Part shown: in pieces, positions 1 through 64,000 of the stretch
Numbering within the stretch: position 1 is the first letter of the stretch
Layout: each line of letters opens with the position of its first letter
NCBI GenBank assembly: GCA_965153455.1
Contig: OZ234493.1
Span: forward strand, 248,001-312,000
Source: Sphagnum compactum
Taxonomy: Eukaryota
Reading direction: 5' to 3'
DNA length: 64,000 nucleotides
Notes under the pieces: generated by a model
Told to the model about the DNA's origin: nothing
The model's input: only the letters and a program-made list of their open reading frames with translations
The model's database searches: none
Program-made: the position numbers and the translations under genes

Positions 1-3000
1 GTGGAAACTGGAAGGTGGAAACTTGGGAAGTTTTACCAAGGTGGAGAGGTCCTGTCTGTCATTGACATCTATGCCAGCCTCTCTCTTTTCTGATCCATCT
101 TCTATCAAAGAGTTTTCTTCGAAAGCTTCACTCTGTTCCAGTGCCTTTGCGGATAAGAGAATGACCCCAAAACGTATTGGTACATTGCTTGAATGCAAAT
201 AAAACATGTTTTCCAACGCCTGGAAAAAATGCACAAACAACCCACCTTTCTCATCACAGATAGAACAGGTCAATCTTTACAATTTCATACTTTCAGACAA
301 GTGCACATTGCCTAGTTGTTGCACATGGCGTAGGCCTTGCATATGACATAGTCATTGCAACACCAACTTCAAATTACGCACCCAATTACACAAAAACTCA
401 GACATCATTAGCACTGTTGAGAAAGAAATGGGACCACTTGCCAGAAGCCCATCAGAGGATGCCGGGTCAACTATGTAGATTGCATGAAACAGATTCTTGC
501 GTATACTGCGCATCTGCCCTGGAAATACAGGCATAAGCAGCTGCATCACCCAAAGCCAGGTGTTGCACATCAAATGCCAGTGAGACAACCCACCACCGCC
601 ACGTTTCTTCCAGTCTGTTCTTTTTGCAAAATTGCTGAACCCTAAAAGCTGTAAATTGCTAAATTCTAAACCCTAGCCCAACTGACAGTAGACTGACTTC
701 CCCAGGAACAACAATCCCTGAAAACTTGGGTCCTTAATTACGCAAGCACAACAGAAAACATGTTTGTTATGGGTATGGCATGCACAAATGACTGACCTCG
801 TTCAGATTGGTACGCCACCGTTTGTATCTTTGGTCCTCTTCAATGTTGTTCAGGTAGTGGACGTGTTCTGTGGATCGGAAGTCCAACCGAGTTCCGCCCT
901 GCTCTGATGGCTCGGGGAGCTGTAGAAACTGTCTCACAACACGTTGCGGAATCTGCAACCCCACCCCCACCACACCCACCCTTTCAATACTTCTTCATTT
1001 GGAAATTAGATTCAGGTGTCAAACTGCCACGCCGGACTAGAAACGAAACCCACAATACGTGAGGAAATTGTCACCTTGATTGAGGTGATGCTGCTGGCTA
1101 AAGACAGCTCTCCTTGCACAAGATCTATTAACCTGACGAAACAAGCCCATCATCATCCCCAGGCATAGTGAGAAAACACTATCTTGGACATTTTCTTTCA
1201 TTGAAGTGAACAAATTTAAGAGAAAAAGGGATGCCTTACGAGAAAATATCAACAGTTTCCAAACTGATGAGAGCTCCATTGATAGCCACCAGATTCTTGC
1301 CCGGTGGTAGCATCTGTTGATTTGAAACAATCTCGTCTTTGATCGTCTCATTCACCTGCAGAGATCCAACAAGAGCATGGGACCACAGTTCCATCAATAT
1401 GGACCCATTGTAAATCTTGAACTGTGCCAGTGATTATGATAGTCACAATTATTAGTCTTGAGTTTCATCAAGAAAAAAAAAACTATTACTAAATTGATCA
1501 GAAAAGAAAAGCCACAAAACAGGACCTGCATGCGGGACAGTGATGAAACCAAATTGGGGAAGTTTTGGTTGATCTCTTGCATCAATTTGAGTGGCTCCGA
1601 TGCTCTGATAATACGTTGTGCTGTTTGATACCCTAAATCTGCATTTCGACAAGCAGATGTCCTGAGTCATTTTTGGTCATTGTAAAAATCATGGATTTTC
1701 TTCTAATCCATCACCTCTGTAACCAATCCCAGTCTATCACATCATCTTGGCAAGCAAACCCATTGTTTTCTAAGCAGTCACCTAAGTGAGCAGGCACGTG
1801 TGACTTCTCTTATCCTGTTTGCACCCAAATATGAAGATTCACACCTTTGAGCTCCCAAACGTTCATAGTCTCAGCGACACCGGCAGAAAGCAAGTGGTCT
1901 CGGAAGGTCAGCAACTCTCCTGCAAGCTCGGGTTTACGTTCCTGTTCAGAACATTGTGCAGTTCAATCAAGCAGCTTGAATCATGTTCAGATACATCTTG
2001 TGTAAACATTGCTCTAAGGGTTTGTGAGAAGAAGATCTGATTGACATAATGTCCAAAAGAGCAGCTAACTTCTGTTGAATGAATCTCCTACATGACGCTC
2101 TTGGGTCTCGATGAGGTGTGACTTCTTCTGCTCAGTTCATCTTTCTTTGTTGCCATCAGACACGAATCCCAGCTACCCCAATTCTCTGCAATCAATCAAC
2201 AACCGAATGCTCCAAAAAAATTGTAGACTTATGTGCCAGTGGCCACATACCAGAAGCTTGGAGAAAATGAAGCCTCTGACTTCCTCGCCCAAATCTTCTG
2301 AGAGAGTTTCATCACCTATGTCACCTGTGGAATTTCAGCCAGCATATGGTTGAGATTTCCTCAAAACACACTGGTTGCAGTTTAAAACGCAAGCTGGTAT
2401 TGATACCTACCGACAACTTTCTTTAAGATTCATTAACTCTTCATATCACAAACTCCCCACCTGCATTCCTGCAACCTTCAGGAAAGAGTCCTCAGAGAAA
2501 AAGGGGCAAAGAAATAGCCCACCTTTCTTTACTTCACTATCGTCAATTGCTTTGTACTCCATGTTCTTTAAGGCAAGCTCAACTCCAAAACCTCCCAAAT
2601 TGACTGGTTGGTCCACACCAACTCGGGCACAAGTGTCGGCTTTTGATTTGCAGCCAGTTGGCAGCACTGGTCGCACCACATACACTATCTCCCTCTATCA
2701 GAAGCCCCCCCCCCAAAAAATAAGCCCCCCGAAAGTTGAGCTCTTGACTGTGAAACTGACACAAACTGATTTCTTGTTCATTCAAGATAGGGTAGATCAA
2801 TCAATCAATCTGTGATGAAAACCCCTGAAAGTTTGCAGAGTGCAAAATCCCCACTCAAAAATTGAAGACTACTACAACTAATCAACAGGACAACTGTGAA
2901 CATACGAAAAAGACCCATTGACACTTGGAGTCATCTGTTTGGTACTACCTGTTTGGAGGCTGCCACTAAGAGAGAATGAAAGCGGGCAAAACACGGTACT

Positions 3001-4468
3001 CCATATGACCCATACAGAACAGCAGAGAAGTCTGCATCCTCTGACCCACTGGGGTAGATGTGGTCAAATTCAAAAATTTCTGGCTGCTGCTTCTTGTCCA
3101 CATCAGGAGAACCGCTGCCAACCACGCCCACCCACCCACCAGGAAAAAAATCAATCAACGTCCGAGTCAAAACCCCTTGATTGGTCCTTACATACTTTGC
3201 AAACAAACCCAACAATTTGGTTCTTACACACTTTGCAACAAACCTGACAATTCAGTCCTTACACACTTTGCAACAAACCCGACAATTCAGTACTTACACA
3301 CTTTGTAACAAACCCTAAAAACCTGTCAGTGAAAAACACCCAACAATTATGGATTGGAATTGTGATTCATAGCCTTTAGAAAATTCATTCACTATCCTAA
3401 CAACTTCCAAGTCCAAATCAAATCCCTGTTGGTCCTTACATAACAAAACCTGTCAGTCAGTGGAAAAAACCCCCCGACAATAATACGGGATCTGGAATCA
3501 TCATACATACATAGCCCTTTCGAAAATTCATTCATTCATTTGCTACCCAAGTTCCTAAGCATGGAGAATTTACCTACCTCTTCTTGATGAGCTTCAACCA
3601 ATCCAAGAGCTCGGATTCTTGTAACAAAATTCCAGAACTGGTATCGACCCAACAACAAAAAGAACTAGTCCCACCATTTGGAGCGACAGGGCTTTTACTG
3701 ATGGACCACCGATCCACAACATTGAGTTTTGGTGTGAAATGTTGTGGATCTGTCTCCTCCTCATTTGGAACGGATTCTGAATTAGGAGTTGTTGTTGTTG
3801 TGTGGGACAAGAAGTTGTTGTGAGGAGCTGCTGCTGCCAGAGACTCTTGAGCAAGCTGCTGGTAGAGAAGAACCTTAGGAGAAGCAGAGCGAAGGGAAAG
3901 GGACAAGTGAAAGAGAGGCGATAGAGATGGTCCCAGAAGAGAACTCCCTTGCTCAACAATCTGCTGCACACACTCTTGATCTGTAGCAGTAAATGCTTGT
4001 TCTTGTTCTCCTGTTGGAGCGCCTTGATGAGGATGAGCAGCAGCAATCTGCAGCTCCAGAAACTGCCAGAAAAATTCTTTTCTCTCCTTTGCCAACAACT
4101 CACTGCAAAACCCAACAACAGAGTAACAGCACAACACCAGCTGAATTGGAATCCAAGGGATGCTTTCTTCTTACAATCAGGAAGAGCTTCTTCTCTTCTT
4201 CTTACAATCAGAGAGCTTTTCCTTCTTCTTCTTACAATTAGGGACCTTGTTCTTCTTTTTCATACCTGGCCTCCAGCAGAATCGAGGTACCTGCCCACTT
4301 AGCTCGAACCGCGACATTCACGTTCTTGGACTGGTAATGCGAAACAGGAGCTGCCAGTCCTAGGACTATTCCCATTCCTCTTCCTCCTCCTCCTCCTCCT
4401 CCTCCTCTTCCTTCTCTCGCTGATGCACCCATCAACAACAGGACGAGCATCAAGCAGAGGGGAGCCAT
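1..4468 (-). CDS. UGGT: UDP-glucose:glycoprotein glucosyltransferase, N-terminal part (gene runs off the window at position 1). Exons: 4468-4266, 4102-3578, 3114-2949, 2694-2523, 2324-2251, 1941-1845, 1638-1526, 1355-1240, 1132-1075, 952-797, 540-442, 219-<1
   Basis: Signal peptide, then [95 protein letters not shown] and [20 protein letters not shown], collinear with plant UGGT/EBS1. All junctions keep the frame. An alternative in-frame ATG lies at 4501. Confidence 0.95.
3185..3318. repeat. Intronic minisatellite, ~34-35 bp x4 (CTTACACACTTTGCAACAAACC core)
   Basis: Direct repeats visible in UGGT intron 2. Confidence 0.8.
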
Positions 4469-4742
4469 TGCTCCTGCTGCTCTTGGTGCCTTCCAGTTCA
4501 TGGGTGGTCTACAACACTTGCTGAGGAACATTTGTGAAGTGAAAAAAACCAACAAACAAAAACCCACCCAAAAAACAGAGACTTGATTGTCGACACAGAG
4601 ACAGAATCAGGAGAGTAACAGATGCTGCTGCTGCACAACAGAATTGCACAGGAGATCCATTGCGGAGCTTCCCTCTTCCACAGCAACAGCAACACGCAGA
4701 GTACTCTCTGAGAGAGAGAGAGAGAGAGAGCTCGCTCACAGC

Positions 4743-4830
4743 GAAACCCTAGGATGCGCCAAACCCTAAGGGCAGGATGTGAGAAACCCTAGGGGCCTGG
4801 GCTGGGTCCCCACCCAGCCCTTAGAGGAAC
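4743..4830. promoter_or_regulatory. Telo-box-like (AAACCCTA) cluster upstream of UGGT
   Basis: AAACCCTAG, AAACCCTAA and AAACCCTAG occur within about 50 bp, just beyond a GA microsatellite in the 5' leader. Confidence 0.5.
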
Positions 4831-5830
4831 CCTAGTAAGGGCCTCTCAGAGGCAGGCTGGAAGGGTCCTTACTACCAAGACCTTGCAAGGTTCCTTGGTA
4901 GGCTTGAAGGGCTGGCCTTGCCTATACCAAGGCAAGAAGAATATTTGTGTTTAGATTCATTATAGAATATTCCCTAGTACCTTTTCAGGTTCGGCATTGA
5001 GGTGTCGAATAATAATTTAATATATTCAATTTTTAATTCGACGTTTAAAATTTGAATTTTGAGAATTTTGGCAATTCTCTATTAAATTTATTATAACCAA
5101 ATGTTTATTAGAAGAGAAGTTTTGTGCTTTTGTGGTCATTTTTTGGCCTTTCTTTGGCTTTCTCTTTTTTGTTTCAGCCATCGAATCTTTTATTACATTT
5201 TTGTGTTTTTCATTAGTATAGAGTTATAATATCTTGAAGAATTTTGGTTTCTTTTAAAGGATTTTTGGAAAATTAACAATATTTTTGCATGGTGAAATAT
5301 TTGAATTTTCATAAATTTTTTTTTTGGCCTTAAGATATTTTTTACACATATTTTATATGTTTTGTATAATATGGGAAATACATGCAAAAAATTATAGCAT
5401 TGGTAAAAGACTTAAAAATTCAAAAATGCAAAAATCTATTTTTCACTTATTTTTATTTTTTGAGCAAGGATCACCAATTGGTTTATTTTAGCATGGTTGC
5501 ACCCTTTGACATTAGGTTGATAATTAATGTTTTAATTTGTATTACAATTGTGGGCTTATGGATTAGGTGCAAATGTATTATGAATGAATAAAAAATTAAC
5601 TAAGAATGAACAACAAGTGAATTAAACATTAAATTATGAGTTGATTAAAAGTTAATTAAAAATAAACTAATGAATTAATCAAAAAGTTTTGAATTATGAG
5701 TTAACTAGAAATGAACTGAAATTTTATTAAAAATGAACCAAGAATTAATTAGGAATGAATTAAAAATTAATTATGAATAAACATCCATATGAAAAAACTT
5801 TATTTTTCATGTTAGATGATAACTTCTAAG

Positions 5831-6082
5831 TAGTGAAAAGTTACTTTATTGACCTATTTATCTTTTTTTTTTAAGTGAAAAAGTTATTTTATCGACCTAT
5901 TTATCTCTTTTTTTTAGTGAAAAGTTATTTTATATAGACCTATTTATCTTTTTTTTAAAAGTGAAAAAGTTATTTTATCGACCTATTTATCTCTTTTTTT
6001 TAGTGAAAAGTTATTTTATATAGACCTATTTATCTTTTTTTTAAAAGTGAAAAATTACTTTATCGACCTATTTATCTTTTTT
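5831..6082. repeat. AT-rich minisatellite, ~38-43 bp x6 (AGTGAAAAGTTATTTTATCGACCTATTTATCTTTTT), alternating as a dimer
   Basis: Direct repeats. ATCGACC and ATAGACC variants alternate. Confidence 0.85.
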
Positions 6083-7095
6083 TTTCATTTTATTAAAATT
6101 ATTTGCTGTCCTTTTACCTAGGCAAAGCTATTCACTTAAGTAAAACTATTTTATTTATTTTATTGAAAAATAATCTGCTGTACTTTAACCTAGGCGAAGT
6201 TATTCATTTTTTTAAAAAAAATTGATTTATTTTATTGAAAAAAATATGTTCTATTTTTTTTACCTAGGCAAAATTATTCATATTGAATTTTTTAAAAATT
6301 ATTAAATTGCTGTATTTTTCCTAGGGAAAAGGTTTAAAAATTTTGAACCTTTTTTTTTATATGTAAAAACATTATCGCATTTTTTTCCTTTGTATATTTT
6401 GATCTTTCATTAAATTAATTTTTTTTTGGCGCCGATTGACATTGTAGTCATGTCACAAGAATAAATAATTTACAAAATCTAAAAGAAATCTTGTTTGTTT
6501 GTTGTTGATATGGTAATAATATTGTAGGAAGAATAGTTAATACAATTTTTTAAATTTTATTATTTATTTATTTTTGATATCATAATGAATGATGTTGCAA
6601 AAACAATAATTTACACAATTAAAAACTTACTTTTTAACTAGTCAAAAAATAATTTTCACAAATAAAAGTTACAAATAAGTTATCCTTTTACACATTTTGG
6701 TAGTGTATAATGGTGTTGTATTTGGTCATTGGACAGGATGAAATGCAATGGATGAAAATTCACACGCAGTTGTTGCCAGGCTTTTGGACTGCATTCAGAG
6801 AAAGAGAGAGAGGAGAGAGAGAGAGAGCCCAGTCGCGAGAGAGAGAGTCGAGGGAGAGAGAAATCGCGAGATCGCGAGAGAGAGAATCGAAGAACTGTTG
6901 CGAGCAGAGATTGCACCACCGATTCTTTTGCCAGAAGAACACAGAAGTGTGAAAATTTGGAGGCATTTGTCACCAAAAACAGCTGGAAAATTTGCGAGGA
7001 AAAACCAGACAGATCGAGAAAGAATTGTTGCGGGGAAGAGAGAACAGAGAGACTTTTGTTGCCAGGGAGATTCTTTGTGGTTTTGTGTGGTTACG

Positions 7096-9080
7096 ATGGG
7101 GAAGGAAGAGGAGAGTGCAGCAGCGGCGGCGGAAGCAGCAGCTGCAGCAGCAGCAGCAACCAGACTTGGCAATGCGAAGTTGTTTTTGAGGGAGGACTAC
7201 GAAGCAGTGGATCCGAACCTGCCGGCGTTGCTACGAGTGTTGAGGGACAGAGGAGCCGGGGAATGTTCGCACAAGCACGGCACCTTCTACGAGCACTTGC
7301 TGCATGTGTACCGCATGCTCAAGCTGTGGGACGCTCCTAACCCCGTCGCGCTCTGCGGTCTTTTCCATTCCGCCTACTCCAATTCCTATGTCAATCTCGC
7401 CATCTTCGAACCTAATGTCGAACGTAGCAAGGTGTGTGTTGCTCTAATTTCCCAAGAACAACGACAAAAACTCTCTCTGTCTGTATCTCTCTCTGTCCAT
7501 GTCTCTATATGTCTCTCTGTGTTTCTCCCTCTCTCTCTCTATGTCTCTGTGTCTCTTAATCTCTCTGTGTATTTCTCTTTATGTCTCTGCATGTCTATCA
7601 ACATATAAGCTCTCTTTTCTCCATGTGAAACAGGTTTGTTTTGCCGACTTTTGTTGTGTATTGAGAGTCAATTCCATTGTTGTACTGATCATATACAGGA
7701 ACTCTTGGAATAGGAGGGTTAGAAAGTGGGGGACAAAATGAGCTTCTTTGCCTGAATCTCTTCACTGAATTTGCACTTGAGACAAACCAAGGATATGATA
7801 TGCAGGTGCGGGATCTCGTAGGTGAAGCGGCAGAGGAGCTGATTCATCTCTTTTGCATTGTTCCACGGCAGCAGCTCATTTTTGACAATCTTCTGCTCAC
7901 ATTCAGCGACGAGAGATTGTTGTCCACACTTCATGAGTATGATCAAATCATGGGAGGAGATGAGACTGGGTCTGCAGCAGCTACACCAAATCAATATGAA
8001 ACTGTGGGAAAAGCGACACATGATCATGTTGTTGTGAGCAAGAAGATGGAACAGCTCTTCAGCACAGATGTGAATTCTCATAGTGGGGCCAGACGTCCAG
8101 AACCACTGATCCCTCCAGAGGGGATGCTAGTGAAGCATATCCGCACTGGAGAGGATGTATGGGTGCCGAGACGAGTTGTCGCAATCTTTCTTTTGCTCAC
8201 AATGGCAGACTTTGCTGACCAATTCTTTGGCTGGCAGGTACATACAATCAATCCTTATCTTCCATTTTCTCTTGAAACTGTGCTGTTTTTCTCCTACACC
8301 ACCACACCAATCACCATCCCATTTGCTGTGTGCAGCAGGCAAGTGAGAGAAGGGTATCATCATTTGTTTTACTGCATTTTTGCTTTGTCGAAGGTGGATG
8401 CTTGAAATCGTTTCCATGATGTTTAGAGACTAAGCTTTTGCTACATTTTCTTGCAGGATGTTCTATTTGGGAACGACGATGGGGAGTTTCGGTATACTGG
8501 AAATAACTTTTATGCACTGTGGCCTGGAAACTGTAAGCCTGGCTTGTGGATGACCGTAATATCGCGCATGGGAGTGCTACTGAATGTTCTACTTAAGGAA
8601 GATGAAGTGGAAGACAGGGAAGAACATCAATCAGCTGGAAAGAGGGAAGGTAAAAAAGCCTTTTCTGAACTCCAGATACCCCTGCCTGCCATTTTCAAGA
8701 GCTGCTCCACAATAGTGTCAACTGCAGATCAAATCAAAGCTCGTGATTTGTACTGGGAGGCCATCTGTATAACAGGAGGCGACGAAAAGATTCTTGACAA
8801 GGCACAACCTTTGCTTCAAGCAGCATGCAAGTATAATCCATTTGTTGGGGAGCCACACATAGTCCTGGCTCAAGTTCTTCTGTCAAGAAGGGAATTTGAG
8901 CTCGCTGAGAAGGAGGCAACTCTGGGATTGCAGCTCTTATTGGAATGGGCAACCAACTGGGACAAGCGCATGACATGGGAGGGTTGGGTTGCCTGGGCTC
9001 GAGTTTTGCTACAGAATGCTCTGGACAAGACATGGGCCAAAGATGTATGGGGGATCATAAATCTTGGCCTTGTCAAGTGA
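7096..9080 (+). CDS. Conserved plant protein with a DUF6817 (HD-fold-like) N-terminal domain and TPR-like C-terminus. Exons: 7096-7431, 7806-8237, 8457-9080
   Basis: GAGECSHKHGTFYEHLLHVYRMLKLW...LCGLFHSAYSNSYVNLAIF, LLLTMADFADQFFGWQD, NPFVGEPHIVLAQV, WDKRMTWEGWVAW and the terminal WGIINLGLVK*. Both introns are phase-0 GT-AG. Confidence 0.85.
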
Positions 9081-10062
9081 ATCAACATGGGATAATATGG
9101 CTTTGTTACTGGTGTTCCTTGGTTCTAGTCAATCATGCCTGGATGCGTTGGATGGTTCTGGGCACTGATGCCCAGTGTAAGTATGTAGTGACATGTGCCA
9201 AGACTTCCCAGATATTGAGCAATCACTTGTTTTGGAAGCATCCAACAGTAGAGGGAAGTAGTCATGTCAAGGACATCTATTGTACTTATTGTTGCTAAAA
9301 TAAGTGATGTTTCTGCATATACTAACTTCTCAATCAGGAAGTTTTATGAAATTGCAGCTAGAGCTCAATTGATTTCATGGTTGATGTGTGGCTGTGTAGT
9401 AGCATGTTCTCATCTGGTATTATTCATCAGTAAGTTTGCAACTGCCTAAATACGACCTGAATGGTACATACTGTAACCAAAACACACTACTCAGTAGCCT
9501 CATTAGGTACTAGATGCTTCTGTTTTTTCAAGTGCTGCTGTTGATTACTGTGGTCATTCCAACATTTCAGCAAACCCGTTAGTAAGTTTTTTTCTTCAGA
9601 TGTCTGGTGGGGGTCTTCTGTGTGGTTCTATTGTGTCATGATATCACTGAGGAGGAGGAACATCACAATTCAGAGCTTGTTCTCTGACCAGATTTCCAAG
9701 CACTTCTTGAATCAGGTATCTGCACCTTGAACATGAAAGTGCAGGGGAGCAGATAGCAAACAAGAGGGGTAAGATGCAAAGCATCTTGTTAACCTGAGAA
9801 CATCAAATTGAGCTTCTGAGCTTTTTTTCTTTAGTATTTTGCACTGCCACACTTGCTTTCTTTGAGTGCAATCTGATCAATTTCTGAAATTTCAGAGAAG
9901 CATTACTAATGCTGGGTCCAAGATTTTGTTTCTGGTGTTGCACTGAAGCACTTGCTTTCGTTGAGTGCAATCCGATCAAACTCTGAAATCCCAGAGATGG
10001 TTTACTATTCCACAGGCCCAAGCAAGTGTAACATTAGTGGGGCTGGACAGGAAAGTCATGAA

Positions 10063-11232
10063 TTATACAGAAGCAGAGAGGCAGGGATCAATGGCAAAGC
10101 CCCAAATGGACACCTCCGACCAATCCGTGCAGGTGGGGCTGCTGGGAAGCCATCTCCAGGTGGGTGGGTGGCTCCCCAAGTCACACATGAGCACCCTGGG
10201 AGTCTTCTTAACATGCAGGTACAGAAAGCTTCCAGAGCCAACACATTGAAAGGAGTAGAACATCTTCCCCTTCCTGTAAAACTCTTTGAATAAACGATCA
10301 GGCATAGCTTCCACCTCCACCCATTCTGCTACCGATTCCTTCAATTCCCATATTCTAACTCCCTCAAACCGCTGATCCACACGCAGGGCTCCCACAAGCA
10401 ACAACCGTCCGAAGTGCTCCACCAAATCTCCATACCATAAGAAGGAAGGTCTAGACACAGGCACCACTCTCCACATCCCTTGATCAATGTTGTATGCAAG
10501 AAGTGCATCTGGAGGCCCTGCCGTCATACAGTAAAACAAACCATTGCAGAATGTACTTCTTGCAAATGACATCTTGCGAGGAAGGCTACCTGTGGCAGTC
10601 CAGCGATTGCACCTGGAGTCAAACACCTCAGTCATAGCCCCGGATTCATAGCTCCCGACAGCAATGATTCTGTACTCCTTTGTGATGGGATTGACATCGA
10701 TACCGATGACAGGATCGATTCTATCTTCCTGCCATGGTGGCAGTTCCCTCCAATATTTCAGCAATGGATTGCAGACAGAGAGAACTTGATCACCATCCAC
10801 ATAGGCCCGGATGCATATGAGACCACCTGCAGCTGCGGTTGGATACATGAAATCTGGAGGAAGAAAGCTTAATGGAACCTTATGCCATGTATCAAATGTG
10901 GGATCATAAGCATAAGACCAGTTTCGGCAGTGTCGGTATGACAGGATAAACATCCAAGCTTCCTGGTGATGTACTTGAGTTCGGATCTCGAAGAAACTTG
11001 GAGCAAAGAGGCTTGCATGCCATCTCTTTGATACAGTGCGTGATCGAAAGTACGATGATACAGGTAAGTATGCTTGGATTCGATCCACCACTTCCTCAGG
11101 AAGCTCAGGGATACGGTTCTTTGTGTTTTGGCTGTTGCGATCACGGATCTGTGTGTCATACATGTAGGCTGCCAAGCCTAAACCTACAGGTCCCCCAACC
11201 ACCCATGTGCTTGTGCTCCCGATGTTGCCCAT
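10063..11232 (-). CDS. F-box protein with kelch-like/FBA beta-propeller; coding region has no introns
   Basis: F-box LPEEVVDRIQAYLPVSSYFRSRTVSKRW, then AYDPTFDTWHKVP, AAAGGLIC, VCNPLLKYWRELPP, TEVFDSRCNRW and IWELKESVAEWVEVEAMP. First ATG is at 11232. Confidence 0.92.
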   Translation of the reverse strand: MGNIGSTSTWVVGGPVGLGLAAYMYDTQIRDRNSQNTKNRIPELPEEVVDRIQAYLPVSSYFRSRTVSKRWHASLFAPSFFEIRTQVHHQEAWMFILSYRHCRNWSYAYDPTFDTWHKVPLSFLPPDFMYPTAAAGGLICIRAYVDGDQVLSVCNPLLKYWRELPPWQEDRIDPVIGIDVNPITKEYRIIAVGSYESGAMTEVFDSRCNRWTATGSLPRKMSFARSTFCNGLFYCMTAGPPDALLAYNIDQGMWRVVPVSRPSFLWYGDLVEHFGRLLLVGALRVDQRFEGVRIWELKESVAEWVEVEAMPDRLFKEFYRKGKMFYSFQCVGSGSFLYLHVKKTPRVLMCDLGSHPPTWRWLPSSPTCTDWSEVSIWGFAIDPCLSASV

Positions 11233-12648
11233 CACAGTGTGATTTCTTTGCTCCTCGTCTCATGTCAGTCTTCTTCCCTCATCTCTTGTCAATCTTCTGC
11301 AAGCAAATTTATCTCATTGTCATTTCTTCCCTCCTCACCTGTTGTCAATCTTCTGCAAGCAAATTCATCTCGTTGTGATTTCTTTCCTCCTCATCTCTTG
11401 CCAATCTTCCTCCAGTGGTTCATCTTGGCAATCCATCTTCTTCTCAATCTGCACAATGTATCTCTCTCTATTTGCAACGTGTCTCTTCATCTGTTGTTGT
11501 TAACAGTGAAGTTGAAACCCCACACTTTTTTTGAACCTGAAAATATCGATCTTCTTCCTTGTCCCTTTTTCTTTCTCCTTGATCTAGTTGTAGAATCATG
11601 CTATCCCAACAAAGATGCAATCCTCCCAAGTCTTGAAGTCTCATTTCTACATTCCTTGACTCAACAACATGGTTCGTTTATCATTGTTGATGTTCACCCT
11701 AATATTGTTTGTCCTGGAAGAACTCAATATGCCAATCGAATTTTGGTGTTTTCAAGATTGAGTTCTCAATCCTCTCAGATTGCAAGTTTTGGTGTTTTGA
11801 GATTGAGTTCCCTAACCTCTGAGACGACAATCAGTTCTCAAATTGCCAGAACCGGTACTACTGCTACAATGCTCAGATTTTCTTTCCTCACTTGCAAGCA
11901 ATATTTCAAAGCTCAATCCTCATGTTTTGTCTTTTGCATCAAAATCCTCTTTTCCTTCCCCAGCTCCCAATCTCGTCTTCTTCTTTGGCTTTTGCAGTAA
12001 CATTGCTTGTTGCTGCTGAATGCAGATGATAAGGAAGATGGTGATGATGCTGTTGATGACAGTCAAGATGATGAAGATGTTGATGATGATGAGAAAGATA
12101 CAAATGATGAAGGTGAAATTCGCTTGTCATACATACATAAACCTCACTAGGTTTGCTTTTGTAATAGCTTCATTTTGTCGCAAGATGGTCAATGGCAGAT
12201 GGAAATGATGATAACAAAGAAGAAGATGAAGATGAATTAGCTTCTCATGTATTGTGCATTTGTAAAATTTCTTGTTAGATTGGGATGAAGATGAGAAAAA
12301 TGGCATGATGACAATCAAGATGAAGATGATGAAGGTGAAGCTTTTCACACACCAACCACCTCTATTTTGTTGCTTTTTGTAGTAGCATTGCTCACTCTTG
12401 GATGTGGCTATAACGACAAAGATTGTAGTTGGTGATATTAGTGTTGATTAAGAAAATGATGAAGACGAAGATACTAATGAAGATGATCATGATACTTGAA
12501 AGTGAATTGGTGCAATGTTTGTTTACATGTGTCTAATGGGTTCTTCCATCAAGGGACAAGTCCCTTCAATGCATCTTTTCAATCTCTTCTTGATAGGTAG
12601 TCCCCCCAACAAGATTGGAATTCATCTTCTTCTTCTTCTTCTTCTTCT

Positions 12649-12682
<34 letters not shown>

Positions 12683-12870
12683 ACTTACAATTTGTAGGTG
12701 TTTGAAATTTGTTGTCGAAACAAGGTTGCTTATTGATTTTCAAACAAGATTACAACTCTTTAAATTCTCTCTCTACCTTCAACTACAATTTGGATTCGTT
12801 TAGAAACTATGGTGCCAAACAAGAATGTGCAACAATTCCTTTTTATCTCGATTGGGTTTGGCACAAAAGA

Positions 12871-13090
12871 TGGGTTTAGGGTTTAGGGGTTTAGGGTTTA
12901 GGGTTAAAGGAAAAAAAAGGGAAAAAAAAAGAAAAAAAGACAAAAAAGAAAAACAGCTTCTTAGAAGGGGGCCTGAGACAAGAAAAGGGGTAAAAGTGAG
13001 AGGACAAAAACAGCAAGAGTCCAGAGGTTAAGTGTGAACAACGAGAGGCCAATAATGAGAAGATAACACACTCATATGATGACACGTGGC
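12871..13090. promoter_or_regulatory. Probable divergent promoter: tandem TTTAGGG/telo-boxes (12871-12905) and a G-box/ABRE GACACGTGGC (13081-13090)
   Basis: Motifs are seen directly. The region lies between the F-box gene (-) and the orphan locus (+), with CT/GA-rich tracts on both sides. Confidence 0.5.
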
Positions 13091-13699
13091 TTGGTCGCTG
13101 GTCAGGAACGGCTGCGCTCTGCAAGAGCTACGGCGATGGCGATGTTGAGCTCTCTTGCGTTTCTCTCTGCAATCTGGTTTCCTTGATCATGCGCAGAGAA
13201 TTTCTCCACTCTCTCTCTCAAACACACACTTAGAGAGAAATATTTGGAGAGAAGAAGTTTTCCTTTCCTCGACGAATTTTTTGCCACGTAGATCGGTTCA
13301 GTAGCGACGAAGGTAGAGAGAGATGGAGCTCTGGTTTCCAGGATCCAGGACTCGTGCTTTTCGCTGCTCTCGGTTGTGCACTCGTCTTCCTGGTTTTCTT
13401 CGTACGAATTTTGCTTCCTGGCTACGCATTTCAATCAGAATTGAGTGTATCTTTGGAGCAGCGAGCAGATCGGGTTCAAAAGAGCGAGGGAGGGAGGGAG
13501 GAAGAGGAGAGCAGGAGGAGGAATTGAATACCAGTTTTCTTTTGTTCTTATTGCTTGTTGTTGGAATGGCGTCGTTGTTGCTGCGCGATGCTTACCTTTG
13601 CGCGAAATCTTTTAGCAAGTTCAAGCGGAGGGAAAGATGGCGAGAACCTGACCGACTTTGCGACGTTGAAGATTGGAGCGAGTTAGCAAGCAAGCAAGA

Positions 13700-14175
13700 A
13701 AGTAAGCACTACATCGTCATGCATGGATCCATGGCGCACGCATGCTCTAGTTGTTACGATCAGTGGCTTGCAATAGCACCAACGATTGTCCTGCTTTTCT
13801 TGAAGGGCGACTCAGCAAGCAACAAAACTGTTCTTCCCTCTGTAGCGCTTGCTTGCAGCTGTTCTTTCCGCTGTTTTCTTGCAGATCTGTTACAAGCAAG
13901 CAATGTAGCACTTGTTTGCAGCTGTTCTTTCCGCTATTTTCTTGCAGATCTGTTGCAAGCAGGCAAAGCGCTACATCTTCATGGATGGATCCATGGCGCA
14001 TACATGTATTCTCTTATGGACTCTTCCAACCTTGAGCGAGTCAGCAAGCAACAAAACCGTTCTTTCCTCTGTAGCGCTTGCTTGCAGTTCTGTTCTTTCC
14101 GCTGTTTTCTTGCAGATCTGTTGCAAACAAAGCAAGCAAATGCACACTACATCATCATGCATGGATCCATGGCAA
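13700..14175. repeat. Interleaved direct repeats: three copies of CTTGCAGCTGTTCTTTCCGCTGTTTTCTTGCAGATCTGTT-like units and three copies of the palindrome CATGGATCCATG
   Basis: Unit copies near 13853, 13916 and 14081. Palindromes near 13721, 13985 and 14160 (the middle copy has one mismatch). Confidence 0.75.
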
Positions 14176-15578
14176 GTACATCTATGCTCAAGATTGACGC
14201 TTCATTCTCTCACTTGATTCTCTCTTGACTCTTGACGCTTGATTCTGTCTCCGACGTCGATCCGCTTCACCTTCCTCCCATGCAATTCAAAATTCCTATC
14301 GCAGAGTTTTCAAACTACAACGACTACAAGAGCGATGATGATGCGACTAGTCACCGCCGCTGCCGCTCAAGACTCTCCGATTCATTGCGCTGCTGCAACG
14401 GCTGCCTGTGCATCATCAAACAATGTTTCTTTGAACGCTCGGTTTCCAGTCTCACCTCGTCAAGCACATGAGACTTGGAAACGGCCGGTCGTCGACAGCT
14501 TACAGGCAACGCCTCGTCTCCTCTTAAGCGCTGAATCTCGTGTCTATTCTGCAAGTTTTTCTCATCATCTTTCTCTCGAGCTCATTCTCTCCCTGTCTAT
14601 CGCCTTGTAGTGTTCCTGCAAATTGTTGTTTCCGAGTGTTTTCTCGCACACTGCCTCCTCCCCGTTGCTGCAGACATGTTGTACTTGCTGCTGGTAGATT
14701 GGAAGCTCTGATCATCGACCATTGTAGTAGTGTTGTCCCTGCTTTTGTTTGCTCTGCCAGTGCATATCTTCAAAGCTTTCTCAGAGTTCAACAACACAAC
14801 CAAAGATCAATTCTGTGTTTTTGTAGCACAGTTTTCGTGGTGGTGGTGCGCTCTGTCTGTCTGCTGAATTGGGTGTAAAGAAATGATGAGGAATTCACAG
14901 CGTCTGCCATCGCCATTGCTTCTGTGATCATTGCTTGATGTCAAGTACAAGCCAAATTGACAGCAACCGATCAGCAGCGGACATTTTTTGTTTCATAAGA
15001 TCTGTGCAGATTTTGTCTTGCCCAGAATTTGCTGCTTTGTTCTGGCTTAGTTTCAATTTGCTTTTTGTTGCAGTTACCAGAACAGAGGGCACAGCCCTTG
15101 ATTTTCTTCTCATTACTGCTTTGCTCAAAATGTAAAAGATTAGTTTCAGATGTATAACCTGATGCTGCTGAAATCTGTGCTACATGGGAAGTGCAGCAGC
15201 AATCATCACAAACTGCAAGAATTTGTTTGATTTTTCCTCAGAATCATCAACATCTCCAGCTCTCTCTGTCTCTGCAGTTTCATTCAAGTAAGCATGTGCA
15301 TTGCAATTCCTGTTCAGATTTGATGAATGCAGAACTCATAAGGAACTGGGGATATATGAAGTTTTCAGAGAATTGCAATTTCTGCTTTCATGTGTTTACT
15401 TTTGCTATTGAATTGCAATGTCTGCTCTCATGTCTTTACTTTTGCAATTGAAATGCAAATCATTGCTACCGATCATGAAGTTTGTAGACTGTACTTGTAT
15501 GCCAGAAGATTCAGATGTTGTGTTTTGCATGTGTGTAATTTGTGCCTGCAGCTTCTCTAGACTTGCAAGGTCCCATGA

Positions 15579-18500
15579 ATGAACCTTCAGATCATAGCGC
15601 AATCTTCTGCAGAGAGTGAATCGACTGGACGACTACTACTTTCAAAGCTCGGGGCTGAGAACAATAGTGAATACAGTGCTTGTGGATCAACCACCACGGA
15701 GGATTTGCCTTACAGTGTGGATCATCATCATCATCGTCATCAGGCCATGTCTGAAGCAGCCACTCCTCGTCTTCTTCCCACTGCAACCATCCCAACTGCG
15801 ATAATGTCCAACAATCTGGTCAGCAAGACTAAAAACACACATGCCCAACCTCGTGTTGGCAATCAGGCAAAGAGTATGGAACCACCTGCTCAAGAGGCTA
15901 GTAATAATACACCTGCCCATTTGGAGTTTGATGAAGGAAGGAAAGAGATTCGTGCCATTGTGAGCAAGTTGAGCGAGCTTGGCATTCTAAGACATTCTGC
16001 AGGAGGATTGAAAGCAACCGAAGCTGAACTGGCTAATACCCAGAGCTCATACTATTTGTTGCCACCATTGCCAGCTCACATGGCAAAACTGCTCTGTACA
16101 AAATCAACCCACAAGAAGACAGAAACACAGAACTCTGTTGTGGCTGTGAATCATTCAAGCAAAGAGAAGCAGGATGCCCTGGCACCTGATAATGCCATGG
16201 AGAAAGGAGTCTTGTCTTCACAGGCAGCTGTTGCAGACACAGCTAGAAATGAGGCTCCTGGAGCAATGCTGGAGCCCAAGTCACAACTCCTTACTGAGAT
16301 GCTGCGAAATGGTGAGGAGTCTCAACTGTCCACTTCAGGCGATAATCTCACAGCTGCAGCTAATGAGCTTGGGATCAAGAGAGCAGCTTCACAGGCTGCA
16401 GATCAGGCAGGTGAACAGAATCTTCTGCAAGGCCAGGCAGGAGTCATGAATGAGAACCTCCAGTGCACAGAGGACAAATCCTCCAAGAATTTACGGGATA
16501 TCATCAAACCTTGTAGCAGCAATGTGATGAAGGAGCCAACGATAGCATCTGGACCACAGTACAGAAAACCACCACGGGAGGATCCAATGCGCATCGACAA
16601 CCAGGGAGAGGTAACTACACAAATCATTGAGCTGGTAAATGAACCAGATGTCAAAACTGATCAGGAAAAACGAGAGATTGTTGATGATGGTTCTTCCTGT
16701 AAACCAGTTGGAATTCCAGCATACATGGCTGAGGAGGGAGAAATCGTTGAGGATGGTGTTTTGATGAAAGCAGCAGGGGAAACTGCAATTCTGAAGCATG
16801 GGTTGGTGTCAGAAGAAAGTGTGCGAAGAACCAGTGGTGGTGCCACCATCAAGAATGTGTCAAAAGATGGTTCTGACACCAATCCTCCAAGACCACTTGC
16901 TGCTGTGGGCAAGGATGATACCTTGATAACAGCAGCAATGCTGCCTCCTCAGATCATGGCTGGAAAGCAGCATGGAGATCATCAATCCAGTGAACATGCA
17001 GTAGTGGAACATCACAAGCTGATGCTGCCACATTACCCACATCACGCCGGATTGGAAACTGAGAACAGGTATACTGTCAAGCAGTTGCTGCTACCACAAG
17101 CAGCAGCTTCAGGAGGTTATCATCAGCCTTGCGAGATGTTCAAACATGCACAGCAACAGCGATCAGGAGTCCTGCAGACACTATATGACAGTCATGAGAC
17201 AATGTCACATCAGGCTGCTGCTGCTGCAGAGGAGCTCTGGAGGCTGCATTTGTACAACCAACGACGGCAGCAGCAGTTTGCACCACCCCTGACTTCATGC
17301 AATCATCAGCTTCCTGCTGCTGCTGCAAGCCAGCCACAATCCTCCTCTTCTTCTGATGCCGCCAGGTGTGGTAATCCTAAAACAAACGTGGGTTGTGATA
17401 CATCACCTGAGAAAGAAGCTCTTGTTGCAGCAGATGCAAGCCGACCCACAGCAGCAGCAGGCTGCACAGCAGAGAACAACAATGCGGTGGCTTCAGAAGA
17501 CTCACGTCCGCTTCTGCCTGACCCAGCTTACGCCACACACGCTGCTGCTGTAGCGGCAGTTGCTCATATTCCTAATCTGCCGGAATACTGGCTACAATAC
17601 CAGCGTCGCTTCCTAAAAACCCAACAAGCTGATGTTGCTCGTGATGATGGAGCTGCAGCATCCCATCTGCAACCACATCTAGCAAGCTCCGATCGGAGCT
17701 CGGATGGTGTACAGAGTAGGAAAGCTGAGAATCTAGCAGACCCGTCTGGCCGATTGCCGCTTCTCCAATGGCCTCACCGTCTACTCCCATCCAACAACAA
17801 GCCGCTGTTCAGTCCTCGACCTCATCTACAGCAGCATCGTGCTTCTTCACAGTCAAGCTCTTCACAGCAGCCTTGGCTGCAAGGAGGAACACATCATCGT
17901 CGAGGCGGCACCTCCTCCTCCTCGACCCGGATCCCCGGAGGACCTCATCATTTCAGTAACAACACACATGGGGTTCAACAGCCGACGTCGAGAGGAGGGC
18001 AGCAAGTGCATCGCAAGCCGGGGGTGACGAGGGCGCCAGGAGGAGTGACGAGGCCGCAATTCCCTCGCCAGCTGCTGCTGCAAGAGCATCATCATCATCG
18101 CGGTGTTCTGGGATATCCCACCCATTTGTTCCACCAGGCACTTCTGCAGCAGATGATTGCTCTTCAGGCAGCTGATGCTCATCAGACTACTGCTGCTGCC
18201 GTTGGGTGTCCAAGACACTGGCGTCGAATCAAGAGAGACTTCACAGCTCGGGGGGATTCTTCTTCTTCTTCCTCTGCTCCTCCTTACCAGCCACAACAAG
18301 TCTGGCAGCAGCAGCACGGTGGCCAGAGCAGACGATCACAGAGTAGTACTAATGTCTACACGTACCGCTCTCAGAATAGCAACAATTCTGGATGGGATCA
18401 GACAACAGCCAGACACGACCATGAAGAGAAGGAGCAGCGAGTTGCAGCTAATTCTTCTTACAGCAGCAACGAGAGTGCACAGCAGCAGCAGCAATTCGAG

Positions 18501-18737
18501 AAGGATCAACAGATCAATCAGCAACCAGCTGCTGCTGCTGCATCGCAACCCATCATGCAGCACCACACTCTAAGATTTCCTCCAAACATGAAGTGGCAAC
18601 GGGTAGCCAATGACCGCAACTCCTTGCAGACTCTCGTGAAGACTCCAGGCAACATTCCTGATGAAGAAACCTTGCAGAGCAAGCACATTGCGACAGCCTG
18701 GTATGTACTATCTATCCCGATTCCACAGGTTTCTTAG
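15579..18737 (+). CDS. Large orphan exon/ORF (1052 aa), predicted disordered, rich in Q/A/S/H; no recognisable domain; probably part of a spliced gene
   Basis: 3.1-kb open frame with natural composition. Possible acceptors near 15551 and 15590-15612, and a good donor (TG|GTATGT) at about 18700. Confidence 0.7.
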   Translation: MNLQIIAQSSAESESTGRLLLSKLGAENNSEYSACGSTTTEDLPYSVDHHHHRHQAMSEAATPRLLPTATIPTAIMSNNLVSKTKNTHAQPRVGNQAKSMEPPAQEASNNTPAHLEFDEGRKEIRAIVSKLSELGILRHSAGGLKATEAELANTQSSYYLLPPLPAHMAKLLCTKSTHKKTETQNSVVAVNHSSKEKQDALAPDNAMEKGVLSSQAAVADTARNEAPGAMLEPKSQLLTEMLRNGEESQLSTSGDNLTAAANELGIKRAASQAADQAGEQNLLQGQAGVMNENLQCTEDKSSKNLRDIIKPCSSNVMKEPTIASGPQYRKPPREDPMRIDNQGEVTTQIIELVNEPDVKTDQEKREIVDDGSSCKPVGIPAYMAEEGEIVEDGVLMKAAGETAILKHGLVSEESVRRTSGGATIKNVSKDGSDTNPPRPLAAVGKDDTLITAAMLPPQIMAGKQHGDHQSSEHAVVEHHKLMLPHYPHHAGLETENRYTVKQLLLPQAAASGGYHQPCEMFKHAQQQRSGVLQTLYDSHETMSHQAAAAAEELWRLHLYNQRRQQQFAPPLTSCNHQLPAAAASQPQSSSSSDAARCGNPKTNVGCDTSPEKEALVAADASRPTAAAGCTAENNNAVASEDSRPLLPDPAYATHAAAVAAVAHIPNLPEYWLQYQRRFLKTQQADVARDDGAAASHLQPHLASSDRSSDGVQSRKAENLADPSGRLPLLQWPHRLLPSNNKPLFSPRPHLQQHRASSQSSSSQQPWLQGGTHHRRGGTSSSSTRIPGGPHHFSNNTHGVQQPTSRGGQQVHRKPGVTRAPGGVTRPQFPRQLLLQEHHHHRGVLGYPTHLFHQALLQQMIALQAADAHQTTAAAVGCPRHWRRIKRDFTARGDSSSSSSAPPYQPQQVWQQQHGGQSRRSQSSTNVYTYRSQNSNNSGWDQTTARHDHEEKEQRVAANSSYSSNESAQQQQQFEKDQQINQQPAAAAASQPIMQHHTLRFPPNMKWQRVANDRNSLQTLVKTPGNIPDEETLQSKHIATAWYVLSIPIPQVS

Positions 18738-20973
18738 GGTTTAAGGTTTAGGTTCCACGGACAGACTAATGTTCAGGGTAATGCAAACGTGAGAAAGACC
18801 AACAGATCAATCACCAACCCACTGCTGCATGTAGATCAGGGATTTACAGGTTCAGGCTGTTATCTATCCTGATTCCACAGGATTCTTGTGGATTTGAAGC
18901 ACAGCAAATGGTTTCTAAGTTTCTGCGTTTTGTTATGCTCTTAGACAGTTGAGTTTTGCAGCAGGATTGTGACAAGGGTTGGGATTTTGCTTGTGCACAT
19001 GCATGCATACATACATATATTGGGGTGTGGCGGTGGAGGGAGGGACTGCAGCAACTGTGAGCACTGCAGAGCCAAGAGCATGATGTCATTGGAAGCATCT
19101 CCACGGGAGGTTCTTGCAGTCTCGTGATTTTTTTCAAGCTGAGAGTGTGTACAGTGGTGTATCAGGTACTACTAATGTTTGCACTTTTTGTTGGCCATTG
19201 ATTTTGCATAGTAGATTTCTGTGTTGAGGCTTCCCTGGAAGCAAGAGGCTGCTGGGATTAGGACACCCCTCTATCTTGCAAATCAGGACTCAGTGCTCTG
19301 CTATAGATGATGATAACAGATTGTGAAATAAGGCTGATTCAGAAGGGCTCAAAAGGAAGTGCTCCGTGTTCATTGTGGCATCAATCTGAGGATGAAATCC
19401 ATGGCTGAAAGGTTTATATGTTTCAGGCACACATCAGGTCTTTTGGAAGATCACAACCAGAGTGAGTTACACATTGCTGCTGTCATCTGAATTTTCAGAA
19501 ATGTTGGTGCAGGTACTGTTGCAACTGAACACTCAGAGAAGCATTGAGTAATGGACAAGATGCCTGTTCATTAGAGATCTTCCTGCAGTGATTTTGCTTA
19601 ACAACATGTAGACTGTAGCAATAGAGACAAACTTCTTTGCCCCTTTCTCCAGAGAGGAACATCATCCCCGGCCCCCCGCCTTTCCCAGTCATGAAATTTT
19701 AGGGTGGGTTAGATTTCATGTAAGTAACAGTGCATTTTTTGGGGCAGTTCTTGCATGTTGAAAGTGTCGTATCCAGAGTAGGTGGCAGAGTTATGACTAG
19801 CAATGTTCAATCTCATTGCACACATACAACACACACACACAACCTAGTAGCTTTCATTCTTTGTTTCGAGTATTCTCCTCCCGCTTTTTAGCTCTCCAGA
19901 TCCAAGACAAAACCCCATTGTAGTTTTCTTTTCAACATTTGATGCTATATAATACCTTCCATTCAAGTTCTCTATTCCTGTTGACAGCTAGCTGCTGGCA
20001 CACCATTTATTTACTTTGTGCCACTTTGTTCACGCTTCATTCTCTCTCGTCATCCATTTTATCTATATCTTCTTTCCAGTTCATTCTCTTGCTGGCCATT
20101 TTATGTGTCTTCTTTGTGGTTCATTCTCTTGTCCCCCATTTCATCTATCTTGTGTGTGGTTCATTCCTCTCGACGCTTGACCCCCATTTCAACTATCTTC
20201 TTTGCAGTTCAAGCTCTTATGCTCCATTTTATCTATCTTCTTGGCAGTTCATTTTTCTTGCCCTCCATTCTATCTATCTTCTTTGCAGTTCGTTCTCTTG
20301 ACCTCCATTTTTTACAATCATATTTCTTCTGCTCTGATGATATATGTTAACAGCTTGCGATCATGATCCCGTATTTTTTTAATGTTTTCTTTCCCAGTCC
20401 AACATTTCTAGGATTAGCATTTTTAGTGTTTACAGTCTTAATTAGTGTTTACAGTTTACTTCATTTTGTATTATTATTCTTGGGAGTGAAGAGTCTTCTA
20501 TTGTTTAGAAGTAATCAAACAGCTGTTCAAGTTCAGAGGTATAGAAACAGTTTTTTGACTACAGCTCTGGAATTCCTAATTCCTTGTCCTCCTCCCGGTG
20601 TCATAAATCTGCAGCTCTCAGACATTTGATGATTTTTTGTTGCAGGATTTTTGACATAGAGCCATGCTGGGTGAGGTGTCTGTTAGGAAAATTTGGGGTG
20701 AGTAATACAAACCTCTCACGTTTCAATGAAATTAGAATCCGTGACAGATTTCTAACAAAAAAACTAACACTCGTTTTTAAACTTCTTTTTTGTTTTGGCT
20801 TTTGAAAGCTTTTTGTATATTTTTTACAGGAGTTGTTGGGAGAGATAGAAAGTATTCATTTAGCAAGAGTGTCAAGAAAGGATTTATTAATCTTTTGTTT
20901 TGGGCGGGGAGGGGGGGGCAGCTCTATCTTTTGAAAAGCTTTTTAGAGTAGAGAGTGAAGAGAACAAGATTTG

Positions 20974-21066
20974 GTTTGAAAGTACCGATGGTATTGTTGG
21001 CAGACAATGAGGTAGAACTCTTCTTTGGTTTGAATTTGTGCTTGCATGTGTGAGAGAGAGAGAGGG

Positions 21067-21110
<44 letters not shown>

Positions 21111-21343
21111 TGTGTGTGTGTGGTGGTGGTGTTGCTGCAACATGTGACTTGATGTACTTATGTTTGAAAGTACCGATCGTATTGTTGGCAGACAATGAGG
21201 TAGAACTCTTCTTTGGTTTGAATTTGTGCTTGCATGTGAGAGAGAGAGAGAGAGAGAGAGAGAGTGAGTGAGAGAGAGAGAGAGAGTGTGTGTGTGTGTG
21301 TGGTGGTGGTGGTGTTGGTGCAACATGTGATTTGATGTACTTA
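20974..21343. repeat. Tandem duplication (~185 bp x2) carrying a composite (GA)n(GT)n(GGT)n microsatellite
   Basis: TTTGAAAGTACCGAT...GCAGACAATGAGGTAGAACTC...GCATGTG occurs twice, each time followed by the microsatellite. Confidence 0.9.
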
Positions 21344-21799
21344 TGTACATTTGAATCAAATCTGTGCAACATTCCTGCCACAAAATCTTGACAATTTTGT
21401 GAAATCAATAAAATAAAAACAAAGGCAGGGTTAGTTCAAGGTGGAAACTTCTTGTTGTTCTTTGAGCTTTGCACAAAGAAAGTGGCGTAACATTGTAAGA
21501 TTTTGTTTCACAAGATCTTTGCTTCGCTTGCACAAAAATGTCATTTTGCATGTTGTGATAATTCTCTTCAATCCCCTTTTCTAACCAAATTGCAACTATG
21601 GCGTTGCACTTTTTGTTGAATTCCTTGGCACAACAATTTACAAAAATTCCCCGGCATTTCACCAAGAAACTGTGAAGGTGGTGGTGTGGTAAACAACTTG
21701 ATGAGATGTAGACAACCTTGTTGATGAATAAGTGCATAATTTTTGAACTTCATCTTCCAAAACCTCAACAAAGGATATAGAGACTTTCCATCACTCTTT

Positions 21800-22900
21800 T
21801 CACCAGAGAGAATCCTTTTGAATAGCCCTATCACGCAACATCTTGTCCACTCTCGAATGATTTTCCTCATATCTATCGAGATTCCCATTCCAATCCCCGA
21901 GAAGATACAAATTCTTCTTGCATGTGATTTATCACGCAACATCTTGTCCACTCTCGAATAATTCTCCTCCTCATATCTATGTCCAATAATTCCCATTCCA
22001 ATCCCCGAGAAGATACAAATTCTTCTTGCATGTGATTTATCGCAGTGCTCCTACCATATATTTGTTGCTAATCTCCTTGTGTTTTCCAATCCCAACAGGG
22101 CCTTTTGAGAACCAAACATGAGAGCCAACCTTCCATTTATTTACTCAATGGCATAAAGAAAAGAGGATGAAGTTCTCATCATCATCAGGACCTTAAACAG
22201 GTCTACGTGTACCATCATCAATTTTTGGAAGGTTTCAATGATGTCTTCCATTGGGCAATCCACAAGCTTCTTTAGATTTTGCACATCACAACAAATAACA
22301 TCACCCTTCTAATTTTTAGAAAGCCCAAGGCTATTTGGAAGCATTCTCCCATAACAATGTCAATGTTAAAAAAAAACTCCTTCCATAATAGCATGCATCT
22401 CCGCAACTATACAAACAAAGAAGTTCCGTGTGCAACAAACCACTAGGAGCAATAACTAGAATCTCTTCATCTAGAAGTGTCAAAATATCAGGATCTTTCA
22501 TTTGCTTCCCAAGTCTGATGGCAAATTCACACATCACGACCTCATCTCCATCGATCTTAGCCTTCTAATAGCAAACATGTTGAACTTTTCCTACAGTTTG
22601 CTTGTTTCAATTGATTTCGAATTACATATTCCCAGTATTAGTCATCCAATTGCATGCATCACAAACCAAAGTGATTGGGGTGGATACATACTACCATCTT
22701 CTTTATTCACTTCAAGGATCAACAAGGACAACATCTACACAAATCCTCAAATTTCCTCTTGCTTTGGCAAATCTTCCATAAACAAGCTAATATTGTAAGC
22801 TTTTTTTGCATGCCAATCATCAAAAGTCTTTCAAGCCCCCTTATCAACATGATAGCTCCTTTGATGTCCCACTTCATTAATTGGTGCATAGTTTTTTTAT
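21800..22900 (-). mobile_element. Decayed Crypton-like DUF3504 tyrosine-recombinase pseudogene
   Basis: Frameshifted motifs in the expected order: KTFDDWH...LLILEVNKEDGSMYPPQSL (~22670-22730), LGKQMKDPDILTLLDEEIL (~22455-22520), VWFSKGPVG (~22090-22115), ISNK..RSTAINHM (~22030-22070) and GMGIIGHRYEE (~21970-22000). Many stop codons. Confidence 0.7.
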
Positions 22901-23905
22901 TAAAGAAATGTTCGTGTGTCTCCATTTCAAAAAAAATAGATTTCCAACAATATTTTTTTTAGAGGTAAATTAAGAAACAAACCTCCATGAACATCATCCT
23001 CTTTGTTCCTCAACAATTCTAGTACAATGTAAACAACATCATGAATTGGAAAAAAACACGAAAAAAATAGTAACCATAAGGAACCATAAAAAAACAAAAA
23101 GCGAAAGTGAAAAACATGTTTACTTTATTCTTTTCACCAATGGCAAATAAGATTTTTTTTCAATTTGTAATATAAAAAGTTGGAAAATGTTCCCCCTAAA
23201 ACTAGAAAAAAAATCAAATTTACATTAAAATTTTGCTTTTAAAAAAATTCCCAATTTTAGGATAAAAACAATTGTCAAAAAATAAATGATAAACTTTATA
23301 TAAATCCCACATCACAAGCTTCCAACACCACAAAATTTCAATAGAATCTGAATAAAAATCATTAAAAATATGGGCTTCAAAGTGTAAAAATTGCACGAAT
23401 AACAAATATATTATTTATATGTAAATGATGTCTCTTTTCTAATATACGTTAATTTAACATTTGACTTATATATATATTTAAACTAAATTTGTGCAACTAT
23501 TATGATATAGTTTAGCATAAAATTATGCAATTTTTGTACAAAACTATGAAAATTAGATTTCACATAGAATTTGCGTGAACCTAGGAGGTTTAGTAAATTT
23601 GTTATGCAATGTTGGACAAATAATTGATTTATTTGAATATACTCATAGGTAAATTTATATGCATATGGCCATCATTCTCTTCTTCTTTTTATGGTTTCAT
23701 TAATATTTTCAAGGGATAGTAAACCCTAAAACCTATTATCAGATGTGGCAAACTTTCAAAAGCCCTAGTTGCCAATTGGCACATTTTTGTTTTCTAATAT
23801 CACCATTACTTTAAACAATCATTGTTTCATTTACCAAAACCATTTTGGTGCAACTAATTGTGTAGTAACAAAAGCTTTGAAGCTAATTTTGATTTATTTG
23901 TCTTA

Positions 23906-24119
23906 GAGTGCATTCACACCTAGTGTTCAATTATTGTTAAATGAAAATCTAGGTGACATCTTAGGTGGTACCCAATGTTAAATGAATGATTGTTTAATAT
24001 TAAATGAATGTTAACTTAACATAAAATCTTTGTGTTAAATAGGTTTAGGTTCTAAATGACTAGCTTGGTGTTAAAGGACTTAGTACTAGAGTTTTTAAAA
24101 CCAAGTGTGAATGCACCTC
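23906..24119. mobile_element. MITE, ~214 bp, with TIRs GAGTGCATTCACACCTAG / CCAAGTGTGAATGCACCTC and TA on both flanks
   Basis: Imperfect ~19-bp terminal inverted repeat, AT-rich interior, TTA on the left and TAA on the right. Confidence 0.7.
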
Positions 24120-24759
24120 TAATGTGGCGCAAGGCTATGGACGTAAGGTGATCTTGTAAGTTGCGAATTTAACAAATTTGCAATGTCATTTTCATTTGTT
24201 TCTAACTTTTAACTTTTTCCCCATTTACCCAATTTTTGTGGCATTTGTTATGAATCATGTGTTGTAATTGTAAATTGTAACATGTTACATCAACATTGCT
24301 TGTAGCTTGCATGTTTTGTGTGTGTTAGCCACTTACGCCATGGCCTGTTGATGCTTCAATTCTAATGCATAGTGCATAATGCACATTACTCTTTCTTATT
24401 GCACATTATTGCTCACATTCTTTTATTGTTGCTAAGTTATTGTTGTAACACACTATATCTTTTGTTGCTACACATTGCTTTCTTTTGCTAATGTTATGCA
24501 TTGTTCTTTCTTGTTGTTACAAAGCACTGCTCTTTCTTGCTACTACTACATGTTATTCTCTTTTGTTAGTATGCATAATTCTCTTGTCTGTAATTGTTGC
24601 ATAGTTCAATGATCAAGCCACCTTTGGTGCCTCTTCAAAACTTCAGATTTCATAGTTTTTTTCCTCAAGTGGAGTCAACAAATGGCAATGTAACATCTTC
24701 TAACCACTACACCCCACCTTAGATTCTCTTTATGAACCTCCTTTTGAGGCTAACCTTTG

Positions 24760-27260
24760 AATTTCTACCCCCAAAAATTAGAAAAAATGGAAAAAATATG
24801 AGCAACACAAAGATTTTCAAGATGTTTAAAGTGTTAAAACTTTCATAGTTAAATCCACGGTGGATTTAGATGGGAAGTTGCATCAATGATATGCAAAGTT
24901 TATTATTAAGATTGAAAGAAAGGAAAAGTTGTTGACCCCCAAGTTGGATAGATCTTGGAAACATGATGGAATGAAGAACACACTAGTTGTAATCCTAAGT
25001 TTATAAAGTTGGGGAATTTTACATGAACAAAAAAGCCCTTCATGCCGAGAGCAAATAATTGTATGTAGTAACTAGGAAGGATACTCTTGTTGTTCAAGTT
25101 TGCCACGTGGGCATTGGAGAAAAGGAAAAGAAAACGAATCCAATTTGTTGTTTTCCACATGTTTTTAAAGGAAGACCAATGATCAACTATGAAAATATGA
25201 ATAACATGTTATAATTATTTAAAGTCAAAAACTTCCCAAGAATGCACTAGTCAAGTCTAGTTAGTTGGGGGATGGCATCTTGCATGCATGAAGTGGTCAT
25301 CAATAAAACAAATGACCTAGTTGAAGTTGTTAGATTCATTTCATTTTCATGTGATGAAGTTACTGTTTGTGATCAACAATCCTCGGTTCCATTAATGCAT
25401 ATATGGTTGAAGATTGGCAATGAACCCCATTGTTATTGTCCTTGCAATAGATGTGGTTGATGGAGCCACTTTAGATAATCTAAAGCGAATTGTGGTGGGT
25501 GCCATGGTGTTGTTTAATAATTTGATTCCCTTAATGATTGCATTCAAATTGATAGCATTCAAAATTGCATAAGTGTGACTGTGAATTTGTTATAATGTGC
25601 CATTTATGAGTAATGTGCATGACATTAACCATTCCATGAATCTAGTGATTCAAATTCTTTTTCAATTAGGCATTGTGGTGAAGATTGAAGACGTGTTGCA
25701 AAGCTTGTATGCACATTGTTTTCAATTCCCAAAAATAACTTAAAACCTTATTGAACTAGTCAACATCATAGAAACAAGGGGTCAACGCATGTTTAGAAAC
25801 ATCAAGACATGATGGATTTCAATGTTGTTCTCTGTTAAGAGAGTGTTGAATGAATACAAAACCTTGGTTTTGAAAATGCATCAAGATTTTAAAGTAAACA
25901 ATCAAATTGCCAATAATTTGGAACTACTTTGTGACTTGCAGGTCATGTTGGATTTTCTTGCTTAATGCCAATGTTTGAAGGGTTGAATGAACTAATCAAA
26001 TTCATCTAATTTTGACAATGCTTTGTGTGTGATTTTGTTTTATTGTGAAATTGTGCCAAATAGATTTCTATTATTTTAAACTATATATATGGATTATGTG
26101 TTCCTTGGGTATTGGAACTTATTAAATGGAACGTTGAGTATGTTAAGTGTGTTAATTAACTACTCAGTTAGGTCCCAATTAGTTAAGGACTATTAGTTCA
26201 ATTACTTGGGTTTTATTTTGGACCAATTCAAGTGTGAACAAGGTTTGAGATATTTTTGTTGATGGGATATAATCCCAAGCTGTATGATCTAAAATTACGT
26301 TTGGTGATTTGAGATTTTAGAATAGAAACAAGTTTTATTATTGTGGTTTTTTTTGTGTTATACAAGTTTCTTTGGCACAATTTTTGTAAGGTTTTGTCTT
26401 GTGTTTTTTGGCTTGGGTTTTTATTTGTTGTAGGGTTTAGGGTTGTATCTTTTGAATCACATGGAAGTGGTTTGGATATGGTGTACCATACATAGTATTT
26501 TTATGTTATGTGTTGTATGTGTGGTGATAACATGATTGTAGGCATCAACACATGAGCCACAACATATGTGACGGTGCATGAATGGGCACAACTTGATCTA
26601 CACATAGCTTTGAAGAACTTGAGCTTTTGAATTTTTGGCATTTCCATCATGATGCATTTTCATTGTTTAAAAAACGGTGTTTTATATGTTTATGATTCAA
26701 GTCGCATTCCAACAAATTGTTGATGATGTTCAAAAGTAGTGTGTTTTGAAATATCAGTTAGGATTAATGAGGATCTTGAAAAACATTTATTGTGCAAGAC
26801 CTAAATGTTTTAGGTCTAATTTACCCACAATATTGGTTGAAATTTACATGTGAAGAGACCTTCCTTGTCCATTTGGCTATCTTGAAAATATTTTATTGTT
26901 AACCTAAAAAACTTGGATCCCAACAATAGTCGATGATCACATTTTGAACTTATAATGGTTTTTTTCAAGATCACAATGAAGTCTAATGCCCAATGGGCTA
27001 CGGACTAGCTCATGGAACTAAATCCTTTGTCCATGTTTCAAAAGAAGTTGTTCAATTATGTCTTGTTTCTATTCATCTCAATGATTTCATGAAAGTGACA
27101 AAATTGGTAGTGATTCAAATCATATGGGATCCATGGAAAACAAAAGAATTAGTTTTTCAACCTTGACTTTCATGAAGACAAGACTTTAAGATAGGTTGTG
27201 TGAACATTTGGATTTGGTGGTTTGATTGTTTGCACATTATTTGTACATAGTTCATAATTT
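24760..27260 (+). mobile_element. Decayed hAT-superfamily (ZNF862-like) transposase pseudogene
   Basis: Fragments RFISFSCDEVTVCDQQS (first catalytic D region, ~25330), KT*WISML (TRW motif, ~25805), LGLIYPQYWL (~26810) and MGSMENKR..FSTLTFMKTRL (hATC dimerisation, ~27125-27190). Confidence 0.8.
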
Positions 27261-27957
27261 TCTTTATGATAATGCGATCACAACTTGGATTCATGAGAAA
27301 GAGAGGATGGATCTTTTGGTAAAGTAGAAGTTGCAATTTTTGTAAGTAGTTGTAGTTTTTGTAAGCATCATGGTTATACTTATGGTGCAATCCATGATAA
27401 ATTTACACATCCACAATCCTTAATTTACATTACATTGTAATTTGCAAATTGTTAAGCATGTTTGATTTATCTTTTCACTTTCAAACTTTACATTCTACTT
27501 TTATTTTGAAGTTTAATTGTGTATTAGTACTTATTAATGCTAAATTTAACATTTCAACATTTAAATATGACGACTTTATATGCTAGTTGTGTGGATGAGG
27601 TTTCAGGTGGCAAGTGCAAGCCAAGTATGCTAAAACAACCCCTAGTTTCCATGATGTCAATCACTTTGGCTCTAGGTAAATTTCTCTTGCTTTGCTCCCA
27701 AATGTTTTTCTTGCAAGTTTGCATCATTAGAATTGTCATCTAATGTGGTGAATTGCAAAGTTAAGGTCGTGTGCTGCCACTAAGTATAGTTTCCTTAAGA
27801 CAAGGGTTTAACTCCCTCATTTGATTTTTCAACTTGTTTTACATTCTGTTTTCAATGTTCATGTGGAATTATTTTTCTATTCAAATATTAAGGATTTGTA
27901 AAAATTGCTTGTACATGTAATCCAAGTTGTGATTTTGAACTCAAACAACTATAGTCA

Positions 27958-28262
27958 GGAGTTCATTTCCAAGTTTTGGCATTTGGATTCTCCTCCACCC
28001 CCAAAAAGGCTTCACAAGAGTTCATCTCCAAGTTTTGGGATATGGAGTCTCCTACTACACTCCCTAAAGGCTTCACAAGAGTTCATCTCCAAATTTTGGG
28101 ATATGGATTCTCCTACTACACTCCCCAAAGGCTTCACAAGAGTTCATCTCCAAGTTTTGGGATATGGATTTTCATGCTACACTCCCCCAAAGGCTTCACA
28201 AGAGTTCACCTCCAAGTTTTGGGATATGGATTCTCCTACTACACTCCCCAAAGGCTTCACAA
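27958..28262. repeat. Minisatellite, ~60 bp x5 (AGGCTTCACAAGAGTTCATCTCCAAGTTTTGGGATATGGATTCTCCTACTACACTCCCCAA)
   Basis: High-identity direct repeats. Confidence 0.95.
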
Positions 28263-28266
28263 TTTT

Positions 28267-29020
28267 TCTTACTATTGCCGAAATTTAAACTATGTCAAAT
28301 TTGAAATAGCCACTATTCACACACCTAATACAACTTGAAATAGCCAAATACACTACTACCCATCCATGAGAAAAGATCACCATACGGAGTTAGTGTTTTT
28401 TTTTCTTTTTTTTTCCCAGTAGTGCAGCCGCTTAAAAGATGTCTATGGATGTGATTATAGCCACTTTTGAGGTACTAATTTCTCCACCCAATAGCCACTC
28501 AAGCCAGTGCGAGAGAAACGAAGCTGTTTGTCGAAGCCGTAGAGCGTGAGACGAAAAGGGAACGCGTGAAGAGGTTGCGCGAAAGACTTGGACGAAGAGA
28601 AAAAACGGAAAACCTTGAAGAGGTTCAGTGAAAGACCTGGAAGAATCCTGGACAAGGGCCGCGTGCTTCTGTGGGTCCCAAATCCTTCCTCTGAGAAGTT
28701 TCAGTTTTCTCCTCTGACACGCTTTACGCCCTTGCAAAACGCGTTTCCGTGTTGTTTCACGGATTGTTCAAAAGTTTTTTCTTCTGAGTTTGAAGCTTAG
28801 CGGAATTGCGGTAGACTCTTCTATGGCCCGAAGGTCAACAAACCTAAACAGTGAGGCCAAGCAGAATACGCGCTAGAGAAAAAAAACCAATGAAGGTCCG
28901 TCACAGACGAGCACCTCACTTTTATCCCATATGCTTTGGCAAATGTTGTGGAGGATGAAGGGGGACTTCACAGTGGCCGAAGGTCAGGGGCACTGGCCGA
29001 AGGTCAGGGGCACCCACTAG
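28267..29020 (+). mobile_element. Probable non-autonomous Helitron
   Basis: 3' hairpin TGGCC-GAA-GGTCA (duplicated) about 10 nt before the terminal CTAG|T at 29017-29021. Candidate 5' end TCTTACTATTG at 28267, where the minisatellite is cut off. The 5' end is uncertain. Confidence 0.55.
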
Positions 29021-29816
29021 TTATATATATAGTTAAGCTAAATGTTTGATGACCTAGCTAAAAGTACACAAGTTTAGGGAGTTAATTAATGAATGAACCA
29101 CATCCAAACTTCAAAACCCAAGTCTTAATTTCACCACACTCCTTAATCAAGTCTTAACTCCATTCTTCAATTTAATTTTGGAATTTAATTATGGTTAAAA
29201 TTATGGTTTTTTAAATTTTGGTTAAATTATGGTTTTTTAAAATAATTATGGTTATGGTTAAATTTCTCCAACACGAAGTATAACCATAATTATTTTTAAA
29301 AAAAATCAAAGGAACCACCGGTTATAACATACGACCACGGTTCCCCCACTAGCCTAATAGGGGAGGTTCTTTGACTCTAAAACGTTTTTTAAAAAAATCA
29401 AAATTGACGATTCTTTGATTATGAAAATTTTCAAAATTTTGAACTAAAGGTTTTACAATTTTTAAAATTTTCAGGGGGAAAAAAAAAAAGGTGAAATTTA
29501 GTAACAAAATCAAATACCCTCGTGTGCACACACACACATATATATGATGAGAGAGACTCCGAGACATGCACAAAAAATGGGTGTGAAAAAACTTGTGGCA
29601 AATTTTTTTAGTGTAATCCGAGGGTACCTTACTCAACAATAGATACCCATGCAAAAAAGAAAACATTTTGAGCATGAAGAAGCCGTTGGGCAAGATCAAA
29701 AACTACAAGCAACAAAATTAGGGTTTACGATTTAAGGTTGAGTGAAAAGTAAGGCCAAAGTCATATAAGTTACACCACTTAAACTAATGAAATAACAAAT
29801 AGGTTCTTGTATGTGG

Positions 29817-30112
29817 AAGTGAACGAATGAATGAAATTTTTGTTATGGGTGAATGGATGAATGAAGGTTTTATATGTGGGAATGGACGAATGAAATTTTT
29901 GTATGTGTGAATGGATGAATGAAAGTTTTGTATGTGTGAATCGATGAATAAAGGTTTTTGTATGTGTGAATGGATGAATGAAAGTTTTGTATGTGTGAAT
30001 GGATGAATGAAAGTTAATTTGTATGTGTGAATGGATGAATGAAGGTTTTGTATGTGTGAATGGATGAATGAAAGTTAATTTGTATGTGTGAATGGATGAA
30101 TGAATGAATGAA
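29817..30112. repeat. Minisatellite, ~29-31 bp x~9-10 (TGAATGGATGAATGAAAGTTTTGTATGTG)
   Basis: Direct repeats. They produce the spurious IHPFTHTK ORFs. Confidence 0.95.
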
Positions 30113-31181
30113 GAAGGCTTGAAAGTTTGAAGAGGAATTTGTGACCAGCCTCTTTGTATTGGGGGGGGGGAGGGCGGGGGGGGGGGTAGAGTGGGTCTGG
30201 TGCCTGACCCACTCTGAAATTTGCACAACAAAGTCATGAATGTCAATTATTGTTACACAGAAGGGCATATTAAGACTAATAATAAAATTTGTCAGTAGAG
30301 AGGCAAGTCCAACTTGCCTAGTAGTACTACTACCTAGTAGTAGTAGTAGTGGTAGAACTAACTATGGTAAACATTGTGTAAGGTCACCCATCCCAATACT
30401 ATTTCAGTTGACTTGGGCTTAATTAAAATGTCAGAGTTCTTGATGGGATTTTTTGGGGAGTTCTTCCATTTGTGGATGGCTTTCCCATGGTTTGTTTGGG
30501 AGGGGGGTTTAATGCAATGCACAAACACAAAACCCAAGAACAAAACAAACTTTGAGTTTTCCTACATAGGACCTTAAGGAATTCCTAATTATCCCCTAAT
30601 CAACCTCTTAAATAGTCTCTTATGTAACCCCCATAAATGGTTGATCCCTACATATCCCTTAACTTAAGAAGTCCCCCTCTATAACCCCTTAGAGGAACCT
30701 TATGTTATTTTAAAAATAGACCTTAGATAGCCTTTTAAGTAATCCCTAGGACAACCTTATGTAGCCCCCCCCCCCCCCCAATTTAAACTTTTGATAACCC
30801 TTCTCCTAGGTGAGTAATCCATGGGTAGGTATGTAGGTTACACCCATAGATAAATAGGTAGATCTTGGGTAGGTAGGTAGGTAGGTAAGTAGGTAGGTAG
30901 GTAGTCCATGGTATGTAAGTAGGCCTAAGCTAGTTAACTTGGCACTAGATAGGCTTTAAGGTAATTTAATGAGTTCATAGTGTAGTTAGAAAAGTGACAA
31001 TGGCACTTATTTTTAGGATTTTGTTTGTCCTTAGTTTTGAGGATTAGTCCTCACTTTTGCCCAACTTTATGGATAGTTGAAGAAGGTAAGTGATACACTT
31101 GGGATCAAAGTGAGATTCGAACTAAAGGATTAGCCTATGTATAAACTTGAATATATATATATATATATATATATCCTAGTA

Positions 31182-31372
31182 TCTTGGCCGATTCGACACT
31201 AATTATATTATTTTCAAAAATGTTGAATTTTTTCAAAAATCATTTCTTCCAAAATCAAAAAATAATTGTGAAGGAAAATAGTGAATATTTAGGAATATTC
31301 TATTTGTTGAAATGAAATTTTCAAAATTAATTAATTCATTATTCGATGGACATGTGTTGAAATGGGCCAAGG
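31182..31372. mobile_element. MITE copy 1 (TIR CTTGGCCGATTCGACAC / GTGTTGAAATGGGCCAAG, TA flanks; Stowaway-like)
   Basis: Terminal inverted repeat, TA on both sides, interior homologous to the copy at 32986. Confidence 0.7.
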
Positions 31373-32402
31373 TATACGGTAATTGAATCAAGTTAATAAG
31401 TTTTAATTGAATTTGGGTGATTAAAAGAAAATTAGTAATGAAAAACCTTGCCCCTCATCTTTCCCATTTATCCCAATCACTTTAAAAAAGTACTAGTGAT
31501 TTAGTTGTATATGAACTAATCACCGGTTCTATTAAGAATGATTAGGTCTATTCCACAATTTGAGCTTTACCAAAATGCTTTTGGTAATGTTCAATTTAAG
31601 AATATGAATTGAACTTACCTCCAAGTACCAAACATTGTTTGTAAGGAAACAACAACAAAGGAGACCTTTTTTTGCAACAAACAAAGATAGAAGTTAATAT
31701 TTGTTGTTTGACATTGTGGTGGGCAAAGCTTTAATAAAAAATTTTTAAAAAAAGAAAAAAAAGAAAAAGGTTCTAATGATTTTTATGACATTTTTTTCAT
31801 GACTTTTTCCATGACTTTAATAATGGTGAAATTTCAGAAGCCACTTGGGAGTCCTCTCTTCTTACTTCTACTTTGTTGACTCAAGTGAGGGTTAAGTTTT
31901 CTCGGGTCTTTTACTCCAAGTGCGTTATTATAGCCTTCTTTTATTGGGCCCGGGAGTGAACAAGCACCCACCACACTCACCGTGCATGAGGGACGATAAG
32001 TGGGTAGGAAACATTTTTTCTTCGTATTTTGTCCCGTACTTAGTTTAACCATGGTGGTGGTTAACTCACAACATTGCACTTCCCCCTACCCCAACCCAAT
32101 TGAACTTCATCATGGACTTGTCATTTTGTGCACGATTCATGTTGTGAACTTTGAAATACATTTAGTACATTTAGGTTATGTTTTTTGTTTGGAAGAGATT
32201 AGTTATGTTCTCCCCCATGAAAGCATACAAGGAAGTTAAAATGCTTTCAAAAAAACCTTTTTACAAAGTTGTTCATGTCTGGTAAGACAAATCCTTATTC
32301 ATGTTCAATTTATTGTGAGACCGAATACTTATTCATGAAAGGTTTAGGCATGGCTTTAAAATTATATAAAATGATCAAGGCGGGTTGGTTCTCAAATATT
32401 CA

Positions 32403-32712
32403 CATTCATATGGAGGTATCACTTGATCGAGTTTTGACCACATTCATATATGGAGGTATCACTTGATCGAGTTTTGGGTTTTGATCACATTTCTATGGAG
32501 GTATCACTTGATCGAGTTTTGGGTTTTGATCACATTCCTATGGAGGTATCACTTGCTCGAGTTTTGGGTTTTGATCACATTCATATGGAGGGTATCACTT
32601 GATCGAGTTTAGGGTTTTGTTCACATTCATATGGAGGTATCACTTGATCGAGTTTTGGGTTTTGATCACATTCATATGGAGGTATCACTTGATCGAGTTT
32701 TGGGTTTTGATC
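32403..32712. repeat. Minisatellite, ~45 bp x7 (GGAGGTATCACTTGATCGAGTTTTGGGTTTTGATCACATTCATAT)
   Basis: Near-identical direct repeats with no unique spacers. Confidence 0.95.
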
Positions 32713-32894
32713 GAAAACTTCAAAGTTAATGAAGTATATGATATATAAACATCCTTCTAACTACACTTCCTCATTTATTGGCTCAAAAATAATTACTCAA
32801 AATTAAAAATTTGACACTAAAAAAGAATCAAATACACACAAAAGCTTAACTAGGGTTACAACTTGAGATTCAAAGAATGAGAAAATTATACACG

Positions 32895-32926
<32 letters not shown>

Positions 32927-32985
32927 ACTTATATGAGTTTCAACACCCTCCTTCGGTTTAGATTAGTAAAACTAATACCACAATA

Positions 32986-33186
32986 CCTTGGCAACTTTGA
33001 CACTAATTTATATTATTTTCAAAAAATGTTGAAAATTTTCCAAAAAAATATTTTTTTCTTTAAAAACCAATAATTTTGATTAAGGAAATTAAAAGAAGCT
33101 CTAAAAATGTTCTAAAAAATTCTATTTTCAACCAAAAATAATTTATTAATTATGCAGCTGAGACATGTGTTGTTTAAACTGCCAGG
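32986..33186. mobile_element. MITE copy 2 of the same family
   Basis: CCTTGGCAACTTTGACACTAATTTATATTATTTTCAAAAAATGTTGAA...GACATGTGTTGTTTAAACTGCCAGG parallels copy 1. Confidence 0.65.
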
Positions 33187-34611
33187 TTTACTATGACCCT
33201 GGTCAGGGTTACTATAACCCTGGTCTGGGTTAAAAAGAGCAGTAATTACTTTTAACTCCACGCTTTTTTACGGTCGGGTAAAAAAGTAAGTAAGTAAGTA
33301 AGTAAGAAAGAAAAAGAGTGGGGTAAGTAAGTAAGTAAGTAAGTAAGGAAGTGAGCGAGTAAGAAAAAAAAAAGAAGCCGAATTACTTTTTACACACTCT
33401 TTTTTACTACGTCTTCTTCCTCCCGTCGCTGCCGCTGCTGCGGCGCTGCAGCGGCTGCCGCGCTGCGCACGCTCTCGTCGTTGTCGCTCGTCTTCTGCTG
33501 CTGCTGCTAGCTGGTGTTGTCCTGGGGATTGACAAAACCGCCAGCGACAGACATTTACATTGCTGTCGTAATGCAACACCAGTTCCGTAATTAGTCGGTA
33601 AAGCTTCAGTGGTTGTGAAGAAAGAGCGGGAGAGTTTAATTTCTCTTTCTGGCAAAAAAAGAGATTGTTTCCTTTCGTTTGCTGGTGGTGCTCGCCATTC
33701 ATTGATTGTGTCACGGAACTTCTTTCTCACATCTTCTCCAGTACTTCTTCTTCCTCCTTCTTCTTCTTCTTTCTCATCGACAAGTGATTTCGAGTCTTTT
33801 CTCTCTCTGCTGGCATTTGGAGAAGTACTGGGTTTAGTCTTTTTATTTTCTTGTTCTTGTTCTCCTTCCTTGACTGGAGAATGGGTTTTGAGGTTCTAGT
33901 TGTAATGGTAATGCAGGCAGACTGCTTTGCTTCTCTACACGGGAATACTAGTATGAGCTGGTGGGTGGGGATGTATTGAGTTTTCTTCTTCAATGCTCTT
34001 GTCGTCGGACTTGAAGGTAATCAATCGGACTTTGTTTGAATGAATGGTTGTTGGGTGTTATCCAAATGTGAGTTGGAGATGAGTGATTTGACAGTATAGG
34101 AGCTCTTGCGCAATAGTTTAGTAGATCAGAAGAACACCCAACTGCAGAATTAGTTTCTCTGAAAGGAAGAGAAGAAAAGAAAAAAAGTTCTTGACCCAAC
34201 AACAGAAAGAATGTTTTTCTTTTTCAGAAGACATTGCAAGGTCTTCATTATTGAATTAGGAAGGAAGTCAGACTGTTTTGATATCAGAGGTTTTCTTCTT
34301 CTGACAATAGGAAGGAAGCAGTCTGTTGGGCTGTGTGCTTTGCTAGACTACTATATGCTATGTGCCCCGTTGTTTGTCATTTGGATGGAATGAATTTGGC
34401 CATGAATTCATGGTTTCGAGAGCAGCGGCAATAGCAGCAGCATCTTCTTCATGCACGTCCAGGCTCCGCCATATTGTGCAACTTTTTCGCATGAAGTTGC
34501 TTTCTCAACCCTCTGTGGAAATGGTTGTTTTTGTTGAAGAAGAGTTGCGTTGCCCCATTCATGCGAGGAAACATTTGATTGATTGTGCAGGTACTGGATT
34601 GCGAATTGGCG

Positions 34612-37600
34612 ATGAAGATGACTTCCTATGATGATGATGATGTTTATGATGATGAGGAAGATGATGATGCAGAAGATCCTGAAGATGATGCAGAAGAAGA
34701 ACGAACTTGTTTGGCGGAGGCAATAGACTCACTCTTGGATGTGAAGCCAGAGCTAACCCCTGCATGGGCTGAATCAGTACGACAAATTCTTCGATCGACG
34801 GATATGTCTTCCTCTGCCTCTAGTAGTAGCAGCAGTGGCAGTAGTGGCTCAGCAGATCCTGCTTCCCACACACCAGCACGGTGGCGACATGACCAGCATC
34901 ATGACAAAGTTGTTGCAGGCCTTGGAGGTCGGTGTCTTTCTCATTCTTGTTTTTCTTGTCCCTTCTCTGCAACCATTTGAAGGTTTCTCATTCTTTTTTT
35001 CTCTTGTGCCCTTTCTTAACCAACACCGTTTTGGTGGTTGAGAAAATTATTCCAGTTTAGTTTTCGAAGAAGCACAAGGGACAACAACCAACAAAGAATT
35101 GCTACATCTATGGTTCTGATGGAAATTGGATCGAGAGTTTCTTCTTTCAGCTTGAAGTAATGATGAGATGGCCCTCTTTTTCTTTTTTCCAGAGGCAAGA
35201 AAATGGATTTCCATCATGGTTTTTTGTTATTTTCCATGCAGGTGAACTACTTGTGTTGAAAACAGCTCTCAGAGTGTCAAATTCCCATCGTTGCCAAATT
35301 CTAAGCCGAGTGTTGGACCTCAAAGGTATGAGGGATCAACTATTGTTGTCGCTGCTGGCATTTTTTCCCTTATAACCAGCCAACCTTGTTTCACTTCAAA
35401 GGAATTTCAGAGTAGTAGGCAAATGGGCTGCTGCTGACAACCAGCACTGCAGTTCACAACATGTATTGCTATGGAGCTTTAGAACTTGGAAGGTTGTTTC
35501 TTGTCTCTTTGTGGAAGCTCACAACTCAAGATGGTTGCCTCCATTGCCAGGCAACATTCGGGTGTTTTGTCGGGTGCGTCCATTACTTTCAAATGAGAGG
35601 AATGCTCGAGTGGGTCACCTCACCACTACCCCAGGAACAGATACCATCAAAGTTGTGAGCTGCCGGAAAGATTTCCAGTTTGACAAAGTCTTTCTGCCAA
35701 GTTCTGTGCAAGGTGAGTTTACAATTTGATGCTCACAAGAAGAAGCCAATATAAATCTCAGGCCTTAGTTAAGCCAATTTGCAAAGTGGCTATTAGCTAA
35801 CAAACAGTTCACTGTGACTGAACAAAAAGACAAACAAACAAACAAACAAACAAATGCCGCATTTCTGGTGAACTGGGTGCCTGACCTCAAGTTTTTGATT
35901 GCACTTTCAAAGGGCAGATGATGTCTTCTTGGAGGTGGAGCCAATTATCCGATCTGCTTTAGATGGCCACAACGTCTGCATTTTTGCATATGGTCAGACT
36001 GGCACCGGTAAAACTTTCACTATGGTATTTCTTCTTCCTGCCCCTCAGAGACATTGTCTTTGTGTCAAGACATTTTGCATGCTTTTTGTGCTATTTTTTT
36101 CCATGGGAATATCTTAAATTCCACATACTCAAATAGGGTGTAAGATCACACTTGCCATGTTAGTGTTGTGGTGGTGTGTCACTTATGCTTGTTGTGAGTG
36201 ACAGATTAAAGATCTGTGTGATGCATGCAGGAAGGCAATAAGGATCAACCGGGTGTTGTTCCACGCACCCTACAGCGACTATTTGAAGAAGCTTGTTTTG
36301 ACAACACTGTGTCATACGCCTTCTCATTAAGCATGCTGGAAGTCTACAAAGGAAGACTCCATGATTTGCTTGTATGCCATAGTAGTACACAGTGCACTGA
36401 CTATCCTGCGTCCAAATGGTTAGTAGATTTTTCTCCCTTGTAGATATGGTACTAGATGTTTCAGTATCATACTTACTCAAAGCTATTTTAGACTCAATGA
36501 AGTTTTTTTCTGGGAGAAATTGAGCTTACAGATTTGGGCACTGCTTGATTCTCTTGCAGTCTTTCAATACAGATGGCTTCGGATGGCTGCATAGATGTGG
36601 ATAACTTGACTGAAATGCCCATTTTGGATGCCAAAGAAGCTGGCAATTTATACCAGCAAGGAAGTCAAAGCAGATCCACTTCCTGTACTAATGCCAATGA
36701 GACTTCTAGCAGATCTCACTGGTAATTTGCCACAATTCCACTTTCGCACATCCTGAAGTCTGTGCTGCAGTCCTTCAGTAATGCAAGGTCTCAATTTGGC
36801 TCTTCTCTACATTTCCAAAATGCGCTAGAGAAGAATGTCTAAAACATGGGTTTTAGTTTTTTTGCAGTTTGTTGCGGATCACAATAACATGCACATATGT
36901 GCTAGAGAATCACAAGTTTGCGACGACGAGCAAGCTCTGGCTGGTGGACCTTGGTGGCAGTGAACGCTTGTCGAAGACAAATGCACGAGGGATCACCCTT
37001 GAGGAAGGGAAAGCAATCAATGTGTCATTGTCTGCCTTGGGTGATGTCATTAGTGCTCTCCAGAGAAAGCAGCCACATGTGCCATATCGGTATGGATGTG
37101 CACCTTTGATATAAACACTATCATAGGATTCAGCATCATTTTGGAGGGTAGGTCACAGTCTCAAGAACATTCATCAAGCTTGTGTGAAACCTCACCTGAC
37201 AGTGTTCCTGTTGCACATCTGATCTGATGGGTTTTCACTGCCTTCATCTTGGGTTGCAGAAACAGCAAACTTACCCAACTATTGCGTGATTCTCTTGGTA
37301 TGTAAGTAAACTTTGTCACACTGTTTTTAGCTTGGTGTCTTTTGTTTCTCTTGGATACAACATCACAAGTTGGACTTGAATGCTATCCACTCTTGAAATG
37401 GTATTTGAGTCCATGGACACCTTTGCACCTCAAGGGGAGTGAAAACGTTTCACAATGAGTCCATGGGCAAAGCTTTGCAGCTTCGGGGAGTGAGAACATG
37501 TCTCTCATCTTGCACTCTGTTGGTGAAATTGTAGATGATTTTGGCATTTCATGCTGGCATTTTGCTGTTCAGGTGCCCAATCAAAAACCTTGATGCTGGT

Positions 37601-38747
37601 GCATGTGAGTCCCAAGGTGAAGGACATCAGGGAGACAGTATGCTCGCTGAGTTTTGCCTCACGGGCACGAGGGACACATCTTGGTTGTGAAATTTCTCAG
37701 GTATGTCAAATGTTGAAGGAACTGTTTGCTCTCTTATGAGCTGCTGCTGCTGCTACAGGGTGTCTCCCCTGTAAACTTGCCATAATAACTTCTTGTTGAA
37801 AGAAGCCATGGTTTTCGAAGAAACTGCTGGAGTTTTGTAGGAAAGCAAAGCATGAATGAGATCTCATTGTTTACTTTATTTTCCTCATGCAAATGGTGCA
37901 GAAAAGAAAGAGAGAAAAAGCAGAAGTGATTGCAGAGCTTTACAGGCTGATGAACATTCACGACGATGAATGCCAGAGCTTACGAGCAAGTATCAAGACC
38001 ATCGAGGCACTGATGGAAGAAAGGAAAGTGTTGCTCTCACAAACCATCCAAGGAAATTCAGATCAGCCTGTTGGTAGCAAAAATCTGCCAGTTCAGGCCA
38101 GTTTCTTCACTCCATCTTCCAAAACATGTCCCCAAACTTTGGTAGATTCCCTCAAAGCCTCCATCCCCAGGTTCATGAGTCCAACAGCAAGCAGCCGCCA
38201 TAAACAACGACACTTTGAACAACAACAGATTGTGGGTTCACAGAGTCATTCAAGTTACACTCTGCTGAAAACAGGTCCATTATTGAAGCGAGCAAGGAAT
38301 TCCAAAAATGGAAATCTGAAATTACCCAAAACCATTCTCAAACCAGCTAACAGTCCACACACTGCAATCTCACTACAGGATCCAGAAATTCGGAAAAAAA
38401 AGTCTTCTTGGACACCCTCAATGATGATTGAGGAAATGATCAAGGAACCAGCTGCTGCCCTTGAGGCTTCAAAGCTGGCAGATAGCTTATCAGGAGGTCA
38501 GGATTCACACTTTGAGGGTGAGATCAGTATTGAGAAAGATGTAGTAGACACAGATAGACTAAGTACCAACGATCCGAACAAAAGGCAAAGACCCAAAAGG
38601 ATGGAGAAGATGGAGAAGTCCTCCAGGTATCTATCATCATATCCATCAGGGAGGATGTGCAGAGTTCAAAGCAAGGTGGCAGTGGGATGCAGAAGAAAGG
38701 TGACAGTAAAGTGCAGTATGACTGTAACAAAGAGGCTTCTGTATTGA
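34612..38747 (+). CDS. KIN14U: Kinesin-14, KIN-14U/At5g27950 type. Exons approx.: 34612-34927, 35242-35325, 35551-35712, 35918-36024, 36231-36418, 36560-36721, 36868-37089, 37260-37297, 37573-37700, 37902-38747
   Basis: Neck [15 protein letters not shown]-loop [10 protein letters not shown], switch I NETSSRSH, switch II DLGGSER (subfamily variant), [18 protein letters not shown] and a [10 protein letters not shown] motif. Start codon and last exon are less certain. Confidence 0.9.
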
Positions 38748-40461
38748 TGATTGTTGGGTAGGTGGAAATCTTGTCTCTTTCAAATTTCAGAATATTCTGA
38801 AACTAATGCATTCCAAGCCAGTTTGCAAGTCCTGGTTTAAACATCATCCTGTACAAATGATATAAAGCATTGCAGCTAAGACTTCTGTAGTAGCAAAAGA
38901 AATGTAGAATGTAGTATCAATTCATTGCAGGACATTGATTTGCAGCAAGCTGTTTGTTATTCTTTTAACTCAAGAATGGCTTATTGTCATCTTCCAGTCT
39001 TTAGGTTCGCAGAGCAGGTGGGTTGACAGATCCACTGTTGATGCATCTGACTTTGAAAATCCCTTGAAATTCCACCAATAGATCCCAAAAGATCTGAGCA
39101 ACAAAGAGCTTATTATTTCACGTCAAATTCGACTCTTTGCTTGCTAATAGAAGTCTACTTCGCCAATACCAAATTTGGGATAGCAAAACTTCATACTTCA
39201 AAAAAACATCAATGCACAGTCAAAAATGGAAAAGAACAAAAACAGCCCTCCAAGTCACTGCCATTACAAGTCCTTTGCATTCTTCTCACATTTATCAATC
39301 TGCAAACATGCAACAGTATGGCCAATTGTATGTCAAATACTTATCATTTGAGCGCATAACATTTAGGTCCAATACTTCCACATATTTTTCCTGCATAGTA
39401 CTCTTGATGAATATGCCAACAAAAAGCTCCCCTGGTGGAGTGTTTCCTTCCTTGGAGTTAAGGGGGTGGAAACTACCAAATATACATTGTAAAACCACCT
39501 TCTCAGGTTCATAAAGATTTTACAACTGTTCTCTGTTTTAGGTTTCCTATCTCCCTCCCATGGGAGATATGTCAGTCATCTCCTGCGTTGGAGATAACAA
39601 AGCTGGGGAAAGATATCATTGTCAGAAAGAGGAACACAAAATAGTCATACTATCTTCATGTAAAAGGGGAGGTCAAACCCATGAACCTCCTACCATTCTC
39701 AAACCTCCCACCATTCTTGGTTGCTCGCCTTGGCTCTCTTCCCTCAAACTGAGTGTTTTCAGGTTCAAACCTCCCACAGTTCTTGGTCATCTTGGCTGCT
39801 GCCTTGGCTCTCTTCCATCAACCTGCATGAGGCTCTCAGGTTTGAACCTCCCTTACCACAAAACAATTAGCTTTTAGCCCATAAGTGGAAGTTGTAGTTC
39901 TCAAAGGTGCTTGCCCCCAAGCACCTTGATCATGATGCAGTGTGTCCATGTCCCCTGTGATGAAGAAACCATCAGTGAACCATCAACAAAGCAACAATGA
40001 ACCATCCCATGAAACATCTTGAGATAATAGATACCATGTGATTTCACCATGTCCAATTCTCGAAGGGCTTGTTTCTTGATTTGAGAAATAAGGCCCACCT
40101 TTTCTGCCTTGGTGGAATTCTAGTGAACCCCAACATTGTCAAAGGCCAACAACTTAACCCTCATCATTGTATGTACAAGAAACTTTGTTACTGGTCTGTA
40201 TGTCCAGGGTACCGATGCTGGTGCTTGTAGCTGAGTATTGGAAATGCCGAGAAACTCCAAACAAACCCACACACATGTACATGAAGCAGCTGAATTTCCC
40301 AGCTTCTTCAAAGCTTTCCACCTCAAGTGTCCACTGATAATTACTGTGGGCTACTGTAGATCATCAACTTCCTGAAGTGCCAAGTACTAGGAATGGCAGG
40401 ATCTCTCATTTGTAGATTTGGAAGGTTAGTGAATACCAGGGAGCTTCAAAGCCTCAAATCA

Positions 40462-43400
40462 TCAGGTACTTTCTGTCACAAAAAGAAGAGATGAATTTCA
40501 TTAATCTGCCATGTTGAAGATTTCCAATTTAAGGGCAAAAACATGACACAAAACAGATCACAATTTTACAATAGACATGATGAACCCCTTAAGATCCTTG
40601 GATTAAGAACCCTAAAACCTGAAAACCCCTTCAAAAACTCCCAATTATCTTAATCTCTGTGACCCAAAGAAAAAACACACTTACCATTTAACACGTCGGA
40701 TATCACATTCCAGTTTTGGCAACAATTGTATTTGTGGACCACAGGCTTGCAGATTTCATGTTGTTGGCGCTTCTTCTGCAGTGAAGTAGTCACATTGGAA
40801 ACTGGAAGGAGGGGTGATCGGTCACCACGATATTCAATCAACGGGTTGCGATCTATGTCCTTCAGTGCTAAATACTCGACACAAAATGGACCTTGAGAGC
40901 GGCGAGGATCTGATGGAGCTAATCCAGTACGACTTGTTCTCAAAGTGACATGCCACTCAGCAATAAGCATAATGTGGTCATCCACAGTGAATTCCCGGGA
41001 GCTTCTTGCATTGTACCACCAAAGGCCTTTTTTCCACAGAAAAGCTCCATTTGACGTTACCTCAACCTTGTTAAGACCGAAGTTCTTTGGAGTTGGCCAT
41101 ATCTTACACCTCATTGCAATTTTCAAATTGTCAACCATGGCTTTGACAATGATGGTATTCTCTTTTATCTCATAAGATGAATGCCTGCAATTGCAAAAAA
41201 AAGAGCATACTCAGACACATGCAAAAAAGAGCCCCTCCAGCATAGCTCACAAAAGCAATTTCAGCTCTCTTACAGAGCCATCCACTCAACTAAGCTGACA
41301 AAATGCGATTCACATGAGAACTAGACCACTTACAAACAAATTCCCAATGGTTTTAATGTTTGAACAGCATCTTGGAAAGAAAATTGATCTCATTGAGTAT
41401 GAGAAAGTCTTACCCCCTTCTAAAGCTTGTCGGTGACAATGCAGCACTGTGACTGTGCAAACTGGGACCATTAGTCAGTGAGTACTGTCGTCCTCCACTA
41501 CTGAGTTGATCATCCTCCACTACTGGAGGGCCCTGAAAATACAGCAAGTCCAAAGCTTCTGAATTTCAGGAACATGTGCACACAAGCATGTCAGGAAGGC
41601 ACACACGCATGTCAGGAATGGACACAAGCATTCCTGACATGCATTAAAGAAGTACAAACACTTAAAATGGTTCCAGAGTTGCATCTGACCATAATTGGTA
41701 TCTTTTCAAACATATTCGAGCACTCAGTGAATGAAGAAGCCTTTGAACTTCTCATGCCATTCCCAATTCACAAGCTCTCTCAGACAAGCACTCTCTGCTG
41801 CTATTTGCAACAGTTTATGACAGGTTTGGTCTTTCTGAATAAAGCTTTTTCTTGAAGGAAAGACAAAAAACCCTAATAACAAAGGTCCAAGAAGAATTCC
41901 ACAACTTCCATCCAATGCTTGTTGCAGTGATGCTTGTGAGTTCTCTCATCTTCACAGCTCAGTCTAACCCTGAAGGATAAAGAGGTGATGCTTCAATCCT
42001 TCCTAAACTGAACCAGAAGAAGCAATTCTTCTCAGATTGGTTTTCAAGCTTTTCTTGAAGGTAAGGATACAAAGCCTAATGACCAAGGGTCTGAGAATCC
42101 TACAAGCTTGTCACAATGATGCTCATGAGCGCATAGCATCTTCACAGCTCAGTCTCACCTGAAGGAAGAGCCACACTTTGATGCTTCCTAACTGAACCAG
42201 AAGAAACATTCTTATGAGATTGGATTTGCAGCTTTTCTTGAAAGAATACAAAGCCTAATGACAAAGGTCCAAAATTCCACAACTTCCAATGCTTGTGGTG
42301 GTGATGCTTGTGACCTTGCATCTTCCCAGCTGGGTCTAACAACCCTGAAGGATGAGGCACCCGCTTCAATCCTTCTTAACTGCACCAGAGGGAAAACTCT
42401 TCTCAGGTCAGCTTTGAAGCTTTTTCTTGAAGGAAAGAATACAAAACCTAATAATGAAGAGTCCAAGAATACCACAATCTTCATTCAATGATTGCTGAGA
42501 CAGTCCTCGCTCATGGAGCTTATCTTCTTCACAGCTCAGTCTAACAACCTGAAGGCTGCAGAACAGTTATTCATGCTTCAATAATAAATGTTTCCCAATT
42601 GAACAAGGAGAAGAAACAATTCTCAGATTTGGGTTTTGAAGCTTTTTTCTTGAGGAGAAAAAGAATACAACAAACCCCAATAACAAAGGTCCAAGAAGAA
42701 TTCCACAACTTGTTTCCAATGCTGTTGCTTGTTGTTGCGGTGATGATGCTAATGGAGCTCTTCACATCTTCACAACTCAGTCTAAAACCCTGAAGACACT
42801 GAAGACTCATGGCTGAACTCATGTTCAATCTGATGTTGCTCATGGAGCTCTTCACATTTTCACAGCTCAGTCTAAAACCCTGAAGGTGGCTGAAGACTCA
42901 TGGCTGAACTCATGTTAAATCTGATGAAGCTCATGGAGTTCTTCACATCTTCACAGCTCAGTCTAAAACCCTGAAGGTGGCTGAAGACTCATGGCTGAAC
43001 TCACGTTCAATCTGATGAAGCTCATGGAGCTCTTCACGTCTTCACAGCTCAGTCTAAAACCCTGAAGGAGGCTGAAGACTCATGGATGAACTCATGTTCA
43101 ATCTGATGATGCTCATGGAGCTCTTCACATCTTCACAGGTCAGTCTAAAACCATGAGGGAGGCTGAAGACTTATGGCTGAACTCATGTTTTTCTGATGTT
43201 ATGATGCACAAAATCCATTGGAAATTCACAAAGAAAAGCAAGCCAGGATGACAGAAAGCTTGGATCTCTTGCAGATTGCTCTTCTATGAGAAATAGATGC
43301 TGCTGCTGCAGCAGCAGGAGCATTGTTCTTTGAAGGAGAGGAGAGGGAGAGTAGTACTCTACCTCAAAGCTGAAGTCAGAGCTGGAGACATCTTTGGATT

Positions 43401-44949
43401 CAGAGTTGTAGAGGGCGATGAGAACCTCCTTCATGCTAGGTCTTCTCTCAGGGTTGTCATCCAAGCAAGCTCTTGCCACCTTCACCACATTCTGCAGCTG
43501 CTCCAGTGAGTACTCAGCAGGTAGGATCCCTCTGTCGACCATCCTGGGCAGCAGCACAGGCAGAAGAGACTGATCACTGGTCAGAAACTCCTTGCACCAA
43601 GTGACCAAGCTCAGTTTCTTCTGAATGGCTCTTCTTCCAGTGATGAGCTCCAGCAACAAAACCCCATAGCTGTAGACATCGTTCTTGTCCACCGCTTGCC
43701 CAGTTCTCAAGTAGTGGGGATCGACATAGCCGGCCGTTCCACGCAGTCTGTGAGAGGCAGTAGGGTCATGCCCTAGAATGAGAGCTTTACTGAGACCGAA
43801 GTCCGCGAGCTTCGCTTGCATGTCGTCGTCGAAGAGAATATTACTGGACTTGATGTCTCTGTGCACCAGAGTAGGATGTGCGTGGCGATGGAGATACTCC
43901 AGTCCTTGCGCAACCTCGATGGCTACACGGATCCTCGCTTTCCAGTCCAGGAATGTGGCCGCTGCTGCTCCTGAATCACATTCGTGTAGGTGTTGGTCTA
44001 GTGATCCGTTAGACATCAACTCGTAGATTAGAAAAAGCTCCTGTCCTTCTACGCAGTAACCAAGCAAGGCGACCAAGTTCCCATGGTGCAAGCGCGAGAT
44101 CGTTTTGAGCTCCACCCAAAACTCCTTTTCCAGCGTTGCCTGCTGCTCCTGCACGGGCATCTCCGTATTCTCCAGAAAACCCGCATTAGGTCTTTGCAGC
44201 TTCTTCACAGCTGCAGAGACTTCAAGCTCACCAGGAAGCATGGCAGGAAGCATGGCAGCATACACTATTCCTTGTCCTCCGCGACCCAGTTCCTTTTCGA
44301 AGCTGTTCGTCATGCTCACAATCTCCTTGAGCGTGTACTGCTTCACAAGGTTCCCTACTTGCAAGCCGCTTGCCATCGGACTCAAGCTCACCATCACCCG
44401 GGCGGCGGGACTGAACACCGGATTGTTCTTGACCTCGGAGGAGGAGCTTTGCGGCAGCTGATCCTCGATTTGCATCAGCATCTTCGACTGCAAATCCTCC
44501 TTCTCCTCCGTCTTCTTCTGACGTCGTGCTCTCCACCACAACCCAGTCGAGACTCCAAACATGAAAATGAAAGCCAAGCTCAACAAGAAACATACGACAG
44601 TAACTGCAGCTACTACATTTTGCAACAGAGCTGCAGCTACGAGCTCCACCGCCATGAGCAGCTGCTGCAGCTCACTCCTAGCTTCCATAGTAGCAAAAAC
44701 TAACAAGATGACAAGAACCCAAGAGTTGGATACTAGCCATCTCCAACATCTCCTCACCACCACTTCCAGCAACTCCTCTAGCCGCTCCTTCTTGTTCTTA
44801 TTCTTGTTCTTCTCCCCATCCCTAACCATCTGCACTGGCCCCACCAACACAAGCTCTCGACCACCACCATCACACCCACCTCCAGACTGCTGCTGCTGCT
44901 GCTGCTGCTCACCACTACTTGTACCAACACCAAACTGCCGCATCGCCAT
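40462..44949 (-). CDS. Membrane-anchored RLK/Pelle-family RD kinase with no ectodomain and an extra C-terminal ~165-aa domain. Exons: 44949-43363, 41532-41414, 41184-40685, 40472-40462
   Basis: Hydrophobic segments, then LGRGGQGIVY, AAVKKL, HRDIKSSNIL, DFGLSK and GTAGYVDPHY. Downstream exons join in frame through canonical GT-AG sites (phases 0, 2, 1). Confidence 0.85.
41730..43200. repeat. Intronic repeat array in the kinase gene: diverged ~180-220 bp units (41730-42750) plus a younger ~62-65 bp array (42750-43200) sharing TTCACAGCTCAGTCTAA..CCCTGAAG
   Basis: The core recurs at about 41951, 42141, 42323, 42527, 42769, 42858, 42950, 43041 and 43132. Confidence 0.85.
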
Positions 44950-45412
44950 CACCTTGGCTGCTCCCAACAACACATCAAAGCCTTTCTTCACGATCGTTTC
45001 CGCCTTCCACTTCTGTCGCCGCCTATGGTGAAAAGCTACTGTTTGCAGGGATTTGTCGTACTCGATCTCGCATGTTCGCTTTTAAGATTCATATATTCTC
45101 AACTAAATGCTCCTGTTCCTTTGTTCTCTTCTGTCTCCAGTTCGTCGAGAGGAGAATCTGCCAACACACAGAGGAAGAAAACACTCGCGACTCTTGTCTT
45201 GTCTTATCTTGTCTTGTCTTTCCCTTCTTCTTCTTCCTCTTCGCTGAGAGAGAGATGTGCGCGGGTGCGACGAGCTGCACGACGAACTCCGTGTCAGTCC
45301 CCGGATTCGAACTTTGAACCTTCGTGCTCTTCTTCTTCTTCTTCAGAAAAAAATTTCTGGCTAAATTTAGCCAATTGGCTATTTTCTTTTTTCAAAATGG
45401 CTAAATTAACTC

Positions 45413-45448
<36 letters not shown>

Positions 45449-46571
45449 TGTTTTATTTGGAGGGTTGGAGGGGGGTTTTTTCTAGTAGCCAAATTTCAAC
45501 AAAATTTCTGGGAATTTTGCAAGATTTTTTCTATTTTGGTTCTAGCATACATAGTAAAAAAAATGTGAAGGATATTTGAATTTCTTTTTACTTTCATATC
45601 CTATTTCTTCAGATTTTTATTTATATTTTATTTTTAAATTTGGGTTTTACCATACATAGTCAAAAATGTCAATGATGCTTGCATTTTTTTATTTACTTTC
45701 ATATCCTCTTTATAGCCAATTTTACTTTCATATCCTATTTATAGCCAAATTTGGCTCCACTTATGTCTTATGGATGATCTATTGATCACCACTTCAGTTA
45801 CATCATAATAATGGGAAAAAAAAGGGCAAAAAAAAAATAATTGAAAAAAAAAAGCCCTAGCCATAGGGGGCATTGGGCATTGGGAACCTTGGGAACATCA
45901 CAAGAAAAAATAAATAAAAATAGAAAGGGTGGTGGACCTTATTATTAGGTATTTATTATTATTAGGTTCTTATTATTTTATAGCAAAGAAACGTGTGAGT
46001 AATAAAGGGAATGGGGGGGGTATATGTAAAAACCTCAACCCACTTTGGCCCCCAATTGTTAAATTGTTAATGGTATCCTTGAGGATGTTAGGTGTTCTAG
46101 AAATGTGCAATACTTATAAGATCGGATAACATGACAAACAAGGTGCGTGTCACACAATGGCCTTGCCATGAAAATTTCATTTCTTTTAAGCACATATACA
46201 ATGAAAGGCAAGAAATATATATATATATATATATTTATTTATTTAAAACACATTTCAAAAATCTTTTATGTTGATGGACAAAAAAATTGCAAGTCTTTTT
46301 TGAATCCATCCATGAAAGTCATAATGTTCAAACTAAGGAAAAAACAACCTACCAAAATAAGAGTCAAAGTAAGTCCCTTGAAGTTAGGAGTGTTCTATAA
46401 TGAATCTCAAACACTATATATTCCTGTCTACATAGGCAAAAAGGCCAACAAAAGCATTTACATGAGGGATAATGTATAGGAGAAAGGGCATGTGTACCCA
46501 GATCCCTTTTCCACCTTCAAGCAGAGAGATTTTTTTCATGTTGTAGAAATAGTGGACAGGCTGGCTGGTAG

Positions 46572-46702
46572 CTTCCGCTGGTTACAAGATCCCAGTACAA
46601 CCTGGCTAGTACCTCTTCCGCTGGTTACAAGATCCCAGTACAACCTGGCTAGTACCTCTTCCGCTGGTTACAAGATCCCAGTACAACCTAGCTAGTACCT
46701 TC
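46572..46702. repeat. Minisatellite, 43 bp x3 (CTTCCGCTGGTTACAAGATCCCAGTACAACCTGGCTAGTACCT)
   Basis: Nearly perfect direct repeats. Confidence 0.95.
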
Positions 46703-47046
46703 CACCGCAGAAGAACCCGCTTTGCTGAAAAACACAGGTTTCTTCAGGCAGGTCAGGGAGCTGAAAATACAAAAAGGCAAAAATCCAGCCAATGCTTTAG
46801 TAGTTAGTAGTGGACTTTTTACTTTTTTTTTGGAGGTTTCAAACTAGAATGCATTTGATGTGGAATGGATGGCTTTCATTTAGGTCTATCAAAATATGAT
46901 AATCCTTTGTCAAATTTAAAATCATTCACAAATATTCCACACAATACCCCACTTGACTTTTTCAAATGGTTCTATGGATTCATCATTTATGTGTGCAACT
47001 TGTTTAAACATTTTCACAAATCTTCTGCACAATCCCCCACTTGACT

Positions 47047-47381
47047 GTGGCAAGCATGCAAAACCTGAGAGTGTACCGAGGAGAGATAGGGTTTGTCACC
47101 TGTGTTCCCTAGGAGCTGTTGAAGATGAAGACCACCTGTTGCTAGTGTGCCCAGCTCACCATGACATTGGTTGCAAGTTTGGTCAACTGCTAGGGAAACA
47201 GTTGACACCGTGCAGCTTACTGCCTGAATTGATGCATTCGGCTACTCAGAAAGCGGTAGCTTTGTACTCAGTTTCTTGCCTAGACAACAAGAGTGTTTTG
47301 CTCAAATCAACTAGATAATAGTCGTCAAATGGATCTCTCTGGTCCGGGTATTGACGTTAAATTAAAAGAAAAGAAAGAAAA
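47047..47381 (+). mobile_element. 5'-truncated non-LTR retrotransposon (ORF2 C-terminal CCHC region, 3' stem-loop, AAAG tail)
   Basis: VPRRDRVCHLCSLGAVEDEDHLLLVCPAH, a CGTCAA...TTGACG hairpin and an (AAAAG/AAAG)n tail. GACT is repeated at 47043-47046 and 47382-47385. Confidence 0.8.
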
Positions 47382-50300
47382 GACTCTTTCAAATGGTTTA
47401 TAGATTCATATGTGTGCAACTTTGGTTCAATTGCAAGCCTTTACGAATGTTTTGTTAGGTTCTCCATTTTGAAAGGAACCCTTCAAATTCAGTTTTTTTC
47501 CTTCGTTTGTTTTCTTTGATAGAATCTTCAAAACATATTGGTTTTTTTGGACTTTAAAAACCTTTAGTTCTAAAAACTTCTCACAAAGTAGGGTATTATT
47601 GTAAGGCATAATTGGGGTAAATAAATTTATTTTATTTTATTTTAGTTTAGTTTATTGTTTGTCTTTTGGAAGGGGCAAAATCAATGAGTGAACAATTAGT
47701 TCAATAAAGATGAAATTGACACGCTAATAATCATCTAGATACTAGTTCATTGGTAGTTCACTAAGTTAGAATTTTTAAAAACATGTCCATTGAACTATTT
47801 TGGACTAAACTGGAATGTGGTGATAGAATCAATTTACTTCTTTTAGTTTAGTGATGCAACATGCAGCCGACACCACCACAATTTATCTAATAAGGTTTGC
47901 CCAAAATTGAATTGTCACAATAAACAAAACAAGGTATAGCTATTATTATTATTTTTAATTTTTAAAGCCTTTGTGCATACAAGGCTAGAAAACCTAACCA
48001 TGTTTTAAAAATGATAATAACCTAGTTGACATTTAGGTTTCAAATTCAACAACATGCAAGTTCAAGGATCAAAATCCAAATTTGGTTTCAATAAAATTTT
48101 AAAGCTTTGTGCTAGATACCCAAACCCTAACCTAACACTTAGATCTAAACCTACCCAATACCTTGAACATGCCAACATTAGTCTTTAACTACCACCCCAC
48201 CCACCCCAATAAAACCTTGTTAAGATTTGAATGAACCCATACATAATCTTTCACATTTTAAACCATTAAAAAAAAATTACAGGCATCTTTAAGCTTCAAA
48301 TAAAAAAATTGACCTTTTCTAACCAATTTATAAATGTAAATACTTTTACACCAAGTAATTTAAGTTCGTTTTTTTGTATTCCTTAACAAAATTTTATGGG
48401 CATCACCCATAAGGGGAAAATTTTGAATTTTTAAAAATATTTTTGACTTTCAACTTTTAGTACTATCATGTTAAATGCAATCAAATGTGTTAGATATGAA
48501 TTTTCTATATGTCAAATACATTTTAAAACCACAATAGATGCTTGAACCTCAAGCATGCCTTAAATTTGAAGGGCCATGTGTCTTTCTCCTATGGAAATTA
48601 TTCCAAAAATTATTTTTCACATTAAAAAATTAACCTAACAAATACCTTTCATAATTTGAAAACTTTTCAAAAGTTGGTTCTACATGATACAAAGAAATAT
48701 GACCTTGTTGGAGACATCTATTAACCCTTAAACCTAAGGGGCTTAGTTCAAGTTCCATACCACCTATGTCAAACCAAACATTGTTTGGGGTATTAGGTGG
48801 GGAACTCCTCCCCCCCCCCCAAACCCACCCTTCCCCTTATTATTATCTATTTTTTTAATATGTACATATTTAAATCACCATAAATTTAATTGTAATTTTT
48901 TTTGTATCAAATTTTGATGCCCTATATTTATTAAAATTTCAATTTTAGTACTTGATAAAAAAGGAACACATTTTTCAAATGAATACAAGATAAAGACAAA
49001 TGAGGAATGAACAATATATTTTCTTGAGGTTTGATTCCATAAGTTCACAATGTACATAGGGCAATTCTAATGCATAGACTTGTCAACATAAAATCAAACC
49101 AAGGCTAAAAATCTCAATAGTAAAATATCAAATTAGGCACAAACAAGTAATAAAAAAACATTGAATGCACACAATGTCATTTAATAGTCCAAACATAGTG
49201 CGGATGGACTTTTTGAAAGATGCACCAAAAAAATGATGTTAAATCTCATTGTGCAGCTTAATATTGTTGGGCACGCTAATGATGGTGATAGATGTTGATA
49301 TTAGTTAATGCTAATAGATTATACAATAAAAAGGGGTTGGTAATTGAAAATAGAGTGGCTAGGATGGTTGATGTTAGCTAAATTGAATGAAATGCATGAT
49401 GCATGGGGTTTTCATGACCATGGTAAAAATGGTAAGAAACTTATTAATCCTTTGGACAATTTAGTAAAGTTTTTGTAATTAGGGATAAAGATTCAAGTTT
49501 TTTCAAGCGTATTGGTCAATTGTGTAATAAAACTTTTCACCAACATGGTTTGAAATTAAAGGACATGTAAAAAACTGACATATAAAATTGGGCTTTAGTT
49601 TAAAGGATTTGTCAATTAGAACATATTGTAAACTAGTAGAGGTACTCATAAAAAAAAAGAAATTGGGTACTAAATTATTCTTGAGGATATGTGCAAATTA
49701 CATTAAGATCTTTTTGTCTTTGATTTTGGATTTTTCAATGAAAGTTGTTGTGGCTTCCAAAGTGTTCACCTTTGGAAATTATGGTTGAAGCATAGGGACC
49801 ATTTAGCTCCATTGGTAACCCTTGAAAAAGAATGTCATGGATTCTTTTGTGAGCCATCAATGCTTTTGGTATCCAAATTTCTTAACACTTTGTTTAGTGT
49901 AGTTTTGTAAACATGTACCAAAGCAATTGAAACCATTATTTAATTTTTTATATTTAAGATTTTAAATAAAAAAGAACTACAAATGGAGTTGTTTTTATAC
50001 AATGTTATTTTCAATATATTGAAATACACAACTTAAGATTTTAAAATAAATATAATGAATAAGAAATACACAAATTTGTTTTAAAACAATCATAACCATT
50101 TTTTGTATAGTGTAAACAAAACTCATACCTAGTTGTTTTCTGATTTTTTTAAATATAAGCCTTAACATAATAATATTTTAAAAAATCTTAAAACAAGTTT
50201 AAAAATCAATAATGTTATTGAAAAAAAGGAATGGCCTAAGGGGGTAGGTGTGCTTCATGATTGAGTGTTTGCACTAGTTGTTTTATTGAATAACATTTCA

Positions 50301-51518
50301 AAAAGCGATACCCTAAACTTGTAGTCCTTTTGCGTTCGATTGGATAAGATTTTTGTGACTTGTTTTTTTACAAAATAAAAAGAATGGTAGGAATGAGAAA
50401 TGTTTATGACTTTTAATTTGAACTTGTGAATTGTGCAAATAGCTTCAACCACATTGCTATCATTGAATATGGTGAAAATGGGCCTTAGTTTGGACACATC
50501 CATAACAAAATGGAAAATGTGTGGGTTAATTTGCATCATTTACAAAAAGGTGAATATGTTGCTAATCTAGTTGAATATTATAATCTAGTAAAGTAAAATG
50601 AAGATGCAATTTTGGCATTGGTAGTAAGGTTCAAGGGTGTTCAAAACATGTTGACAATGTTGAAAATGAAAGGCATTCATGTAGCACAAGGTAAGTGTTC
50701 ACGTTTTAATGAACCATGGGAGGGAAAAAAGGTTAATCTTATGCATTTAACTTATGTTCCACATACAAAAACCATAGTGGGTGAGGATGGTAATTGTGAG
50801 GTGTTATGAGATTGTGCACATAAACACCTTCCACCACTAGGTGTAAAACATATTGGGGGTAACCTAGTTGATGATGGCTTAAACAATGTGGTTGTTATGA
50901 AATAAAAGATGCAAAATGTAGTTTCAAATATGTTGAATGAAATTGAAGGACAATTTCCATGTGATAATGGGTTTGAGATTATAATATGCCTTATTGGAAT
51001 ATGAAAGGAATAAGATTTGTAAATTCACATTGGTAAATCCTTTCGTTTTAAAAATATATTAACATGTGTGAAGAAATCAATCTATTTCAATAATTGAGAG
51101 GCTTATTTGAAAACTTTGTCATCTAGTAATATATGTTTGTTTGTTAGGCTTAAGCAATGAGTATGGTGTTTAATTTGCGTAGGATTTTATTAACAACCGA
51201 GTTAGCTCAAAGCAAAAGGGTGTTAATAATTTAAAGGTAGGTAAACTCACCTTAGTTTGCAATGCCACAAATAACAATATGTGGTGGTTAAGGAAAACTT
51301 AGAAAATTAGGAGGGTTGGAACTAGATGGGGCATTGTAAGGCAACCCATTGATTTGAGGAATAAACCTAATGCTTTGACTAAGAAAGTCAATGGGGACCA
51401 TCTAATATGGTGTTGTTAAATTGTTCAATGAATCATAAGGTATTTCAGAACTCAAGTACAACACAACTAATACTAATTGGGTGGACATAGATTTAATTAT
51501 ATATATTGTCACTATGAT

Positions 51519-52389
51519 TGACGTGCCCTCAAACTTCTCAAGGGACCCAAAGGTGGGTCCTAGAGCAAAATAATGAAAGAAGAAGAGAATTGGGGCACAC
51601 TTCTCAACTCGTAGCACTTTGGGGGTAGGAAGGTGTGTTGGAGCTCCAAGATGGGACTAAAATGAACTCATAAGCGAGAGTTCAAAATGATATCAACCTG
51701 CACAACCAAAAAAAAGGGCGATTAGTGCAAGTTGAATGGAAATGGTGCAGCGGATTTAATAGGGACAACCTCAAGCATAAATTTTACACGACCCACAACC
51801 TTTGGGAGGAGGCACCACTCCCCTCCCTATAGTATATTTTGTGCCTCTCCATGGGGACTACATCCAAATGTCACTTTTTCGTGGGACTCCCAAAACCAGG
51901 ACTCTTGTTGTCCCAAAAATTTGGACGTTCATATCTTTTTCAAATGAAGTTTGTTCCGAGAGTGTAAGAGCAATATCTTATAGCCCTTGACAATATCTTT
52001 CCAACAGTGTATAACATTCCAAGTGGATTTGTGGTCGGGAGTCAAATTGGGAATTTGACTCCTGGCTTTTCTTTTGATCATAACTCATGCAATTCAAGTT
52101 TAAATGAACAATGCAATGGCATTTGAAGCATTTATGCTTTAAGAACTTTCTAATGGTGTCCTAGGGGCCCAATTAAGTGTTTGTTTCCCCTTCCAATCAA
52201 GGCTTTAGACATTTGCAACTCTCGCACGAATGCAACTTCTAAAATGGGAATGCACTTGGGAATCATTGGGCTTCATCGTTTGCACTCTCCCTCATTTGTA
52301 AGAATGTGTTTCACACCTAAACACACTCTCGCCGTCATGTGCCATTGGATTTCAATCTTAGTCATGAACCCAATGTTAGGGTTGTGACA
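51519..52389. mobile_element. Solo LTR, 871 bp
   Basis: Starts TG and ends CA, flanked by a perfect 5-bp TSD ATGAT (51514-51518 and 52390-52394). Higher GC than the flanks and no coding potential. Confidence 0.85.
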
Positions 52390-53906
52390 ATGATTTACAA
52401 AAAAAAAACTTAGACTAAATTTCTTAGTATATGTATTATGCATAGTAATTACATTAAGGCATGTAAGTAATCATAGCATGTAACCTTTTCTTTTTTGCTT
52501 TATTTGGGTTAGTATGTTTTTCCTTTTGTTCTTAATTTTGTAGCAAAACTTTAAAATATGAACTCCTTATTTGATATTTTACACAATATTTCAAAAAACT
52601 TTGGTTCATCACCTATTCAATTATGGAGTCATGAAACTTATTGACATCATTTCTTTTTCTTCTATGAGTTGATGATGTGCAAAATGTGAATGAAATTGTT
52701 TCTTCAAAACACAATATGTACTTTGTTGAATCAGTATGTTGGATTTGAAATGAAATTGTTTAAACATTTTTTTACATCTTGAATTCATGTTGAAGGTTTT
52801 TTTTTAGTTTGTAATGTTGCCTAAGAATTGAAGTTGATGTGTTATTTGTCTTGTGTAGGAATACATTAGGTTTGCTTAAAATCTAAAACTCATGTTATTA
52901 GATGTTGCTATGAAGGTTTTTTGCATCAATGAAATTGATAAACATGAGTTTTAAATCCAATTTTGAATTCTTTTGATGTGTTTACTTGAGAAAGAATCAA
53001 AATGTGTGACTTCATGTGAACATCTATTTTGATATCTTATTCGAGTATTCAATTTTTGTTGGATTTCATTTGTAGATTCAGTTTTGGCTTATGAGTCATT
53101 TTTGTTCTTATTCAATGTTTGTTTAATTTGTCCACAACTTCAATTTTTACTTGAAAATTTTCTTGCTTTTGTTCATTTTATGCTCAATTTTATTAACATA
53201 TGGGATTTCATCTCATGAGATATTTGGTTCTTGTTTGTTTTTGCTCAATTTTATTTGCAGCTTTTATGTTAGCTTGTGCAATCTCTCACTTTTGTTTGTC
53301 TGTTTGCCTTTTTTTTTTTTTTTTTTTTAAACTTCAATCTTGGCTTATGAAATCTCTTGCTTTTGTTCATTTGTAAATCCAATTTTCATTTTGTGAGACC
53401 TCTTGTTCTTGTTGGTTTCTACTTGATTTGTTTACAACTTTGAACTTGGCTTGTGAAAAGAAACCAAACTTGATAATGAAGACGAAAAGATCAAAAACAT
53501 GCACAATTCACCATCAAAACAATCAATCATCTTGCAAAGTTGCAAACTGTAAACATTCAAAGTGTCTTACACATTCTATGTCTTGCAAGTTTCACAAATC
53601 ATGATTATCTCATCCCAACTCTTGTTGCAAACTTGAACAATGCATAACTTGCAAGCATTGTGTGTAACTTAGTTTAAATAGAAAAACTAATTAGCACTTT
53701 CAAATCCTTCATTAGGTCTTAGATCCATGACCATGTTAATTGAAACAATCAAACATTCAAACACATTGCCTTTTAGACAAATGATTCTTTTATGAATGAG
53801 AACCTTCAATAACATACCTTTCATGTTCATCACCATTTCATGAAGTGACTAAAACCTTTAGGGTTTTTCTATTTTTACAACACTTGATAATGTTTAACGA
53901 AACAAG

Positions 53907-54372
53907 CTAACAACAACAACACTAGTTTTTTTGTAAAAATTCAATTTGGCAAAAAAAACATATTTATTTATTTTTCCTCCCTTTTTAGAAGTTGGTTATT
54001 CCAAATTTTTTGCGGTTGAATTTTGGCTAACAACAACATGAGTTTTTTAAAAAATTCAATTTGGCAAAAACAACATATTAAAATTGGTTTTCTCCCTTTT
54101 TAGAAGTTGGTTACTCCAAATGTTTTGGGGTCAAATTTTGGCTAACAACAACACTAGGTTTTTAAAAAAATCAATTTGGCAAAAACAACATTTAAATTTT
54201 TTTCCTCCCTTTTGAAGAGTTGGTTCCTCCAATTTTTTTGGGGTTGAATTTTGGCTAATAACAACACTAATTTATTTTTAAAAAATCAATTTGGCAAAAC
54301 CAACATATTTAAATTTTTTTCCTCCCTTTTTAGAAGTTGGTTACTCCAAATTTTGTTGGGGTTGAATTTTGG
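53907..54372. repeat. Satellite-like array, ~118 bp x4
   Basis: CTAACAACAACAC...CAATTTGGCAAAAA...CCTCCCTTTTTAGAAGTTGGTTACTCCAAA...GTTGAATTTTGG repeats four times. Confidence 0.9.
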
Positions 54373-55197
54373 TGAAATTTCTAGTAAAATTAGAAATTGA
54401 GCTAACCACTGTGGTTAGCTAGCAAACTAGAACCGAGTTTGGAGAAAGAATAAAGGGTAATAGAATACGTGTGATTATGGATGAAAATGTGCGGTTTTTC
54501 ATCCATTTACGTAACTTGGGGTTTAAATAGTGATTTTGGAGGCTCGGAAAGGATTTTGATCAAGACCGTTTTTCTTGCCTACCTCCGAGGCGCTGCTGCC
54601 CATTCCCCCCTCCACGCATACGGTTCTCTCTCGCTCTCTCTCGTCGCTCACACCGCCGCTGCCCTCACAACACAAACGCACGCAACAAGATCGTCTCCTC
54701 CTCCTCCTCCTCCTCCCTCGCTCGCGTTCGTTGTCTCTTCAACCAAACAAACTCGGAATTAATAAAAGCCACGAGGAATTGAGAATCATGAATGGCGCGC
54801 ATGCGTGCAACCATAAAAAAAATTCTTCGGAAAAAAAACACAATTCCGTGATATGATTGTTTCTCTAAGTTGTACTGTATTCACAAGAAAAGAACATCGC
54901 AAAAATGCAAAAGATGCATCTACTAATACGATCTTGGACAAAGAGGAGAGGAGAGTTTGCGAGTTTGAGAGTTTGAGAGAAGAAAATATGGAAACTGGAC
55001 GATATTATTGTGTTCAAGAAATCTAAGACGGGGAGGAAGAAAGCAAGCGACAAGAAGAGGAGGCCCTCAAGACTTCCATATAGATGTTCAACGTAATGAC
55101 CATGGTGTTAATAGCGTTTCTTGTTTGGTGATCTAGATTGTTTTTGTTTGGTTTCGGACAGACCTGTTGTTGTGTTTTGTGCTTCGTTAAAGCGAAG

Positions 55198-57473
55198 ATG
55201 GCGCAGTACGTGCATCCCAAGCGCATGCCGTCCAATGAAGATCGGATCTACAAGGCCAGGCAATACGAAATGAAATTACAAGATTGCATACAGAATGTGA
55301 AAGAATATAAGCAGGCAATGTGTGCAGCTTCATTTGCTGCTGCGTCTGGACCTAAGAATGAACATCGATCATTGTCAGACAAGTTGGAGGCAATCCGAGT
55401 GTGTAGAGAGAAGAAGCTTCAATGTAGGCGAGCTAGGTTGCAAGCATTATTGGACGGCGAGGAAGAGCTTCTACAAGACGAGCTCAAGACAACCACAATG
55501 GGACTCGCTGAGAGAAGGCAATGGTTGGAAGCTCGTGCCAGGGCGTTGAAGCAAAAGAGATTACAAGAGAACGACAAGTACGCGGCAGAGCAACTGAATC
55601 GAGCATGGAGAGACAACGCTGATGACATTCGCATACACGATTCAAAGCTTTCCGTGCTTCGTGCCGTCGAAGGTCGTAAAAGGCAACTTGAGGAAGCCGT
55701 TGCAAGGAAGATATTGGAGGAAGAAGAAGGAAGGAAGATGGAGGAAACGATGGCACGCGAATGGCACTTGAAAGAACAAGCGTTACTAAGGGAGATCGAG
55801 ATGAAAGAAGCCAAGAAGATTGAAGCCATTGATATCCTTGATGAACAATTGTACATGATGAACGCTCTTCGGAAGGAGGAGAAGGACGCAGTGAGAGCAG
55901 AAATGGCGGCAATGAATGCAAAATGGAAACAAGAAGAAGAGGAGCTCAAGCTTCTACAACATCAGCAGAGATGTTATCAGGTAATATATTTCCTTCCTTG
56001 TTTTCCTTGTGCTCGTGTCCTCCATGTAGTAGTAGTGCCTTCAGAAAGCAGCGTCCAAATGCGCCACAAGGATGATGATAACAACAAGAAGTGTGTGTAC
56101 CTCCGGTGATGGCAGTTGGAGAAAGCAAAGGCTGTCGACGAGTTCAACAAGCATCAGAAAGGTCATAGAAACGCAGAAACGGCAAGAGACAAACAGTTCG
56201 AGGCCGATTGCATGGCGATGACAGCCGCAAGAGAAGCGGCGGAGATTTTGCAAGAAAAGGAATTGAAGGACAGCCAGAGGCGGGAGGCGAAGCAGTATGC
56301 AGCTCATTTACAAGCCATCATGGGAAGGCTTGCCGCAGATGAATCGATTAGGAATGCGGCCTACAAAGCTGAAGAAGATGCCGAATGGGCGAAAAAAGAG
56401 GCCGGTTGGAAACGTGAAGAGGACCAGCGGAAGCGTTTGTGGGATCGCGTACATGAGGAGAGGCAACAACAATTGTTCGAAAAAGGTGAACCGTTGTTCT
56501 TGTTGTGCACAATCTTTCTTCACCTTCCAACCATGTTGGCTTGCACAATGAAGGATCCTTTCAAGCAATCGAAGCTCCTTCTGCCACAAGGATTGTTAAG
56601 TATTCTCTGGTTGTTTGCAGAGAAAATTCGATATACGATTGAGGAGAATAAGAGGAATGAACTCGAACATAATGAAAGGATGGCAGCCATGCAAGAGGCT
56701 GAAAACAAAATGGCCATTGCTGCACACAAGAAGGTGAAATCTCACTTTCTTTCCTCAAAAGAAAGCTTGGTGGCAAGAGGGAGAGAGAGAGAGGAGGATT
56801 CATGAGAAGCACTTTGCAAAACTTTTGTGGCCTCTATTTGATGGCTCTGCTCTTCAGGGGCAGAGCCATTGTGACGCACCCAGAAACAGGCCAAAGTTTG
56901 GTACCCCTACATTCTAAAGGTCATGTGGGTTCTACTATAGAAACATCAAGGTTGGGGGAGGCAGGTTATGTCATTTTCTTGACCACATTATGAGACATAA
57001 TCTTCTGATGGTCGTCATACACTCATAATAATGGTCAGAATGTGTCTGTTGAACATGAATTTTTTTTAAACATTCAATCTGCCACCCCAGACCTTAACGT
57101 CATGGGATGGTCTCACCCTTGCCCATTATGTTGGGTGCGTCACCTGGCTTGCCCTGACGTGCTCGCCTAGTGCCTTCCCCAACATACTAGGCAGGGGGCT
57201 TCACCTGGCTTCCCCTGATGTGCTCGCCTAGTGCCTTCCCCAACATAATAGGCAGGGGCTTCACCATTCCATAGTTCATCCTTGGCACAGCTGAAGGATC
57301 CACTCAGGCTTCACCATGCTAACCACCATATGTTTCTGATTTAGTATGTTGAATATTTACCATCCTTATGGATGCCATTTGAAGGGCAGAGCCATAATGT
57401 GACAAGTCACTTGTTGTGATTTCTCTCTTCTATACCCGCTCCATCTTCTGCTGAGGGGGATTACCTACCATTT

Positions 57474-57522
<49 letters not shown>

Positions 57523-58187
57523 ATTTGTTTTCGAAATTAGCACAATTATTAAGCAAGTAGACTATTATGTAGAATATCAAAGTTTTGGATGTTCCTCAAT
57601 TATCACCAAACCTCACCCCATGAACATGGTTTGTTGTCCTGTGTGTGCATTTGGAAAACAGACCAAACAAGGACTGTTGGAGGACATTGAGGAACAAATA
57701 CGCAACAAGCAAGCAGCTGCTATCACAGTCAAAGAACAAAAACGTGTTGAGTTTGAAGGTAAGAGATTCCTTACCACAATCGACCTTATTAGCATTTACC
57801 ATTGTTCTACTGTCCTCTACTATCAAGAGATTAGAGCTTTTCAAAAGGTTCTCAAATGAAGCACAAGCTGTATTGAACAGCAATAATAATACAGGTGTTG
57901 AATGTCTCCTCCTCCTTCCCCTTCATATCAGGTCCTTATTACACAACTATCGAATCTCTGGACAACAAAGTTGAATCCTCCTCACAAAGAATACAGACCT
58001 CTACAGCTGTTGGTAACATGCCTCATTGAACACATACCTGACGTAAATTGCTAAAACTTTGTTCTGGTTTGCAGACATTGTGGATCAGGAGAAAAAGTAT
58101 GCGGACAAGGTGAAAGCGAACATCATATCAATGCCCTTCCCTGAACCCAATTTCAAGCATAAACTTGTGAAGTGGTATGAAGATTAA
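55198..58187 (+). CDS. CFAP53: Cilia- and flagella-associated protein 53-like (trichoplein/TPH coiled-coil family). Exons: 55198-55980, 56116-56485, 56621-56733, 57662-57758, 58075-58187
   Basis: Long E/K/R/A-rich coiled coil with RRARLQALLDGEEELLQDEL, ARARALKQKR, EQLNRAWRDNADDIR, EWAKKEAGWKREEDQRKRLW and a C-terminal HKLVKWY. All junctions are in-frame GT-AG. Confidence 0.8.
57141..57265. repeat. Intronic tandem duplication, ~59 bp x2
   Basis: CACCTGGCTT.CCCTGA.GTGCTCGCCTAGTGCCTTCCCCAACATA.TAGGCAGGGG occurs twice. Confidence 0.85.
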
Positions 58188-60272
58188 GGGTTCTTGCACA
58201 GTTATGTCAACCAGAAAAAAATACTCCAAATTTATATATTCATATAAACAGGATTTTGGTTGAACTGACTTTTGTAATCTCTAGTTAAACCAACAGCATT
58301 CAGGTTGAAGCATTAGAACTCAGGTGCTAAAGATTGACACACACAAAATTAGATTGATGTCACCTTCTCAAAATGGTTTGCACATACATATCTATCAATG
58401 TTGATGATTTTGACTACTACAAGCGAACATTTTTGTGCACCTAACATCCATTTGTCACTAAACTCGATGGCTTTTGCACAGCTTGTTATACTAGGAGTGT
58501 CAATGGTCCAATTCTCCATGACAAAACATGTAAGTACCAAATTCAGGTTCCCATATGAAGGGTCTCTTCTTGTGTCCTTTATCATGTATAGATACATAAA
58601 ACGTCAAAGTAGATATAACATGGCAGGTAGGATAAATGGTCACCTTACAATTGGTAGTGGATTCAATTTGCTGCTACAAGATCATGCTCGATGTTAAAAC
58701 ACAATCCAACTACAACTAGGTTGTCGGATACTTTAATCATCAAGCGTGTTGCAATGCATAAGGTTTCTCAGTCTGACTCCTCCAAAATAAGCTTTTTAAC
58801 CTTGGAGAAGAGGAGGACGTTACAATACTCAATTGTGCAAACTTTGCATCATCAATCTTTTTTCACCATGTGTTTGCCAACCCTAATACTTTGCATGTTT
58901 CGAATGTCTTTACTGTGTGCACTCAAATGATGGTATAGATTTTGTGGATACATGCGGTGCTTTCATTGCAAGTAATGAATAGTACCATGTCTTTTTTTCC
59001 ATCTCCACATGATACACACCATGTGCAGCATCTCCACACCGATACACCAAGTGACAATGCTATGCTTTTGAAGTCTTCTCAGGTTGTGCCCCTCTTGCTT
59101 GTCTTGTATTCCCTGAAAAGATTCTACAATCGCACTCTCTGTGATGCCATTGCAGCTAACTCTGTTTGAGCTTTGCAATGTGTCATGAAATGGACTCTTG
59201 ACTCAAAAAGAGACTGGCTTGTTGTGGAAGAGTTTGTTTCAATAATGGTCACTGCTGTCAATGATCATCGATTGCCACACATGAGAATAGTCATTGGATT
59301 TTGGTGAAAAGTTTTTTTGTTGGTGTTTGCTGCAACAGGGGTTCTCAATTCTCGCTTGCTGTGATCATGTGCATCATGCATGGACAAAAAAAAGATATGA
59401 GGGTTAGCTGTTTTGCTTGTGCATGTAGAAATCTGCCCATATAGAGGACGGCACATCTTGATACCAAAAAGAAAGCACAGATCTACATCACCTTCGGCAC
59501 TGAGAATCAACCATTAAAGCTCCGATGGAAAAATGGCCTCAAACAAATCCCAGGTGAAGTGCTACAAACCCTCCAACCTCTGTGTCTGGGTATCTATGTC
59601 TCTCTCTCACATCAGAACAGATCAAAACAGTCCCAAAATCAGGTCTCAGATTTGCACCAGTGGTCAAACTTATGTCTCCCCAGCATCATCAGGCTCAACA
59701 GCATCGAACCAAGACTCTCACATCAGGGTACTTCTTGCTTCCTGCAGAAGTTTGCACTACAGGAATCAATTGCACATGTCCGTTGCATGTGTTTTTTCTT
59801 TTTCTTTTTTTTTTTGGGTTGCATGATGGTTTGGTGTGTAACACTGATTCTTTTACTTGTTGCAAAGGAAGGATGTCTCCAGAAGTCAGATCTGCTGCTA
59901 TGCTTGTACAAGGCGAAGTTCGTCATGCAGGATAGTGAGAGAGAGGGAAGAGCGTTTGTAGTACCTTGAGGAACGGTGTCGGGGGTCAGGCCAGCCAGTA
60001 GGGATCATGAACGCCAACAGCTCGCCTTACGTGATGGTCACGGCACCTCTAAGCGCTCACGGATTCAGATCTTTCATTAGGTCACGATGTTGACGCTGCT
60101 GCTACTGCTGTGTTCCAACCAGGTCGATCAGGTTTAGGCTCTCGTCGTTGTCTTCTTCTTAAGAAAATCTTGTTCCTGATGCAGAGAGAAGACGATCTTC
60201 TTGGCTGGCAACGGATGGTGGAAACAGTGAACAAGAAGATCGCGGGAGAAGGGGAAGCAGATCTTCCTGGAG

Positions 60273-60495
60273 ATGGCGGAAGGCGATCGTCACCGAATAA
60301 CGGATCTTGTAGAATCGGCCACCATGTCGCCGGCCAAGAACCTGGACTTAGGTGTGCTTCACGACTTCAAAGCCATAGTCCGAGCATCAGACGCTAATGT
60401 CCGCATCGCTTTCGACCTCCTCTTCGACAAACTCAAGAAGAACAACTCCCAGGTTCTCCTTCTCCTTCTCCTTCTTCTCCAATTTGTTTCCAAAA

Positions 60496-60543
<48 letters not shown>

Positions 60544-63094
60544 TCTGTAGACTACTGCAAGAGCTTCTTGACTCAAAGCTCTGCTTCTTTCTGGTTTTTC
60601 CTCTCTGGTGTTTGTTTCTTTGCTCCGAGATTTCTTCCCACAGCCGGGGAGAAGAAATTTTTTCTCAAGTTGAGAAGGAAATCTTTCCGGGCTTTGCATG
60701 CTGTGTGGTGGCAGGTGCGGTACCTCACGCTGTTGCTGATAGATGAGCTCTTCAGACGCTCGAAGCTCTTTCGCTCACTTCTGGTTCCCAAATTCGAGAT
60801 GTTTATGCTTCTTACCATAGGTTACAGAGCTGATTACACTCTTCCAAAGCCATCTGATCGAGCCACTCTGCTGCGAGCCACCAGCATGGAGTATGTTGAG
60901 AAATGGAATGAGATGTTCGGGGTGCATTACAAGCCAGTGCACCTCGGATATGAGTATTTGAAGAAGACTCTTAGGCTTCAGTTTCCAAATGTGAGGGAAG
61001 CTGCTGCAATGGCTGAACGGCAGCGACAAGAGATGGAGGAGAGAACACAGGTATTTAATGCTTTCAGATCCAGCCAAGGATTAAGGTTTAGGGTTTATGG
61101 ACTATCTGTGTTGGAGCCTGAACCCTTTTTGCTTGTATGCAGGTACTTCTTCAGAAGAAGTATGAGAGTTTGATACAAGAGTTCCCTGATTGGAAGGCTG
61201 AAATACAGTCGACAATGGATCAGATGACAGAGTGCTTCAAGATACTTGTCCCGGAAGCTGTGCACCACCAAGGAGCTGCTAAGGAAGGAGATTTGAAGAA
61301 CATAGGGGAACAAGAAGAGGAGGATGAGTATGAAGAGTACGGGAATTCAAGTCTCCGACGTCAACTCCATCAACAAGCTGCGGAAGATAGTGATTTGCCA
61401 GAAAAGCCGGTATAGAAGTAAAACCACTAGCAAGAGTTCTGATGTCTGGTTCCAGCCATGACCCTTGCAAGCTCTCTCCCAGGGGAAACGCCTTCTTGTA
61501 GAAATTAGGAGTTGCATGTCTCAATGGTTTGCAGGGATGGCTTCTTGATGAATTTTTCAATGTCAATTCTTGATGTAGATTTGTTGATGCAGCGGGAGAC
61601 AGGCGAAAATGCTACCATTTTTGAAACACTGAGGGACTTGTACAAGCTTTTGATGATGCGGCATCTACCCAGCACACAAGAGTGGCTATCAACTCTCATG
61701 AGGGTTGATCCCCCCCAGGAGAAACAACAGCGTGATGTCTTCCTGAAGGAGGTCATAGACCTGCGAAGTGAGTTGCTGGCATTCCGCAAGCACTGTGAGG
61801 GCCTGGGTATTGAACTCTTGGAAGTGGGACAGGCAAGCAAGGCTTTGACTACTTTGGAAGATGAGGGTGAAGATGACATTATCTGGGAGGAAGGAGGTAG
61901 TGGGTTCAGTTTTGCTGAAGCAAAGAGTGTTTCCCAGTCTGTTAAGACTGATGAAGGTGAGTCTTTCATAAAGACACTGGTAGGAAGATTTGCAAGAAGC
62001 TTGTGAGATGTTGTGCCATGATTGTCATTGGATACTTTGTTTCCAGTCTGGTATGGTTGCATTTGAACTGTTTCTGGTGTGACTCCTCTTGGTTTTACTG
62101 TTGATTTGCAGAAGTAACCAAGAAAGCAGTAAGAGATGTAGCTGGTGCCAGTACAAGCAACTCGTCTATGATTGACCAGAAGCTTACATCCCACGAGATT
62201 GATGAGGGAACAGGTCTGAGACATGAGCTATTGAAAGAGGCTCCATTGCTCTCATGGGGTGCCTTCTTGGACACTTGGGGTGGTAGTAGTGACATGCCGG
62301 CGAATCAACGTGGCTTGCAGCTGGAGAATCACTGGGGTAAGGTGGATACGGAAGCAATCATTCCTGCTGACAAAATTGCAGAGTTGAATGTTCGCTCTAG
62401 TTACTACAAGCCTGTGAAGACAGAGATTCAGCCATGCCTGGCACCATTGCGGAATGGAGGCCTCTGCCAAAGAAGGGATTTACATCGGTGTCCTCTTCAT
62501 GGACCTATAGTACCTCGTGATAAGAATGGAGTTCCTGTTGGAGACAAATGCAAAAATGAGCAAGAGTCAGAAGAACACCACGTTGGTCAGATTAAGAACG
62601 TGTTGCTGGATGGTAATAATGGTGCAAGCTCTAGTGCACCAAGAGCAAGCAAAGATGGGGATGATCTTGATCTTTCACTGGCATCACAAGCAGACATAGC
62701 CACCCAAGCTATTGCAAATGTCAGAGAGAGAGATAAAGTTGACTTGAAGAGGAAAAGGGAAGAGCAAGCCAAGGCCAAACTGACACAATCTCGCAGAGAT
62801 CGAGAGCACAATGAGGCAGTGCTGCGGTCAGCTGCCATTTCACACAGCAGGCAAGGGTTTGGTGAAGCAATCGGCGAGAATTTGGATGATCCATTCATGG
62901 AAAATGAAGGTGGTTCTCGAGGGAAGAGGAGGAGGGCTAGGGGTGGGTTAGCTGCACTCCTGAAGAGAAAGCCCACAGCAAAAGACAGACTTGCACAGAG
63001 ACTTTTAAGTGGTCGAGTGAGAGATGCCACTATAAACCAACTCACAAGAGATGAGGATGCCAATTATAGGGAGGCTTTTCCTAATCAGTGGTAA
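60273..63094 (+). CDS. UVSSA: UV-stimulated scaffold protein A homolog. Exons: 60273-60452, 60715-61050, 61143-61409, 61593-61956, 62112-63094
   Basis: VHS-like NSQVRYLTLLLIDELFRRSKLFRSLL, LGYEYLK, APLLSWGAFLDTWG, ENHWG, zinc finger CLAPLRNGGLCQRRDLHRCPLHGPIVPRD, and terminal FPNQW*. Confidence 0.95.
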
Positions 63095-64000
63095 AACGAT
63101 TGAGAAGAACATATCCATGTCTTGAGATGTCCCACGAGATTTCCCCACTGCTGCTAAGCTTCTGGTGAAACAGTTAGTTTTCTGTGGAACTAATGCTGGT
63201 TACATTGAAGATTTCTGTTCAGCAAGAAGTATTGAAGCTGTTCAAGATTATGTGAGCACTCCATGCTTCATCCTTTTTTCCTCTCTTGCCAATCAGTAAC
63301 AATTTTGGATGCCATTATACATTTGCAATTGATGTAAATCCAATTACCACTTGTAGGGTGCATACATAGATTCACTGTTTTTGCTGTGTTCTCTGTCACC
63401 AAAATGTCTTCAAGCTTCAGAGGGTTGCTATTGAGAATTTTTTTAGGGTGTACTTAACCCTAAAAATGAGATCACTGGGTACTTGTTTGTTGCAATACTG
63501 AGGATGTGCAGGTTGTCTGTTGAGCTATGATTGATCCCAGTGTGAATGGGTGACATGAGTAATCAGTTCAGCATGGAAGTCTCCAGAACCAAGAAAGCAA
63601 AGGTATGCCACTGTATAGGTTTCCTTCTTGATTTTTTATTTTTTCTTCTTGGGTTCCCTGTCATGACAATGAATTAGATTATTTGATTGCCACCTTGAGC
63701 AGCCGCCTAGTATCATTGTCAATTTGCATTAGTATAGTTCTCTTCAACATTGATCTTCTTGCCTTTGCCATCAAAATTTATGGTTCACAGGTGTTTGATT
63801 GGGTGGTATCTTGTTTGAGTGTGAGCATGAGCAAAGTCAAGGATTGATATTCATAACCATTTTCATAACACAAATTAGTTCAATGGAATTGAAAGTGAAT
63901 TGTGATAGTAGTGCCTTTTGGCCCTCTTGAGATAGGACCTTACTTTCAGAAGACAGTCTCTTAGGTAGAATGCAGTTGTTCAAGGTTTTCCATTTCTCTG

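Follow-up and report, generated by a model that had tools for sequence, protein, structure and literature searches.

The minus strand of a 64,000-nt stretch of Sphagnum compactum DNA (hereafter the window) contains the broken remains of a coding region, which raises the question of what kind of gene this was and whether it once belonged to a mobile element. Sequence comparisons support and confirm the view that these remains represent, as judged by the predicted product, a decayed tyrosine-recombinase gene such as Crypton transposons carry (DUF3504-like), lying in plant nuclear DNA. The explanation that we prefer, with a probability of about 0.8, is a dead copy of a Crypton-type recombinase gene that combined a QRICH1-like N-terminal domain with a DUF3504/Phage-integrase-like catalytic domain and belonged to a land-plant family.

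Extent, parts and state of the relic

A frameshift-aware search of this region had been proposed in a preliminary description of the window, and we carried it out with a local protein-to-DNA aligner of our own, which permits frameshifts, codon gaps and long jumps. Residues 37-476 of P0035, an intact protein of 551 residues from Riccia sorocarpa, aligned with positions 22881-21564 at a score of 365, with 146 identities in 390 aligned pairs, eight in-frame stops and 15 frame segments, that is, about 14 frame changes by hand count. Sixty shuffled versions of P0035 scored 51.6 +/- 7.2 (maximum 72), which places the real score at z = 43 and speaks against a chance resemblance. Likewise, P0036 scored 316 as against 52.1 +/- 7.2 when shuffled, the best score of P0035 against 36 other stretches of the window was 79, and the plus strand of the relic region scored 44. 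A history of serial 1-nt deletions, with all frame shifts in one direction, is ruled out by the same alignment. We also ran a family hidden Markov model, built from 15 distant relatives, on the 3832 six-frame pieces of the whole window: the top five pieces all lie in the relic, on the minus strand and in the order of the profile, and two of these five (E 0.018 and 0.4) are in a frame that had not been used for finding relatives.

The relic extends on the minus strand from about 22896 to 21718 and continues weakly to 21564; we set the conserved core at 22896-21718 because the last 55 aligned residues are weak. Its N-terminus is carried out to 22896 by the near copy P0005, and at the other end the homology with near copies can be followed to about 21410. 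There is a single occurrence of the region in the window. The preliminary description had given 21800-22900 for the relic, which is longer than that and contains a tandem duplication of 108 bp that had been missed there. The peptides quoted there are all found on the minus strand, distributed over three frames: LLILEVNKEDGSMYPPQSL in the stop-to-stop piece 22642-22734, LGKQMKDPDILTLLDEEIL in 22331-22564, 'WFSKGPVG' and 'ISNK' in 22037-22144, 'RSTAINHM' in 21873-22067, and GMGIIGHRYEEENYSR in 21568-22050. The parts of the relic are as follows:

21718..22896, minus strand: decayed DUF3504/Crypton-type tyrosine-recombinase coding region (predicted); conserved core, P0035 residues ~37-419
22573..22881, minus strand: N-terminal QRICH1-like, presumed core-binding domain; a single frame with 5 stops that includes LLILEVNKEDGSMYPPQSL
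22387..22434, minus strand: box I region; in the alignment the catalytic Arg (R210, P0035 'FFIRGVAEL') is Cys in the relic ('FFVCIVAEM')
22210..22326, minus strand: hairpin-Lys motif, read as 'SKN*K' (the Trp position is a stop), together with the VDCPMEDIIETF motif; from HMM, tblastn and alignment
22061..22138, minus strand: VWFSKGPVGIGKHKEISNK, which contains the conserved W..PVG motif as well as the Lys found in place of the first box II His; family HMM E 0.018
21946..22058, minus strand: rest of box II; Arg is retained in 'YGRSTAINHM...' and His in GMGIIGHRYEEENYSRVD, and Val stands opposite the nucleophile Tyr
21829..22041, no strand assigned: tandem duplication in box II, 108 bp x 2.0, 91% matches (Tandem Repeats Finder)
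21718..21853, minus strand: conserved C-terminal segment 'RDRAIQ.RILSGEKSDGKSL..EVLEDEVQKL', matching P0035 ~376-419
21410..21717, minus strand: weakly conserved or non-conserved tail and 3' flank, still common to the near copies (tblastn, alignment)

Individual parts are recovered by different relatives. In tblastn searches the N-terminal domain is matched by P0008 (E 2e-19), P0009 (E 2e-14) and P0012 (E 7e-11), the hairpin-Lys part by P0028 (residues 12-56, summed E 9.4e-12), the VWFSKGPVGIGKHKEISNK part by P0028 (77-94) and P0012 (241-271), and the C-terminal segment by P0004 (72-146, E 1.7e-15) and P0007 (43-122, E 1.4e-20), while the family HMM matches 22645-22734 with E 1.1e-6 and 22144-22308 with E 8.2e-6. 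In the tail, residues 59-77 of P0011 match 21466-21410 (E 1.9e-4), P0004 and P0034 extend to 21612, and P0035 aligns weakly through its residues 421-476. About 16 residues of the relatives are absent from the relic between the PVG motif and box II, and the 'RVDKML' reading of box II is also present in the near copy P0011. The 108-bp repeat pairs 21829-21933 with 21930-22041 at 90.2% in a self-blast and appears as a 92-nt jump in the P0035 alignment; this duplication postdates the death of the gene.

The catalytic set of the relic itself is incomplete, with Cys for the box I Arg and Val at the Tyr position, three residues downstream of a Tyr that is present; equivalents of the hairpin Lys, Lys339, Arg342 and His365 are retained. 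From its sequence, the window copy is to all appearances a dead, inert relic that is decaying neutrally. A polyA RNA run, of which about 12% was read, gave zero reads over 20907-23720 and covered the gene at 19500-19900. In three DNA runs the depth over 21510-23117, at a likeness of at least 80%, matches that of the flanks, and there are contigs across the junctions. Given that there is no extra depth at this likeness, the genome of the window has no close second copy. A sister organism (organism B) has the same locus; there are 33 differences over 1973 nt, and one nucleotide is missing at 22127. In run X1, one low-depth contig (4.86) joins 20827 directly to 23085 with 31 other letters between them; it may reflect an allele that is empty or has been deleted, or else a different organism, and no direct repeats were seen at 20827/23085.

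The near copies share with the relic the deletion of about 16 residues and the Val at the Tyr position, yet their frameshifts differ. The shared deletion and 'RVDKML' reading, combined with different frameshifts, point to a common ancestor of the near copies and the relic followed by separate decay, and this ancestor was possibly already defective. It may be that the near copies are not paralogues but orthologues from related species.

The even depth and the spanned junctions also speak against an origin of the relic from contaminating fungal DNA, for instance of Glomeromycota, plant-dwelling fungi in which DUF3504 elements are abundant according to passages of PMC13465315. The relic is also flanked in one and the same window by genes of plant type, whose products are a DUF2043 protein, a protein kinase and a protein with an F-box and a KIB1-4 propeller, and its nearest relatives are plant proteins. 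We consider contamination, like chance resemblance, barely credible as an account of this locus.

Relatives, family identity and active site

The read-through frame P0002 had no match at E<=10 in a word-indexed protein search; an exhaustive phmmer search with it recovered 28 proteins at E<=0.001. These fall into short ORF fragments, which are 56-81% identical to the window at the protein level, and longer proteins with approximately 26-37% identity, of which the named ones come from Riccia sorocarpa, Riccia fluitans and Diphasiastrum complanatum. Profile searches added the intact Riccia sorocarpa proteins P0035 (labelled 'DUF3504 domain-containing' in UniRef) and P0036 (548 aa), a protein of Calypogeia fissa, the Physcomitrium patens protein XP_024365967.1 and P0061, a protein of unknown host. 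Judging from these matches, the family of the relic is evidently also present in liverworts, mosses and a clubmoss, and is sometimes intact. The Physcomitrium protein comes from a RefSeq gene model with isoforms (LOC112277641), has 14 member sequences and is devoid of box II and the Tyr.

To place the family we compared it with Pfam. The eight single-frame pieces of the window and its three read-through frames match neither DUF3504 nor Phage_integrase; their sole Pfam match is that of 22642-22734 to the QRICH1 domain PF25561, at a sub-threshold E of 0.01 and 0.08. A direct test of the window with DUF3504 and integrase profiles, as suggested in the preliminary description, would therefore look negative. 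In the family, the Pfam DUF3504 profile (PF12012) matches seven of 17 proteins at E<=0.13: P0053 alone is above the cut-off (32.7 versus 29.7 bits), and the six others are below it with E from 2.7e-5 to 0.13, including P0036 and P0035, which cover nearly the whole profile (positions 3-161 of 162 in P0036). The QRICH1 domain is in most cases the best Pfam match of the window piece and of four family proteins, being found at sub-threshold values in P0008 (E 0.047), P0054 (0.0057), P0057 (0.037) and P0058 (0.022), all with fewer than 30.8 bits. None of the 17 proteins directly matches PF00589 (12 scanned at E<=1 and five at E<=0.1), and the link to Phage_integrase is hence an indirect one, through profile-profile alignment to P0061.

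The family profile finds P0061 with E 4.2e-8 among 5.8 billion sequences, and P0061 is over both cut-offs, with 36.1 bits for PF00589 (cut-off 27.1) and 32.9 bits for PF12012 (cut-off 29.7). An hhalign comparison of the family with P0061 gave a probability of 97.7% and E 2.3e-12 over 277 columns, from the N-terminal domain through the nucleophile Tyr, and paired FFIRG with WRG, NKSGR with NHSSR, GHRD with GHSN and KY with PY. Likewise, the top clusters in an Atlas feature search with P0035 score 0.98 and carry DUF3504, Phage_integrase and QRICH1. These comparisons show that the family, by its predicted proteins, belongs to the DUF3504/tyrosine-recombinase group. The earlier proposal of a Crypton-type (DUF3504-like) recombinase in a land plant is thus borne out by the neighboring genes of plant type, the plant relatives, the DUF3504 match of P0053 and the alignment to P0061.

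The catalytic positions of P0035 are R210, K242, K339, R342, H365 and Y374, i.e. R-K-K-R-H-Y, of which five are canonical and one, the first His of box II, is replaced by Lys. This Lys is found in every family sequence that covers box II, and the substitution is therefore a trait of the family rather than damage; the preliminary description had correctly read a K in place of the usual H before the catalytic R. The intact members in Riccia accordingly retain what is predicted to be a full active site, with Lys for the first box II His. A Lys at this position is likewise known from poxvirus topoisomerase IB.

A first structure model of P0035, from an alignment of 13 rows, was too poor for use (pLDDT 55). 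A second AlphaFold2 model, from a 97-row alignment, has a mean pLDDT of 63.9, with box II below 50. Foldseek found nothing at E<=0.001 for this model, and the 13 best matches shown are all Cre, with E 0.026-0.27. With VIA-align the 12 best matches are again Cre, with Z 7.0-8.2 over 205-226 residues, followed by XerA, lambda Int and the Tn1549 integrase. The model is consistent with a two-domain recombinase fold and is no proof of it. A sequence search of the PDB with the family profile gave only chance matches, at E 2 or more. Points that weigh against our preferred explanation as a whole include the failure of the window pieces to match the Pfam DUF3504 or Phage_integrase models, the lack of a direct PF00589 match in the family proteins, the single copy in this genome, the possibly defective ancestor of the near copies, the annotated Physcomitrium gene and the middling structural support, with Z at about 8 or below.

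Copy number and the case for mobility

A scan of metagenome contigs with an alignment of the N-terminal domain yielded 160 pattern matches, of which 86 were confirmed, and returned 80 loci. Most of these (71/80) match P0035, and at an identity of at least 97% they reduce to 47 distinct loci; the contigs are moss-like and the copies decayed. Exons in the flanks of some loci are 70-85% identical to genes of the window, which indicates that the host is a related plant. All 30 distinct loci of full length are broken, with 3-13 stops and 1-14 frameshifts each. The metagenome loci share two intron-like gaps, one after P0035 residue 105, which is absent from the window copy, and one near residues 367-375. 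Pairwise likeness among these copies is 72-93% over lengths of 1.3-12.6 kb, and three pair groups have units of about 4-4.5 kb in common; in megablast comparisons many pairs end inside both loci. Some of the long pairs at 90-93% could be homeologues or could come from related species in one sample. A blastn comparison of the window element with the 80 loci gave nothing at E<=1e-5.

We placed these copies in a quick tree of 48 rows, in which the rows of the broken copies were derived through alignment to P0035 and may be slightly biased towards it. The 30 metagenome copies fall into a single clade (SH-aLRT 100), in which the internal branches are short and the terminal ones long. The window relic falls outside this clade on a long branch, unresolved with respect to the Riccia and Calypogeia sequences, and a second group comprises Physcomitrium, Diphasiastrum and some unnamed proteins.

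These observations bear on whether the relic descends from a mobile element or is instead a pseudogene of a domesticated host gene family, anciently derived from a recombinase, that arose by ordinary duplication, with no mobile phase in this lineage. An origin from a host gene may be envisaged in view of the annotated Physcomitrium gene in the family, XP_024365967.1 (LOC112277641), whose model is without box II and the Tyr and is 40% identical over 252 residues to P0058, which in turn has 74 member sequences. It would also fit the presence of the relic as a single copy at an identity of at least 80%, its conserved position in organism B and the fact that transposon ends were not found. Against a host-gene origin, all six catalytic positions are present in the intact Riccia members, unlike in the domesticated animal DUF3504 genes as these are described in passages of PMC3212892; Riccia sorocarpa has at least six gene models, some of them truncated, on four chromosome-sized contigs; and the metagenome contigs hold dozens of distinct loci whose full-length members are without exception broken and form a single clade. 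The broken copies and the branch pattern of this clade are more readily explained by the burst of a selfish element than by a gene family on which selection acts. We therefore rate the host-gene origin as improbable, while taking it to be the most serious of the rivals.

A different kind of mobile ancestor was also considered, since DIRS/Ngaro-type retrotransposons and integrated large DNA viruses likewise have tyrosine recombinases with an N-terminal DNA-binding domain, of which the relic might be a remnant. A Pfam scan of the minus strand in 2.2-2.4 kb of window flank on each side found no domain at E<=0.1, and ten flanking ORFs of four metagenome loci have no transposon-type domain, their single weak match being to BTB (E 0.017, below the cut-off). 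Reverse transcriptase and RNase H were not found beside the recombinase in these flanks and ORFs, which are all that the domain scan covered. Moreover, the family matches DUF3504, whereas DIRS/Ngaro recombinases, according to the part of PMC3212892 that deals with them, fail to match DUF3504 even at E 100, and the size of the homologous units, near 4-4.5 kb in each of the three pair groups, also counts against such an origin. A DIRS/Ngaro or viral origin is accordingly very unlikely.

Under the explanation that we prefer, a dead Crypton-type gene, the ancestor would have been a Crypton DNA transposon, which its recombinase would have excised and then integrated site-specifically by recombining a short terminal sequence with a target that matches it. 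The window copy would have inserted before the split of the two sampled organisms and would later have lost its function through the change of the box I Arg to Cys, a Tyr that no longer aligns, eight stops and approximately 14 frame changes, so that it would be without activity today. Dispersal in multiple copies is seen for the relatives, and the window copy is single at a DNA identity of at least 80% in its own genome. Of the 'element' in the preliminary description, the recombinase gene stands, and we infer that its ancestor was a mobile Crypton; neither its termini and target sites nor any terminal direct repeats could be defined, and no sure empty site was established.

Comparison with known recombinases

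The spacing of the catalytic residues in P0035 (R342-H365-Y374) is identical to that of Cre (R292-W315-Y324), in both cases Arg-23-His/Trp-9-Tyr. Cre (PDB: 5u91, 3c28, 1kbu and others) is also the best structural match of the P0035 model, with residues 45-339 aligned to Cre 41-289/293, but the identity is about 10%, Z is only 7-8, and Cre has His289 where the family has Lys339.

Cryptons are rare. They were described from fungi, animals, oomycetes and a diatom in the work of Kojima and Jurka (2011, PMC3212892), in which DUF3504 is derived from Crypton recombinases, and green algae have since joined their hosts; CryptonV, which is cnidarian, targets microsatellites, as stated in a passage of PMC8869645. 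DUF3504 is called 'widespread in Opisthokonta' in PMC13465315, and the passages of that paper that mention plants or bryophytes report no plant family; its supplement on the taxonomic distribution of DUF3504 may list plant hits. We found no land-plant Crypton in the titles and abstract beginnings of the literature searched, a scope that lies outside Repbase Reports, subscription journals and supplements.

A land-plant lineage would widen the host range of tyrosine-recombinase DNA transposons. The Lys-for-His substitution would be a natural active-site variant, for which the intact Riccia genes are candidates for testing, and the Physcomitrium gene, with its truncated catalytic part, recalls the domestications known from animals (ZMYM, QRICH1, KCTD1). 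The window relic itself is of value because it leads to the family and marks a dated insertion common to two organisms. More tentatively, and as a conjecture that we hold to be doubtful in its full extent, non-seed land plants might have an old Crypton-type lineage of their own, marked by Lys-for-His and conserved introns, which may still be mobile in Riccia, with its intact ORFs and catalytic residues, and of which mosses may have domesticated at least one copy (the LOC112277641 type). On that conjecture, embryophytes would for the first time have a described family of tyrosine-recombinase DNA transposons.

Among known systems, the CryptonA/DUF3504 Cryptons of animals (sea anemone, sea urchin, molluscs and others) combine a QRICH1-like N-terminal domain with DUF3504/Phage_integrase domains, as the plant family probably does, and the clusters nearest to P0035 in Atlas are of this type. 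The plant family differs from them in having Lys for the first box II His, in being mostly below the cut-off for DUF3504 and in never matching PF00589 directly. The Glomhoppers, which are the CryptonA elements of Glomeromycota (PMC13465315), resemble the plant family in the passages describing them, with DUF3504, intact catalytic residues, many truncated copies, and intron-bearing as well as intron-less forms; unlike it, they have fungal hosts and keep the box II His, the comparison being one of descriptions only. Glomhopper hosts live in contact with bryophytes. CryptonF-1_cRei of Chlamydomonas reinhardtii, as described in part of PMC9977147, is likewise from the green lineage and recombines a short terminal motif with a matching target, in the manner that we propose here. 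In contrast to the plant family, and again compared by description only, it belongs to the CryptonF group, resides in a green alga and is active, with clean excisions observed (PMC9977147).

The domesticated genes KCTD1, KIAA1958, ZMYM2-4, QRICH1 and WOC have the domain pair that the plant family probably has too, as far as the passages on them in PMC3212892 describe it. The Physcomitrium gene model, being without box II and the Tyr, is similar to these domesticated animal DUF3504 genes (PMC3212892). However, in the same account the domesticated animal genes are conserved single genes without the catalytic residues, whereas the plant family comprises members with an intact site together with dozens of dead copies.

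Tails, gaps and shortened members of the family

The C-termini of three Riccia relatives of the relic, namely the intact Riccia sorocarpa proteins P0035 (551 residues, tail at ~512-550) and P0036 (548 residues) and the Riccia protein P0009, form a repetitive aromatic and charged tail with repeats of the type ..F.EY.RFK.FQ.., which is a single long helix in the predicted structure. No counterpart of this tail was found in the window relic or in the other relatives seen. The decayed copies in moss-like metagenome contigs (loci L001-L079) have in common two intron-like gaps (e.g. L031:2376-2537 and L001:9587-9687):

Intron-like gaps in the metagenome copies, in P0035 numbering
Gap 1: after residue 105 ('YPP.S')
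Gap 2: near residues 367-375, just before the Tyr

The 'YPP.S' motif is also the exact end of many ORF-called fragments, and the window relic is uninterrupted at the position equivalent to the first gap.

Two further members, Physcomitrium patens XP_024365967.1 (P0057) and P0058, which represents 74 member sequences, are open ORFs that stop short of both box II and the nucleophile Tyr, and the two share 40% identity across 252 residues. These proteins may constitute a domesticated derivative of the family; alternatively, they may be gene models cut at an intron.

A contig that skips the relic

In sequencing run X1, a single contig links window position 20827 to 23085, with 31 different letters replacing the 2257 bp that contain the relic. 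Its depth is 4.86, as against ~28-36 for the genome, and no direct repeat was seen at these two points. This contig could represent an empty allele, a deleted allele or a different organism.

Repeats on either side of the relic

Upstream of the relic in the minus-strand sense, contig depth in all three DNA runs reveals a unit of ~210 bp (window 23908-24118) that is very highly repeated in the genome: its depth summed over contigs is 2.1-3.8 x 10^4 versus ~20-40 in the flanks, with ~100 matching contigs per run, many of them having loose ends. A few polyA RNA reads map onto this unit, probably a short repeat of very high abundance. Depth is elevated across the entire 23118-24122 interval. The other side carries tandem repeats:

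Tandem repeats beside the relic (window coordinates)
20066-20310: tandem array, 40-bp unit, 5.9 copies, 72% matches
20974-21346: 188-bp x2 tandem duplication, immediately 3' of the relic
21052-21108 and 21238-21286: (GA)n runs, one per 188-bp unit

Since (GA)n runs are also frequent in other parts of the window, those near the relic may carry no meaning; insertion into microsatellites is said of some CryptonV families in a published account (PMC8869645).

Follow-up and report, generated by a model that had tools for sequence, protein, structure and literature searches.

An expressed Sphagnum kinase gene spliced to a conserved C-terminal domain predicted to be all-beta

Gene structure and transcript evidence

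The window analysed here is the whole 64,000-nt stretch of Sphagnum compactum contig OZ234493.1 from position 248,001 to 312,000, and the gene described below lies on its minus strand with the ATG at 44949 (Table 1). The gene is composed of four exons separated by three introns with GT..AG boundaries, and the summed exon lengths give 738 codons in a frame that is open throughout, for a product of 738 aa. The position of the start codon agrees with that of the Sphagnum jensenii model P0004. The first exon encodes an N-terminal low-complexity region, the hydrophobic segments, a juxtamembrane region and the kinase domain, and its GT donor is located directly after the codon of the final E. A disordered linker then leads to a compact domain of about 125 aa, referred to here as the C-terminal domain (CTD), which is encoded entirely by one exon. 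The 3' UTR reaches at least position 40000, and one X4 contig splices out 39954..40097.

Table 1. Features of the kinase-CTD gene in the window, with the evidence for each.
Feature	Position	Strand	Evidence
Exon 1, coding part, 529 codons	43363..44949	-	ORF/translation; polyA RNA-seq depth 13-33; donor joint at 43363
Seven Gln codons, residues 15-21	44887..44907	-	Translation
First hydrophobic segment, residues 70-90	44680..44742	-	Kyte-Doolittle window 19, peak 1.82
Long hydrophobic stretch, 44 residues, 96-139	44533..44664	-	Kyte-Doolittle peak 2.82; conserved columns in alignment A3
Ser/Thr protein kinase domain, RD type, residues 217-510	43420..44301	-	Pfam PF00069 E 1.3e-38, PF07714 E 7e-39
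Intron 1, 1830 nt, GT..AG	41533..43362	-	26 junction reads (X23) at joint 41531/43362 (cut +1), 24+2 from 16 starts; X3, X4 contigs
Tandem repeat in intron 1, 91-nt unit, 4.9 copies	42741..43189	.	Tandem Repeats Finder, 92% matches, score 758
Alternative cassette exon in intron 1, 221 nt	42159..42379	-	Junction reads; translation
Exon 2, 119 nt, Ser-rich linker	41414..41532	-	Junction reads on both sides; translation
Intron 2, 229 nt, GT..AG	41185..41413	-	20 junction reads from 15 starts (X23) at joint 41183/41413 (cut +1); X3, X4 contigs
Exon 3, 500 nt, CTD and start of disordered tail	40685..41184	-	Translation; depth 24-34 (X23)
CTD core, nine-strand all-beta (predicted), residues 3-128 of exon-3 peptide	40800..41177	-	AlphaFold2; alignments A1, A2; dN/dS
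Intron 3, 212 nt, GT..AG	40473..40684	-	14 junction reads from 10 starts (X23) at joint 40472/40685; X3, X4 contigs
Exon 4, last 8 coding bases, then stop 40464..40462, then 3' UTR	40000..40472	-	Sequence; depth 35-42 at 40000-40361 (X23)

The splicing pattern was examined with the raw reads of a polyA RNA-seq run (X23), of which 568 aligned to the window (498 of them at least 99% alike) in a mapping that left out 44860-44922 as repeat. The first mates fall almost all on the plus strand, as a minus-strand RNA would give in stranded libraries of the usual type. The initial annotation had predicted junctions at 43363/41532, 41414/41184 and 40685/40472, and exactly these three are found in the reads; splicing makes use of the donor, the linker exon and the exon of 500 nt just as had been proposed. 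The same three joints are also present in metatranscriptome contigs of X3 and X4, the middle joint carrying one extra letter in X4. Run X18 exhibits none of the three joints and its contigs span intron sequence, thus it behaves like genomic DNA. Read depth in X23 is zero over 42896..43257, within intron 1, indicating that the first donor is not read through and that the tail of the long ORF is not expressed. This ORF is indeed just the first exon, as initially annotated, but its length from ATG to stop is 588 aa and not the 602 aa given there. The kinase spliced to the CTD is therefore a real, expressed moss gene, and the locus illustrates for annotation that a long kinase ORF can be merely exon 1 of the real gene.

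Within intron 1, the acceptor joint of the cassette exon (42379/43363) is represented by 7 reads from 3 starts in X23, and its donor joint (41531/42158) by one read and one X4 contig. Translation of the cassette encounters an in-frame stop after 55 codons. The cassette exon is used by a minor isoform, which would yield either a CTD-less kinase or a transcript that is degraded.

Kinase domain and N-terminal region

The kinase domain scores above the curated Pfam cut-offs, with 133.4 bits for PF00069 (cut-off 31.7) and 134.1 bits for PF07714 (cut-off 23.1), and the translation contains the Gly-rich loop, the catalytic Lys, HRD and DFG. These catalytic motifs are kept in 19 of the 20 proteins in alignment A3, the exception being the paralogue P0035 with HCD and NFG instead. 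The nearest solved chains are the kinases of a plant LysM-RLK, CERK1, SYMRK and BRI1 (E 1e-55 to 1e-49), with PBL2, BIK1 and then IRAK4 also among the top chains. By sequence, the domain is assigned to the RLK/Pelle class, its closest relatives being plant receptor-like kinases and animal IRAKs. In the Shiu scheme, some classes bear moss names, RLCK-Pp and URK-Pp-2 among them (PMC10916322).

The protein had been initially annotated as multi-TM. Hydropathy, on which the predicted topology is based, does identify two hydrophobic regions (residues 70-90 and 96-139), but only the kinase-adjacent one is conserved across the family in A3, where its C-terminal part forms a family-wide transmembrane helix followed by basic residues. 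At the position aligned to residues 70-90, the paralogs exhibit a signal-peptide-like N-terminus, as seen in A3 and in paralog ORFs that start hydrophobic. In the window protein, where this segment starts 70 residues from the N-terminus, it may serve as an anchor and not as a cleaved signal. With the predicted segments, no more than a few dozen residues would lie on the outer side of the membrane. The layout is shared with the TM-bearing RLCK classes, which feature an RD-type RLK/Pelle kinase, a tiny extracellular stub and one conserved TM helix that is followed immediately by basic stop-transfer residues; the moss family differs in adding a conserved folded C-terminal domain that has no Pfam model.

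Distribution of the kinase-CTD family

In 40 of 43 related loci, the CTD exon is preceded on the same strand by a kinase exon, and the contigs of the other three end early, with less than 1700 nt of upstream sequence. In all 18 of the longer CTD proteins, a kinase domain is present as the sole Pfam domain; those that are named, 11 in number, belong to five Sphagnum species, Physcomitrium patens and Ceratodon purpureus. An uninterrupted ORF of 649-729 aa covers both the kinase and the CTD in seven of nine contigs, the remaining two being genomic with the intron retained. The exon 2 linker is conserved among close orthologues only, with tblastn matches in loci L001-L006 alone. The paralogue lineages examined all have the CTD, and it was seen nowhere except downstream of this kinase; no free-standing CTD protein was found, and the kinase is present at every locus with enough upstream sequence. 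The initial annotation called the C-terminal domain hidden, but gene models publicly available for Sphagnum, Physcomitrium and Ceratodon already contain the fusion. Judged by named database entries, the subfamily has so far been seen in mosses only.

Fold, conservation and sequence relatives of the CTD

AlphaFold2 analysis of the exon-3 peptide provides ten-residue block means of pLDDT of 71-95 over residues 1-130 and values below 50 from residue 129. A second confident model was obtained for a paralogue whose domain is about 60% identical to that of the window. The mean pLDDT of the two models is 76.8 (with the tail) and 88.2 (without the tail), and both are nine-stranded, in agreement with the initial proposal that exon 3 adds a beta-rich folded domain. 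In the four comparisons with unsaturated dS, dN/dS is 0.07-0.12 for the CTD versus 0.11-0.14 for the kinase; six more distant comparisons were left out due to saturated dS. The identity of the CTD also equals or exceeds that of the kinase in every diverged group. These substitution rates and identities indicate that purifying selection acts on the CTD with at least the strength seen for the kinase.

An exhaustive search of 1.84 billion representatives provided 19 CTD matches, 18 of which share 53% identity or more with the query. The only match below 50% identity, P0038, is a low-complexity tandem-repeat protein and was set aside as noise. The profile search gave 48 matches, all close relatives, the weakest at E 2e-17 and followed by a gap to E 1. 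No Pfam model matches the CTD in hmmscan at E<=10 for 15 CTD sequences, and at this threshold the exon-3 peptide and the complete 186-aa frame likewise hit no family; three Pfam families that appear on one or two of the 15 short ORF proteins (E 0.008-0.1) are weak and unrelated to the CTD. The profile found nothing among PDB sequences except one chance match at E 2.1, Foldseek of the CTD model against the PDB gave no match at E<=0.001, and the ESM Atlas provided neither a usable match nor a stored model for the CTD. A narrow literature search, which is not proof of absence, found no description of the domain. At the level of detectable sequence similarity, the CTD is an orphan with no relative outside its family and fits no described family.

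Proposed role and structural neighbours

Among the surface signalling proteins of land plants, receptor-like kinases form the main class, and what they sense or bind can usually be told from their accessory domains. The best reading is that this expressed gene belongs to a subfamily of membrane-anchored RLK/Pelle Ser/Thr kinases, so far of mosses only, in which the CTD probably serves as an intracellular docking or regulatory module, a role that we infer from its anatomy and conservation. With almost no ectodomain, the protein itself probably binds no ligand, and the kinase would work at the membrane alongside other receptors or downstream of them. Within the cell, the CTD would then either bind a conserved partner or substrate or control the kinase. 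The stop-bearing cassette exon would provide, as a minor form, the kinase minus this module or an mRNA for decay.

In a first alternative, which is unlikely, the CTD would inhibit or dimerise the kinase to which it is attached, instead of offering other proteins a place to dock. This is consistent with the CTD never occurring apart from this kinase clade, with the flexible linker that tethers it according to both pLDDT and alignment, and with the existence of a splice form lacking it. Complex prediction for the kinase domain and the CTD gave a score of 0.01, which was obtained without controls and has no bearing on binding either way.

Fold comparison suggests a second alternative, in which the CTD is a true but very diverged homologue of the beta-sandwich of FAIM (Fas apoptotic inhibitory molecule) and a protein-binding module like FAIM. 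The N-terminal domain of human FAIM (3mx7) is the top solved match for both CTD models. The window CTD aligns with 85 of its 90 residues (Z 8.2, rmsd 2.9; next row Z 5.1), with the same result in a repeat comparison, and the CTD of the paralogue aligns with 88 of 90 (Z 6.5, rmsd 3.1). Entry 2kw1, which we take to be the FAIM C-terminal domain, is also among the matches at Z 4.1-4.2. Nearly the whole FAIM domain is therefore covered, but these scores are not decisive, as a best Z of 7-8 is typical on this scale for models without a true match and the margin of the paralogue over its next row is 1.2 Z. The structural alignments exhibit only 7-13% sequence identity, the Pfam FAIM1 model (PF06905) matches none of the 15 CTD members at E<=10, and neither the profile search of PDB sequences nor Foldseek, as given above, recovered a FAIM chain. 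The CTD is also about 35 residues longer with two short helices, and stands as one domain joined to a kinase, while FAIM is a free two-domain protein. Common descent with FAIM is accordingly judged unlikely.

A bolder form of the docking reading, held with similar doubt, is that the CTD is a signalling domain not described before, which originated in mosses or has been kept by them alone, is distant kin of the FAIM beta-sandwich and couples the ectodomain-less kinase to a conserved partner. If true, a whole moss kinase subfamily would use a regulatory module without counterpart in seed-plant RLKs, and the cassette exon would be a switch producing the CTD-less kinase.

The weak structural neighbours of the CTD include the beta-sandwich parts of the pore-forming proteins TDH, CytK, alpha-hemolysin and the actinoporins. 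A membrane- or lipid-binding beta-sandwich that holds the C-terminus of the kinase at the bilayer is nevertheless improbable, since their scores (Z 4-5.3) are at background level and the protein is already membrane-anchored.

The initial annotation had compared the CTD to the C-terminal half of plant DUF868, a likeness that was based on a motif. A diverged copy of that half is a slightly poorer prospect still: PF05910 has no match at E<=10 in the exon-3 peptide, the whole 186-aa frame or any of the 15 members, and no DUF868-annotated protein occurs among the 18+19+48 matches. By sequence the CTD does not appear to be a DUF868 domain. Both are plant proteins predicted to be beta-rich, and one screen (PMC3045335) flags DUF868 proteins as beta-rich barrel candidates. 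The DUF868 proteins named in the literature considered here are 354-444 aa long and none is described there as kinase-fused, whereas the CTD has 125 aa and is invariably preceded by a kinase.

The suggestion that the CTD is an integrated decoy or sensor, which draws on the layout of cereal kinase fusion and tandem kinase resistance proteins with a kinase joined to an unusual extra domain, is highly improbable: those proteins are soluble, lineage-specific and fast-evolving, and decoys are expected to be young and to evolve fast, but the moss fusion is membrane-anchored, common to distantly related mosses in several paralogue lineages and under strong purifying selection, with no free-standing CTD protein found for a decoy to imitate.

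Mosses as distant as Sphagnum and Physcomitrium share a multi-copy kinase subfamily whose most conserved part is a folded domain for which no database has a description. Physcomitrium is easy to engineer, so the role of the CTD is directly testable, and a Pfam model for the domain would label dozens of moss proteins.

Additional read ends at exon 1

The loose ends of 15 reads at 43362 and of 11 reads at 43394 were considered as a possible alternative acceptor, which was rejected. Their lengths (104+32+14) make up one read and the loose sequence does not occur in the window, thus they are taken as reads of a paralogue sharing 32 nt. The same kind of sum applies at 44784/44815 (73+32+48).

Gene structure and splicing

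The gene spans 40462..44949 on the minus strand and is composed of four exons, whose summed lengths give a product of 738 aa. The long ORF that begins in exon 1 runs from its ATG to the stop over 588 aa, in place of the 602 aa of the initial annotation. Four public runs were mapped onto 40000..45400: polyA RNA-seq raw reads (X23), two sets of metatranscriptome contigs (X3 and X4) and a DNA-like contig run (X18). A total of 568 X23 reads were placed, 498 with at least 99% identity, and almost all first mates lie on the plus strand, consistent with RNA from the minus strand if the library is of the common stranded type. Reads from X23 join the exons at exactly the three predicted junctions, and the same joints are present in the X3 and X4 contigs. 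None of the three is found in X18, whose contigs span intron sequence; this run looks like genomic DNA, and the joined form is therefore RNA rather than a processed gene copy. X23 depth is zero over 42896..43257, immediately downstream of the first donor, which indicates that the tail of the long ORF is not expressed and bears out the prediction that this ORF is exon 1 only. None of the transcript-level objections looked for in the RNA reads (an end within intron 1, read-through of it, or exon 3 belonging to another transcript) counts against the spliced model.

Features of the kinase-CTD gene and its flanks, with X23 support for exon joints
Feature	Position	Strand	Description	X23 support
Exon 1	ATG at 44949, ends 43363	minus	GT after codon for the kinase exon's last E	to exon 2: 24+2 reads, 16 start places
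Exon 2	41532..41414	minus	AG/GT-bounded, frame kept	to exon 3: 20 reads, 15 start places
Exon 3	41184..40685	minus	AG/GT-bounded, frame kept	to exon 4: 14 reads, 10 start places
Exon 4	from 40472; stop 40464..40462	minus	AG-bounded start, frame kept	
Cassette exon	42159-42379	minus	221 nt, inside intron 1	minority of reads
Tandem repeat	42741-43189		91-nt unit, 4.9 copies, 92% match, in intron 1	
Upstream ORF	45036-45092	minus	18 codons, in likely 5' leader (by eye)	
(TG)n microsatellite	45413-45451		just upstream of the gene	

A cassette exon is included in some transcripts: seven X23 reads with three starts join exon 1 to its acceptor, and its end is linked to exon 2 by a single read and a single X4 contig. 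The depth of 3-7 across much of intron 1 fits a minor isoform of this kind. Translation of the cassette meets an in-frame stop after 55 codons, and the isoform would yield a kinase lacking the C-terminal domain (CTD), or degraded mRNA. Degenerate copies of the 91-nt repeat unit are seen by eye through much of intron 1, to about 41940.

Kinase and membrane region

Residues 217-510 match Pfam protein kinase models, and the translated sequence contains a Gly-rich loop, the catalytic Lys, and the HRD and DFG motifs. The nearest solved chains are the plant receptor kinases LysM-RLK, CERK1, SYMRK and BRI1; PBL2 and BIK1 rank next, ahead of animal IRAK4. Judged by sequence, this part is an RLK/Pelle kinase. 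Hydropathy picks out a segment spanning residues 70-90 and a 44-residue hydrophobic stretch at 96-139. In an alignment of 20 family members, the sole universal hydrophobic segment is the helix that immediately precedes the basic stretch and kinase; the description as multi-TM is plausible for this orthologue on hydropathy, with one helix common to the family. Paralogues carry a signal-peptide-like N-terminal segment followed by roughly 45 residues before the helix, and the term ectodomain-less is fair. In one Sphagnum balticum paralogue (P0035, 577 aa), HRD and DFG are replaced by HCD and NFG, and the CTD is retained; from these motifs it may be a CTD-bearing pseudokinase.

The C-terminal domain

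The exon-3 peptide and the whole 186-aa frame have no Pfam match at E<=10, and none of 15 family members scanned singly matches DUF868 (PF05910) or FAIM1 (PF06905), leaving the suggested DUF868 resemblance without support from sequence. No Pfam model exists for the CTD. When 1.84 billion representative proteins were searched exhaustively with phmmer, 19 matched at E<=0.001. Of these, 18 share 53% identity or more with the query; the other, a low-complexity repeat protein, was set aside. A profile search against proteins of similar length returned 48 matches, all at E<=2e-17, and none between that value and E 1. This gap indicates a sharp-edged family with no distant relative visible by sequence.

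AlphaFold2 with the family alignment predicts a confident nine-strand all-beta domain at residues 1-128 followed by a disordered tail, in agreement with the beta-rich domain proposed for this exon. A paralogue of about 60% identity was also modelled, with a mean pLDDT of 88.2 and its structural elements in the same order. Foldseek against the PDB gave no match at E<=0.001. An exhaustive structural aligner ranked the human FAIM-NTD (3mx7) top both for the window's own CTD (Z 8.2, rmsd 2.9, 85/90 residues aligned, next row Z 5.1) and for the paralogue (Z 6.5, rmsd 3.1, 88/90 residues, next row Z 5.3). Models that lack a true match commonly reach a best Z of 7-8, so the modelled likeness to FAIM-NTD is a lead and not evidence of membership.

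Distribution and constraint

The 18 longer CTD-containing proteins all have a kinase domain as their sole Pfam domain. The eleven with names belong to Sphagnum jensenii, S. balticum, S. fallax, S. magellanicum, Physcomitrium patens and Ceratodon purpureus; where further clusters contain named members, these too are all from mosses. The S. jensenii model (761 aa) shares 96% CTD identity and the same joints between exons 1, 2 and 3, with only the last exon differing. Public databases thus already hold this fusion as uncharacterised kinase proteins; it is neither hidden, as first described, nor new. Among 43 related loci from metagenome contigs, 40 have a same-strand kinase exon upstream of the CTD and the remaining three have less than 1700 nt upstream. 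Of nine contigs examined, seven have one ORF of 649-729 aa spanning both domains, and two are genomic and retain the intron. In the searches made, the CTD does not occur outside this kinase family. A narrow literature search, mostly of titles and abstracts, found no description of it. The Shiu kinase classification contains the moss-named classes RLCK-Pp and URK-Pp-2 (PMC10916322), and the family may belong to one of them.

In every diverged paralogue group, CTD similarity to the window's copy equals or exceeds that of the kinase domain (for example 87% vs 79%, 81% vs 74% and 72% vs 60%). By the Nei-Gojobori method, the four comparisons with unsaturated dS give dN/dS values of 0.07-0.12 (CTD) and 0.11-0.14 (kinase); six more distant comparisons, with saturated dS, were left out.

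Proposed function

The product is a membrane-anchored, catalytically complete RLK/Pelle kinase. A flexible linker connects it to the CTD, a predicted beta-sandwich that is strongly conserved. Because a real ectodomain is absent, the protein itself is unlikely to bind a ligand, and a role alongside or downstream of ligand-binding receptors is probable, with the CTD either docking a conserved partner or substrate or regulating the kinase in cis. We consider this overall picture moderately likely. Of the possible CTD roles, docking is slightly favoured over autoinhibition or dimerisation of its own kinase. The integrated decoy of the initial annotation fits poorly with a fusion that is multi-copy, slowly evolving and common to distantly related mosses.

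Flanking regions

In the 3' UTR, one X4 contig joins 40098 directly to an exon whose end lies near 39953, with about 144 nt spliced out, unlike an X3 contig that is unspliced across 39924-40098. The different C-terminal tail of the S. jensenii model comes from this downstream exon. The likely 5' leader is covered only by X18, X3 and X4 contigs, with no X23 reads. Some sets of X23 reads align over only about 32 nt, at 43363-43394 and at 44784-44815, and are loose on both sides; these probably come from paralogues with common short conserved or low-complexity stretches.
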